A DNA stretch of 64,000 nt from Antechinus flavipes. Lineage: Eukaryota. Shown piece by piece: positions 1 through 64,000 of the stretch. Under the pieces are notes generated by a model that did not search any database, was not told the DNA's origin, and saw only the letters and a program-made list of their open reading frames with translations. The stretch is from assembly GCF_016432865.1 (NCBI RefSeq), contig NC_067401.1, positions 110,980,001 to 111,044,000 of the forward strand, read 5' to 3'. The stretch's first letter is position 1. Every line of letters begins with the position of its first letter. A program made the position numbers and the translations under genes.

Positions 1-408
1 CTGTGCACAGATCTGCCCTCAGGTCTCTCTAGCCTCTAACGCTGGTGTTGTTTTGTGCACCGTTAGGTACTTCTCCCATGCCCCGGGTTGCTCTTCTACT
101 GTTTCTCCAATTCCCCACTTTCCTCAGCAGACTTTCGCCCTTCCCTCATCCGCTCCGCTCTCCACCTAGCTACCGACAATCTCCTTCCCTAATCCATGAA
201 GGGCTACAGGTAACCACCAGGGGGCAGAATAGACCTATTACCTCTGGTGCGCGCAGTTGGAGGATGGGCGTGGAGAGACCCCAAAGAGCTTACCCTGTTT
301 ATTACTTCCTTCTTCCTACCCCCCTCCTATCTCTCGCCCCCCCCCCCCATACACACACACCCATGAGAAAATCCAGAAGGCACCCAGGCATACAGAAAAA
401 CCCACCCT

Positions 409-494
409 GGGGCGGGGACTGTCGGGTTTCAGGCCCGATCTACCGTGCAGAACGAACTGGGAGGGGTTGGCAATGGGTGAGGCTGTTTCGGGAA
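409..494 (+). promoter_or_regulatory. MUC1: MUC1 distal promoter module: GC box plus degenerate STAT/GAS-like site
   Basis: GGGGCGGGGAC at 409-419 within CTGGGGCGGGGACTGTCGGGTTTCAGG, which resembles the human MUC1 upstream sequence as recalled. TTTCGGGAA at 486-494 lies at about the position of the human TTCCGGGAA STAT site. Confidence 0.5.
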
Positions 495-928
495 ATGGGG
501 GGGAGTAGCTATTCCAAACTCAACTTTCCTTTCTGCTGGGGACCCAACAAGGAGCGGGGAAGGGGGGAGTCCTGGGAAAGGTCCTAAATGAATCTATATC
601 CCAGGGAATCAGGGACTCTGGGGGCTGGAAGATGCTCTAGTGTCTGCAGCCCTGAACCCTTGTGGTTCCAGAGCTACTAACCTAACCTAATAGTTAGTCT
701 CCGTTCCATTTTCCTCAGCCCAGAAACTGCCCCGGGGCTCAGAAAGAAGATCTGGGTTCCAAGTAGCCAGACTCCCCTCTATGTGGAAAGAAGGAAAGGA
801 GATGAGAGGTTACCAGGTGGAGAAGAAACTCAGAGGGCTGAGCGATCTGGAGCCCAGTGTACCCGAGGGGTCAGGAATGTGTGGGGAGGAGGAGGAAAAG
901 TAGAAGGGGAGGAGGGATTGCGAAGGGG

Positions 929-995
929 GGGGCGGGGTTGTGTCACCTGTCACCTGTTGGGGCTGTCGGGGCCTCTGGCAGAGGACCGGTATAAA
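929..995 (+). promoter_or_regulatory. MUC1: MUC1 proximal promoter: Sp1 GC box, tandem CACCTG E-boxes (E-MUC1), TATA box
   Basis: GGGGCGGGGT at 929-938; CACCTGTCACCTG at 944-956; TATAAA at 990-995, about 85 nt upstream of the ATG. Same order as the known human MUC1 promoter. Confidence 0.85.
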
Positions 996-1078
996 GCAGC
1001 GGGCTCCAGAGCCCGACCCAGCTTTTGGGGCAGAACCCGGCCCTGCCTGCTCCGTGCTCTCCTCCGCTGGTTACCACC

Positions 1079-4000
1079 ATGACCCCGGGCATCCAACCCA
1101 CCCTGGTCCTTGTACTGTTCCTGTTACCTACAGGTGAGGGCAGAGGAAAAACTGACGGGGAAGGGGTGGCTTGGCTCAGACGGTTTTTGTTTTTGTTTTT
1201 TGCCCCTGGGCTAGAGTTTTGGTTCTTTTTTACCTCTGCAGAGGGAACTAAAGAAAGAGGGAATCCTGGTGTAAGGGTGATCTGGGGGTCTCTAAGTTGG
1301 GACAAAAGCACAGGAGGGAGAAGAAAGGGTCACAGAGACCTAAGACTGAGAAGGGGCCTTACTGGAAAGACTTGGCAGTGGGCAGTGAGGAATCTTGGTT
1401 GATTTACCTAGAATATTTTTTTGGGGAGCAGACAGATATGGAAGTTGGAGAGGGGGAACAGAGCAATAATGGAAGAAAATAGAAGCAGAAACCCAGAGAG
1501 GGAAGTTATGGGCTAGCAATGGAGTCAAGGAAGGTGAAGTAATATCTGGTGTCTTTGGGTTTCTCCATTCACACCCATCCCCTTCCTAAAATTTCTTCCT
1601 TGTGCTTTCTGCCTAAATCTCTCTGGGTCTGTTGTTTCTCCCTGATTTGTTTGGACTCCAGCTTAACCTAGTGTTTCTAACTTCTTATAGCTGTCCTCCA
1701 CAACACCACTGGCACAGCAATTACAACTACAGCTGCAGACAGAACCAGTAGCAACAGAAATACAGAGAATGACAGTACAACAGCAGTGACCTCACATGCT
1801 ATAGCTTCATCTAGCACACACAAACCCACATCTGATCACCACAGCATCACAACTGAACATTCTGACAGTCACAGTTCCAACTCCAGCCACCAGAGCATCA
1901 CAACTACACAACCTGACAGTCACAGCTCCTCCACAACCTCTGGTCACCTTAGCGTCATAACTGAACGTCCTGACAGTCACAGTTCCAACTCCAGCCACCA
2001 GAGCATCACAACTACACAACCTGACAGTCACAGCTCCTCCACAACCTCTGGTCACCTTAGCGTCATAACTGAACGTCCTGACAGTCACAGTTCCAACTCC
2101 AGCCACCAGAGCATCACAACTACACAACCTGGCAGTCACAGCTCCTCCACAACCTCTGGTCATCTTAGCGTCATAACTGAACGTCCTGACAGTCACAGTT
2201 CCAACTCCAGCCACCAGAGCATCACAACTACACAACCTGGCAGTCACAGCTCCTCCACAACCTCTGGTCACCTTAGCGTCATAACTGAACGTCCTGACAG
2301 TCACAGTTCCAACTCCAGCCACCAGAGCATCACAACTACACAACCTGGCAGTCACAGCTCCTCCACAACCTCTGGTCATCTTAGCGTCATAACTGAACGT
2401 CCTGACAGTCACAGTTCCAACTCCAGTCACCAGAGCATCACAACTACACAACCTGGCAGTCATAGCTCCTCCACAACCTCTGGTCACCTTAGCGTTACAA
2501 CTGAACGTCCTGACAGTCACAGTTCCAATTCCAGCCACCAGAGCATCACAACTACACAACCTGGCAGTCACAGTTCCTCCACAACCTCTGGTCACCTTAG
2601 CGTCACGACTGAACGTCCTGACAGTCACAGTTCCAACTCCAGCCACCAGAGCATCACAACCACACAACCTGGCAGTCACAGCTCCTCCACAACCTCTGGT
2701 CACCTTAGCGTCACAACTGAACATCCTGACAGTCACAGTTCCAACTCCAGCCACCAGAGCATCACAACCACACAACCTGGCAGTCACAGCTCCTCCACAA
2801 CCTCTGGTCACCTTAGCGTCACAACTGAACATCCTGACAGTCACAGTTCCAACTCCAGCCACCAGAGCATCACAACTACACAATCTGACAGACACAGCTC
2901 CTCCACAACCTCTGGTCACCTTAGCGTCACAACTGAACATCCTGACAGTCACAGTTCCAACTCCAGCCACCAGAGCATCACAACTACACAACCTGACAGT
3001 CACAGCTCCTCCACAACCTCCATATACTATAGTCCCACATCAGTAGCCCCTGACCATCACATTTCCCCTATAATCCCTGGTCACCATAGCAACACATCTG
3101 CACCTCCTGACCATCACACCTCAACCACAACCCTTGGTCACCATAGCAACACATCTGCACCCCCTAACTATCACACCTCCAGTACACCCACTAATCATCA
3201 TGTCACCATAGCTACAAAAAGCACCAAAATCATTACAGCAACAACTGGTAATCAGAAGAGTATTTCTTCAACCCTTTACCAGAAAGTCACATCTGCCCCT
3301 GACAATAATCACAGCTCCATATCACAACCCAGTACGATCAGCCAAAGTACCCCTTACCTCCCAGTTGACATTAATGAGAGTGTCATGTTTTTCCTCTCAT
3401 TCGTCATCACCAATCTGCACTTTAATTCTTCTCTGGAAAATCCCAGCTCCTTCTACTACCGAGAATTGAAGAATTCTATCAGTGGTCTGGTAGGTACCAT
3501 CCTCTCCCCTATGGGTTGGGAAATCAGACTGTTTTCCTCACCTCCAAATAGCCATTTAATCCTCTGACATCCTGGCTATCCTTCTTCCTTCTTCTCTTTT
3601 CCTAGTTGCAGCAGATCTACAAAGACAAGGCATTTGTGACTTTTTCCCTGCTCCAATTCAGGTACCAGTCTACAGATGTGGGTGGTGTTGAGGGTGGGTA
3701 GGATACCAGCTTAGATATGGGAAAGAGTACCAGTTCCAGAAGGAGGGGGAAGTATTCTGAACCAGGAGCTGGAACCTATAGGACTTAGGTGCAAATCTCC
3801 CTGTGCCCAGAAAGGGCTCTGTGATTACAGAATGTGCTGTGGTCTTCCAAGAGGGCAGCATCACAACCAGTCAAGTACAGAAACTGTTTGCTGAAAATGT
3901 GAAGAAAGGTTACCTCTACAACCTGACTATTTCACCATCAGATATAATTGGTAAGTTGAGTGTCCTTCCTACTGCCTCCCCCTGCCCCATATCTGCCAGA

Positions 4001-5828
4001 GTCATTACTCAGGCACTCTCTGAGAACTTGGAGTCTTCCCCCAAATAGTCTGCTCCCAAGCCAGGAATCCATATTTCCAGGTTTGGTTATTGCCCCATAC
4101 TTTTGGGTCTCCTTTGACCTAAGTACACAGTCTCCCAGAACACCTTTCCCTTCCGTGGGAGGGGAGCAGGGGTCTTAAAGAAGATGGGGACACAGAACCC
4201 TGGGAGAGTTCTTTACACTTCAACTCTTCCATCTAGTCCGTGAGTGGAATTCTGAAGCCTCATCTACTGGCTCTGCTGTGCCTGGCTATGCCATTGCTTT
4301 GCTTGTGATAGTCTGTATCCTGCTCGCTTTGGCGATTTTCCACTTTGCTGTCCTGGTAAGTGCTTTGTCCAGCCCAGATATTTGGGTCCTCCCCCATCTT
4401 GGCTCCCTAGCCATTACTCACTGTGCCCCTTTGCCTTTATCTCCACCACTCTAGGGGATATCTTACTTCCGCCGGAAACATTATGGACAGCTGGATATCT
4501 TCCCATCCCAAGATTCTTATCATCCCATGAACGAGTACCCCCCTTATCATACCCATGGGCGATATGTGCCCCCAGGCAGCACCAAGCGCACTCCCTACGA
4601 AGAGGTGAATTTATACTCAGTGGGCACTGGGAAGGCAAGTGTGATTGGCGTCAAGGGACTCGGGATATATTCAGTGCGCAATGGGCACCGAGAAGTGGGC
4701 TTGACAGAGCATAGACCTCACAGTGTAGTGAGAGAATCTGAAGGATTTCAAACAGACACCAACGAGGAGTGGGCATTGGAGAACACAGGAGCGTAGTCTC
4801 TGCTGGATGGAGAGGGCCAGCACTGGGGGGGAGGATTGAAAAGGGGCCGAGGGCCTGGAAGTGGATGGTCCAGGAAGTCAGGGCGAAGGGAGTTCAGGGA
4901 GCCAGTGACCACCTCCCTTCCTCTTCATTCCCTCGGGAGGGTGCCAGGGACACTGGGTGCCCATGGTGCCTGCACCAAGCACTTCATGGCTCAGCAGACT
5001 TGGCTCCTATCTAGGCAACTGCCCGGGTGCCCAGAGGGCAGAATGGGTGGTTTCTGCTGCCTGGGGGGGGGAGGGGGTACTAGTCCCTGAAGGGCTACAA
5101 GGATGGTACTGTGAGTGGTGAATTTGTAAATGCTTAGGGAGAGGGGCAAACATTTTGGTTTTATATTTATTTTTAGTTTTTGGTTTGTTTTTGGTGGGAA
5201 GACAGGAAAACCCAATCGGGATTAGATGAAAGGGGGGTAGGGGTGGCGGCAATTCCCAGAAGGCCCAGAGGCAGCTTTTTCTATTTTCCCCACATACTCC
5301 CCTTTCCTCTCCCTCCCTCCATCAGGCTCAGGCCACTTGGTAAATAATTACCATTCTCCACCTTGGGCTAAAACTTAGGGTGGGGGAAGGGAGACTCTTC
5401 CCTACTCTCTCCGAGTTCTGTTGCCCACTCCTCGGCCTTTCAGCTCTTTGTCTGGTCCCGCTCTTGGGGGAGGAGGGAATTAAAGGAGCTTGAGATAAGA
5501 GGGTGGGGGTGGGAAGACTAAGGCTAAGAGCCGAGCAGAGGGAAGAGGGAGAGAAAGACGTTGTTTACAGTCGCATGGGACTGTTGGTGGGGCCCCGGGC
5601 AGGTGCTCTGTCTGTGTTAACCCTGTAGGGGAGTGTGTAGGGGACCCTGCTGCCCTTCTCCACCAAGGGGAATACTGGGGGCACCATGCCCTTCCCTAGT
5701 ACCTCTTCCCCGTACCCCTTAAAAATGTAACATACACATGTTCCTTCCTCCCCACTCAGATCTCTCCTGGAAATGGTGGCAACAGCCTCTCTTACGTGAA
5801 TCCAGTGGCCACTTCTGCTAACCTATGA
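1079..5828 (+). CDS. MUC1: Mucin-1 (transmembrane mucin; SEA domain), 795 aa, 7 coding exons
   Basis: join(1079-1133,1691-3489,3606-3661,3811-3950,4237-4355,4455-4604,5760-5828), 2388 nt, all GT-AG and in frame. Signal peptide [16 protein letters not shown]; Ser/Thr repeat; SEA domain with FRKG/SVIT autocleavage site; [26 protein letters not shown]; tail [12 protein letters not shown]...[26 protein letters not shown]. Confidence 0.96.
1861..3020 (+). repeat. MUC1 coding VNTR, 108-bp (36-aa) unit, about 10.7 copies
   Basis: Units start at 1861, 1969, 2077 ... 2941. Consensus [17 protein letters not shown] + P(D/G)[13 protein letters not shown](I/T)TE(R/H). Confidence 0.97.
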
Positions 5829-6078
5829 AGGAATCGTGCCAGCCTTGTGCCTAGGGCCAAGCATTGCCGGGAGCACTTCCCCTCCTCTCCCTGGAAGGGA
5901 AAGTGAGAAGTGCCCTGAGGGCCCCTTCCTGGAAGGCGCATTAGACCCCCCTCCCCCATCTCCATAATCCATCTCCAGATGTCAGAGATTGCCTGCTGCT
6001 ATCCCACCCTCACGCCTGCTCCTGAGGGGAAGGAGCCCGGGTGGGTAGGGATGGGGGAAGAGGAATTGTATGTGGTTG

Positions 6079-6084
6079 AATAAA
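6079..6084 (+). terminator. MUC1: MUC1 polyadenylation signal
   Basis: AATAAA 250 nt after the stop codon. Confidence 0.75.
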
Positions 6085-6619
6085 GCTGATGATCCCACAC
6101 ACAGAGGACATCTCCCAACCTTTCATTCTTCCTTCTTCTGACCCAGCCCACCTTCTAACTACCCTTAAACTCAAAGGCCCCAGTGGGCTTGGGGTAGAAC
6201 CGCTTTGGGGGGATGGGGCAAGAATTGGAAAAGGAGGGAGGATGGTATGAAATTGGGACGATAGGTGGGCAATGTCTCCAAGTTTTACAGAGGAAGTGAA
6301 GGTAAGAAAGTTTAAATGGATTTGTCCTAGGTTATAGGTGTAATAGTGGGACCCGTTGATAATGGTAGGAGTGTTTGAGGGGAAGGAGGAGGATCCTGAT
6401 GGGAAATTTGGGAGTAGTTTATATCTTGGGACTGAGGATATTGGATAGAGGTGCTTGAAGGTCAATAAGGATTTGAGGGAAAAGGTGAAGAGACCATAGA
6501 AGAGGAACGAATGTAGAGGGGATGTTGTGGGAAATGAGTCAGGGATTTTGAAATAGGGGAAAGGAGATGTTTGCTGTAGGTGAGTGCATTAGAAAAGCAT
6601 GTGAGTTGAGGTGGTGGCT

Positions 6620-6737
6620 TCTTAGTCTGCCCTAGATTAGCTGTTTGACCTTGGGTATCGATGACTCCCTCCTTTGTGCCTTAGTTATCTCATCTGTAAA
6701 AACAAGCAAATTGGACTAGACAATCTCTTAAGGTCCA
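6620..6737 (+). mobile_element. MIR-family SINE fragment
   Basis: CORE-like tgaccttggg...cttagttatctcatctgtaaaa followed by a ttggactaga...aaggtcc tail. Boundaries approximate. Confidence 0.55.
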
Positions 6738-7654
6738 TTTCTCCCCCTCTCCCCTTTTTTTCGCTTTTATGCAATTTTGAGTTCCAAATTTTTTTTTAAG
6801 TTTTGACTGATTCTTGACATCTCATTGAGTTACTCACTTCCATTCTAGTTTTTAGTGAAGTTCCAGATTTTTCTCCCCAGCCCCCCAAAGTCCATTCCAT
6901 TTGTAGCCTCCTGTGTGCTGTGTTCCAAGGGGATTGCTAGTCTTGGCAAGAAGGGGGAGCTGGAAGGAGTGGGGTGACCGGGACGCCTTCTAAGATTGGC
7001 AACAATATCTAGGACTACTTGGTAGTGTGAATGGCCTCAGTTTGTCAGAAATCTTGCCCGTCACTACATTTTTGATGATTCCCAGAAGGAAGGAGGAAAC
7101 GAAACCGAGAGAGAGGAGAGCTCAGTGTCAGAAGGAGTGAGCTTGCCTCACCCTCCCCTCCTCCCCCCAGCCCTAGACGTGCTTGGTTGTACTGGCTCAA
7201 CCCAGAAAGGGGTTTCTTCTCACACCAAAGCAGGTGGAGCCTTGGTCCCCTCCTTCACCCCTGGCCCCGTGCCGGGGGCAGCTCTATTCTTAGTTGACTT
7301 GGTATTAAGTAAATCCCAGGGCAATGATAACAGTCGCAGAGTCAACAGAGCTTCGATAAGAAGGGCTGTGTTAGATCCGGGCACTGGCACGGTCCCAGTT
7401 CCCTCCATTTTCAAGGCTGCCCCGACAGCTCCCGAATTAGCTCCTCCTGGCTTTGTCAGCCCCCCCCCCCCATCTGTGGCGGTTTGGGGTCCATCCTTCC
7501 CCCCCACTCTGGGAATGAGAGGTGCCACCCTGCCGAGGAGCCACGCCCTGCCTCCTTAGCTGGGTTACCCGACCGATGGGTGGCTAAGGCCTGGCTGCCC
7601 GCGGCCCGGGGGAGGGGCCCCTGCCTGTCCCAAAGCGGTCTCCACTCGGAGGGA

Positions 7655-7673
7655 CAGTGCCCTCTGGCGCTCA
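7655..7673 (-). promoter_or_regulatory. Candidate CTCF site between convergent MUC1 and TRIM46
   Basis: Minus strand TGAGCGCCAGAGGGCACTG closely matches the CTCF core CCRSYAGRKGGCRS. It sits in a GC/CpG-rich block. Confidence 0.55.
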
Positions 7674-8007
7674 CCTGCGGCATGGCACTGTCAGTGGGGA
7701 GGAGGGTGCCCCGTGTGCTGCTTGGAAGGGTGTGGGGGGGCTGGGCGGTCTCCGTGAGTGCGGGCGCCCCTGCCCTGCCCTCCCCGTGCACGCGGTGTGT
7801 CCCTGTCGGGGTGACGGGGGGCTGGGGGCTGCCCTAGCTCCTGGGAAAGACCACGGTTTAGTGCAGAGATCTCCTCCCCTGTCAGGGAACTCTAGTGGCC
7901 AGCCAGCTTCTCAGGACTGAAATGAGAGTCCTGCTTTCCATCACTGTAAATGCGGCAAAGGGGGCTCTGAAAGGAATGGCTACACCAGGCTGTGTCTGGC
8001 ATCTTCC

Positions 8008-8013
8008 TTTATT
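8008..8013 (-). terminator. TRIM46: TRIM46 polyadenylation signal (probable)
   Basis: AATAAA on the minus strand, about 930 nt after the stop codon. Confidence 0.55.
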
Positions 8014-8941
8014 GGTAGAAACTGTGAAAATAACAGCCGTCGGCACAGACCGGAGCGCTGCCCACCACAGGGGATACAGGGTGGGCACCGGAGATACTGC
8101 TCAGCCTCGCCCGCCACGGGGTACTGGGCCCTGCCCACCAGGGCCCCTGGGAAGACTGGCACACTGGCAGTGGGGAATGGGGAGGGCCAAACATGCAGAG
8201 GGAAAGGAGGGGAGGACATGCAGCCAGAGAAACTGGGGTACCCCTGATAAAGCAAGCACGACAGAAAGGGGCCCCAGCCCCTCGCTCCCAGCAGGCACCT
8301 TCCTGTGGCCGCCTGGGATAGAGTGCCTGGGCCCTGCCAGGCGAGCAAAGAGCTTACCAACCTCGGGTGGGGAGCAGGGAAGTTAGCAGGGCGTCAGTGA
8401 GAAATTGGGGGGTAGTCCTCCCTGGGAAGTGTCCCCCAGACCTAGATCCCTTACTCTAAGCCAGACTGAAAGAATCAAGGTACAGTAGTGAGAGGGGATA
8501 TAGTAGGCACGTGCCCATTCTGGGTGACTTGATTAAGATGCCCAGGCAGGATGGGCGAGGAAATTTGAGTTTTTTTTCCTGGGATGTGTAAACTCAGTAG
8601 ATCCTATGCCTAGGCCAGGAGAGAGTGAAAAAGGTAGCGGGCAGCCCAGTACCTAGGAATGGTGGAGGATGTACCCGAGCCAAGGAGACTGACGGGGAGT
8701 AAGATGAAGCCCTATGGAAGGGTTACAGGAGGCAGTACCAGGGAGGAACTGACAGAAACTGGTCAGGGGACAAGGGGGCAACTAGGAGGAGATGTGGAGG
8801 GAAAGCTCCTAAGGGGAGGGAGCCGGGGCAGGGGGTGCCCCCAAGGCTCTGGGAGCCTGGGCCGGGCTTAGGGCTCATGGTGTGGCGTAGATCAGGAATC
8901 CAGGAGAACAGGACCCATAGCACCCACCATGTCTGTGGGGC

Positions 8942-11900
8942 TCAATCCAGCTTGGAGAAGCCCCCGATTGTGACTTTCCTCTCAGGCTTGATACCCACCG
9001 GCTCTTGCAGCTGGACCGCACCACCCCCGATAAAGCAGAAGGCCGGACATACAGGCCCCGAGCAGTCCAGCGGGCACTCCAGCAGCCCGCGGAAAGACAC
9101 AGCATCGAGGAAGGAGACCCGACCCCGCTCATAGTCCAGGCAGATGCCCAGGCGGGGGGGCAGAGGGACGGTGCAGCCAGCCCCAGGCCCGTCTCGGCCC
9201 GTCAGCCCCGCCCCGCCACTGCCGCCGGCTCCCAGAAGGATCTTGCCCATGCCGATGGTCAGGAAGGCGAAAGGGGGAGATGCTTCCACGGTAGCGTCTT
9301 CTGCTCCACTGTCATGGCCACTGTCTGGGTCGTACCTGGGGAGGGTCCAAAGCGAAGGGCTGATGATGGATGACGGGATCAGGGACCGACCATCCTCTTC
9401 TCCTCCCTGCCATTGTCTCCTCCTATGTTCCCTTCCTAAATCCCTCCCCGCAAAGGATCATTATATGTATATAATATATATTATAACTGGGGCCTTAGAA
9501 AGAATCCAGCTCAAGCCCCTCCTTTTATAGTTAAGAAAGTTCCCCCAAATTCTCTGAGTAGGGGAGCCGAGCTCGCCTGAGCCCCGGGCCCCTTCCCTTT
9601 AGTCCTTAGCCTGCTGCCACAGCCTCTCCCGCCCCCAAGGCCTGGGTTTCCACATGCCCATGGGGCCAAATTGCTCCGTCCCCTTGTCTGCCCCCCCCAG
9701 CCCTCCTGGGCCCCGGTGCGCTCCCCCCCCCAGTCCCGCTCTAAGGCCTGACCTGGGGCTGACCACGTCTGGGGCACCCTGGAAATTCTCCTGCAGTTTG
9801 CTCTCTAGCCCAACACCCACTTTGACCAGGTAGGAGGCTGGATCCACTGCACAGGCCCAGTAGCTGCGGCCCTGGGTCACGGCCACGTCACCCAGCACGA
9901 TGTCCACGCTCAGATGGCAGCCCGTCAGCAGTCGCTCGGCTGCCAGGAGCAGAGGCACTCCCGGTATGCTGCGAACTGCCCGTTGGTCCTTGCTGATGGC
10001 CAGCCGCTCTCTGCTAGAGCCCCAGCGCCCGTCCAGGAAGAAGTGCAGCACTGGGGGAGAGTGGGCAAGATCGGAAGAACAGGAGGATGGGGAAAGCAGG
10101 AGCAAAGCATGGGGAGGGGACTCGGGGAATTGTCAGTGCCCAGGGAGGTCGGGGTTTCAGCAAGACGTCAGTCCAAATTCAAAGGGAGCAGGAGGAAGGG
10201 GAGCATCCTCTGGGAGAATGTCCCCCGGCTGTCTCCTCATTTCAAGCCAGACTGATGGGAGGGGAGGAGGGAAGGGACCATAATGGAGGGGCAGGCCTGG
10301 GCACAATGCCTGAGCCGGATGGTTTGGGTGCGATGCTCAAGCGGGGTAGAAAGAGAGAGGAAACCTGGAGATTTAATTCCTAGGACAGACAGTGGGACAT
10401 GAGGGGAAATAGGAATGGGGAGTGAGTATGAAGATAGAAGGCAAAGGATGGGTGTGGGACCCCAGGAAGAATGTTTATGCAAGAGTACAAGTCATTCCCC
10501 CACCCTGAGCCCCAGACCCCAACCACTCCTCTGCTGTCTCTAGTAACGGGTACTCTCCTGAGCCCAATAGGTGGGACCCTCTGCCTCTATCCCATCGCAC
10601 ATATTTTCCCATGGCTAAGAGTCCCTGTGTCCATCCCTTAGTTTCTCTTTCATTTTCACCTCCATCTCTTTTCTTTGTGACAACAAACCGGACAAGCTCA
10701 CTTCCTAGTGCTTTAGATTTAAATCATCAGATATTTACAAAGTCCTTTTACGACCCTTATCTTGTTTAAATCTTATAATAACATGACAGAATAGATTAGA
10801 TGCCTTATGGTAACATGGGAATTTATTGAGATTTTGATAGTCATGTGGGGTGAGGTGACTGGATCTCTCATTTCAATGATATATAAGAACTCCTACTAAT
10901 CCAGATTATCGACTGTTTGACCCATATAGTTTGAGAATTTTTGGGGGCACTGAGTGGTGAATTACCCAGCATCACATGGCCAGCAGACTTTAGGGGTGAA
11001 AATGGATCACATGGCCAAGTAGGCTTTAGAAGTGAAACTGGGATCAAGCTCTTCCCAAGTCACAGGCCAGCTCTCTCTCCACTTTGCCCTCACTGCTATT
11101 GTCCCCAATTTGCAGATGGGAAAACTAAGATTTAAATAGTTTCAGTGAGTTGCCCATGGGTCATTGATTGAAAAAACAGATTTAGAGTAGCGATTTATCG
11201 CTTCTTATAAAAAGTCTCACATTTACAGAATGCTTTAAGGTTTGCAAAACACTTTCCCCAGAACTCCATGAGACTGGCAGGATAGAGCATGAACAAATAA
11301 GGAAAACCTGGGGCACAGAGAGGCTAAGTGATTTGCCCAAGATTACACAGCTAGTGTCAGAGGATTAAAAATCTAGATTTCTGCTGTCTCCAAGTCCAAA
11401 GCTCTTCCCACAGGACCAAGCTATCTCTCATATACCCTAAATCCCTAAGTATTTGTTCTCTTAGCATCCATACCTGTCCCAGTCCCCAGCCCTGGCCCAG
11501 CAGCTTACCTGGTGCAGGAGGGGTGTGCAAATGGACATCCTCACTGTACTCTCCATAGCCCGCCTTATTGCAGCCTCTGACCCGAAGCACGTAGACTGAG
11601 CCTGGGTCTGGGTTCTCCAGCAGAGCACTGGTCCCTCTCACCTCTTCTCGCCGCTGCCAGCGGGTAGGGCCTGAGGGATTAGGGACATCTGTGCGCCGGA
11701 ACTCCACAGTGTAGTGCCAAGCAGGAGGGGAGTGTGGGGGCAGCCGCCAGCAGAGGAAAATCTGGTCATAGGCAAAGGTGCGCTGGGTATCGATGACAGG
11801 AGCCTCAGGTACTGCAAGAAGAAAGAGCAGGTCAGGACATATGAGGGCCAGCGATGGGATGGGGGAAAGGGGAAAGGAGAGGGCGGGCAGCGGGAGCCCG

Positions 11901-14900
11901 GAGGGTGAGTGGAAGTGAGGGGTGGGGGATTCCTGAGGAAGGAAGCTGGGAAATGGAGACACTGGCACCCAGGCTGGGACAAGCAGGGAGCAGGCATCTA
12001 GGCGATAGGAAAAGAGAGGTATACAAAATCTAGGGAGGAAGAGGAAGAAGACAGGGAGAAATAGACAAGTGGAAAGTAAAGGATGATAGAGGAAGCACAG
12101 TATTGCAGGGAGAACACTAACTAGCCTGGGAATCGGAGGCAGGATGGACACTCTTCCTAGCTTTGCTGCTACTTAGCAGGATAATTTGAGCAAGTCACTT
12201 GGATCTTAAGGGGCTTCGGATTCCTCATCAGTAAAATGGGGGGGGGGGTCCTGGGCCTATAACTGACCTCTAAGGTCCCCTTTAACCCTAAGTGATGAGT
12301 GGGGACAAGGAAAGAAGACAAGAAAGGAGAGAGAAGGGAAAAGCTCCCTAGTACACAAATCAATAAAAGAATAAGGAGAGGAAGCAAAGAGATGGTGGAA
12401 GGGAGAGAGCAGGGAACAAAAGCGAAAAAAGGAAAGTGAAAATCAGATGGAAGACAAAGGTGAGGTAAGTGAAAGGGGAAAGGCCAGGAGAAAGGAAGCA
12501 GAATTGCTGGCGGAGGAATCAATGGTCACAAGTCAAGAGGGACCATCGAAAGGCCCCATGGTAGGAAAATCAGAGAGGTGGCGAAATGAGGAGAGCTCTG
12601 GGGGTGGGGGAGCAGGGCAGAGTAGGACAGAGGGCCCAGCGGGAGGGCAGGGCCCCCGGGGCAGGGGCCAGTGACTTGCCTGGGGTGCTCCGGAGCAGAC
12701 TCCGCCGTGGCCACAGCCTATAAACAAAGAGAGGGAGAAGCAGCGCTGAGCGGAGCTCAATGGAGCCAGGGTCGGGGGCTGAGCAGGGGCTGGGCGCTGG
12801 GGAGGCTGAGGGCAGGGCAGGGAGGAAGCTCTCTGAAGTGGACACTGCCCCCCGGGCCCGCTGCCAGGAAGAGGGAGGAGAGGTTAGGGGAGGTGGGAGA
12901 GGGGACAGGGTCTGGCCACCTCATTACCTCTTAGGAAGCTGAGCTCAGTCAACAGCTTCATCTCACGCCCCACATCCAGCTGACAGTGGCGAAAGGAGGA
13001 GCTGGTAGCTGGACGGAAGTTCTGAAGAGCCTCGGTTGCGCGGGCGATCCTAGAGAAGGAGGCAGGTGATGGTGGTCAGCAGAGACCTCACACCTCTTGC
13101 ACCCTGGCACCGGACCTGGCTCCCTGGCATCTCATAGATGGCTCTGGCCCTAGCACTGGGTTTCAGAGCCCATCCCACCCCTTAAGCCTCAGTCCTGTTC
13201 TATAATATTTTTCAGAGCATCCAAATAAGCCCTGGAAGCTCAAAGAACCAACTCCACCCTTTCCATTAACACGGGCATCTGCTGTCACTTGTCTGCACAC
13301 GAAGAACTTTAGAGTATTTTTCCTTCCTCCTCCTTTCATGCCCTCCATGTTACTGCCTTGTTCTCAGCCCTGCCCCGCTCTGGAGAAGGGCTTCCTCGCA
13401 CGGTGCCCGGTGAGTACCTGTGGTGTAGTTGCTTGGCAGCCTGTACAAAACAAGGCTGGTCAGTCTCTTTGAGGACCTCCTGAGCATAGCCCACTAGTCC
13501 CGAGCCATCCAGCAGGCTCCGGTGCTCCTGGAGCTGGGCCCCGAGCCGGGCTAGCCGTTCCTGCTGGCATTCATCAATGGCCTGCAGCAGAGTTGCCCGC
13601 TTCTCCTCCAGCACTGCACCCAGCCCCCGCACCAGCTGAGCCACTTCCTCCTTTGCTTGCTGACCACTCACCTGCCCAAGGGAAGAGAAGGGCACAAGGA
13701 ACATGATTTTCCATCTTTCTTCCACTGGGCCCTTCCCCAACTTTTTGGGCATCCAGCATCACTGCTAGTTCCCTAAGTATATGAATTAACACTATCTTCA
13801 CCTCGAGAGGTAAAGGGACAAGATGCACGGCCCCTCGGTGGACCCTTGCTCACTCATGCCAGACACTTCGCCTGTATCATTGCCCATTCCCCTAGGCTTC
13901 CAAAACAAACAACTTGGCAGAAAACATCAATGCTACAGCTATCCAACAGCTATGCCAACTTTCTGGGCACCTGTGCCAACCTTTGGGGGCTGAATATTAA
14001 TTCTTAGGGTATTTATGCTACTTCCCTTTGGGACTTTCCCTAGACTACCTGTCCCTATTTGCATCTTTCTATTCACTAGAATCCACGTCAACCTTGCCAC
14101 ATGCACCAAAGTATCCGACAACTTTTGCTTACTTATCACCTCAGACAATTCCAAGGCACCCTAAAGTTATCTCCTTTCAGAACCATCAGAGCTCTGTGAC
14201 ACTTTAGCCAGCCCTACCCACCCTGCCCTGGCACCACGCCTGCCCCTGTGCCCTCCCTCACCTCTGTGTGCCTCACTGTCTCCTCCAGCTCACAGATCTG
14301 GGTTTGTACAGTGTCCTGATTTCCCAAAATATATGTCAGGCTCTTTGTCAGTTTCTCCTGTGAAGGAAGAGAGAAGCGGGCATTATGCCCGGGCACAGGA
14401 GGAGTTTTTGCCCCCGTGGTGAGAAAGATCAGATCAGTGTGGCACAGAGTGATTGTGTAGTGGGGTGGGGAGAGGCGAAGAGGAGGGGGCTAAAGAATGA
14501 CGACTACTCACCTTCAGAGCCTGGTAGGCACTGAGCACGGGTGTAATCTTGTGCCCGCTGTGGGTTCGCCGAACCCGGCAGAGCTGGCACACTAGCCGCT
14601 GGCATGTCTTGCAGTAGTGAGAGACTTCTTCTTTGTGGTCTGGGCACATCAGACCCTGCAGAGAGAAGGCAACGGTATTAAGAAATCCTTCTTAGTCTCC
14701 CAGATGCCTGTGTTTAGGTGCCATAGGCAGAGGTAGCACTTTTCCTGGGAACAGCTGGACTGTAAGAGCCTTAGGGAGCACTACAGCAAGAGGGGCTTTT
14801 TTTAGGTGCAAGGAGGAATCTAAAATTAAGAGCATCATTTTGGGTAGTAATGGGTGCCCTTCAAATACAGGATGGGATTCTGGGTAGCACTTAGCACCAA

Positions 14901-17847
14901 ACTGCTTATCCAGTTCTTTGTTTGAGTACATCACCGATACTTTATCAGTGGCAAAGATATCAATTGGGTGTGTTTCTGTGCGGGCATACAGGCACACACT
15001 GCGTTTTTATATAAACATCTAATCATTTGCAGATTGCTCGATGATTCTCTGGGTGCCCACATATCCAAGGCCCTTGGTAGCAAGGAAGCACCATACTGCA
15101 GTTGACATAATGCTATACAGAACTTCCCTCTCCTCTAGCTCTTTAGGCATCTGCAGAGGGACCCAGAGGGTTGACTGGCAAGACCTGCTCACCTTCGGGC
15201 GAAAAGTGAGGGTGGGCAAGGTGGGTTCATGCTGGGCCTTCTGAGTGCCCCAGGGGTGGTAGAGCTTGAAGCACTCGTTGCAGAAGGTGGCACGGCACTC
15301 GGTACAGCCCTTGGTGGCCTCCAGAGGTGGGGGTTTACAAAGCTGGCACAAGATGGCACCACCCACACTCACACTCTGACGGTACCGCTCCACAACCCGC
15401 TCTAGAGTCAAGTTACGGAAGAGGCCATTCAGGCCCCGCTCGCCCAGCTCCACATCACCCTGGCATGCTGGGCATGGGAACATCACAATCTGGGGGTGCA
15501 AGGCTCCCCGTTTCCGGCCAGGGTATGTTCCAAAACCTGAAGGAGAGCATGAGGAGGGAGATGGAGAGAGGGGAAAGGGGGTATGTGTTAATTCCAATCC
15601 TCAAACCACAGCTGGTGCCACAGCTGGGACACAAAGAAAATTATCCCCTAAACAGGTGCCTTTTCATCAGCAGAAACCAAAATATCACTAGACAAGGAGA
15701 CAGAGAAGACATTTGTCCCTCACTTCCTTTTCCCCTCATTTCTCAGGCAGACAACCTTTAGCTTTTCTGTACTTCACTCTGACAATTCCTGCTTTATGGT
15801 CGTTTTTGATTATCACCCACCTCCCCACCCAACCTTTCCCACCTGAATTCAGCATCCCCACCTGACTTGAGCAGCCTGTCCAGGCGGTCTGCTTTGGGCA
15901 GAGTTCTACGGCCAAGGCGGGGACTTCGTGTGGAAGGAGTGGAGGCAGGTGAGGTGGGCTCAGAGCTGGGATCCCCAGTGTGGGTCCCATAACCCTGCTG
16001 CCCCAGAACTTCCCTGGCACAGGCCTGGCATACATTGTGGGCACAGGGCAGCACCAGTGGCTGCTTGTACATCTCTTGGCAGACAGGGCACAGCAATTCC
16101 CTCTCCATGTTCTTCATGCTTGTCTGAAGGGATGAAGGAGAAGGGGGAAGAAAGGGAGAAGGGATTTTAAGGGGCCTGGCATTTTTTTCCCTCACCTCAT
16201 TTTAGACCCTTGGATAAAACCGAAGGACTTGATATTTGGATTTTTGTATGAGGTTGGAACGGCTGGGTCAGGATCTCCAGAGAAAAAGGCAGGAAAGGAA
16301 AGAGCCCACTCTTCTCATACAACCACCCACTTCTGCGCTCCCAAGCCCAGTTTCAAGCTAGTAACTGATCTGACCTGCCTTGCACACCCCGAAATACAAC
16401 ACCCCTCTTGCCTCAGTTTCCCTCAGTAAAGGGTCGGCACAGGGAGACCTGTGGGCGGGGCCATGGTTTTCCCCATTCCCATCCCCTCCTCTTTCCTAGC
16501 TCTGCAGCAACCCGGCCGCATTTCTCCGCACCCCCCTCCCCCCTTCCTCACCTGCCCGCCGCCCCCACTCCCCTCTCTCAAGCACGGACGTTTTGCTCAA
16601 GGACACAATCCCTTAGACTGCATGGATCCCAGGCCCAATTCTCTCTAGCGCTCTGCCAGCGGCTGCTCCCTCTCCTGTCCCTGTCCTTTCTAAGGGCTCC
16701 ATTCCCTGTCCTCCTCCTCCTCCCTGACCCTGCAGCGTTTTCAGACCTCCGAACCAATCCGTCTGCTAGCTTCGATCGCCCCTCCGTACGATTCACCTCC
16801 CACCGTCGCCATCCCACTGTATCGCTTTCTGCCCCGCCTCCCATCCTCCAACAGCACAGCATCCCTAGCTGCCCCCCAAGGGAGCTGGGGGTAACGAGGG
16901 CCCCGCCCCCTCCCCCTCCCCACCGGAAGTAGCCTCTCCCATTTTCAGTGGTAGTGGGGGGCCCCCAGCTGTCCCCTCCCTCACGTTCTCCTTCCCAACC
17001 TCACCTTGTTCCCTCTCCTAGCAGCCATCCCGGCCAGGGGCGCAGCTGACACAAAGGAGGGAGGGAAGGAGGTGGGGGGGAGTCGGGTTGGCACCGCCCC
17101 TGGGAGCGCCGGGCACGGGGTTGCCATGACAACCCAGGGCTCGGAGGCGCACGGGGGTGGGGGTGAGAGTAGGGGTGAGGGGCAGCGGGGGTGACATGGG
17201 GTGCGGTCAGGGGAGAGGTGGAAAGCGAGCTTTACACCTCGAGGGGAATCACTTCTATGATCCCCTCATCAGTTCTCCAAGCACACACTCCCCTCCAGAG
17301 TATCCTTGGTCCCCTCTGACATCCCTCCATCCCTCCTGTCAAGCCCCCTTCTCAGTTACCCCAGACCCGAAAACCCCGGGCAGATGCCCTCCGGACCTAT
17401 GCCTTAAGCCGCCGCGTTCCCCCACCTCGACATCTGGCGAGCCTCCCCAGCAGCTGTTCACAGCTTCCCCAAGTCCCATCTCCTAGACGCTTTACTCCAT
17501 TGCAACCCAAAGCCGGTTAGCAGCTTCCCTCTTCACCGCGTGTCCCCTCGTATCTTCTCTTCCCTATCCTTCTTCACACCTGCCCCCAGCTTCGCACCCC
17601 AGTATCTCTCTTACCTTCGGGGCTGCAGCCCGGCATCCGCACCTCCGACAGACCCTCCCCTCCACCTGTTCGGTGGCTGTCGCCAACTCCGGGTCCCTGA
17701 CTCGTCCCCCGGTCCCTCGCCCATGACCACTTCTCCCCAGCTTCCCACCAGTTCCCCACTTTCCCCCCTCCATCCCCAACTCACGCTGATGCGGACCAGC
17801 GCATCCATGATGGAAGTAAAGGTCTGCAAGTCCTCACCCTCAGCCAT
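8942..17847 (-). CDS. TRIM46: Tripartite motif-containing 46 (RING, B-boxes, coiled coil, COS, FN3, SPRY), 759 aa, 10 coding exons
   Basis: complement join(17785-17847,15862-16123,15193-15536,14512-14655,14262-14357,13418-13671,12928-13049,11509-11811,9753-10050,8942-9335), 2280 nt, all GT-AG and in frame. Starts [49 protein letters not shown], ends [12 protein letters not shown]. Confidence 0.97.
11220..11420 (-). mobile_element. MIR-family SINE in TRIM46 intron 8
   Basis: tgctttaaggtttgcaaaacact...gaggctaagtgatttgcccaagattacacagctag, an antisense MIR. Boundaries approximate. Confidence 0.6.
12120..12290 (+). mobile_element. MIR-family SINE in TRIM46 intron 7
   Basis: ctagcctgggaatc...gagcaagtcactt...ttcctcatcagtaaaatggg...ctctaaggtcccc. 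Boundaries approximate. Confidence 0.55.
12680..12717 (-). other. TRIM46: TRIM46 38-nt alternative (poison/NMD) cassette exon with GC-AG donor
   Basis: Acceptor ttctccctctctttgtttatag|GCTGTG; donor CCCCAG|gcaagt. It encodes [13 protein letters not shown] and shifts the next exon into a frame that stops at 11638-11640. Confidence 0.8.
17005..17045 (-). other. TRIM46: TRIM46 candidate alternative 5'/cassette exon (ATG at 17028 gives MAARRGNK in frame with exon 2)
   Basis: Pyrimidine-rich acceptor ...ccctcctttgtgtcag| at 17046; strong Kozak gggATGG; donor AAG|gtgagg at 17004. Confidence 0.55.
17120..17133. promoter_or_regulatory. RFX X-box palindrome in TRIM46 intron 1
   Basis: GTTGCCATGACAAC matches 13 of 14 positions of GTTGCCATGGCAAC. 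Confidence 0.65.
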
Positions 17848-17849
17848 GG

Positions 17850-19282
17850 CTCTCTGGATGCTCCCTGCCCACCCCCACCCCCCAAATTCCCCCCCCTCCT
17901 CCGGTGCCTGATGTGTCCGATCCAGGCTTCGCCTATGAGCCCCCCTAGCTTAATGCAGGAGTCGGGGTGGGGTAGGGGGTGGGGGAGGGAACATTGACTG
18001 GGGGGGGCTTGGGGTGGGGCACCACTGCGCATGCTCCAGGGACCGGCTTCTAACGGCGCGGGGGGGGGGGGGGGGGCGCAGAGAGCAGAGAGGGTGCGGA
18101 AGGTGGTGCCGGGGGTGGCGGGAGGGGGGTGTGATGGAAGAATGGGACTCTCCCCCACGTGGTTCCCCGCGAGGGGGAGGATAACCTAGAAAGTGGGGAG
18201 GCGGAGATTTGGGGAGACTGCTCTTGCTGTGCTGTCATCCTGCTCCCTGAAGCACCTTTACTCCTGTCACATAGCCGTGGTGGGCATGTGCACACCGGCC
18301 GCCGTCCCCCAGTCCTCACCCTTCAGAACTGTCGGACTGGGGGAGGCCGACACCATTCGGGAAGGGAGCGGGGTCGGGGCCGTTGGGGTCCGTAGGGAGG
18401 GGCGACCTGAGTCTTGGAATTCGCTATGCAACAAGCATCGGGGAGGAGTGGGCAGAGTGGGCCCGGGGGGATGGGGGGCGAATTGGACACGCACACATCC
18501 GGGATGATGTAGAGGGAACTGGAGGCAGTGGATCCGGCAGTGCATAGGAGATGAGTACAACGGGCACGGAATGGATGCCTGGGATGCACTAGAACAGGGG
18601 AGAGTGTTCTGTGGACCAGCAGAGTGACAGGGCAGGGGCGGTGGCTAGAGCTCGGATTCCTTGCACTTCTTCCTCCTCTCCGACAGATGGCGACGTTTTC
18701 AGGAGCAAGGAGGAGGAGTCGAAGAGGGGGAGGGAAAGGGGGAAAAAAGGGCCGAATCTTGACGCATGCGCACAACTCTCCGAGTCCGGTTCGGTTTCTT
18801 CCTTTCTCTGGGCAGGGGGTGCCGAGCCGACCCGCACGTGGAGCATCATGGGTAACCGGACCGGGCAGAATCTGGCTGGGATCCCCTGGGAGGGTTGGCT
18901 CGGGTACTGCCTGGGTGGGAGTGGGAGCGCTGCTGAATCGGAGCCCGAGGCCTTGGCAGTGCTGACGTGGCCGGCAAGCTTCCATGGGCAGGGCTTCAGT
19001 CGAGACTGAGCGCTGGAAGGATCCTGGTACACCTCTAATTCCCATTTTACAGATGAGGAAACTGAGGTTCAGAGATCCGAAATGACCGTCCCGAGGCTAC
19101 CTAGAGGCATTCGGGATTCGAACTCAGGGTCAGCGTTCTGCTCTGTGCTGTCTTCTCATAGACTGATTGATTGAATGGGGCATTATCTGGGAAGTGTAGG
19201 TGTTAGTGGGAGAACCGGCCATTACCGGCGCATTATTGAGGAGTTAGCTGGAAACTACACTCGATTATGTTCACTGGAGAAC
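17850..19282. promoter_or_regulatory. TRIM46/KRTCAP2 bidirectional CpG-island promoter
   Basis: Head-to-head ATGs at 17847(-) and 19283(+), CpG-rich. NRF1-like TGCGCATGC at 18026-18034 and CGCATGCGCA at 18763-18772; YY1-like CAGATGGCG at 18684-18692; CACGTG at 18156 and 18835; ZNF143/THAP11-type CTACACTTCCCAGA on minus at 19186-19199. Confidence 0.8.
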
Positions 19283-23942
<4,660 letters not shown>

Positions 23943-23955
23943 CCCTTCAGTGACC

Positions 23956-23961
23956 AATAAA
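23956..23961 (+). terminator. KRTCAP2: KRTCAP2 polyadenylation signal
   Basis: AATAAA 14 nt after the stop codon, followed by GT-rich sequence. Confidence 0.75.
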
Positions 23962-25199
23962 GCGGATTCTTTTGTAACCCAGTGTGTGGTGGTCTATTTT
24001 GGGTCGTGTTAACAGTGGTGTGCTGGTAAATTTTTAACAACTGTCTTTCTGGAGGAAAGAAACCACATGCGTGATATACTTTGAAACGTAATCCTTATTA
24101 TTAACATTTTCTCCATCACTAAATTAAATCTAATCTAGATAGACAACAAAATAGTAAATCAAGCCATGATTTGTATTGTTTGCTGATTTTTGAGATGTAA
24201 ATGCTCACAAGGAACATTTAACAACCAATTCTCTTGAGCAGGTATGAGCTGGTTCCAGCATGCCTGTTAGTGAATAATCTTTATCCAAGATGAACAGAGG
24301 ATTCATGTTTTTTTTTTTTTGTTTGTTTTTTATGGCAGATTTTAGTTGCTTTCCTATGTTTGGATTTTGGGTAGATGACTTGGAAGGAACTTGGAAGGTC
24401 ATCTGGCCCAACACCCTCATTCTATAGATAATGGAAACGAGGTCCCTACAATTTAAGTGGTTTCCCCAAGCTCATGTAGTGAGCAATAGAGCTGGGTTTT
24501 AATCCAGATCTGAATTCAGACATGGCTTCTTTGTGACTCTACTGCCTGCATTTTTCTGTGATCTAACAATTGTTCCACCATTTGCTTGCTTTTGACCTTT
24601 CTTTAGCTCAAGCAGTGATTAGCAATCTTCAGCTCAGAAGGATGAGAACATTATAGATTTTGGAAGAGAAACTAGAACACAGTTCCGACCAAGAAAGAGG
24701 CACTGGGATGGGACAGTGAAAGAAATGTCAATAAGATTCTCTCCTTGATAGAGTCTCCTTCCACAAATCAGCCCTTTCTGACTTCTATTTTGTTCCCACT
24801 TCCCATTCTAGCTGAAGAAATAGCCTCATTAACACTTCATCATCCTGTACCTTTGAGACATTTTTTGCTCCATCCCCTCCTAACTCCATCTTTACCTCTA
24901 CATCCTACTCCCCCAACGTTTAGCCAACTTGACAGCTCTAGCCCTCCTTGAGAAGCATTTTGTCCTATTGGATGAAGTGCAAGCTTTGGAATGAGAAAGA
25001 CCTGCTAACAAGCCACTTTTGACAATAGCTTTGATAGCAGGAACAATTCACCTAAGCTATTTCCTCTGTAAGATGGGCATAATAATGCCTACAACATTTA
25101 TCACACATGATAAGTGCAAATGCTTTAGGAACTTTAAAGCAAAATGTAAATCTAAATTATTTATATGGACAGTAATGCAATCCCAATAAACTTTGGATG

Positions 25200-25440
25200 G
25201 AAAATACCATCTGTATCCAGAGAAAAAACTATGGAGACTGAATGTGAATTGACATATATTCACTTCTCCCCACCCCTGTTTCTTCTAGTGTTTTTTTTTT
25301 TCCCTTTCATGATTTTTGTCTTTTGTTTTTACTTTTCTTTCCCAACATGATTCATAAGAAAATATGCAAAAAATTAGAATATATGTATAACAATTTTTTT
25401 TACATGTAACTGGGGAAAACAAATTAAAAAAAAAAAACTT
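25200..25440 (+). mobile_element. Marsupial L1 3'-UTR fragment
   Basis: ccatctgtatccagagaaaaaactatggagactgaatgtgaatt...aaattaaaaaaaaaaaa. Boundaries approximate. Confidence 0.55.
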
Positions 25441-26419
25441 ATATGGACAGTAAAAAAAGTTTGGCAGAAGGGAAGGAGATGAATTTGAATTTGATTCCTG
25501 ATTCAACCCTTTGCTAGCATGTAAACTAGAGCAAGTCACGTCTCTAGATTTGTTTCTCATCGAGGGTAAACTAAAATATCCCTGAGCTTTGGAAAAATTT
25601 GTAAAAAAAAAAAAAAAAAAGACTACATAAAAAAGAACATGAAAATCTGGCTGTGTATGCTCATAGGTTTAGAAAGTCTTATGATACCCATCCCTACTTC
25701 CATCAAATCACTCCTTACTGTCTTCTATATGTGATACATGGTCCTTGTCTCCCAATCAAGAAACGGGGCATTCTTTGAGGTGAGAAATAATTTCTTCTGA
25801 ATCATTCTGTTCTTTCCCGCCCCAAAATGCACACAGCAGTTTACTTAAATTGTGGAGTCAGAAGAAGAAGATGAAAAAAAATTGCCCTGGTTTACATTCA
25901 GAGGAGAACATATTTTATAGGGAAGGGTTGAGAGGAACAATGTTTTGATCGAGAGGGCTTGGATTTTAATCTTGGGCTCACACAACCCAAGTGACCTTTG
26001 TCAAATTACCTATCCCCTCTGTCCTTCAGTTTATAAATTGTTGAAATGGACTGGACATTCTCTAAGAATCCCTTCCAGCTAAGGGTGTGCTGGAACCAAC
26101 TCTTACCTGCCAGAGAGAATTTGTTGCTATACATTTTGAACATGAACATTTGCACCTTGGAAATCAGCAAATATCACAAAGCAGGAGTTGATTTATTGTT
26201 TAAAGTATCCAGACTTAAGAAAGTGAAAGAGAAAATGTTAGTTTTGCAGATTAAACTTAAAAGTGTGTCGAGCACACATCCCAGCCCGCTTGCCTCCATT
26301 TCCAAATCCTGGGGTCTCATGGATTGTGGTTGTGGGAATTCTGCTATTTCCAAGGACTGCCTGCAGAGGGTGCCTAGAACTCATGTTCATCTTGAAGTTG
26401 TCGCTTGAATATCCTTCAA

Positions 26420-26435
26420 CCATCAGGTGGCACTA
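26420..26435 (+). promoter_or_regulatory. Candidate CTCF site
   Basis: CCATCAGGTGGCACTA has one mismatch to the CTCF core. Confidence 0.4.
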
Positions 26436-28822
26436 CTGAGACCCTCAGGAGGGAAGTAATAGCTCCTAGCTACTTCCAGCCCCCAGCTCTAGCCCCCAGC
26501 CCCCAACACACCTTTTTAAAATCTAGACACTATCACTTCCCACTGTCCTCACCTCAGCCAAAAGTCTATAAATAGAAGTTGGAAAAAAAGATGTTTGCAA
26601 CATCAATATGTCATTTCCTAAGAAAGCAGGGAGGAGGAGGAGAAGGGGGCTTAGTGGGAACCCCTCCATGGCTCAGCCTAAAGGGAGGAAAAACTTCTCA
26701 TTATCCTGCCTTCTCTGAGTCTGATGAGACGGGGAGGACCTGCCTGGCATTGCCCATGACATTCTGAGAGGTGAATTTTGTAATTATCCTAAGAGGAGAT
26801 CAAAGGGCTCCGGTCCCTTTCTTTCTCTTCATCCTTGGGCGAGGCTGTTGGGTGTGTTGCCCGGATTCCATCCCACTTAACCCTTACCTATTTCTTGATG
26901 CCTGTGGTGAGGGTGATGGGGGAAGAGACAAGATCTAGGGCTCCCTACATAGGCAGTGAGATGTGTCTCCCCGGGGGCATCATGCCTGCCACAGAGATAA
27001 GCTGGCACCTAGATAGAGCAAGATGTCGTTACCTATTGTATCTCGGGGGTAGGGCGGGGGAGAAAGGCCCTAGAGCAGGTGAAGGCCTAAGCACCTGCCA
27101 CCTGGCTGCGTGGGCAGAGGGTCACCTCATGGCCAGGGATAATGACCCCCTCCTCGGAGATGGGAGCATTTACAAGGCAGTTTGGCGCCAGCCTCTGCCC
27201 TCCACCCGGCATTTCGTGTGCCTGGCTTCAGGGTGCCAGCTTCTGACCCGTCAATTAACACTGGCAGGGGGGTACTCACAAACAGCTCAATCACTATCAT
27301 TAAACCAGGATCATTTCCACAGCCTGGGGAAAGGTGAGAAGGGTCACAGCCCTGACCTCTACTGCCCTATTTCATCCATTTTGTCCCTGCCTTTCCCCAA
27401 GAAGCTGCAAGTTTGTGGCTGGGGGAAGGGAAGGAGAAGGAGGAGATGTCCTCTGCCTCAGAGTACGGAGGGAAACCAGATGTTTCCTCCCTGCCTCCCT
27501 CACACGAGGCTCCGACACCCACCGCCGCCACAGGAAACAGGAGTAAATAATACTCTGGAGAGGTGGCGGGAGAGCGAGGGGGTGGGAGGGAAAAGGGCCT
27601 CTCATTTAGTCAAATCTGGCCGGGAAGGGCAGAGTGAGGGACATGGTGTGATACCCCATGAGGTCAGAGGCATTGTGCCCCTTGTCTGCTGTCCTGGGGC
27701 CGGGGCCGGGGCTGGGAACACCAGCAGGGGACTCGAGGCCGCGGGGGCCCCACGGTGATCCTTGTGGGTCAGGGGCTAAACAGAGGGCTTGAAGGGCCAG
27801 GCAGCCGGCCAAGCATCAGGGCGAAGGGAAGGCATGCCAAAGGGTCAGGACTGGGGAAACAGTGGCTGGAGAGGGGAGAAGGAGGAGGGGGGCTTAGCGC
27901 CAGCCCTTGGCTCCAGCCCTTTCCGGCCCTTATTGTCCTTGGTGAGAACAGGAGAGCGTCCTGTTCTCACTGCCTGCCCACCCCCAGCCCGGCTCCCCAG
28001 GGGCTCGGGAAGGATGTGGGGAAACAAGAGAGAGCCAGAGACATGGAGAGACAGAGACACAGAGAGACTCAAAGACGGAAACAAAGAGAGAAACATTCAG
28101 TCAAAAACACTCATTGAGACCTACTCAGCATAGCTCTGTACTGGGCACTGTGGGAAGGAATTACTGAAAAAGAAGCGGGAGTCCCTCCCCTCTGCAAACT
28201 CCAGCATGGCTTGGGAGGCAAGGCACACACATGCAGGGATTGCAGAGCCCCTACAAAGCAACCTCATTACTAATGAATTTGGTACAGACTAAGTCTACGA
28301 CTGCGGTTGTCAGGAGCCTTGAACTGCGTTTTCTCGAATCAGTCCCCATCTGGAATGCAAGCAACTTGAAGGCAAGTAGCTGCTCAGCAAGTGATTATCG
28401 ATTGACTAACAGCAGTGTGGAGAAATGGATCAAGCATTGCCTCTGGAATCTAGCAGATCTGGATTCAAATTCCAAGTTGTGACTTTGGATAGGTCACTTA
28501 ATCTCTGAATTTATTTCCTACTCTGTAAAATAAATGATCTCTCTAAATTTCCTTCCAATTCCAAATTTTGTGATGATATAAAGAAAAATAAGAGGTATAA
28601 GCAGGAACTAGACTATTAGAATAATGTTTTTAAATGCACAAAATAAAACATATAGGATTTCAGAAGAAACTGATTTTATTGAAATAAAGTTGTTGTTTTT
28701 CCTATCCAAGTTTAGTGACACCTTCCTGCCCCCAAAATCTCTTTGAATTTCTAGATTATAACTCTTGCCCTAATTCTCCAGGTAAGGAGGGGTTGACATC
28801 CAAGAAAGATCTTAAATCTTAC

Positions 28823-29615
28823 ACTAATGTGTTATTGCTGGAGTTGTGAAATGATTCAACTGTTCTGGAGAGCAATTTGGAATTATGCCCAAAGGGCTAT
28901 CAAAATGTGCATGCCTTTTGATCCAGCAGTGTTTCTATTGGGATTATATCCCAAAGAGATCTTAAAGGAGGGAAAGGAACCCACATGTGCAAAAATGTTT
29001 GTGGCGGCCCTTCTTGTAGTGGCCAGAAACAGGAAACTGAGTGGATGCCCATCAATTGGAGAATAGCTGAATAAATTATGGTATATGAATGTTATGGAAT
29101 ATTATTGTTCTGTAAGAAACAATCAGCAGGATGATTTTAGAAAGGCTGGAGAGTTACATGAACTGATGTTGAATGAAGTGACAAGAACCAACAGAAAACA
29201 TTGTACACAGTAACAAGATTATGTGATGATCAACTGTGATGGATTTGGCTCTTTTCAACAATGTGGTTATTCAAGGCAATTCCAATAGACTTGTGATGGA
29301 GAGAACCACTCCCATACTCTATAGAGGACTATGGAGACTGAGTGTGGATCAAAACATAGTATTTTCTCTCACCTTTTTTTGCTGTTCTTGTTTTTCTTTC
29401 TCATAGTTTTTCCCTTTTGATCTGATTTTTGTTGCACAACATAAAGAATATAGAAATATATTTAGAAGAATTGTGCATGTTTAATCTATATTGGATTGCT
29501 TGCTGTCTTGTGGAGGAGGGAAGGAGAAAAATTTGGAACATAAAATTTTGCAAAGGTATATGTTGAAAACTATCTTTGTAGGTGTTTAGAAAAATAAAAT
29601 ACTATTGAAAAAAAT
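28823..29615 (+). mobile_element. 5'-truncated marsupial L1 (ORF2 end plus 3' UTR)
   Basis: Decayed ORF2 C-terminus (CYCWSCEMIQLFWRAIWNYAQRAIK...) then 3' UTR, aaaataaaat and an A-rich tail. Confidence 0.85.
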
Positions 29616-30004
29616 AAGACAACAATGAAGTTTGCTACAACACACAAAAATCTTCAGTCCTGATTCCTGGGCCCTCTGAAGAAGGGCATCACTCTGTCTA
29701 GGGAAAATCTGCAGCGAGAAGAGACATGGTCCAGGATTCCCCCCAGGTAATGGGTCTTATTCACTAGTTCAATTTCCTTTACAGAATTCCCCTCTTCTCA
29801 AGGAGTGTTCTTCCCTTTGGACTTTTGCTATGAAATCTATTCTCTACTCTTCAAAAATCAGTGGCCTAGTTCTAAAGTAGTCAGTTTTTCTGGAGTATAT
29901 TAGAGCAAGGGGTTCTTGGAAACCTGACTAGACTCTAACAAGTAATGTATCTTGTATGTGTGTGAGTTTGTATGAGAGAGTGTATGTGTGTGAGTGGAGT
30001 ACCT

Positions 30005-30172
30005 ATCACTAACTATGTGACCCTGGGCAAATCACTTAACCGTGTTTGCCTCAGTTTCCTTATCTGTAAAATGAACTGGAGAAGGAAATGTCAGACTACT
30101 CCAATATCTTTGCCAAGAAAATCCCAAATGGGGTCTTGAAAGGTTGTACCTAATTGAAATAATTGAACAACA
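30005..30172 (+). mobile_element. Mar1-type SINE (MIR core plus RTE-derived tail)
   Basis: tgaccctgggcaaatcacttaacc...ggagaaggaaatg...ctccaatatctttgccaagaaaatcccaaatgggg...gaacaaca. Confidence 0.75.
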
Positions 30173-31510
30173 TCACTTGGGAAATGACTGAGCAAATTGT
30201 GGTACATGAAATGAATGGAATAGTAAATTATTGTTAGAAATAACAAAAGGGACAGATTTAGAGAAACTTGGGCAGATTTGTACAAACTAATACAGAATGC
30301 AGGAGAACAATTATTATCACAACTCATAAAGTTATCCAGCTTTAGGGGAAAAAAAAACTTTGAAAGACTTAAAAATTCTGATCATGTAATGGCTAATGAC
30401 AAAACATACCTCCCATCTCTTAACAGAAGTGATGAAGTTATTTAAAAATTAAGAAAAACAAAACAAAACAAAAACAGAGGTGATGGATCAAAGGTTTAGA
30501 GTGAGACATTACATAATTGCTATCATTGCTTTATAGGTCTTTAAGGTTTGCAAAGCATTTTACATAATGTTATCTGATTTGATCCTCACAACAACCCTTT
30601 GAGGGAGGTACTATTATTATCTCCATTTTATAAGCAAGTCAAATCAACAAGCATTTATTAAGCACCAAGTATGTACCAAGTACTACACTAAGCCCTGCGG
30701 ATATGAAGAAAGACAAAAAATAATTCCTGAAATCAAGAAGCCCACATTCTAATGATGAAAGACAACATGGGAACACCTATATAACAACAAGATAGTTGCA
30801 GGATAAATTGAAGATAATTTTAGAGGAAGGAAAAAAGGAAGGAAGCATCTATTAAATACCTACTTTATTCTAGGCATTGTGCCAAGAGCTTTACAAATAC
30901 TAAATCATTGGATGCCCACAACAACTCTGTGAGGTAAAGTACTATTATTATCTCCTTTATACAGTCGGGGAAACTGAGGCAAACAGTAATTAAGAGACTC
31001 ACTCAAGGTTATATACATCTATGTAAGTGTCCCAGGTCGGACTCAGAGCTTCCACTCTATCTTTTGTCACCTAGATGTTAACAGTAAAAAGGACTAGGAA
31101 AAACTTGCAGAAGGTAGTTTTAGCTAAACTGTATGGGAAGTCAGGTAGCAGAAATGACGAGGGAGAGAATTACAGGCATGAGGGACGGCCAGGAAAAATA
31201 AAGAGGAAACTGAGGGTGAATGACTAAATGATTTTCTCAGGGCTAAATAGGTAAGATGTGTTTAAATCAGTATTGGAACTCAGGTCTTCAACCACCAAGT
31301 CCCATACACTGTCTACTGACACTTTTAGACATAGTTTATGTGTGAATTTGTTTTGCTTGACTATTTAAATATAACCCTACATTGCTATAGAATTGAGAGA
31401 TCCTCAAGTAGATGCTATCCCACAAATTCACCATTTAGTGACATTTTGGAACTGGGATCCCTAGAAGAGATTGGTGTTGATTTATGGAAGGAAATAAATT
31501 TAAAAAAAAA

Positions 31511-32155
31511 GAATGGAAGGATCAGTTGAGGCAGAATAAGCTTAGCAAGACGATAGATGCATACTAAAGGCATGGATGGGATGTGTGATGTGCCTGAGGT
31601 ACAACTCATAGAATCCATGTCACTAACTCAATACCATTCTGGGAAAAATTTAGGATGATGGTTCCCCTGTAACAGAAGCCCTTCAAAACTATCTTGAAGG
31701 ACTACTAGTGATCAATACATCACCTCAGAGTCCAGTAACCTTATGCTTCACCAATGGTGGAAAGACCAAAGAATGGGAAGAAAGAATTGGGTGTAGACTA
31801 TGGGAGGGCTTTGAACAGAAGAACTGTAATAGAACAGTATGACCTGCTTGGGGTTGCCTCGGACCCTCTCTTAGGTAGTCTGTGGTACTCAGTCTTGGAT
31901 TTACATGGTGAATGACAGTAGATGCCTACGGCTGAGATGATGGACAAGAAGACTATTTTCATCTTCCCAGTTTGAGTTTACTTTTCCAGTATATGCTCCC
32001 AGGGTATGTGGGGACAACTGGCATTTCCTAATGGTGATGAAAAAGTAGTCAATGAAGAAAACTACTTGAAAGCATTATAGTACCTCAATGAAGACATTAT
32101 CTTTGGAAAGACACTTGAAAGATGTGAGGAGAGAATGATGAAAACATTAAATTAG
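31511..32155 (+). mobile_element. Fossil Ty3/Gypsy LTR-retrotransposon pol (reverse transcriptase) fragment
   Basis: Manual translation through stops and about 3 frameshifts gives EWKDQLRQ..HGWDV*CA*GTTHRIHVTNSIPFWEKFR..PYASPMVERPKNGKKELGVDYGRALNRRTV..GSLWYSVLDL..KKTIFIFP..SQGM..YLNEDIIFGKTLERCEERMMKTL. These motifs are collinear with Gypsy RT. Confidence 0.85.
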
Positions 32156-33863
32156 CGTGGTGGTGATTGCTCCAGGACAATTTCAGCCTGAATCTCTTCC
32201 AAAGATATAAGAAAAATGAGATGATAATAAGTATATAATAATATAAAATAAATATTATAGCAATAGCTGACATTTATATGGAGATTCAAGGCCTGCAAAG
32301 CATTTTATATACATTGTTTCATTTGAGACTCACACAATCCCCGTGAGGTGGGTATTGTGGCCCTTATAAATCCCATTCTACAGGTGATGAAATGAACATC
32401 TGAAGAAGTAAAGTGAGTCATCACACAGTTGCTAAGTATGCAGTTGGGCATCAAATCCAGAATTCTGACTCTGAGTCTAGTAAGTACTTTCTTTTAAAAA
32501 TTAAAATTCTTTTATTTTCTGCTCTGAATTCTTTCCCTTCCATCTTCCTAAGAAAGGACTTTTCCTTGCACCACATTGTCTGCAAATCTATCATCCTAAG
32601 AGTAGCTGATCTCCAAGGTATCTTTCATCTCTAACCACTTTATGACTCTATAACTTTATTAACAACAGACTCGGTTTATTGTGTTTCTTTCCTGAAACCT
32701 ACCCTGATCCTCCTGTTGCTGGCACTCCCTTCCCTTTATATATCCCTCCAAGACCTTGAAAATATCTCTGAAAGGATCAGATGATTTTCTCAAGTACACA
32801 AAACTTATTTTTGTGTCCTTCCTTACTTAACCTTTCTGTTGCATTTCATCCTTTTTCTCTTTCCATCTAAGAGTAAGGCAAACTCTTTTTAGGAAATCTT
32901 CCCTAAATCATCCTAATTATTTTTTTCAACAAATAATCTCTGAACTACCTTTTTTTCATCACAGCACTTCTGTAGTGTTACAATTACGTATTCGTGTTGA
33001 TTATATGGGTGCTTGTTTTGTTTTGTTTTGTTTTCTCCACTAAAAACTGTAAGTTTCCTTTGGCCAGGGATAGGTACAATTCATTATCTGATACTTCCCC
33101 TCAGGGACCCACTAAACTGCCATGCAATTAGTTGCCCTTAAAAAAAAGAATAGAAGTGACATATGGTCCTACAAGAATATGAACAGATATAGTACAGGGA
33201 AGAGGAAGGTCCCCTTACCTGGATCAGAAGTGGAAGAAAAGAAATAAGCATTTATATAGCACCTAGAATGTGCCAGATACTATGCTAAGCACTTTATAAA
33301 ATTATCTCTTTTGACCTTCATTATAATCCTGGTAGGTAGGGCTTTAGGAAGGGAGAAAGTATATAGAACTTCCCTGCCTGCTCACCCCTCTCCCTTAAAC
33401 CCATGTACTTTTAATATGTCTTTGATAAAGAAATTACTAAATTAACTCAGAGATCCTACTACTGATACTGAAGTTATTAGCAGCAATAGAAGATTCATAC
33501 TTGTAGAAATATCACAGCAGCTTCATTTGTGATAACAAAAAGAAGCAAAATATTTGTCCACAATGGGGGACTGCTTTAACAAATTGTGGTAAATGAATGC
33601 AATGGAATCTTATCATTCTTGACAGAATGACAAATATGAGGAATTCATAAGAAACAGGATGATGTGATTCAAAAAAAGCAGAGGAAAAATCCCAAAATAG
33701 TTAATGCCCAGAGTAATAGAAAAAGAATCAACAGAGAAGCAATAAAATTTGGTCAATTACAACAGTCTGGGTTAGTATCAGTGTTAGTCCAATATTGTAA
33801 AAGTTAAAGGACAAATTCCTCATTTCTGTTAACGGTTAATAAACTTTTCATGGCTGTACTTTG

Positions 33864-34141
33864 TGTTGTTGTTCAGTCATTTTATAGTCTTGTCTGACTC
33901 TTCATGACCCCATTTGGGATTTTCTTGGCAGAGATGCAACAGTAGTTTACCATTTCTTCATTTTCTGGTTCATTTTACAGATGAGAAAACTGAGGCAAAC
34001 AGAGTTAAGTGACTTGTCCTGGATCATATAGCTAGGAATCAAATACTAGGAAGTATTTGAGGGCAGATGTGAATGCAGGAAGCTGAGTCTTTGTGATTCC
34101 AGGCCTAATGCTCTAACCAGTATGACATCACCTATTTGCCC
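33864..34141 (-). mobile_element. Near full-length Mar1-type SINE
   Basis: tgttgttgttcagtcattt...catttgggattttcttggcagagat...ttttacagatgagaaaactgaggcaaac...cctatttgccc. Confidence 0.8.
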
Positions 34142-36079
34142 CTATGTACTTTGTAGTGGAGTTTATTTAGGTGTTGTTGGGAAATTACTGTTGTATCAAT
34201 ACATTTTTAAAAACCAATGCAAGAGATCCTTGATAAAGCTGATAAAATACCTCTCATAGCAATCGGACTTTTATAAGATCCTAATAAGAAGATCTTCAGA
34301 AATCCCTGGAAATTCCCTATAATATATCTAAAATTATATTCCCTAGGCATCTGAATCTGATAACTCTGGGAGTTCCCAAGATTCAATCCTTTACCTCCTA
34401 CCCTTTTCATATCTTTTTTTTAAAAACCCTTTTTAAAAAAAACTTTTCCTGCCCTTTCATTATACTCTGCTTCAAAGATTATACTCATTCCCATGGCTTT
34501 GACTACCATGTCTATGTGAGTATCCAGGCCTGCATCTCAAATTACTTAGTTGGCATTTTCAAGTGGATGTCCCAACATGACCTCAGATTCAATATGTCCA
34601 AAATCAAAGTGACTGTCTTACTCCCTGAGTCAGCCCTCCTGACATACCTCCCTGTCTGTCAATAGCACCATCAGCATCTAGTCATTCAAGTTGGAAAAAT
34701 TAAGTCATCTTTAATTCTTCCTTTTTCTCCTCCTCACTCTATTCCCATGCCTAATCAGCCATAGGATCATCAAATCCTCTCAATATTTTCCTTTGAAAAG
34801 CATAAGTAATTATACACCTCCATGAAGGCAGGGGCCATGACTTATTTAAACCTTTGTGGTGTCCTTCATTACTTAGCACAGTGAACTGCACACTTGAGGC
34901 ACTTGGTGTATATTTGTTGAATAATTGGATGAATGAATGAATTTTGTTATATATCTCTTCCTCTTCATTTCTCCTGGAACCACTAGCATACTGGCTCTCA
35001 TCACATCTTGTTCAAATTTGTTCATCAGCATCCTTACGGGCCATCTTTCTCATCTCTCACTCACACCTATCTGCACAAATCTCCAGAATAACCAATAAAC
35101 ATTGCTTTCTGTGTCTAAAAAGAAGAAAAATAAGAAGAAATTCCCACTTTACCTCTTGGCAGAGGAGAAACATCTACAAGGGTTGCAAATTACACCTATT
35201 TTGAGACTTTGTCAATATATTAATCAATTATGATGATATTTTTCTTTTCTTTTAAAAACTACCATGTATACTATTTGTATTAATGGATGGTTCTTTGGAG
35301 AAGGAAGAGGAAAGGGTTTTTTTGTTTTTTTTTTTTTAAAGAGGAAAGTTTCTAAAGGAAATTATGATGATACTTTTAAACTCCTCAATAAAAACTAATT
35401 TAAAAAAATTTTACTTTTCCCCTGCCACTCCCTGGCTCAAAGAGCCCCATTTTTCTACTGCAACAAGTTTAAAATCCTCTGCTTGACTTTCTAGGATCTC
35501 CCACCACTTCTCATACACACTCTTTGATCTTATCAGCCTGGTCTCCTCTGTGGACCTTGAACACAACGTAATTGATTTGTGCCTTCCTTTATATTGTTCC
35601 CATCACCTGGGATGCTCTCCACTCTTTGTTTTTCTAAATCCTAGTCATCCTCCAAGACCTAGTTCAAGTCTTTCCATAACGCCTTCTCTGAATGCTCTAG
35701 CCCTAGATGATCTTAGACTCAGGATTCAGGACTCAAGACTCACCATAGTGTGCCTCACAATTAGTCTCTAATTATAGATTGCCCAGTCTTTTATTGCTCA
35801 TGACTGATTCATGTGTGGCGACACTATCTTCCCAAATGAAATGCAAACTCCTTGAGGTCAAGTCCTAGATCTTTGATTTTCCTTGTAGCCTCCATAATGG
35901 AGTCATGGATACTCAAAAAAATATCTGCTTATTGTTCACCAGAATAGGATATGTTCTGTTCTATAGTTATTAACCATTTTAAGGGATCTGTCATCTCATT
36001 GATGTGGGGGTTCCCCCCCATCATAGTTACATTCCATCTATATATTCCATTCTTGTCCATGCCCTGCTATAAATCCTAT

Positions 36080-37262
36080 AGAAAGGATATGCCATCGTAT
36101 GAAAAATGTTCCAAATCACTAATAGTTACAGAAATACAAATCAAAATAATTCAGAGGTTTCATTTTATAGCCGTAAATTTACAAAATGACAACAGTAAAT
36201 ATTGGGAAGGTTGTGGAGGAATAGCCACATTAATATATTGTTCATAGAGCTATAAAAAAATCATTTTGGAAAGTAATTTGGAATTATGCAAATAAAGCAA
36301 TTAATATGTCTATAGCTTTTGAGTCAGAAATTCTGTTACTGGGCTTTTATCCCAAAGATTAAGAAAAAGCCCCCAATGCTCCAAAATATTTAAAACAGTA
36401 CTTTTTTGGGGATAGCTAAGATTTGGACACAAAGTAGATTGTCCCATCATGGTAAATGGTTAAACCAATTGTGGTACATGCATGTAAAAGAATATTACTG
36501 GACTGTTAAAAATGATGTATGTGATGAATACAGAGAAGCATGGAAAGATTTATACAAACTGATGTAGAGTGAAATAAGCAGAGCCAACAGTTCCAATAGT
36601 CTTGTAATGAAGAGAGCCATCTACACCCAGAGACAGGATTGTGGAAACTGAGTTTGGATCACAACATTGCATTTTCACTCTTTTTGTTGTTATTTGCTTG
36701 AATTTTGTTTTCTTTCTCATTTTTTTCCTTTTTGATCTGATTTTTCTTGTGCAGCAAGATAATTGTGTAAATATGCATACATATATTAGATTATATATAC
36801 ACGTTTAACATAGATTACTTGCTATCTATCTAGAGAAGGGGACGGATTTGGAACACAGGGTTTTGCAAGGGTCAATATTGAAAAATTATCCATGCATATG
36901 TTTTGAAAATAAAGAGATTTAATTTAAAAAAAAAAAGAAAAAAGCAGGATCAAATAAACAATAACTACAACTATGTAAATAAAAAAACCACATATACATA
37001 TAAAATCAAAATTAAATTTAACAAAAATTAAATTTAAGAAAATTATAAAGAAGCAAGTAGGAATCAAATTAAAAGAGATGAGAATACATCCCCCACCTAC
37101 CCCTTTGTGGAAGTGGGAATTCCTCATTATATATGTTTTCAGCCTTTTTCAGTTTATTAAAAATGCTGACTTTTTTTCTTTTCTTAAAAAAAATTGGTCA
37201 TATGGAAAGGAGAGGTAGAAACAGCTATGATGATATTAAAAATAGAAAATATCAATAAAAAT
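36080..37262 (+). mobile_element. Old L1-like 3' region interrupted by a younger L1 3' end (about 36591-36935)
   Basis: L1 ORF2-end/3'-UTR motifs on both sides. The inner segment ttccaatagtcttgtaatgaagagagccatc...aataaagagatttaattt(A)n has the younger-type 3' end. Confidence 0.65.
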
Positions 37263-37282
37263 TTATTTTTTATAAAAAGAAA

Positions 37283-37440
37283 AGGAGCAACTAGATGGTG
37301 CAGTGGTTAGAGCACCAGCCCTGAAGTCAGAAGGACCTGAATTTAAATCCGTTCTTAACACGGACTAGCTGTGTGATCTTGGGCAAGTCACTTAATTCCA
37401 ATTGCCTCACCAATTTAAAAAAAAGAAAAGAAAAGAAAAA
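37283..37440 (+). mobile_element. WSINE1-like short SINE
   Basis: ggagcaactagatggtgcagtggttagagcaccagccctgaagtcagaaggacctgaattt...gggcaagtcacttaattccaattgcctc plus an A-rich tail. Confidence 0.75.
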
Positions 37441-39639
37441 ATAGGCACATCATGCTAAAAATTTTCCTCTAGGTCTTTTAACATTACCTGTATTGTTGGG
37501 GAGTCCTTACTCAGACTTGCTTTGGTAGTTCACATATAGAATATTTAACAGAAAACTAAAAAAGGTTTACTAAGCCATGCCTGGAAGGGATATTTAATAG
37601 AGATACAGCAATTGACTCAGGTAGACATGCCTTTTCCCACACACATATGAGTCTGGTCGTCGGGACAGTTAGAATATGTTGACTCCTTTGTCTGTGGAAT
37701 ATTTACCAAGTCTGGAGAATACTGATTTCATGTAGGTTTGCCTCTTTGATGACCCTAGGCCGCCAGACAGCTAAGCTAAAGCCATAAGCCTTATCTACCT
37801 GGGTCATTAAGTCTCATGGACATTTTCCATTCCTTTTAGAGAAAATATAATTAGCCTAGATTAAGGTACAGATTTCTCCTACCACAGCTAGATACCAATA
37901 CAGCACTTAGATTATCTAAATGTTATTCTTTACTCTTAACACATGACCAGCTCATCTCCTTTTCCAATTGTACATTTTCTAGATGTGACCTTTTATTCCA
38001 TTTTTTAATATGAATCATCTTTCTACTCAACTTCACATCACAGTCTAGACAAAAACATTCCTCATCCATTTGGCTTTTCCTATGTGAATTGTTAGGCTTT
38101 ATGGAGAGAGGTGACACCTGAACTTAGCCTTGAAAGAAGAAAAGTGTTTTAATGGGGGTAATGAGGGTGGAGTACATTACATGCATGGGAGATGGATTGT
38201 AAGAGGGCACAGAGGCTAGATTGTCCATGAAGACAAAGCCTATTCTTAATTTCTTCTATCTCCCCTGGTGAACAGACTTTTATACATAGCCGGTATTTAA
38301 TAAATGCTGAACAAATGTTGTTGTGAATGAATACTACTGCCATCTAGAAGACATGGTAGAAAACAGCATTAGCCTGGGAAACCTGAACTGAATAAGGTTC
38401 TGAGTCAAAGGTCCCCCCCTCTTCTCACGCCTCCTCCCCAAATCCCTGCGCTGATCTCCACCTGACTCAGAGGCTCAAGCACTCCCTGAGCCTGCCTGAG
38501 TAAGACAAAACAAAGGATGCAGTTTAATATAGAGGAATTGGAGCCTAAATTTATTCTCCAAATGATAGTGTCCCCTGCCCAGTCTCCTTGTGATCCAGAA
38601 GTATAAAAAGGTAAAAATGATGAGGAAAGAGATACATATGTGAAGAGTAGGAAAGGAAAGGGAAGCAGAGAAAAAAGTGATTGAAGCAGAAGGAAAAAAA
38701 AAAAATGGACAAGATGAAGCCCAAGCATGTGTCCACTTGAAACCTACAAAAGAAAATGAGGAGAAATAGTTCTTAAAGGTCCTTTCTGGCTCTAAAATGC
38801 TAGGATTATGAGATTTCAGCCTCCAAAAAAGGCTCCCACTGCTTTAGTAAGTATTGCTTATCCCCTTCACATGAATTGTACTGAAACATTGCTTTGCTTA
38901 TATCCCTTCCTTGCTTCAAAAATCTTTGAGGCTTCCCCTCACTTAAGTATAAAATTCATATGTCTCAGTGTGGTGTTCAAGACTTTTCACAGTCTTCATG
39001 GTACTCCAGTCAAGTTGGGTTATTCTTCCTTTCCCAAATAAACCTGGAATAGCCTTCTTCACCCTACCTCTTCCAATCCAATTTATCCTTTCAAATCTAC
39101 CTTGTATCTTAGCTCCTCCATGAATCTTGACAAATCATGATAGCTACATAATGCTAGGCTCTGCTAGGAATACTACAGAATACAGACCATATAGAATTTA
39201 CTTCTCCTAACCCTTTCTATATTGTTCAATGACCATTCATTGCTACTCTTGGATTGTTACCTAACTTTTTTTTCTTTATTTTTTAATACATATTGCTTTA
39301 TGAATCATGTTGGGAAATAAAAATCAGAACAAAAGAGAAAAGCCATGGGAGATAAAAAAAAATAGAAAAAAGAAGTGAACCTATATAGCATGTGTTGATT
39401 TATATTCAATCTCCATAGTACTTTTTCTGGATGCAGATGGCATTTTCTATCCAATCTACTGGAATTACTTTGGAGTTACCTAACTCTTGAACTGAGTGAT
39501 GTACTTGAGAGTTAGAAGATGTAGGGATCACAGGATTTAGACCTGGAAAGAACTTTAGAGATCACCTAGTCCAGGCCCTTTGTTTTGCAGATGAAGAAAA
39601 TTGGTTATACAGCATAGGAAAGCTAGTAGCATAGTTTTC

Positions 39640-40930
39640 ATGAAATGCAAACACCTTAGCTATTTGGAGTAAGGACTCACTATTTGATAAAAACTATTGG
39701 GAAAACTGGAAAAAAATGTGGCAAAAATTAGATTTATACCACAAGATAAGTTATGCCAAAATGAATATGGTATAGATATAAAAGATGACAGCATAAACAA
39801 ATTAGAGAAGCAAGGGGGAAAAATATCTTTCATAAGTATGAGTAGGAGAAGAATTTATGACCAGCAAATGACAGAGAAAATCAGGGGAAAATTGTACAAC
39901 TTTGATTATGTAAAATTAAAAGTTTTTGCACAAATTAAAACAACTCAGAAGTACCACTTCACATGTATCAGGGTGTGACAAAATATGACCAAAGAAAAAG
40001 GAAAATATTGGATGTTGGAGGGAATGTGAAAAAAACAGGGACACTAATGCATTGTTGCTAGAGTTGTGAAATGATCCAACTATTCTGGAGAGCAATTTGG
40101 AACTATGACCAAAAGGCTGTAAAACTGTGTATACTCTAGGGGGCAGCTAGATGGGAAAGTAGATAGAAGACAAGCCCTCAAATCAGAATGACCTGAATTC
40201 AAATACTGCCACAGACACTTAACATTTACTATCAGTGTGACCCTGGGCAAATCACTTAAACCTAATTGCCTCACCAAAAATTAAAATGCCAAAAAGAAAA
40301 AAAAAACCTGCATATTCTTTGATCTACCAATACCACTGCTAGATCTCTATCCAAAGACACACCCACAAAGGGAAAAAGATCTAGTTGTACTTTTTGTGGC
40401 AGCTAATAATTGAAAATCAAAGGGATATCCATCAATTGGAGAGTGGTTAAACAAGCTATGATATATAATTATAATGGAATTTTTTTGCTTTAAGAAATGA
40501 CAAGCAGGATGATTTCAGGAAAACCTGGAAAGACTCACATGAACTGAATCATGGTGAAATGAACAGAATCAGGAGTACATAGAACACAATAATAGCAATA
40601 TTGTTTGATGAAGAATTGTGACTTAGCTATTCTCAGCAACACAATGATCCAAGATTAATGATAAAGCATACCACCTGCCTCCAGAAAAAGAACTGATATT
40701 GATTGAGTATGCTGACTGAGCATGCTATTTTTTCACTTTCTTTCATTTTTTCCTTATTCTAGTTTTCTTGTGTAAAATGACTAATATGAAAATGTTTTAC
40801 ATTGTTACACATAATATAACTTATATCCAATGCTTACTGTTTTAGCCAGTGAAGAAAAGGAGAGAAGAAGGAACAGAATTTAGAACTCAAAATTTAAATG
40901 AAAATATCTTAAAAATTGGAAAAACAACAA
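39640..40930 (+). mobile_element. Decayed L1 3' portion containing a nested SINE
   Basis: ORF2 remnants (gggaaaactgg...ggagagcaatttggaactatg...ccatcaattggagagtgg) and 3' UTR. Confidence 0.75.
40138..40302 (+). mobile_element. WSINE1-like SINE inserted into L1
   Basis: gggcagctagatgg...tgaccctgggcaaatcacttaaacctaattgcctc plus A tail. Degenerate TSD aaaactgtgtatactct / aaaacctgcatattct. Confidence 0.75.
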
Positions 40931-41379
40931 CAAAAATAAAAAAAGGAAAATCAGCAAAACTGATTAACATATTGAAATTTTCAGGAAATATGTCCAATGT
41001 ATGACATTTGTTAGAAAATTTTTGAATAACCAAATACTAAATTTCGCTTACAGATTGGGGAGAGTAAACATGAAATTTTTTATCCCTTGTTACTGGCCAT
41101 CCTTTATGCCTACAATACTCTTTGGCTTTACCTTTACCCATCTACTAGTTTCCTTTAAGAATTCAAATTTCATCTCCTGAAAATTTTTTCTAATCTCTTC
41201 CACCCATCTCTCCAACCTTCCACTATAGTCTTCTGAGATTATCTTCTATTAGTACCTAGTTATTTACAAGTTGTCTCCACCATTAGAAGGTGAATTCTTT
41301 GGAGGAAGGGGCCATATTTTTGCTTTTCTTTGCATTTCCAATGCCTGACATAGTAAGAGCTTACTAAATGCTTGTGGAG

Positions 41380-41790
41380 AGCAGGATGCTTTCAGGAAAA
41401 ACATGGTAAAACTTACACAAATTGATATAAAGTGAAAATAACAGAACCAAAAGAACATTGTAAACAGTTATAGCAACATTATATGATGATTAACTGTGAA
41501 TGACTTAGCTATTCTCAGCAATATAATAACTAAGACAATATTGCAGGATTTGAGACTGTCTACCTAAAGAGAAAGAAGTGATGGAGTCTGAATGCATTTT
41601 GAAATATATTTTTTAACTTTATTTTTCTTGGGATTTTTTCTTTTTTTTTTTTCACAATATAGAAATATGTTTTGCATGATTGCACATGCACAATCATATC
41701 AAATTGCTTTCCTTTTCAATATGAGGAGGGTGAGGGGAGAAGGAGGGAAAGAATTTAGAATTCAAAAATGTAAAAAATGATGGTTAAAAA
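41380..41790 (+). mobile_element. Old L1 3'-UTR fragment
   Basis: gcaggatgctttcaggaaaa...gacttagctattctcagcaat...gagaaggagggaaagaatttagaattcaaaa. Confidence 0.6.
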
Positions 41791-42993
41791 TAGTTTAAAA
41801 TATTGAAGACTTTAACAAATTCTATGTGTAACCAGAAAAAATATTTGAGAAAAATATAAATGCTTATTGACTGCCCATCAAAAATAATTACCTGTTATAC
41901 TGTATTATTTCATAAAATTGTTGTGAAAATAAAATGAGATATTTTTAACAGTAAAGTAACTTATAAATGTGTTACATAAGCATGTACAAATATAAACTAT
42001 TAATAATAAAATATTATTATTATTACTTGTCTTTCATGTGTCTTTGTCTTGACTCCTTGTCTCCTTAATTAGGTTGTAAACTCCTTAAGGGCACAGACTC
42101 TGCCTCACTTCTCTGTGTACCTGTTGTGGGCCAAGATACTTTTGGATTTAGGGAATCAGAATTAACTACTACTCTCCCACAACACCAGCCAGAATTATTG
42201 TGAACACAAAAGCTATGGTGCAGATCTGGAGCAATTTGAGTTGACTGGGCCATCAGGTGGATGGATTTGACACCCACCTGGAGACCTTTTGATCAAGAAG
42301 AATATTAATGTATTTTTAGGATTTTGGAAGGAGGATCCAGAGAACTTCCTAGCCAGTAATTTTCATAGTGTGTAGCTATATATCTATATTTTCATGTATG
42401 CATATGTATACACACATAGATATGCTCTCTCTATACAGATATGTACACACATACATACATATACACACATACACACACATATAATAGAAATTGAGAATTT
42501 GAACTCCCAGGCATGAACAACTGTAAGTAGGACAATAGTCTATAGAGTTCTTGGCATAGTATTGGACACAGAGTAGGTACTCAGTTTTACCTTTAATCAA
42601 CAGGTATTATTTGTCAGAATGAAATCCTGATTTTAGCTATTTCCTTCTGGGTTGGTAATGACTTAGACCTCATAGGATTCATATCTCACACTATTAGAAT
42701 ATATGGTTTTTGGTTAGTTATACTGTGTATTTCATATTCCCTAATAATAATAATAATATCTGACATTTATATAGTCCCAACATCATCCCTCTGCTATATA
42801 TATCTCTTAGCAGAGAACCTCAATCAGAACCTTGAATCAGAAAATAGAGAGCATTTTCAATGAGAACTCTCTTTTCCCCACTTGTATATTTTAAAGGCCC
42901 TAGTCATCAGGAAGTGTTCCCTCTGCCATTACTCTTGTCTTTGTTGAAGAGATTGTCTTTCTCCTCACCAAGACCAGCATCTAGACTTGTACT

Positions 42994-43901
42994 GTTTTTA
43001 AAAATTATTATAGTTTTTTTATTTACAAAATATATGCGTGGATAATTTTTCAACATTGACCCTTGCAAAACCTTTTGTTCCAAATTTTCCCCTCCTTCCC
43101 CCTACCCTCTCCCCTAGATGACAGGTAGTCCAATACATGTTAAATATGTAAAAACATATGTTAAATTCAATATATGTATATGTATTTAAACCATTATCTT
43201 GCTGCACAAGAAAAAATGGAAGTAAAAAGAAAGAAAAAAAAACCTGAAGGAAAACAAAAAATGCAAGCAAACAATAACAGAAAGCGTGAGAATGCTATAT
43301 TGTGGTCCATACTCAGTTCCCACAGACCTCTCTCTGGGTGTAGATGGCTCTCTTCATCACTGAATAATTGGAACTGCTTTGAATCATCTCATTAATGAAG
43401 AGAGTCATGCTGGGTCAAAATTGATTGTTGTATAATCTTGTTTCCATGTATAATGATTTCCTGGTTCTGCTCATTTAACTCAGCATCAGTTCATGTAAGT
43501 CTCTCCAAACCTCTTTTAAATCATCTTCCTGATGGTTCCTTACAGAACAATAATATTCCATAACATTCATATACCACAATTTATTCAGCCATTATCTAAT
43601 TGATGGGCATCCACTCACTTTCCAGTTTCTGGTCACTACAAATAGGGCTGCTACAAACATTTTGGCACATGTGGGTCCCTTTCCCTCCTTTAGGATCTCT
43701 TTGGGATATAATCCCAGTAGAAACACTGTTGGATCAAAGGTATACACAGTTTGATAACTTTTTGAGCATAGTTCCAGATTGCTCTCCAGAATGGTTGGAT
43801 TCGTTCACAACTCCACCAACAATGTATCAGTGTCCCAGTTTTCCCCCATCCCCTCCAACATTCATCATTATCTTTTCCTGTCATCCTAGCCAATCTGAGA
43901 G
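42994..43901 (-). mobile_element. 5'-truncated relatively young L1 with 12-bp TSD
   Basis: TAGACTTGTACT at 42982-42993 and 43902-43913. The antisense frame includes ORF2-like WRGWGKTGTLIHCWWSCERIQPFWRAIWNYAQK. Confidence 0.88.
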
Positions 43902-43914
43902 TAGACTTGTACTC

Positions 43915-44520
43915 CTGATTTCATTGTCTCCCAAAATTAGCTTGCTCCCAGAACCATTTGCCTTCTCCCATCAATCATTCCCATCATTCTCTGTTCTATC
44001 CTACCTTAATGCCTATAAATAATTTTATGTCTTCCCATCTTTGAAGAAAAATTCTTCCTTGATCCTACTGTCTTCTCAAACTATGATACTTTGTCTCTCT
44101 GAGTGGGGAGTATGCATGTGTGTGTAAAGAGGGAATAGACCAGAGATTTGAAAGCTAAAATCAGTAAGTCTTGGCAACAGCTTGGACATGGTGGGATGAG
44201 AGACTGAGGAACCCAGGATGGAATTCCTAGGCCGGAAACCTGAGGGTCCGGGAGGAGAATGTTAACCTCTACCATAATAGAGAAAGGAAGAAGGGAGTGA
44301 TTAGGGGAAAGAATAATTAGTTCTGTTTTGGACCTACCTAGAGTTCTATGGGACATGCAGATATGTCAGACTGGAAATCAGAAGAGAGATAGGAAAGGGA
44401 GACCTGAGAATCCTCAGCATAGAGATGGTAGATAATTAAATCCATAGGGACAATGAGATTACCAAGTGAAGAGGAAAGGGCCCAGGAGAATGCTGAGGAA
44501 CACCTTCAGAGGCCGTAATT
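43915..44520. mobile_element. L2 fragments
   Basis: L2-like cttgatcctactgtc... and ggaggagaatgttaacctctaccataatagagaaagg...ggagaatgctgagg. Boundaries approximate. Confidence 0.45.
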
Positions 44521-44629
44521 TGAAAGAGGATCTGGCAAAGGAGAAGGCAGGTATATATTCCATATGGGTTTGTGCAAGTTACATATGTTTATGTATATGT
44601 GCATATGTGTAGATAGTGCATGTTGTTTT

Positions 44630-44759
44630 NNNNNNNNNNNNNNNNNNNNNNNNNNNNNNNNNNNNNNNNNNNNNNNNNNNNNNNNNNNNNNNNNNNNNNN
44701 NNNNNNNNNNNNNNNNNNNNNNNNNNNNNNNNNNNNNNNNNNNNNNNNNNNNNNNNNNN
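44630..44759. other. Assembly gap (130 N)
   Basis: Run of N directly before the AT-rich satellite. Confidence 1.
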
Positions 44760-46940
44760 GGTTATATATAGTTATATTTATCTATATATGGTTATATATG
44801 TAGTTATATTTATATATGGTTATATATGTAGTTATATTTATCTATATATGGTTATATATATAGTTATATTTATCTATATATGGTTATATATGTAGTTATA
44901 TTTATCTATATATGGTTATATATATAGTTATATTTATCTATATATGGTTATATATATAGTTATATTTATCTATATATGGTTATATATGTAGTTATATTTA
45001 TATATGGTTATATATGTAGTTATATTTATCTATATATGGTTATATATATAGTTATATTTATCTATATATGGTTATATATGTAGTTATATTTATCTATATA
45101 TGGTTATATATGTAGTTATATTTATCTATATATGGTTATATATATAGTTATATTTATCTATATATGGTTATATATGTAGTTATATTTATATATGGTTATA
45201 TATGTAGTTATATTTATCTATATATGGTTATATATGTAGTTATATTTATCTATATATGGTTATATATGTAGTTATATTTATCTATATATGGTTATATATA
45301 TAGTTATATTTATCTATATATGGTTATATATATAGTTATATTTATCTATATATGGTTATATATGTAGTTATATTTATATATGGTTATATATGTAGTTATA
45401 TTTATCTATATATGGTTATATATGTAGTTATATTTATCTATATATGGTTATATATGTAGTTATATTTATATATGGTTATATATGTAGTTATATTTATCTA
45501 TATATGGTTATATATATAGTTATATTTATCTATATATGGTTATATATGTAGTTATATTTATCTATATATGGTTATATATGTAGTTATATTTATCTATATA
45601 TGGTTATATATGTAGTTATATTTATCTATATATGGTTATATATGTAGTTATATTTATCTATATATGGTTATATATGTAGTTATATTTATCTATATATGGT
45701 TATATATGTAGTTATATTTATCTATATATGGTTATATATGTAGTTATATTTATCTATATATGGTTATATATGTAGTTATATTTATCTATATATGGTTATA
45801 TATGTAGTTATATTTATCTATATATGGTTATATATGTAGTTATATTTATCTACATATGGTTATATATATAGTTATATTTATCTATATATGGTTATATATA
45901 TAGTTATATTTATCTATATATGGTTATATATAGTTATATTTATCTATATATGGTTATATATGTAGTTATATTTATATATGGTTATATATGTAGTTATATT
46001 TATCTATATATGGTTATATATATAGTTATATTTATCTATATATGGTTATATATAGTTATATTTATCTATATATGGTTATATATGTAGTTATATTTATATA
46101 TGGTTATATATGTAGTTATATTTATCTATATATGGTTATATATATAGTTATATTTATCTATATATGGTTATATATGTAGTTATATTTATCTATATATGGT
46201 TATATATGTAGTTATATTTATCTATATATGGTTATATATGTAGTTATATTTATCTATATATGGTTATATATGTAGTTATATTTATCTATATATGGTTATA
46301 TATGTAGTTATATTTATCTATATATGGTTATATATATAGTTATATTTATCTACATATGGTTATATATATAGTTATATTTATCTATATATGGTTATATATA
46401 TAGTTATATTTATCTATATATGGTTATATATAGTTATATTTATCTATATATGGTTATATATGTAGTTATATTTATATATGGTTATATATGTAGTTATATT
46501 TATCTATATATGGTTATATATATAGTTATATTTATCTATATATGGTTATATATAGTTATATTTATCTATATATGGTTATATATGTAGTTATATTTATATA
46601 TGGTTATATATGTAGTTATATTTATCTATATATGGTTATATATATAGTTTATTTATCTATATATGGTTATATATGTAGTTATATTTATCTATATATGGTT
46701 ATATATGTAGTTATATTTATCTATATATGGTTATATATGTAGTTATATTTATCTATATATGGTTATATATGTAGTTATATTTATCTATATATGGTTATAT
46801 ATGTAGTTATATTATCTATATATGGTTATATATGTAGTTATATTTATCTATATATGGTTATATATGTAGTTATATTTATCTATATATGGTTATATATAGT
46901 TGTATTTATATGGTTATACATATATATAAGGTTATATATA
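44760..46940. repeat. AT-rich 32-bp satellite/minisatellite, about 65-70 copies
   Basis: Unit GGTTATATATGTAGTTATATTTATCTATATAT with 30-bp and 28-bp deletion variants. Confidence 0.97.
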
Positions 46941-47329
46941 TACACCTACACATACACTTATGATTATATATTAGAAATATAGAAAACAAAAATGAGCTGC
47001 CAGGATAGGCCCAACAAGGCAAGGATGGGACCTTTTACTAAGCTGGGTTTCTCCCCGGGAAGCTACCATTTTGGGGGCCAGGGGCTTGCTGGAAGCGGGG
47101 GAAGGGGGTGGGTCTCTGTGCCCCAGGCACCTCCCGGCCGGATTGGGGCTGTAGGAAGCGGCAGGGGGCAGGGACCCTTCCTTTCTTCCTGTATTCATTC
47201 ATTCCTTTGGGGCAACGGGAATCAGACTTTTGCAGTGGCTCTGGGAAAGAGGGAGGCAATGGCTTCTCACTGTCCTCTCACTCCTACCTAACAGTACTCT
47301 TTCCCCTTTACCCAAACGGGGGAAATGAA

Positions 47330-47690
47330 GCGACGTAGAGAAAAATGGCAGAGATGAAGGAGAGCTCTCTGTACCGCGTCTCAGCAGGCCTCACGGAAAC
47401 CCCGTGAAAAAACTACAAGTCCCATGAAGCCTCACAGGTAGCGGCGCATGCGCGGAGGGCTCGGCTTTCCTGGTTGGATTTACAGCCTCGGTAGAGAATT
47501 GTGGAAGGGGATTTCCTTTCTTACCCGCGATAGGAGTTGCGAGGTGAGGGGAAAGGGGTTTGTGGGTGAAGGGCTGGGGAGCGCAGCCGGAAGGGGGGGG
47601 GAGGCGGAGGCGGGGGGAGAGGGGCGCCCCGCGGCCCCCGCGGCTGCGCTGCTCACTGCAGCCGCACTTCCTTCCTCCCCACCAGGGACC
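47330..47690 (+). promoter_or_regulatory. DPM3: DPM3 CpG promoter, non-coding exon 1 and 142-nt 5'-UTR intron
   Basis: ZNF143/THAP11 motif AACTACAAGTCCCATG at 47411-47426; NRF1 GCGCATGCGC at 47444-47453; donor GAG|gtgagg at 47544; acceptor ccaccag| at 47685. Confidence 0.75.
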
Positions 47691-47969
47691 ATGACCAAGC
47701 TGGGCCAGTGGATGTCCACGCTGCTGGCGCTGATGCTCATCTGGCTGTGTCTGGTGCAGGACCTGCTCAACCTGGGATATAGTCAAAAAGTCCACGATGT
47801 GCTAGTGCCCTTGCCCGTCTACCTGCTGGTCACCGCGGGCAGCTACAGTCTGGCCACCCTGGGCTTGCGCCTGGCCAGCTTCAATGACTGCGAGGAAGCA
47901 GCCCAAGAACTGTTCCTGCAGATCCAGGAAGCCCAGGCTGATCTGGCCAGCAAGGGCCTCAAACTGTGA
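47691..47969 (+). CDS. DPM3: Dolichol-phosphate mannosyltransferase subunit 3, 92 aa, single coding exon
   Basis: MTKLGQW...PLPVYLLVTAGSYSLATLGLRLASFNDCEEAAQELFLQIQEAQADLASKGLKL: two TM helices plus a C-terminal coiled coil. Kozak accATG; ATTAAA at 48006-48011; syntenic position. Confidence 0.93.
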   Translation: MTKLGQWMSTLLALMLIWLCLVQDLLNLGYSQKVHDVLVPLPVYLLVTAGSYSLATLGLRLASFNDCEEAAQELFLQIQEAQADLASKGLKL

Positions 47970-49041
47970 TTCCCCGGGCCGCCCCGGGGGTCCTTCCCCA
48001 GCTAAATTAAAAGAGTAAATGTGCCTTTTTCATTACTTTGGAACTCTTCGGGGGCGGGGGGGTCACGCCTGGGGAGACTGAGGCACCTGGACCGAAGTTG
48101 GAGAAACACTGGACAAAAAAGCTTGGGCTTGGGGAGAAAGCAGGGGAGGAGAGGACTCTGGGATATGGGGAGGGGCAGAAGGAGGAAAACTCATTTCCCT
48201 ATAAAAGCTTGCTTCCACTGAGGGGTTTTGAGGCTCTTAAAGTTTTTCTGAGTTATGGATGTGTTTGGCAATCTGGGAAAGCCTGTGGACCCTTCGAAGA
48301 AAAATTTTCTAAATACATAAAGCAAAATATATAAGACTATAGTAGGAAACCAAAGGCTACTGGAAATTAAAGTGTAGCTTTCCCCCATCGGAGTTCACAA
48401 ACCTTTCCTCAGGCCATTAGATGTAGAGTTAGAAGGGACCTCAAAGGCCATCTAATCTGGTCCAATCTACTTATGATGTGCAGCTCACCCGTGTTGTACC
48501 CATTAAAAGCTAAAAGGCCTAGAGGAAGGACTCCAATGCCTTTTGCAAATCCTCTAGGGAGTATTTTGGGAGAACGTGAGCAGAAATGGATGGGTTGCTT
48601 TCTTTACCAAAGGCAAGAATACTATGGATCCTTTGCAGCACTGAGTATGGTATGTTAAGCCACAAACCTTCCTGAGTTCATTCTATCAATCACCAGAAGG
48701 CCTCATAGCATAGTCCAAGTGGAATAAGATTCTTTTCATTATTTCCCAGGATAGGACTGTTAAATCACCCCCTGCAGTCTCTCCTACTCCTTCAGATATT
48801 TCCTCATTCTTCTAGGAAGTCCTGAAGTCTAGCTTCAAAATTAACTTCTCTAATCTCTGCTTTCCTCTTAAGACCTTCCTCTTCACCTCTCACTTTTGAA
48901 ATCCTTCCCTTAACTCTACATTCTGATATTTCCACTGGTCACCTCTTTTCCTTGACTATAGATAAATTCCTTATTTCTCAATTTGATGGAATCACAGAGA
49001 ACAGACCGAGGAGTACAAAGGAAGGGTATGTATGTGATAAG

Positions 49042-49047
49042 TTTATT
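49042..49047 (-). terminator. SLC50A1: SLC50A1 polyadenylation signal (probable)
   Basis: AATAAA on the minus strand, about 260 nt after the stop codon. Confidence 0.6.
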
Positions 49048-49304
49048 ATAAGGCACAGAATGGAACTAAATATTATCCCAACCCCACATTAAAAAAATAA
49101 TCTCTCTCAAAAATAAACATGAAAATCCCTCCCAAATAAAAGCTCTAATTTTGGTCCCTCTGCTTCCAAAGAAGGCTGTTCTTCCACTCCACCCCACCGC
49201 GACTTAAGAGGTTAACCAAGGAGGCATAGCTGAAGAGTCTTTGGCAACAGGTTGGCACCAAGGTGACAGGTGAAAAGATAGGTATGATATGCCCTCAGCC
49301 ATCC

Positions 49305-51933
49305 TTAGGTTTGAAGAAGACTGTAGTTCTTTTCTTGAACCTGGGGGTATTGCCAGAAAAGCCCCAGGCGAACCAGGCTAGTAAGAATTCCTGGTATGTT
49401 GGGCACCTGGAAAGAAACAAGAAGTTGAAATAAAGTGAAGGGCTGATTTCCCACTCCGTATACCCAATACTATTTCTGTCCTGGCTCACCATAATATAGA
49501 GGTCTCTGAGATGGAGGCCATAGAGAGTCCAGGAAGCAGAGGCAAGGAGGGTAGCCACAGTGAGGGAGAAGGACAGGCATTGAGTGGACTTGGTCTGTAT
49601 GATCTTGGCCTGTGGGGTAGGATGTCATTAATGCCCTTCATACCCTCCCAAGAAGGTTACCACATCTTTCCCCTGCCTCTGTTCAATGCAACACCTTCTC
49701 TTTTCTAACCTAGGTAATGGAATTTCACTTTCTCCATAACCTCCAGTGTAACAGGCAGTAAAATTCATAGGAGCCAAAGGATTTGAGAATTTAAGAGTTC
49801 TTAGAGACTACCTAGCCTGACTTCAATTTAGAGATAAGAAAACCAAAAGTCTGATAAACCTTGCTCCATATCACAGGGGCTGAAATCAGCAGATTCAGAA
49901 CTTAAATGTCAATGTTCTCACTCCAAATTCAGTGCTTATTCTACAATCTTTTCCTTTTTATTATTATTAGTTTATTTCCCCCTCTAATCTGAGGACACTA
50001 TTTCTTTTATTTTTGTATTCCCCCATTCCAATCCAGGGTCTCTATTTCTGTGCTGCTGAAACCCAGTGTCCTTCTCCACCTTCACTCCCTTTCCTTCAGC
50101 ATCTACTCCTTTTCAGACAGGAAGACTAGCACCTTTGCATCCATGACTCCTTCCTAACCCTCCCTCCACAGTGAACCCACCAGGTCAGCCAAGGGTGACA
50201 GGTACATGCTGATGGTGAAGATGCTACAGAAGAGGCCCAGCTGCCTCAGCCTGGAAGTCCAATCAGGCACCAGGAGCTGAAAGTAGGTATAGCCCAAGAG
50301 GAGAAGACCTAGCAGGGCAGCAGTTTGCAGAAGGACAGTACGCTGTAGGGGGAAGGAAGAATGGGGTGACAGCAGTCCCAGTCAGTTACCCCAAACCTCA
50401 GCAATCCCCAAGTCTCTATTTTTGTCCTAGTCACTTGAGGGGAAATAAAATGAAGAAGGAATCATGCAGGAAACTCCTAAGTCTAATGGATAGGGAGCAC
50501 ATACACACATATTTATAATATATATTACATATATATATATTTGAGGAATATGCTTAAATCTGATGGGTAGGGAGCACATACACATATTTATAATATATAT
50601 TACATACATATTTAAAATGAGGAATATGCTTAAATCTGATCAATAGGGAGCACATACACACACATATATATACATATATATTTAAAATAAATATACATGT
50701 TAAAAGCCAACTAAGAAGCCCCCAAATCTGATGGATAGGCAACACACACACACTACATTTGTATACATATATGTATACCTGTTAAAGAAGTGACCTCCAG
50801 GTAATTAGCATCTGGACATCCCCTCTTCCACATTTCTCATCTATATTACCACAATCACCTAGTAAACAGTCTTGCAGATACTTAAAGTTAATAGATGCTA
50901 AATTGAATTGGATCAGTGCTTAAGGAAGTATGAAGCAATTCAATTCAACAATTGTGGAATAGTGTTAGGGATCAGACCCTGAGGGAGAAAGGAATATAAT
51001 ACAGGAGGGCTTCCAGGAAGTAGGGAGCCCAGCTAAGATAGCCCTCCAGGAAAAGGCGGTAAGATGGAGCCCAAGGAGAATTCTAGGAAATGTTAACATT
51101 GCTTGGCCAGCGTGGCAGTACTCCAACAGGACCTTAGAGGCTGAGGGATGGGATTAGCCTCTACCTTTCGGGGACAGTAGCGGAGGTATGTCACAATATA
51201 GAGAGTCTGGAGCAAGGCTCCCACTGAGTTCACCACGATGAGCGTCTTGTCTCCCTTGAGAAGCCCGTAACTCAGCCAGCTTAGGTTGCTGCAGGTGAGG
51301 CAGGAGTAAGAGAGAGAGGCTGCTTTAGCCCCAGCACCCCAAAGGCCACAAGCTGGAAGCCTCCCCTCCCTGTTTCTCCCTCTCCTCCCCAAAGCTTTGC
51401 AAAATCCCTTTCCCAGCCAGCCTCACTTGACATCCGTGGTGAGAAAGGGCAGGAACTGGATATTGTTCACACTCCGGGTGGTCTGCATGTGCCGGAGGTC
51501 CGAGCTGTAACGGAATGGGAGGGTTAGGAAGGATGCTGGGCCTGGGGCTGGGACCAGGGGGAAACCCTCCCCTGCTGGGACCGACTAGGGTCGAGCCAAA
51601 TCCTCACCTTCCAGGCAGCTCATTTCTTCTCTAAGCCCCACCCCCAATCCTTAGCTCCACCCCCTCTTCCTACACCGGAAGCAACAGAGCCCACCACATC
51701 GCGGTCGTGGTTGAGGGGAGGGTGGTCGTGGACTTGAACTTGAATTTGAACTTGGGGCTCTAAGTTCCCAGACCTGGGGCCTCATCCCTGGTTTCATTTC
51801 CCCCTCGGGACCTTTTAGGCTCCAGCCCCCAGCCCCGGTTCGGTTCTCACAGGCCGGTAGAAAACATGCAGAGGGTGAAAAGCACGCAAGCCCCGGAGAG
51901 GAGCGCGTCCGGAGCCGCTGCAGCCTCCATCAT
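49305..51933 (-). CDS. SLC50A1: Sugar transporter SWEET1 (RAG1AP1), 221-222 aa, 6 coding exons
   Basis: complement join(51851-51933,51427-51504,51165-51288,50181-50342,49490-49609,49305-49406); tandem ATGs at 51933 and 51930; all GT-AG and in frame. MtN3 repeats (FLPFLTTDVNNLSWLSYG; MYLSPLADL; VPNIPG). Confidence 0.95.
50480..50790. repeat. About 76-bp tandem duplication, 3-4 diverging copies, SLC50A1 intron 3
   Basis: aaatctgat(gg/ca)...tagggagcacatacac...gaggaatatgctt recurs at about 50482, 50557, 50633 and 50724. Confidence 0.8.
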
Positions 51934-52450
51934 CTCGGCCCCAGCCAGAGGCCTGAACTCTCAGGCGTGGCTCCCTGATCCTCGGAGCCCCGCCTCCGCC
52001 TCGAGCTCCGCCCCAGCAGCAATCTACGGAACCCTGGCCCCGCCCCCTTTCCGATACCGCGCCTGACCCGCTCCCCGCCCCGCGCATCGGGGACGGGCCC
52101 CGGCCGGCAGCGCTTTGGCGGCCTTTGCCAGCCGCCTCCCCAACTGCTAGAACTCCGGGGAGACGGGCTTCCCACACCGCCATGCACGGACATAGCAAGA
52201 GTTCCTTAAATGTTTGTTGATCGGTTTGACACCCAGCTCGAGAGACCTCGCCTTTCCCCCACCCACTCGCGGAATCATTTCCCTGAACACATTGTACTGT
52301 CCCTCCCTCCGGGCAGTCCAGACCAGGAAGTGCCCGGGGCTTCCCACGTGGCAGGTGTGCGGCAATAATGGCAGACGCTGGCCGGCTTAAGGGCCGAAAA
52401 GTAGTTTGCAGACGTTATCTGGTGGAGTTCTCACCTCTCCCCGGGAGGTG
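51934..52450 (-). promoter_or_regulatory. SLC50A1: SLC50A1 CpG-island promoter
   Basis: CpG-rich; GC boxes at about 52020-52080; ETS-like CAGGAAGT at about 52324; CACGTG at 52345-52350. Confidence 0.65.
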
Positions 52451-54189
52451 TGTCCTCCAAGTACCGTGCCCATTTTACAGATAGAGTAACTGAGAGATGT
52501 GATGTCATTTGTCCGTATTCCCACGGCTAGGACTGTCAAGGAGAATATCCCAGTCTAGATCTCTTCATCATGCTCCAACGATGAGACAGTGAGAGAGAGG
52601 GGTGGGCTTCGGATCAACTCATCAATAAGCATTTATCAGGCTCTTACTTGCGCCCGGCACCGTTCAGTGGGTGCCGTGCTGGGCCTGGGGTCGGGAAAAC
52701 CCAGGTTCGGGTGTGGCCCAACATTCACTGGTTGTGTGAGTCCGGGCAAGTCGCTTCGCCCCTCGCAGGCAGCCGGGAGGCTCAGGACCGGCCTGGAGTC
52801 AGGACGGTCCCAGGTTCCAATCTTGTTCAAAACAAAAGTTGTGTGAGCTTGGGCCAGTCACTTACCCCCTGGGAAAGGACATTCTAGTACCTCTGACAAG
52901 AGATACCCTGGATGGTACTGCGGGCTCTGGTCCCCAAGGTCATGAAGAGTCAAGACCCGAGGGACTGCTGAGCCGACAATCGCCAGGCACTGTGCTAGGC
53001 GAAAATGAAATCAGGCATGTGCAAAGTATATACTGAATAAAGGAGCAAAGGGAACAAGCATTTATTAAGCCCCTTCTGTTTGCTAGGCACCGCACTAAGT
53101 GCTTTACAAACCTGTTAGTTTTGGGGGCAGGGGGTGGAGGGAGGTAAGGGAAGGTCCTGGCAGCTGTGGGGACTAAGCCCCATGCAGGAGGGGGCTCACC
53201 GAACCCCTTGTAAAGGAATCTGCACTATGCAGATGAAGTGTGTGCATTCCAGACCCGGGACAGCCCGGACTAAAGACTTTGAGTGGAGGTGAGATTGTGA
53301 AGAGGAGGCGGGGATATTAAAAAGTTTGGAGAGCTGGAAGGGGAGTAATATTAGGTAATAGGTTGGGGGTCCAATTATGGAGGAAATCAGATGATTGTTG
53401 TCAAGTCACTTAACCATTTCTGCTTCTGAGGCAATTGGGAACAGAAATTACACCCCAGTGGCTGATGTATGATCTGCATAGGTGGAGGAGTCCGCCCTAA
53501 AGCTGACACACCGTACAATGGTATAACCTGATCAATTGGAAACCTTGTAGATGAAGTACCTGCAGTGTGCAAGTGAGTTTGCTGAGCTTGGAATTCTCTT
53601 TCCACCTCCCACACAGTCTTGGGACTAGAGAGGTTTCCACCCACATACCATACATAGTACTGGCGTTACCCCGAGCCACAGTTGATTCACCCTTTCCCTG
53701 CCCGGACCAAGACCCTAGGCATTTTGAGCACCCAAGACCCATAAACCCAAGCTTCTGACCAACTCTACTCTAGTATCTAAAGGGAAAGGGAGAAGAGCCC
53801 AGGAAAAATCTCATGTTTCTGAAGGGCAAGAGAACAAACTGCCTCAGAAAATGTGGGAATTCAGGAAGAGTGATTCAATGAATGGACTGGACTCCTACTC
53901 TTCTGGAGAACGAAATAAGGGCTGGGGGTAGAAGGAACAGAGGCTGGAAATCAAAAGCGTTTTGACTATGGAAGGAACTACTGCAATCAAGCTGGAGCTG
54001 AAAGTATCTGGGTCCTCATTTTGCAGAGGAGAAAATTTTAGAGATGGTAGCAAATGATGAGAAACACTGACTTCTAATCACTCACAACTAGATCAATCAT
54101 AGACATAAGAACTGAAGGAGCCTTAAAAAGCAGATGACCCAAGTGACAAAGAACTAGAAATTAGGGGGATGGCTCATCAACTGGGGAAT

Positions 54190-54590
54190 TGTTACACAGT
54201 TGTGGTTATGTCGCTGTGATAGAATACTCTTGTACTGTAAGAAATGAGCTGGCTAATTTTAGAAAAACATGGGAAGACTTGCATGAAATAACGAAGAATG
54301 AAATGAGCAGAACCAAGAGAATGTTGGATAGAGTAACAGCAATATTGTCCAAAAAACTGAACTAAATTATTCTGAGTACTGTACATATTCAAATCAAAGA
54401 GAAGACCTTTGAAGGAATATGCTACCCACATCCAGAGAAACAATTGATAGAGAAATATGCATATTTAACATTACACACACATACACACACACAATATCTG
54501 TGTCAAATAGCCTTCTCTAATATAGAGTGCAGAGAGGGAGACAATTCAGGACTTAAAATATAGCAACAAAACAAAGTTTATAAAAATGAT
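54190..54590 (+). mobile_element. Old L1 3' fragment
   Basis: agaatactcttgtactgtaagaaatga...gggaagacttgcatgaa...gaaatgagcagaaccaagagaatg. Confidence 0.6.
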
Positions 54591-54922
54591 CAGAAGACCC
54601 AATCGTCTCCTTTTACAGATGAGAAAACCAAGGCCCAGAGTAGCTATGACTTTCAAGTGACTTTCCTAAGACTCTCAGCTAATGACAAACCAGTCCTTGG
54701 GATTCCAATCACCCAATCCCAATCTAGTGTCCTTTTCACTATATCATATTGCTCCAAAAGGAGAAGTTTCTAAACATTCAGGCTAGGAAGAGGTGGTCCC
54801 ATGCAGATAGAGAAGTAACCTGACAAGGGTCTTCAACCTGTTCACTGAAGGGATGGAGGAAGGCCAAAGAATATAATACATAATTTCATTCTGACAAAGA
54901 GCACTTATGTAAAAACAACAAC

Positions 54923-54928
54923 TTTAAT
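54923..54928 (-). terminator. EFNA1: EFNA1 polyadenylation signal (probable, ATTAAA)
   Basis: ATTAAA on the minus strand, about 680 nt after the stop codon, followed by U-rich sequence. Confidence 0.5.
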
Positions 54929-55601
54929 TGTAGAAATCTCTCCAGGGAGAGATTTTATACACAAATATATATACATATACATACACACAATGGGCACTGC
55001 CCTTCTACACAGCACATGTTGGGGCACTGCCCCTCCTTGACTGCCTGGCATTGTTCTGAGATAGCCCCCGGAGGGGTGGCTCTGAATTAGGAGAGCCCAA
55101 GCTGTAACCTTTTGCCAATATGGCATTACAGATGGAATTGTATGTGAGTGTGTAGGGAAGGCAGACTCGGCGCACACAAGATGCTTCCTTCTCCCCATCT
55201 TCCCCTTCCCACATGAAAAGCTCAGTTTCTCTTCCTATTCCTTTAGAGTTCCATCTTGGGCACTCCTGGTTCTTCCATGGAGTGCATCCCCCGGGTCCAT
55301 CCATAAGCTTCCTACTTCTAAGAGGAGAAGCTGCCCTTGGTTAATTTCAGATTCTTGTTCTTTGGCAAAACAGGAGAAATGAAGAGATCTGTGTCATCTC
55401 AACCAGGGGGGCAGGACAAGTTGGCACTGCCAATCTTTCCTGGCACCCCTAATACTGACCCACGCCACCAGGGTGGCAGGTTTGTACTACGCCAGAGTTC
55501 CTCGGGCAGAGAATTCCAGTTTTCTCCCTTGGAAAGGGGCTGTTACCCCCTCTTTCCCCAGCCCAGTTCTAGTCCTCAAAAGCTGGGATTGATGCTCACT
55601 C

Positions 55602-58600
55602 TCAGGGAGTATGAAGCAGTATGAGGGGCAGAAGCAGCACAACCCAGGCAATTGGAAAAGTCCGAGGGGCAGCACTGTGTCCAATACTATGCAGAACCTG
55701 CACATTTGGATCATCTGGAAGGAAGGAGAGAAAAATCATAGATTCAGAGATAGTATAGATACTAGAAATAATCTAACCCAATTTTAAGGATGAGGAAAAC
55801 TGAAGCATGAGAGAAAGGAAATGCCTTTCACTCAGAATCCATCTTTCCACTAGATCAAATTGTCTCAGAGAGCACGCTAGAGACACCCCTTTAGTGAGAA
55901 AGCACACAGCTGCTGTAGGGGTGCCTGTCACTTTGCTCTGGTTTTATGTACCACTCTTTCTACCACTAATCCAGCCCATATCAAGTGAGAGCCTCCCTCT
56001 TCTGCCTCATCCCACCCCTCCCTTTCTACCTACCTGCTGTAAGTCGATTCTCATTCTGTGAACTAGCATCCACCTGGGGGCTGTGAGCTGGAAAACATTA
56101 AGAGAGGAGATTGAGAGGGCAGACACAGCAATTTGGCAAGGGGAGGGAGAGGAGGGACCCCCTATTCTGAACTGGGAAGCCCTAGCAACTTCTACCCATA
56201 CCAACAGCCCTGTGTCTATCCTGTGATGTAGACCTTCAAATTTGGAGAATCACATGATTCAACCTTTATTTCTCAATTAAGTAAACAGAGGTTCAGGGAG
56301 CTTGTACACATCCAATGTTTCAGAGGCAACTAAGTAACAAGTGAGAATTAAAATCCAAATCCCTTTACTTCAGATTTAATGCCTCTTTCCTCTTTTCTAC
56401 CTATTCTTATGTCATGAAGTCCATCGTGGTATAATATTGGAGGGTGGGCAGCAGAACTAACACAAATAGCCCATATACTCACTGATTTTGCCACCAACAG
56501 TCACTTTCAATCTCAGGCACTGGTCGCCATGGTGATGGAGGGGTTTGGCTGCAAAAGACACCCATATTGTGGTGAGAAGGGGGGCTCCCCTTCAAAGAAA
56601 AATCCCGGTTCCACCCATTTGTCCCCTGTTTTTCCTAGCTCCTGGCTTTCTTAATGCTTCTAAGGAAATGCATCTCTAAGACTGTTGATGATACTTGGAT
56701 ATTAATAGTTTCCTTAATGGATGAAAGTGCCTGGGTATTAATGATCTGTATATGTTCTCCTGAGCCTTCAGTCTCATATCCTGGAAACCAACTCCCCAAA
56801 TAAGGAAGAGTAGGAACATGAAAAACATAACCTGCTGTAAAGCTTTGAGGAGAAGGGTCAACAAAATAAAAAGTGCTGTCTTATCTGGAAAAGGGGAGGG
56901 TGTAAAGAAATAGGCAGAATAAGAAAATGATCCCTAAGACATGTTAATGTAAGTGTTGTGATCCGTTCTACCCCCGAGATTAGAATATGTACTTTGCTTT
57001 GTTCTCTTGGTGATATTATTTTTGTTTTCCTGTTTTAATGTGTACCTGACACCTCATAAAACGTTCTTTTGATCCAGCTAATCTAAGGTGGGCGGGCTGA
57101 GCTGCTCCTCTGGTACAGGTGTCTGGTTTTGCCAGGGAACTCCTGACCCTTGATGCTTGAAGAGTAAAATCTGAGCAATTTTTGAGAAATGTAGTCCCAG
57201 GAAGTGGGTCTAGAGGCAGATTCCTGGCTGCCCACTCCATTCTCATCCTGGTCAGAATACTCACGTGCTCTAGCCAAGCCCACCCTCCCTCCCCAGAGAT
57301 GTTCTCCTGCCTCACGTTTATTGCTTTTCCACATTTTGCTCCCCACAAGCCCGATTTGTCTGTCTGCTGACTCACAAATATAGTAGTAGCTGTGTCCTTC
57401 TTTGAATTCCTTTCCCAGAGTAAAGGGGGTAAAACGTTGGAACTTCTCAGATAACTTCTCAGGACCATGCCGGGCATTGGGCTGGTTACATTGCCATCGA
57501 ACTTGTTCTTTGGATTGAGGCTGGCACTCTTGATATTCCTCATGCTCCACCAGATACAGTGTGTAACGCTCCATGGCATCTGGGGCCACAGACTCATCCT
57601 CGTAATGTGGACAGATGATGTCCAAGTAATCATTTAGTTGGACATGGACTGTGTAGTCTTCATTCTGAAATCTGCACATAGAGCAGAGGAAAAAATGTCA
57701 GCTTGAATCCAATAGTAAAATTGTAGAGTTCAAAAAAGGTTCCTTTTAAGCCACAAAATGCAATCTAAGACCATTCCTCAAAGAATTCCTTCTACAACAC
57801 ACTCAGCAAGTAGATATCTAACCTCAGTCTCAAGACTTCCAGTGAGAGGGAAAGCATTCTGGTTTTATGTATTGTTTCATTGCTATTGAGCTTTTTAATT
57901 TTATCTATTATTTTATAGCTCTATTATCTCTGTTAAATGTCCCCTTTCTAGTTTTATACCATGCCCTGAAAAATGTCACAAAGGAAGCTCTAAAAGTTGT
58001 TTTTGTCCCCTAAATCTCACTATGAAAATGTTAAATTTTCTACTTTCCTCCCCTGAATAACTCTCCACTAAATCCCCAAATATCAATCTCTCAATGTTGT
58101 TGTGGTTGTTCAGTCGTATCCATCTCTTTGTAATCATACTTGGGATTTTCTTTTTTTTTTTTTTTTTTAATTTTTTAAATTTTTATTTAATAATTACTTT
58201 ATATTGACACTCGTTTCTGTTCCAATTTTTTTTCCCTCCCTCCCTCCACCCCCTCCCCTAGATGGCAAGCAGTCCTTTATATGTTGGATATGTTGCAGTA
58301 TATCCTAGCATACTTGGGATTTTCTTGCAAAGATACTAGCAGCTATGATTTGCTATTTCATTCTCCAGTTCATTTTATAGATGAGGGAATTGAGGCAAAC
58401 AGGGTTAAATGACTTGCCCAGGATCACACAGCTAGCATTTGAGACTAGATTTGAATTTACCAAGATGAGTCTTTTTGACTCCAGGTCCCACAAGCTATCC
58501 ACTCCCCCAGCTCCTCCCTCAATAGCCCCCAGTATAGGGATTGTTAACCTAGGTTCCATGAATTCTATTTTTAACATTCTGATAATCAGTATAACTCATT

Positions 58601-61600
58601 TCCTTTACAATATCATATATTCTCTCATAAGCATTCCTGAGAAGGGATCTATAAAGTTTACCAGACTGCTAAAGAAGCCCAGGACACCAAAATGGTCAAA
58701 AGCATACAATTTTCATTTCTGATTTCTCCCTGTCGTCCCTTCCCTCTTCCCATCAGCTTTCAAAATTTCCCCCAAATCTACACTAAGATTTGTATCCTTA
58801 TTCTATTGAGACATCCATTACTTCTATTCCTCTAATGGACATACATAGATAGGAAGAGGGACACAGGAAATGAAAAAGGAAGGGAGACAGAAAGAGAAAG
58901 AACTTTAAAATCATTATGGCACATATAAAAATATTAAATAACTGCAAGAATAGCTTCTTCTGGTTGCCTCTGAACCTCTCCAAGCACCAGTGTGATTGTA
59001 GCCCCTTCTCCAGTTCAGTGCTACTTCCCACAGATGTGTACCTGACCCATTAAATAAGGCTCTTTCACCTATACCCTATATCCTCCCAACTCTGGCTCAG
59101 ATCTTTTTTATATACACTATCTCTCAAAATCCCCTCCACCAGCTCACCTTGCAATCTCAAAAGCTCTTTAAAGCCTTTTAAATCTAACACCTCTCCTCTT
59201 TCCCTTCTCTTGCTCTTTTCCAAAATCCCTTCCAACCAGGCCTTCCCCCAAAAAACTCTCCATGTTTTCTTACTCCTATATATCCTCGTCCCTGAAATCC
59301 ATACTTTTGTTCCCTGAGGAGAATTCCAGAAATGCTGGAGTTTTCTGATTAGCTGCAGCTCCCCTCTGCTTCCTGCCAAGGAGGAACAGGTCTCCTGGCC
59401 TCCTTTCTCCCCCTCCCCACATTTGCCCCCAGGCTTTACAGGCTCCAGCCTGACTGCCCACTTGCCCCTCCTCCCACAAACGCAGACACCTGGCTCCAGG
59501 CCAGGTGGGGTCCCAGTGGGAAGAGTAGCCATCTCAAACTGGTCAGCTTTCCAAAATGTTTTCAGCCACCACCACAACTGGAGAAAGGGCAGTAATCTGT
59601 CTTGCCTACTAGAACATATCAGTGCCCAGGGAGCACAGGGAAGTGGGGCAGGACATATCAAAGAGAATGAAGTGGGCAAGGGTGCCCAGAGCCACCCAAG
59701 ACCAGCCAAGAGCCTGTCCAGCAGGGCCCTGCCTGCAAACAGACTGGGCATTCCCAGGCCCTTCCCCCACCTCGGGGAAGAAAGAGAGAGAGGCTTTTAA
59801 AATTCCTCTCTGGAGAGATAAACAGAGAAGCCATTTCAGAACAGGTATTTCAGCTCTGGGGCTGGCGTCTCTCTCCCTCTCCCCATGACAAGCACTGACT
59901 CACTCCCTCACCGCCTCCACCACGAGCCCCAGCCCCAGCGCCCCCCAGAGCCTGTGAGATGTGCCAAGGTGGCTGTTCTCCGCTTAACAACCTGGTGGGG
60001 GTCAACTTGTCCATCCATGCTTGGGCACCCGCAAGGGCAAAGGGGAAAGCCTGTGTAACCATTGCACTGCAGGGCCTCAGACTCCTGCTCAAGGCCAAAG
60101 CAGCATGTGCTACTTCAGATCAAGGCCGTTTCCTTCCCAAACTGCTGGAGAATGCTGCCCACTGCCAATAATTACTAATAGAAGCCTCTTGATTGTCCAT
60201 CTCTCATAAATATCTCAACTGGTTCCAAGCTGGGCCAGCCTCAACATCAACCTACTCTTGCTTCTTCGGGGCCCACCTTCTGGCCTAGAATCTGGAATCT
60301 AGAATCCATGTAGATTCAAAATAGGTTTCATCTTCTGGGTGAGATGGACAGGGGCAAAAGCTCAGCTTGACTCTGGCACCCCTCATTCACTCTCCCTGGA
60401 TTGGGAAATTCTTTGATTTCACTATTACTCTCCTTCTGGGAAATGGGGGGGAGGAGAAAGGGGGGGAGGTTGGCAAGGAAGAGGCTCCTTCCTGAAAGAG
60501 AGGAAACCTGGGAACTTGGGAACGGAAAAGGCCAGGGCTCTCCCCCTCCCAGCTAATGGTTTCCTGCTCCCCCTCCCCCCAGCACCTGGCACTGGGCATA
60601 AACAAAGATTTTGTACTCTCCTACTGTGGCAAGACCAGGTCAGGAGAGTAAATCCTGGGAAAGGAAGGAGGTAAAGGGCAGGCTGAGCTAGTGGCCCTGA
60701 GCAAGAGGGCATTGCCCTTCTGGGATGACAACAGGCTGGGGACCTCCCCATAATACAGGATTGGAGGAAACAGGCTGTGTTGAAATGAGTGGAACTTAAA
60801 AGCACTGACCAGATTCTAGGGACAGTAGCCCCAGCCCATGCCCACTTCTCTGCTCCCTGCCTTCCACTTTTCCCCCAAACACAGTTCCCACAATTTCTAA
60901 GGACTCTCAGACAGGAACAAAGGAGCCGACATCTCCAGTCCCTCCCAGTACCATTTGCCTCCTAGCTTCAAACCAGTCCCAAGAATTAACTCCTTCCCAC
61001 CCATTTTAACTCTTTCCTGATATTAGTGCCTGGGTCTTGCCCTCCCTAACCCACGGGTACCCTTCAGAAATCTTTGTCTTCCCAGGAATTTTCCCTAATC
61101 CTAACTCTGCAAAACCATCACCCACCAATCTTTGGCCAAGCTGAATCCAGTGTTTATCACTCACACCCCATTTCAGGTCTCAGTAGATGATATGTGCTCC
61201 ATTTTGGCCACGTTCCCAGCCCATCTTGAGCATAGAACACTTTCCTCTGACAACAAACTGCTCTGTGCCAGGTTTCAAGGAGAGCATCTAAATTACGAGT
61301 AAGGAAGCACTTTGGGAGTATTTGGGTAGAGGGTCCAAAGGTACAGAGAAAGGATTGGGTAAGATGGTGTTCATTTCACGAGGGGTAGTGACCGTGGAGT
61401 GGGGAGGGAAGGTGACAGGGACCTAGACTCCCTGGTTTTATAAAGTCTTAGGAGTACTCAAAGGCAGCAGGAAAGCACAGGAAAAGTAAGGTGGTGGGGG
61501 GCGGGAGGAGGGGGAGAGGGATGTTCCCTGAAGGGGTACAAGAGAAGGGGAAGGAATCACAAACGCACGCCCTCTCGCCTCCCTTTCACAACCCCCCGGA

Positions 61601-61795
61601 ATCTGGGAGAGAAGCTGTGAATTCTCTGCGATTGCATCTGCCGGGGCAGTGTCAGTCAGGGCGCCCCAGTAGTAGGGTTGGGGGAAGGCTGGGGAAAGCT
61701 TACTTGGGGTTTGAGCTGTTCCAGAAGACGGTGTGTCGGTCAGCGGAGGCCAAACTGCAACATAAGCCCAAGAGGGGAACCCACAGTAACTCCAT
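55602..61795 (-). CDS. EFNA1: Ephrin-A1 (GPI-anchored Eph ligand), 206 aa, 5 coding exons
   Basis: complement join(61704-61795,57376-57671,56483-56548,56034-56087,55602-55714), 621 nt, all GT-AG and in frame. MELLWVPLLGLCCSLASADRHTVFWNSSNPK...CPHY...[31 protein letters not shown]; GPI signal SIGHSAAPRTFPIAWVVLLLPLILLHTP. Confidence 0.97.
58095..58485 (-). mobile_element. Mar1-type SINE in EFNA1 intron 1, interrupted by an L1 insertion
   Basis: tgttgttgtggttgttcagtcg...gggattttcttgcaaagatact...gaggcaaacagggttaaatgacttgcccagg. Confidence 0.8.
58153..58308 (-). mobile_element. Very short young L1 3'-end insertion with perfect 18-bp TSD and poly(A)
   Basis: CATACTTGGGATTTTCTT at 58135-58152 and 58309-58326; about 18 T at 58151-58168. 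Confidence 0.9.
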
Positions 61796-61799
61796 AACG

Positions 61800-62110
61800 T
61801 GGCGCCTAGCCGGGCCGGGCCGGACCAGACTGGGCCAGCTCGGGCTGGGGATGGAGAGAGTGGGGGGAATCTCTCAAGAGTCCGGAGCTCGGGTGCTTCC
61901 CTGTGGCTGCAGTCCAGGAACGCGCTAACTACTCTGGCCTTGTAGCCCCACGGCTCCGCCTTTTGGGCCGGCCCCGCCCCGCCCCGCCCCGCCCCGCCCC
62001 GCGCTCCTGGCCCAGGGGAGAAGAGAGAAACCTGAGGAGCTGGCGCGCGCGCGCGTTTCTGTGTGTGCGCGCGCGCGCGCGTGTGTTGGGGAATGTGGGG
62101 GTCACAGTGT
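61800..62110 (-). promoter_or_regulatory. EFNA1: EFNA1 CpG promoter with (GGGGC)6 Sp/KLF array
   Basis: (GCCCC)6 at 61971-62000, about 175 nt upstream of the ATG, in CpG-rich sequence. Confidence 0.75.
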
Positions 62111-62248
62111 GCCTCTGAAGCTCCGAATGTTTCAGTATTTGTTTGTCTTTGTGGGTTTGTATCTTGTATTTCTGCGTTTCTGTGTCTGATAAATCTTGAT
62201 GTGTGTGAGAGACTATCTCAGAGGCAAATGCTTGTGTTTTGTTGTGAG

Positions 62249-62249
<1 letters not shown>

Positions 62250-62283
<34 letters not shown>
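62250..62283. repeat. (TG)n microsatellite
   Basis: About 17 uninterrupted GT units. Confidence 0.95.
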
Positions 62284-62285
<2 letters not shown>

Positions 62286-62429
62286 CTTGAACACATCTGT
62301 GTGCTCGCTTGTGTCTGGAAACGGAGGCTTTGTTTAAGCTGGGGTCTCTGGGCAACTTTGTTTTGGGACTGGCCATAGATGTGATGTGTAATAAATGACA
62401 ACTCCAGAACTTTTAGGCTTGGTTAAATG

Positions 62430-63080
62430 CTCCTTTCTACATTCCTCCTTATCTTTTTTTTCTCTCTTTCCCTCCTTTCCACATCCCTCCTTACCTCATT
62501 CCCCCCTTTCCACATCTCTCCTTATCTCTTTTTCTCCTTTTCCCTCCTTTCCACATCCCTCCTTATCTCTTTTTCTCCTTTTTCCTCCTTTCCACATCCC
62601 TCCTTATCTCTTTTTCTCTCTTTCCCTCCTTTCCACATCCCTCCTTACCTCATTCCCCCCTTTCCACATCCCTCCTTATCTCTTTTTCTCCCTTTCCCCC
62701 TTTCCACATCCCTCCTTATCTCTTTTTCTCCTTTTCCCTTCTTTCCACATCCTTCCTTACCTTATTTTCTCCCTTTCCCTCCTTTCCACATCCCTCCTTA
62801 TCTCTTTTTCTCCTTTTCCCTTCTTTCCACATCCTTCCTTACCTTATTTTCTCCCTTTCCCTCCTTTCCACATCCCTCCTTATCTTTTTTCTCCCTTTCC
62901 CTCCTTTCCACATCCTTCCTTACCTTATTTTCTCCCTTTTCCTCCTTTCCATATCTCTCCTTAACTCTTTTTCTCCTTTTCCCTCCTTAACTTTTTCTCC
63001 CTTTCCCTCCTTACTTCTTTTTCTCCCTTTTCCTCCTTTCCATATCTCTCCTTACCTAATTTTCTCTCTTTCCCTTCCCT
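62430..63080. repeat. Pyrimidine-rich minisatellite, about 41-bp unit with about 30-bp variants, 14-15 copies
   Basis: Core TTTCCACATC/TTTCCATATC counted 14 times. Consensus CTCCTTTCCACATCCCTCCTTATCTCTTTTTCTCCTTTTCC. Confidence 0.92.
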
Positions 63081-64000
63081 TTCCCTCCCCCCAGTCCCGG
63101 ACTCTGTCCGGGTCACCGCTCCTCCTGGCTTCTCTCACACTAAGTTGTTTGTTTTTCTTAGGTTTGTCAATGTTGGCTTTGTGTAAGGGATTGTGTCATC
63201 CCTAAAATGCCAGGAATTGTGTGTACGTGTATGCGCGCCTTACGATCAGGAGCCAGAATGTGTGTTCATTTTCGGTGTCAGTCTTCAGCATTGATTAAGC
63301 ACCTATTGTGCGGCCATCGGGCTAAGAACGGGATGTGCATATTCCTGTGCGAATGTGTATGGTTGTCTCACTACAATAGTGATTGTTAACGTGATGAGAG
63401 TGCTTGTATATGCCGGTCCCTCTGGCATGTTTTGTGTGTCCTCACGTACGTGTGTATTTATGTGCAAATGTTTGACTTGCAGTTGTGTTAATTTTGTGTT
63501 TGCACGGAAATGTGTATGCACCTGGATTATGAATGCAAAGGTCTGATAGAGGAAGATAACAGCTTGTGAGCGCATGTCCATGCGAATGAGTGAGAATGGC
63601 TGAGACTGGAACAGAAGTTAATGGCAGTTTCCAAGGTGCAATGTCGTTTGGGTGTTCTCTTCCTGGGGAATGTCATACATACATGTACCTAACTGGGTGA
63701 CCGTACAGAACTATCTGTGTGTGGTCTCATATCAGTGTTTCTCTTGGTGTCTGGCGTCTACCTCCCCCTGTGGCTTTAAACCAATTCCATCATGAGTCTC
63801 CCTCTCCCCGTATCTGGGAGGAAGGGGGGGGGGGTTGTTTACGCCTCAGTCACAGTCACGGGGCCAGGTCTGTCTCGCTCCCTGCTCCCCGCGGGGACAG
63901 AGCGCTCACGGCGTGTCAGCGTGGGGCCCGCACGTGGGCCTGCCTGTCTGCGTGTCCTGCGGGGAGAGACGAGACGACGGGGCGTCCGAGACTGTAACCC

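What the first reader, a model, noticed from the sequence alone, without database searches (positions are those of the whole stretch)
4455..4484. MUC1 lacks the juxtamembrane CQC motif
Exon 6 begins [17 protein letters not shown], where human has [20 protein letters not shown] is the established palmitoylation and dimerisation motif needed for MUC1-C nuclear and oncogenic signalling, and is the GO-203 target. The RRK motif and all seven tail tyrosines are retained, and a new Tyr sits where CQC was. Either CQC-dependent signalling is a eutherian innovation or it was lost here. If this is a dasyurid, it is relevant to cancer biology in that group.
Basis: partly seen in the sequence, partly recalled or inferred. 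Interest (0 to 1): 0.7.

Follow-up and report, generated by a model that had tools for sequence, protein, structure and literature searches.

The report
Cysteine-free MUC1 tail in a dasyurid
This marsupial's MUC1 gene is intact but has lost every cysteine next to the membrane, the last step of a gradual marsupial loss of a motif that birds and placental mammals share, so it is a natural test of whether those cysteines are needed for normal MUC1 function.

Summary
Window 1079-5828 (+) holds an intact seven-exon MUC1 orthologue. Exon 6 (4455-4604) begins [13 protein letters not shown], where placental mammals have AVCQCRRK.

- **Base calls:** an Illumina-derived contig of the same species repeats them.
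- **Splicing:** an RNA contig of a related dasyurid uses the same exon 5-6 and 6-7 junctions.

I compared 115 MUC1 tails.

- **Not a eutherian innovation:** birds carry C[S/T]C-RRK and squamates x-x-C-RR. The emu gene sits in the THBS3-MUC1-TRIM46-KRTCAP2 neighbourhood.
- **Not lost only here:**
  - The second Cys is Phe in all six marsupial species with protein sequence.
  - The first Cys survives only in opossum.
  - Five of those six species keep one further Cys at RRKHC, the place of human Tyr8, as do many placentals.
- **Specific to this species:** that last Cys is Tyr (TGT>TAT). A congener about 2% divergent and the devil-like relative still read TGT. This is the only one of the 115 tails with no cysteine.
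- **"All seven tyrosines retained":** true, but Tyr8 is derived here.

Inferred consequence: no juxtamembrane S-palmitoylation or disulfide dimers. Phosphotyrosine motifs are intact, and aromatic residues sit at the membrane interface.

I found no paper reporting this. Interest is moderate.

The parts
1079..1133 (+). MUC1 exon 1 (start codon and signal peptide, [18 protein letters not shown])
   Evidence: Gene model with GT-AG borders; same N-terminus as marsupial MUC1 P0001-P0004
1691..3489 (+). MUC1 exon 2: mucin domain with a 108-bp (36-aa) repeat, 11 copies at 1831-3020, and the start of the SEA domain
   Evidence: Tandem Repeats Finder; residues 480-599 of its translation are 85% identical to P0001
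3606..3661 (+). MUC1 exon 3 (SEA domain)
   Evidence: Model; aligns to P0001, whose SEA domain PF01390 scores E 1.9e-15
3811..3950 (+). MUC1 exon 4 (SEA domain, with the G|SVI autoproteolysis site as KGSVITE)
   Evidence: Model; RNA contigs of X15 cover 3808-3950
4237..4355 (+). MUC1 exon 5: extracellular stub and transmembrane helix ([22 protein letters not shown])
   Evidence: RNA contig record 19 covers 4236-4354 and joins on to 4454-4604
4356..4454 (+). Intron 5, 99 nt, GT..TAG; the acceptor's TAG is an in-frame stop. Relatives read CAG (4452 T>C)
4455..4604 (+). MUC1 exon 6: juxtamembrane segment and most of the cytoplasmic tail ([17 protein letters not shown]...TPYEE)
   Evidence: the same phase-0 acceptor is used in brushtail possum and emu
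4461..4469 (+). Codons TCT TAC TTC (Ser-Tyr-Phe) at the place of Cys-Gln-Cys
   Evidence: Possum has TCT CAG TTC and emu TGC TCC TGC at the homologous codons
4482..4484 (+). Codon TAT (Tyr8); TGT (Cys) in the congener X8, in relative X15 and in brushtail possum
   Evidence: 4483 A>G in X8 and X15; possum codon TGT
5760..5828 (+). MUC1 exon 7: end of the tail ([22 protein letters not shown]) and the stop codon
   Evidence: RNA joint 4604 to 5760 in X15
11357..15597 (-). Part of the convergent neighbour gene TRIM46 (fn3, COS, TRIM coiled-coil and B-box exons)
   Evidence: Pfam hits on minus-strand ORFs; same arrangement in possum L002 and emu L001

Best explanation
This is the true MUC1 orthologue of a dasyurid marsupial. 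It is intact and otherwise strongly conserved. Its membrane-proximal cysteines have all been replaced, as the end point of a stepwise loss. The inferred ancestral therian tail began C-Q-C-R-R-K-x-C, with three cysteines. The C-x-C-RRK part is older than mammals. The marsupial stem changed the second Cys to Phe (TGC>TTC). The Australian marsupials sampled changed the first Cys to Ser. The dasyurids sampled changed Gln to Tyr. This species' own lineage then changed the last Cys to Tyr (TGT>TAT). The tail therefore offers no thiol for S-palmitoylation or for disulfide or redox-driven dimers. Those are the two chemistries assigned to human CQC. Inferred consequences: MUC1-C here should act through its fully retained phosphotyrosine and serine-rich motifs ([23 protein letters not shown]) and through cysteine-independent dimers. 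The aromatic residues now at the membrane interface (Tyr and Phe, plus Tyr8) plausibly take over part of the anchoring that acyl chains give in other species. Shown: the sequence states, their distribution among species, the splice junction, and orthology. Inferred: the direction of each change, the loss of acylation and disulfide dimers, and the aromatic compensation.
For: The seven-exon model has all GT-AG borders and gives a 795-aa open frame. The base calls are repeated by an Illumina contig of the same species, and the junctions 4355/4455 and 4604/5760 are seen in an RNA contig of a relative. Marsupial tails: opossum CQF..HC; wombat, koala and possum SQF..HC; P0001 SYF..HC; window SYF..HY. 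Across 115 sequences, the second Cys is present in 101 of 105 non-marsupials and 0 of 10 marsupial sequences. The window is the only sequence with no Cys from the junction to the C-terminus. Birds have C[S/T]CRRK and squamates x-x-CRR. The emu gene lies between THBS3-like and TRIM46-like/KRTCAP2 genes. The same phase-0 acceptor sits two codons before the motif in emu, possum and the window. 4483 A>G (Tyr>Cys) is read in a congener about 2% divergent and in the devil-like relative. The tail is 52/72 identical to human with all seven Tyr kept. Every replacement of the second Cys seen anywhere is aromatic: Phe in marsupials, Trp in camelids and one ibis, Tyr in one pelican. The functions of human CQC (palmitoylation and recycling, oligomerisation and nuclear import) come from PMC4202122 and PMC9564314. 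Dimers that form without these cysteines are reported in PMC3161956.
Against: No RNA of the window's own species was laid, and its acceptor reads TAG where relatives read CAG. Run X1 may be the assembly's own sample. Only six marsupial species from three orders have protein sequence. No monotreme, bandicoot, Dromiciops or shrew-opossum was seen, so the timing of each step is coarse. Read laying hid 89 differences, so the S-Y-F codons of organisms E and G were not read directly. Organism G, more divergent and sharing deletions with the devil-like H, reads the window's letter at 4483. That implies a parallel change or a more complicated history. No acylation, dimerisation or localisation experiment exists for any marsupial MUC1. 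The aromatic-anchor idea rests on about four independent events. By my own rough count, three of the seven amino acids one base change away from a Cys codon are aromatic, which gives a chance of about 0.03.
Confidence: 0.75

Rival explanations
1. CQC is a eutherian innovation, and marsupials such as this one simply keep the older, cysteine-poor state.
For: All ten marsupial sequences lack the second Cys. Reviews state that MUC1 first appeared in mammals (PMC9564314, PMC12958477).
Against: Birds carry CSC/CTC directly before RRK, squamates carry the second Cys, and opossum keeps the first. The emu gene is syntenic: THBS3-like, MUC1, TRIM46-like, KRTCAP2. The motif sits at the same distance from the same phase-0 acceptor. 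Parsimony puts C-x-C at the amniote root.
Confidence: 0.03
2. Artefact: an assembly or base-call error, a wrong splice model, or a decaying pseudogene.
For: No transcript of the species itself was examined. X1 might be the assembly's source. A processed MUC1 retrocopy fragment exists elsewhere in the genome.
Against: The X1 contig, at depth about 25, agrees over 4455-4604 yet differs at three other places. S-Y-F is shared with P0001. The RNA junction in the relative falls exactly at 4355/4455. The 795-aa frame is open, all borders are canonical, and the rest of the tail is highly conserved. The locus has the expected TRIM46 neighbour.
Confidence: 0.03
3. Neutral drift with no compensation. The juxtamembrane cysteines are dispensable for MUC1's normal barrier function, so they toggle freely, and the aromatic replacements are merely what single base changes of a Cys codon yield.
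For: Even eutherians vary: WQC in three New World monkeys, YQC in Rhynchocyon, HQC in Pteropus, CHW in camelids. Position 8 toggles between C and Y, 26 against 39 sequences. The AQA mutant still dimerises and signals in one study (PMC3161956).
Against: The second Cys is kept in 101 of 105 non-marsupial sequences spanning the whole of amniote evolution, which is not free drift. Its few replacements are all aromatic. The AQA mutant has a recycling defect in human-protein studies (PMC4202122).
Confidence: 0.2
4. Cysteine-dependent functions persist through another thiol: the conserved transmembrane Cys (residue 710) or a partner protein.
For: A transmembrane Cys (LLVIVC) is conserved in most of the sequences, this one included.
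Against: That Cys lies in the outer half of the helix, 18 residues before RRK and away from the cytosolic face where acylation and redox dimerisation are described. It is Ser or Ala in brushtail possum, passerines and some lizards.
Confidence: 0.05

Closest known systems
Human and mouse MUC1 (MUC1-C subunit with the CQC-RRK juxtamembrane motif)
   Same: Signal peptide. Single large exon with a tandem-repeat mucin domain. SEA domain with a G|SV cleavage motif. One transmembrane helix with a conserved Cys. RRK is kept. The 70-aa tail is 52/72 identical to human, with Tyr at 8, 20, 26, 29, 35, 46 and 60, a serine-rich GNGG-SLSY segment and a C-terminal TSANL. TRIM46 lies convergent downstream.
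   Different: S-Y-F stands in place of C-Q-C, and there is no cysteine anywhere in the tail. The repeat unit is 36 aa (11 copies), not the 20 aa I recall for human. YEEI stands where human has YEKV.
Other marsupial MUC1 (Monodelphis F6V355/P0004, Vombatus XP_027727261, Phascolarctos XP_020847084, Trichosurus P0003, unnamed dasyurid-like P0001)
   Same: Phe at the second Cys position. The same exon junction. A near-identical tail ([45 protein letters not shown]).
   Different: All of them keep Cys at RRKHC, and opossum also keeps the first Cys. The window has Tyr at position 8 and so has no Cys at all.
Engineered human MUC1 CQC>AQA mutant
   Same: It has no juxtamembrane thiols. It is the laboratory analogue of what this species carries naturally.
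   Different: AQA puts small residues at the interface and is reported to lose palmitoylation, recycling, oligomerisation and nuclear import (PMC4202122, PMC9564314). Dimers and ICAM-1 signalling persist in PMC3161956. The natural variant puts aromatic residues there and has evolved together with the rest of the protein.
Bird and squamate mucin-1 (for example Dromaius P0069, Heteronotia P0062)
   Same: SEA domain, transmembrane helix and tail, with SYHPM.EYP.Y..HGRY and F[ST]YTNP. The emu gene has the same gene neighbourhood.
   Different: They keep C-x-C-RRK (birds) or x-x-C-RR (squamates) and have Arg, His or Gln at position 8.

Membership tests
MUC1 orthologue | Signal peptide followed by a Pro/Thr/Ser-rich tandem-repeat domain in one large exon | tested here: met
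   Exon 2 (1691-3489) holds a 108-bp repeat in 11 copies with 96% matches
MUC1 orthologue | SEA domain with a G|SV autoproteolysis motif just outside the membrane | tested here: met
   KGSVITE lies in exon 4. The last 235 aa match P0001 at 201 of 245 aligned positions, and P0001's SEA (PF01390) scores E 1.9e-15. The window's own spliced SEA domain was not scanned directly, because a spliced protein has no reference.
MUC1 orthologue | Single transmembrane helix followed by a tail of about 70 aa with the conserved Tyr motifs and a C-terminal SANL | tested here: met
MUC1 orthologue | Gene neighbourhood THBS3 - MUC1 - TRIM46 (convergent) - KRTCAP2 | tested here: met
   TRIM46-type domains are found on the minus strand downstream. 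The same holds in possum L002, and the full set is seen in emu L001. THBS3 would lie upstream of the window and could not be seen.
CQC-dependent MUC1-C signalling module (palmitoylation, redox dimerisation, GO-203 target) | Two cysteines flanking one residue directly before RRK | tested here: not met
   TCT TAC TTC gives S-Y-F, confirmed in a contig of run X1
CQC-dependent MUC1-C signalling module (palmitoylation, redox dimerisation, GO-203 target) | Any cytosolic cysteine near the membrane that could be acylated or oxidised | tested here: not met
   There is no Cys from the junction to the C-terminus, the only such case among 115 sequences. The protein's only cysteines are at 645 and 710.
CQC-dependent MUC1-C signalling module (palmitoylation, redox dimerisation, GO-203 target) | S-acylation, disulfide dimers and nuclear import of the tail | not testable with these tools
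   This needs cell-based assays

The most novel reading that the evidence does not exclude
Marsupials shed the three ancestral juxtamembrane cysteines of MUC1 one by one, ending in a cysteine-free tail in this antechinus-like species. Each lost thiol at the C-x-C positions was replaced by an aromatic or hydroxyl residue at the membrane interface. If the protein still recycles, dimerises and signals normally, then acylation and redox dimerisation at CQC are not part of MUC1's core physiological function. That motif is treated as the Achilles' heel of human MUC1-C. It would mean an aromatic belt can stand in for a lipid anchor. The same data show that C-x-C-RRK and MUC1 itself predate mammals, contrary to current reviews.
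Probability: 0.3. Interest if true: 0.55.

Novelty: new variant of a known kind. Interest (0 to 1): 0.4.

Why it matters
Human MUC1-C biology and the GO-203 class of inhibitors are built on the CQC motif. Current reviews call MUC1-C highly conserved across mammals and say the gene arose in mammals. Three points here bear on that. The C-x-C-RRK motif is shared with birds. A whole mammalian infraclass lacks its second cysteine. One dasyurid has no tail cysteine at all. Together these give a graded natural series of three, two, one and zero thiols. The series separates cysteine-dependent functions (palmitoylation-driven recycling, redox dimerisation, nuclear import) from the phosphotyrosine signalling that is conserved throughout. 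This is comparative evidence, not a new system. It matters mainly to MUC1 specialists and to anyone using marsupial models of implantation or epithelial barriers. A link to dasyurid cancers is not supported by anything seen here.

Tried and rejected
- **Alternative acceptor or hidden exon supplying cysteines:** rejected. Intron 5 is 99 nt, the in-frame codon before 4455 is TAG, and the relative's RNA uses the same junction.
- **Sequencing error:** rejected by the X1 contig.
- **Eutherian innovation:** rejected by bird and squamate orthologues and emu synteny.
- **Monotreme MUC1:** none appeared in the two word searches, which covered 266-845 aa and 361-1150 aa. This says nothing about shorter or longer proteins.
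- The protein is not open, and the birds already settle the direction of change.
- **Literature:** four full-text searches and six papers read found no statement that marsupial MUC1 lacks CQC or that birds carry C-x-C-RRK. The 2006 chicken mucin inventory could not predict a chicken Muc1 (PMC1552070). A search of Lang et al. 2016 for MUC1 as a whole word found nothing.
- **Species identity of the coded runs:** could not be established. P0001 and P0004 carry only UniParc ids. P0004 is identical to Monodelphis F6V355 over their shared exons.
- **S-Y-F codons of organisms E, G and H:** could not be read from read laying, because 89 differences were not listed and the call is capped at one.

Full report
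**What is there.** The window opens about 1 kb upstream of a seven-exon gene on the + strand. The exons are 1079-1133, 1691-3489, 3606-3661, 3811-3950, 4237-4355, 4455-4604 and 5760-5828. All borders are GT-AG, and the open frame is 795 aa. Exon 2 carries a 108-bp (36-aa) tandem repeat in 11 copies. Exons 2 to 5 encode a SEA domain with the cleavage motif as KGSVITE. Exon 5 encodes the transmembrane helix. Exons 6 and 7 encode a 70-aa tail that ends in TSANL.

ORFs on the minus strand downstream hit fn3, COS, TRIM coiled-coil and B-box models. That is the TRIM46 architecture, convergent with MUC1. A word search with the end of exon 2 returned four marsupial mucin-1 proteins and nothing else. 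The closest, P0001, is 85% identical. Its SEA domain scores E 1.9e-15 against PF01390. This is the MUC1 orthologue.

**The observation.** Positions 4455-4484 read GGG ATA TCT TAC TTC CGC CGG AAA CAT TAT, which is [10 protein letters not shown]. The exon joins in phase 0 to ...FHFAVL. The human isoform from the search reads [20 protein letters not shown] at the same place. The tail is 52/72 identical to human. Tyrosines at 8, 20, 26, 29, 35, 46 and 60 are all present, and a new one stands at position 2.

**Is it an artefact?** I ran one lay of public runs on 3780-5900.
- Run X1 holds 0.95 of the sampled words, so it is the same species. It gives one contig across the whole stretch at depth about 25. 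The contig has three differences, none in exon 6. It is therefore at least another haplotype, although it may come from the assembly's own sample.
- Run X15 has transcriptome-like contigs from a related species. One 267-nt contig joins 4355 to 4455 at GT..AG, and another joins 4604 to 5760.
- No RNA of the window's own species was on offer, and here the acceptor is TAG where two relatives read CAG (4452 T>C). That TAG is also an in-frame stop, so no upstream acceptor could extend the frame.
- Intron 5 is only 99 nt, and exons 6 and 7 hold no Cys codon in frame.
- The protein has just two cysteines, at 645 (SEA) and 710 (transmembrane).

**Comparison.** Two further word searches used the opossum-like P0004 tail and the gecko P0062 tail. 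With one cluster look-up they brought the set to 115 MUC1 sequences, counting the window. I aligned them from the transmembrane helix to the C-terminus.

| Group | First Cys position | Second Cys position | Position 8 (human Tyr8) |
|---|---|---|---|
| Eutherians (68) | C 61; W 3 (Cebus, Aotus, Sapajus); Y 1 (Rhynchocyon); H 1 (Pteropus); F 1; V 1 | C 66; W 2 (camelids) | Y 39; C 26; G 2; D 1 |
| Birds (28) | C 28 | C 26; Y 1; W 1 | R 24; H 2; Q 2 |
| Squamates (9) | Y 7; R 1; H 1 | C 9 | R 9 |
| Marsupial sequences (10) | C 3 (all opossum-type); S 7 | F 10 | C 9; Y 1 (window) |

The typical forms are CQC-RRK in eutherians, C[S/T]C-RRK in birds and [Y/R/H][R/W]C-RR in squamates. The marsupial motifs are:
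- opossum: CQF
- wombat, koala and brushtail possum: SQF
- P0001 and the window: SYF

The window is the only one of the 115 sequences with no cysteine from the junction to the C-terminus.

**Orthology of the outgroups.**
- The emu protein lies between a thrombospondin gene (COMP, TSP_3 and TSP_C domains) and a TRIM46-like gene on the opposite strand. A Keratin_assoc (KRTCAP2) gene follows. This is the neighbourhood I know for human MUC1.
- The brushtail possum locus also has TRIM46 convergent downstream.
- In emu, possum and the window the tail exon starts at the same phase-0 acceptor, two codons before the first motif position. The readings are emu cag|ACC ACC TGC TCC TGC CGC CGG AAG, possum cag|GGG CTA TCT CAG TTC CGC CGG AAA, and window tag|GGG ATA TCT TAC TTC CGC CGG AAA.

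**Direction of change (inference by parsimony on the accepted tree).**
- C-x-C-RRK is ancestral for amniotes, and squamates changed the first position.
- The Cys at position 8 is inferred for the therian ancestor. It is present in marsupials, afrotheres, many laurasiatheres and rabbit. It toggled to Tyr several times, so human Tyr8 is derived.
- In marsupials the second Cys became Phe on the stem (TGC>TTC).
- The first Cys became Ser in the sampled Australian orders.
- Gln became Tyr in the sampled dasyurids.
- On this species' own lineage the last Cys became Tyr (TGT>TAT). At 4483, run X8 (about 2% divergent) and X15 read G, as does possum.
- The number of tail thiols therefore falls from three to two, one and then none.

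One loose end remains. Run X12 is more divergent and shares a 3-nt and a 12-nt deletion with X15, yet it reads the window's A at 4483. This points to a parallel change at a site that also toggles in eutherians. Read laying hid 89 differences, so the neighbouring letters of that run are unknown.

**What it means mechanistically.** In human MUC1 the CQC cysteines are reported to be palmitoylated and needed for recycling to the surface (PMC4202122, citing Kinlough 2006). They are also reported to be needed for oligomerisation, nuclear import and the action of GO-203 (PMC9564314, PMC12958477). Another laboratory found constitutive tail dimers, Src recruitment and ICAM-1 signalling unchanged in the AQA mutant (PMC3161956).

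A tail without cysteine cannot be S-acylated or form disulfides. That much follows from chemistry. The rest is inference. I expect signalling here to run through the retained motifs: YHPM, PYEEI (an optimal Src-SH2 type site by my knowledge), the serine-rich GNGGNSLSY segment and YVNP. I also expect cysteine-independent dimers.

Every replacement of the second Cys seen anywhere is aromatic: Phe, Trp, Trp and Tyr. Most replacements of the first Cys are aromatic too. Only three of the seven amino acids one base change away from a Cys codon are aromatic. This suggests an aromatic side chain at the interface can partly replace an acyl chain. The sample is only about four independent events, so this is a hypothesis.

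**Comparison with what is known.** The sequences of the other marsupials, birds and lizards are public predicted proteins. Four full-text searches and six papers read turned up no statement that marsupial MUC1 lacks CQC or that birds carry C-x-C-RRK. The two recent reviews say MUC1 first appeared in mammals and that MUC1-C is highly conserved across mammals. The 2006 chicken inventory could not predict a Muc1. I file this as a new variant of a known protein. It is a true MUC1 that fails the defining feature of the CQC module.

**Verdict.** The motif is neither a eutherian innovation nor lost only here. What is particular to this species is the loss of the last remaining tail cysteine, which also makes 'Tyr8 retained' a convergence. 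The dasyurid guess fits. Another note of this scan calls the genome yellow-footed antechinus, and the pattern of closely related runs is compatible with a species-rich genus, but I did not test this. The cancer angle is untested. Interest is moderate: a useful natural series for MUC1 specialists, but not a new kind of system.

**Limits.**
- Marsupial sampling is six species with protein sequence.
- No monotreme was seen.
- The costly representative search was left unused.
- The run and species names were coded.

Noticed in passing
window 3889-3950 (seen in runs X1 and X8): DNA contigs of the same species and of a congener carry the end of exon 4 joined directly to exon-5-like letters, with no intron, at about 13-15% divergence. 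Unrelated sequence lies before 3889. This looks like a fragment of a processed MUC1 retrocopy elsewhere in the genome.
   Followed up: no
window 4605-4640: The 30 nt after the exon 6 donor translate to [10 protein letters not shown], exactly the ten extra residues in the dasyurid-like protein P0001. P0001 therefore uses a donor 30 nt further on. Here that site reads GCAAGT, a GC donor. The relative's RNA contig shows only the 4604-to-5760 junction, so the longer form is unsupported.
   Followed up: partly
L001 (emu) 1-23012, and proteins P0061-P0105: Birds and squamates have a syntenic MUC1 orthologue (THBS3-like, MUC1, TRIM46-like, KRTCAP2) with a strongly conserved tail. The reviews read here state that MUC1 first appeared in mammals.
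   Followed up: partly
proteins P0026, P0027, P0030, P0022, P0058, P0057, P0109: CQC is not invariant in placental mammals: WQC in three New World monkeys, YQC in Rhynchocyon, HQC in Pteropus and CHW in alpaca and camel. Human Tyr8 is Cys in 26 of the 68 eutherian sequences.
   Followed up: partly
window 4602-4604 with 5760-5762: The splice joins ...PYEE to I, giving YEEI where human has YEKV and most eutherians have YEEV. All marsupials sampled share it. By my knowledge YEEI is the preferred Src-family SH2 ligand.
   Followed up: no
proteins P0111, P0112: Wombat has 'mucin-1' and 'mucin-1-like' records on the same 88.6-Mb contig with identical tails. This is either a recent duplicate or a duplicated assembly stretch.
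   Followed up: no
window 4452: The exon 6 acceptor is TAG here but CAG in two related species. The change puts an in-frame stop directly before the exon.
   Followed up: partly
window 44630-44759: A run of 130 N (assembly gap or masked stretch). It sits in an AT-rich region with GC of 0.22 over 44001-46000. It was left untouched.
   Followed up: no

What the first reader, a model, noticed from the sequence alone, without database searches (positions are those of the whole stretch)
31511..32155. Fossil Ty3/Gypsy reverse transcriptase hidden in intergenic DNA
Reading through stops gives EWKDQLRQNKLS..HGWDV*CA*GTTHRIHVTNSIPFWEKFRMMVP / EALQNYLEGLL / ITSESSN / PYASPMVERPKNGKKELGVDYGRALNRRTVIEQY..GSLWYSVLDL..Q*MP..DKKTIFIFP..SQGM..EKVV..YLNEDIIFGKTLERCEERMMKTL. 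This is collinear with Gypsy RT motifs (SPYASP, KKNG, CVDYR.LNRRT, FSVLDL, KTAFI.P, MPQG, YLDD..IFGKTLEEH.ERL). A single frame runs 31739-32155, and the catalytic YLDD has decayed to YLNE (32081-32092). Active Gypsy elements are extinct in mammals but gave rise to PEG10, RTL and PNMA genes. The MPQG-type RT suggests, by inference, the clade with PNMA-like gag. A marsupial pol fossil could help reconstruct that source lineage. No LTRs were recognised, and homology may extend upstream to about 31380.
Basis: partly seen in the sequence, partly recalled or inferred. Interest (0 to 1): 0.75.

Follow-up and report, generated by a model that had tools for sequence, protein, structure and literature searches.

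The report
Dead Gypsy reverse-transcriptase fragment in marsupial
This is a real but ordinary relic: about 760 bases of the reverse-transcriptase gene of an ancient Gypsy-type jumping element, broken by stops and frameshifts, lying in non-coding DNA of a marsupial genome.

Summary
Window 31390-32152 (+) aligns with Ty3/Gypsy (Metaviridae) pol proteins of turtles, frogs and fishes. tblastn gives E 1e-33, and a profile built from those proteins gives 4e-38. The aligned part runs from the linker before the reverse transcriptase (RT) to about 20 residues past the YXDD motif.

The frame is dead. It carries 8 in-frame stops and 4 frameshifts, and it reads YLNE where YLDD should be. CpG observed/expected is 0.10. 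Nothing else of the element is in the 64 kb: no gag, protease, RNase H, integrase or LTR pair.

The tree joins the fossil to sea-turtle elements, but the identity margin is thin (43.6% against 41%).

Stop density suggests about 0.2-0.25 neutral substitutions per site. That is roughly 100 million years, with a range of about 30-240.

Fragmentary Gypsy fossils in mammals are already described and are in Repbase (MamGyp-int and others). This scan also noted four more Gypsy fossils on other DNA of the same genome.

Verdict: a genuine fossil, a new member of a known kind, of low interest.

The parts
31390..31738 (+). Decayed coding remnant of the linker before the RT and the first RT residues, matching turtle P0003 residues 187 to about 296. 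It holds 4 in-frame stops (31478, 31565, 31586, 31595) and 4 frameshifts (at 31451/31452, 31660, 31704 and 31736/31739).
   Evidence: Frameshift-aware alignment; tblastn.
31739..32152 (+). Decayed RT fingers and palm in one frame, matching P0003 residues about 297-436 and about the first 170 of 205 positions of Pfam RVT_1. It holds 4 in-frame stops (31913, 31919, 31973, 32078). Homology stops abruptly at 32152, before the end of the RT domain.
   Evidence: The RVT_1 span of P0003 is 304-464.
32081..32092 (+). Position of the catalytic YXDD motif, which reads YLNE here.
   Evidence: Sequence. It aligns to YLDD of P0003 and P0005.

Best explanation
Window 31390-32152 (+) is a non-functional 763-bp remnant of the pol gene of an ancient LTR retrotransposon of the Ty3/Gypsy (Metaviridae) group. 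It belongs to the vertebrate lineage whose living members in turtles, frogs and fishes carry a PNMA-type gag; the literature calls this the Barthez or Gypsy12_DR-like lineage. By inference, an element copy integrated in the germ line of an ancestor of this marsupial. It then lost all selection and accumulated about 0.2-0.25 substitutions per site plus small indels. Deletions and later insertions removed the rest of the element, so only the linker before the RT and the RT fingers and palm remain recognisable. It encodes nothing today. Shown here: the homology, its extent, the breaks, the absence of other element parts in the window, and the clade of the nearest relatives. Inferred: the mode of arrival, neutral decay, and an age of roughly 100 million years (range about 30-240).
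For: A library-wide HMMER search with the 58-residue piece found five full-length matches to vertebrate pol proteins, at 56-62% identity over 56 residues. These proteins carry RVT_1, RT_RNaseH and integrase, and P0005 and P0008 also carry PNMA. tblastn of these proteins hits the window only at 31451-32152, with E down to 1.4e-33. The frameshift-aware alignment covers 31390-32152 with 105 of 246 residues identical, 8 stops and 4 frameshifts. A pol profile finds one segment only, at i-Evalue 4.4e-38. The best 120 of 2109 relatives of the Xenopus RT are from fish, frogs, turtles and a ray, and most carry PNMA and PNMA_N gag domains. The closest relative, turtle P0142, has PNMA gag, RT, RNase H and integrase, and the fossil maps to about its residues 609-858 of 1827. 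In the tree the fossil sits inside the vertebrate clade, separated from an arthropod and a plant element at 100/97 support, and with the turtle elements at 97/100. YLDD has become YLNE. CpG observed/expected is 0.10, and stop density gives K of about 0.2-0.25.
Against: The uninterrupted pieces alone give no Pfam or PDB hit. No gag, LTR or other part of the element is present, so the clade is assigned from the RT alone. The tree had only two outgroups and no other vertebrate Gypsy clade (Sushi/chromovirus, Gmr1, Cigr2, Mag, Osvaldo). The fossil's branch reached the program's upper limit. Its identity edge for turtles is small (43.6% against 41.4%), and it shares only 3 of 28 turtle-specific residues. 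The age rests on an assumed neutral rate and on eight events.
Confidence: 0.92

Rival explanations
1. It is the dead remnant of a once-domesticated, single-copy, pol-containing host gene rather than an ordinary transposon copy.
For: No LTRs or other element parts surround it. Domesticated Gypsy genes that keep pol parts exist in mammals, for example PEG10 and RTL1 (PMC11011659).
Against: The known pol-retaining domesticated genes come from the Sushi/chromovirus lineage, not the PNMA-gag lineage (PMC3670739). Marsupial PNMA-MS1 and PNMA-MS2 lack pol (PMC3789554). The frame has 8 stops and 4 frameshifts and lacks both ends of the RT. The scan noted four other scattered Gypsy fossils in this genome (unchecked), which fits a dispersed repeat.
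Confidence: 0.04
2. The fragment is a dead coding sequence but has been exapted as non-coding regulatory DNA for the neighbouring genes in the TRIM46 to DPM3 interval.
For: There is no direct evidence. Ancient repeats that stay recognisable for this long are sometimes conserved non-coding elements (general point in PMC5753468).
Against: The decay pattern, with stops, frameshifts and CpG observed/expected of 0.10, fits neutral evolution. Conservation and chromatin data could not be obtained.
Confidence: 0.04
3. It is a reverse transcriptase of another kind (endogenous retrovirus, DIRS or LINE), or a chance resemblance.
For: Single pieces give no Pfam or PDB hit.
Against: E-values of 1e-33 and 4e-38 rule out chance. 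In a search of 1.84 billion representative proteins, the only full-length significant matches were Metaviridae pol proteins. No retroviral or LINE protein appeared.
Confidence: 0.01

Closest known systems
Active PNMA-gag metaviruses of sauropsids, amphibians and fishes. Here: the sea-turtle element P0142 (Caretta caretta, a cluster of 417 sequences) and the Xenopus 'Gypsy retrotransposon integrase-like protein 1' proteins. In the literature: Gypsy-30_Ami, Gypsy12_DR and the Barthez clade.
   Same: The RT sequence is collinear over about 250 residues with 35-44% identity, and every RT motif is in the same order.
   Different: Those elements are full-length, open and multi-copy, with gag, RT, RNase H and integrase. 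The fossil is 14% of such a polyprotein, carries 12 breaks, has no YXDD and has no LTRs.
Mammalian Gypsy fossils in Repbase and RepeatMasker: MamGyp-int with the MamGypLTR families, and X1_LR to X4_LR (PMC5753468). MamGyp-int is the stated source of PNMA2 (bioRxiv 10.1101/2023.02.09.527862).
   Same: The same kind of object: ancient, fragmentary Gypsy remains in a mammalian genome, linked to the PNMA lineage.
   Different: Whether this fragment matches any of those consensus sequences at the DNA level could not be tested, because no Dfam or Repbase library is on hand. Those families were defined mainly on eutherian genomes.
Marsupial PNMA-MS1 and PNMA-MS2 and the gag remnants in tammar and opossum (PMC3789554).
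   Same: They derive from the same broad metavirus lineage in marsupials. Most of the reported hits are short, broken remnants.
   Different: Those are gag-derived, and PNMA-MS1 is an intact expressed gene. This fragment is pol-derived, dead, and has no gag beside it.

Membership tests
Ty3/Gypsy (Metaviridae) reverse transcriptase | Significant homology to an RVT_1-type RT domain, with the RT motifs in order | tested here: met
   It aligns to residues 187-436 of P0003, whose RVT_1 domain is 304-464. The profile i-Evalue is 4.4e-38. Direct Pfam scans of the unbroken pieces found nothing.
Ty3/Gypsy (Metaviridae) reverse transcriptase | Nearest relatives are elements with the domain order RT, RNase H, integrase (Gypsy order), not retroviruses, Copia or LINEs | tested here: met
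   The fossil itself keeps only the RT part, so its own domain order cannot be seen.
Ty3/Gypsy (Metaviridae) reverse transcriptase | Flanking long terminal repeats, and gag, protease, RNase H and integrase in the same copy | tested here: not met
   There is no LTR-like direct repeat pair in 24000-42000. No other pol or gag segment appears in any of six frames of the 64-kb window. This is expected for a truncated fossil.
Functional reverse transcriptase | Open frame and the catalytic YXDD motif | tested here: not met
   There are 8 stops and 4 frameshifts, YLNE stands in place of YLDD, and the RT C-terminus is missing.
Vertebrate PNMA-gag (Barthez or Gypsy12_DR-like) metavirus clade | The RT groups with elements that carry PNMA and PNMA_N gag domains | tested here: met
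   The top relatives carry PF14893 and PF20846. The tree puts the fossil inside this clade at 100/97 against arthropod and plant outgroups.
Vertebrate PNMA-gag (Barthez or Gypsy12_DR-like) metavirus clade | Exclusion from the other vertebrate Gypsy clades (Sushi/chromovirus, Gmr1, Cigr2, Mag, Osvaldo) | tested here: inconclusive
   No members of those clades were in the tree. The only support is that none of them appeared among the significant hits of the library-wide search.
Vertebrate PNMA-gag (Barthez or Gypsy12_DR-like) metavirus clade | The copy's own gag is of PNMA type | tested here: not met
   No gag remnant was detected anywhere in the window. The feature is lost, so it says nothing about the original element.
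MamGyp-int or another Repbase/Dfam Gypsy family | Nucleotide match to the family consensus | not testable with these tools

The most novel reading that the evidence does not exclude
The fragment may be a trace of a wave of PNMA-type metavirus activity in the marsupial lineage after its split from placental mammals. That would be the same wave that produced the marsupial-only gene PNMA-MS1. It would mean this lineage stayed active in early metatherians longer than the 'only fossils in mammals' view assumes, and it would be the first pol-level evidence for that source element.
Probability: 0.25. Interest if true: 0.4.

Novelty: new member of a known kind. Interest (0 to 1): 0.2.

Why it matters
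The finding adds little on its own. [quoted passage not shown] It could become useful in a genome-wide census of such pieces. Dating them by orthology across marsupials, monotremes and placentals would show when this lineage stopped transposing in mammals. It would also show whether marsupials and placentals took their PNMA genes from the same wave of elements or from separate waves.

Tried and rejected
- **Pfam on pieces:** scans of eight stop-free pieces found no RT family.
- **PDB on a piece:** a sequence search with the 58-residue piece found only a chance designed-repeat protein, E 1.4.
- **Word search for short relatives:** no hits for the 58-residue piece among proteins of 32-101 residues, so no called ORFs from other copies or orthologues.
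- **Two spurious library hits:** P0001 (E 5e-22) and P0007 are translations of tandem repeats. Both have skewed composition and repeated units, with no RT domain. P0002 is a plant protein with tandem RT copies, so its score is inflated by multiple stretches.
- **A possible integrase:** a weak tblastn match of P0008's integrase region at 27114-27557 (E 0.1) lies in a GC-rich 307-codon ORF with no family and a junk-like translation. I rejected it as chance.
- **Repeats in the flanks:** self-comparison of 30400-33600 against the window found only short SINE- or LINE-like matches and no second copy of the fossil.
- **Rfam:** no RNA family anywhere in the window.

Full report
**Observation**

In frame +2 the stretch 31481-32152 reads as an RT-like protein interrupted by stops. 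The frame from 31739 to 32152 is continuous apart from four in-frame stops, and YLNE sits at 32081-32092. The stop-free pieces are too short and too decayed to be recognised alone. Eight of them gave no RT family in Pfam, and the longest (58 residues, 31739-31912) gave no meaningful PDB match.

**Is it more than chance?**

It is. I searched the 58-residue piece with HMMER against 1.84 billion representative proteins.
- Five long proteins (P0003, P0004, P0005, P0006, P0008) matched over 56 residues at 56-62% identity.
- Pfam shows these five carry RVT_1. Of them, P0004, P0005, P0006 and P0008 also have RNase H, P0004 and P0008 have integrase, and P0005 and P0008 have a PNMA gag.
- Their sources are sea turtles, Xenopus and fish.
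- Two higher-scoring hits (P0001, P0007) are translations of tandem repeats and are irrelevant.

Using these natural proteins as tblastn queries against the window gave one locus only, 31451-32152. The best result was E 1.4e-33 and 39.5% identity over 238 residues, for turtle P0003. A profile built from ten of the proteins was searched against all six frames of the window, with X at every stop. It also gave a single segment, 31496-32152, at i-Evalue 4.4e-38.

**Anatomy**

A frameshift-aware alignment of P0003 to 31100-32500 places P0003 residues 187-436 on window 31390-32152, with 105 of 246 aligned residues identical.
- In-frame stops lie at 31478, 31565, 31586, 31595, 31913, 31919, 31973 and 32078.
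- Frameshifts lie at 31451/31452, 31660, 31704 and 31736/31739.

RVT_1 spans 304-464 in P0003. The fossil therefore covers about 115 residues of the linker before the RT and about the first 170 of 205 RVT_1 positions, ending about 20 residues after the YXDD site. On the closest full-length relative it corresponds to about residues 609-858 of 1827. That relative is P0142 from Caretta caretta, a cluster of 417 sequences, with PNMA gag at 51-203, RT at 726-886, RNase H at 978-1107 and integrase at 1265-1431.

Nothing else of the element is detectable in the 64 kb, and no LTR-like repeat pair flanks it. By eye, SINE-like sequence lies on both sides, at about 31130-31325 and 32255-32490. This rests on my own knowledge of MIR-type SINEs and was not tested.

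**Context**

Earlier notes of the scan place MUC1 and TRIM46 in the first 20 kb and call the genome a dasyurid marsupial. I confirmed DPM3 at 47448-47969. The fossil lies in the AT-rich stretch between them (GC 0.35-0.37). In other mammals a small gene, KRTCAP2, lies between these two (my own knowledge). I did not map it, so an intronic position is not formally excluded.

**What it is and how it got there**

It is a dead fragment of a Ty3/Gypsy pol gene. The steps that are shown are homology, extent, breaks and isolation. The inferred history is ordinary:
1. An element copy integrated in the germ line.
2. The copy lost all selection.
3. It decayed by substitutions and small indels.
4. Deletion and later insertions removed the rest of the element.

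The fragment has CpG observed/expected of 0.10. From the codons now present, eight stops correspond to about 0.20-0.25 substitutions per site, with a Poisson range of 0.08-0.48. The protein comparison gives a similar figure. The fossil is 44% identical to the turtle RT, while intact members of the clade are 60-74% identical to it. With an assumed neutral rate of 2-3e-9 per site per year (my own knowledge, not measured here), the age is near 100 million years, with a range of about 30-240. This cannot decide whether the insertion came before or after the marsupial-placental split.

**Clade**

Most carry PNMA and PNMA_N gag domains.

I built a maximum-likelihood tree of 35 RT segments, with the fossil read through with X at each break.
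- The fossil falls inside this vertebrate clade, separated from an arthropod and a plant element at 100/97 support.
- It joins the sea-turtle elements at 97/100.

I give the turtle link only moderate weight, for three reasons:
- The fossil's branch reached the program's upper limit.
- Its identity to turtles is only slightly higher than to other members (43.6% against 41.4%).
- It shares 3 of 28 turtle-specific residues.

Other vertebrate Gypsy clades were not in the tree. The argument against them is indirect: none appeared among the significant hits of the library-wide search.

**Comparison with what is known**

- Kokosar and Kordis (PMC3670739) assign the PNMA genes to the Barthez lineage. 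They state that mammals keep only rare, highly fragmented Metaviridae fossils, while reptiles keep full-length elements.
- Repbase lists MamGyp-int, its LTRs and X1_LR to X4_LR as human Gypsy remains (PMC5753468).
- MamGyp-int is named as the source of PNMA2 (bioRxiv 10.1101/2023.02.09.527862).
- Iwasaki et al. (PMC3789554) found 20 and 14 Gypsy12_DR gag hits in tammar and opossum, mostly short remnants, and PNMA-MS1 as a marsupial-only gene without pol.
- Henriques et al. (PMC11011659) show that metaviruses with the PNMA-type N-terminal domain are still active in reptiles, amphibians and fishes.
- This scan noted four other Gypsy fossils on other DNA of the same genome (unchecked).

The fragment is thus one more member of a described kind. 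Whether an existing Dfam consensus covers it could not be tested.

**Limits**

As a result orthology in other species, copy number in this genome, expression, and the gag ORFs of relatives without a PNMA hit were not examined.

**Verdict**

This is a genuine but ordinary molecular fossil of low interest.

Noticed in passing
window 32255-32490 and about 31130-31325: By eye, SINE-like sequence of the MIR type lies about 100 bp downstream and about 65 bp upstream of the fossil. These insertions or their remnants may mark where the rest of the element was lost. The call rests on my own knowledge and was not tested against a library.
   Followed up: no
window 30009-30140 and 33901-34035: An inverted pair of SINE-like copies, about 135 nt and 82% complementary, brackets the fossil at about 1.3-1.8 kb on either side. 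Further copies of the same core lie at 37364-37409 and 40228-40273. These are probably independent SINE insertions, not element termini.
   Followed up: partly
window 47448-47969 (+): This ORF has a full DPM3 domain in its residues 82-172 (Pfam E 1e-28). The first 81 codons are a GC-rich, Gly/Ala-rich in-frame extension, so the real start is probably the internal Met.
   Followed up: partly
window 26835-27758 (+): A 307-codon ORF in a GC-rich island (GC 0.53) has no Pfam family and a junk-like translation. It is probably a CpG-island or promoter region rather than a gene. A weak integrase-like tblastn match there (E 0.1) was judged to be chance.
   Followed up: partly
window 28821-28957, 36264-36358, 40041-40177: Three diverged copies (61-86% identity) of the same interspersed repeat segment, probably LINE-derived, lie around the fossil.
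   Followed up: no
window 44630-44759: A run of 130 N (assembly gap or mask) sits inside a very AT-rich stretch (GC 0.22 for 44001-46000). I left it untouched.
   Followed up: no
proteins P0008, P0080 and P0087 (database records, not the window): The same fish-type Gypsy polyproteins carry two organism names in the source databases, Oreochromis niloticus and Mustela putorius furo. This looks like a labelling or contamination problem, not a mammalian Gypsy element.
   Followed up: no
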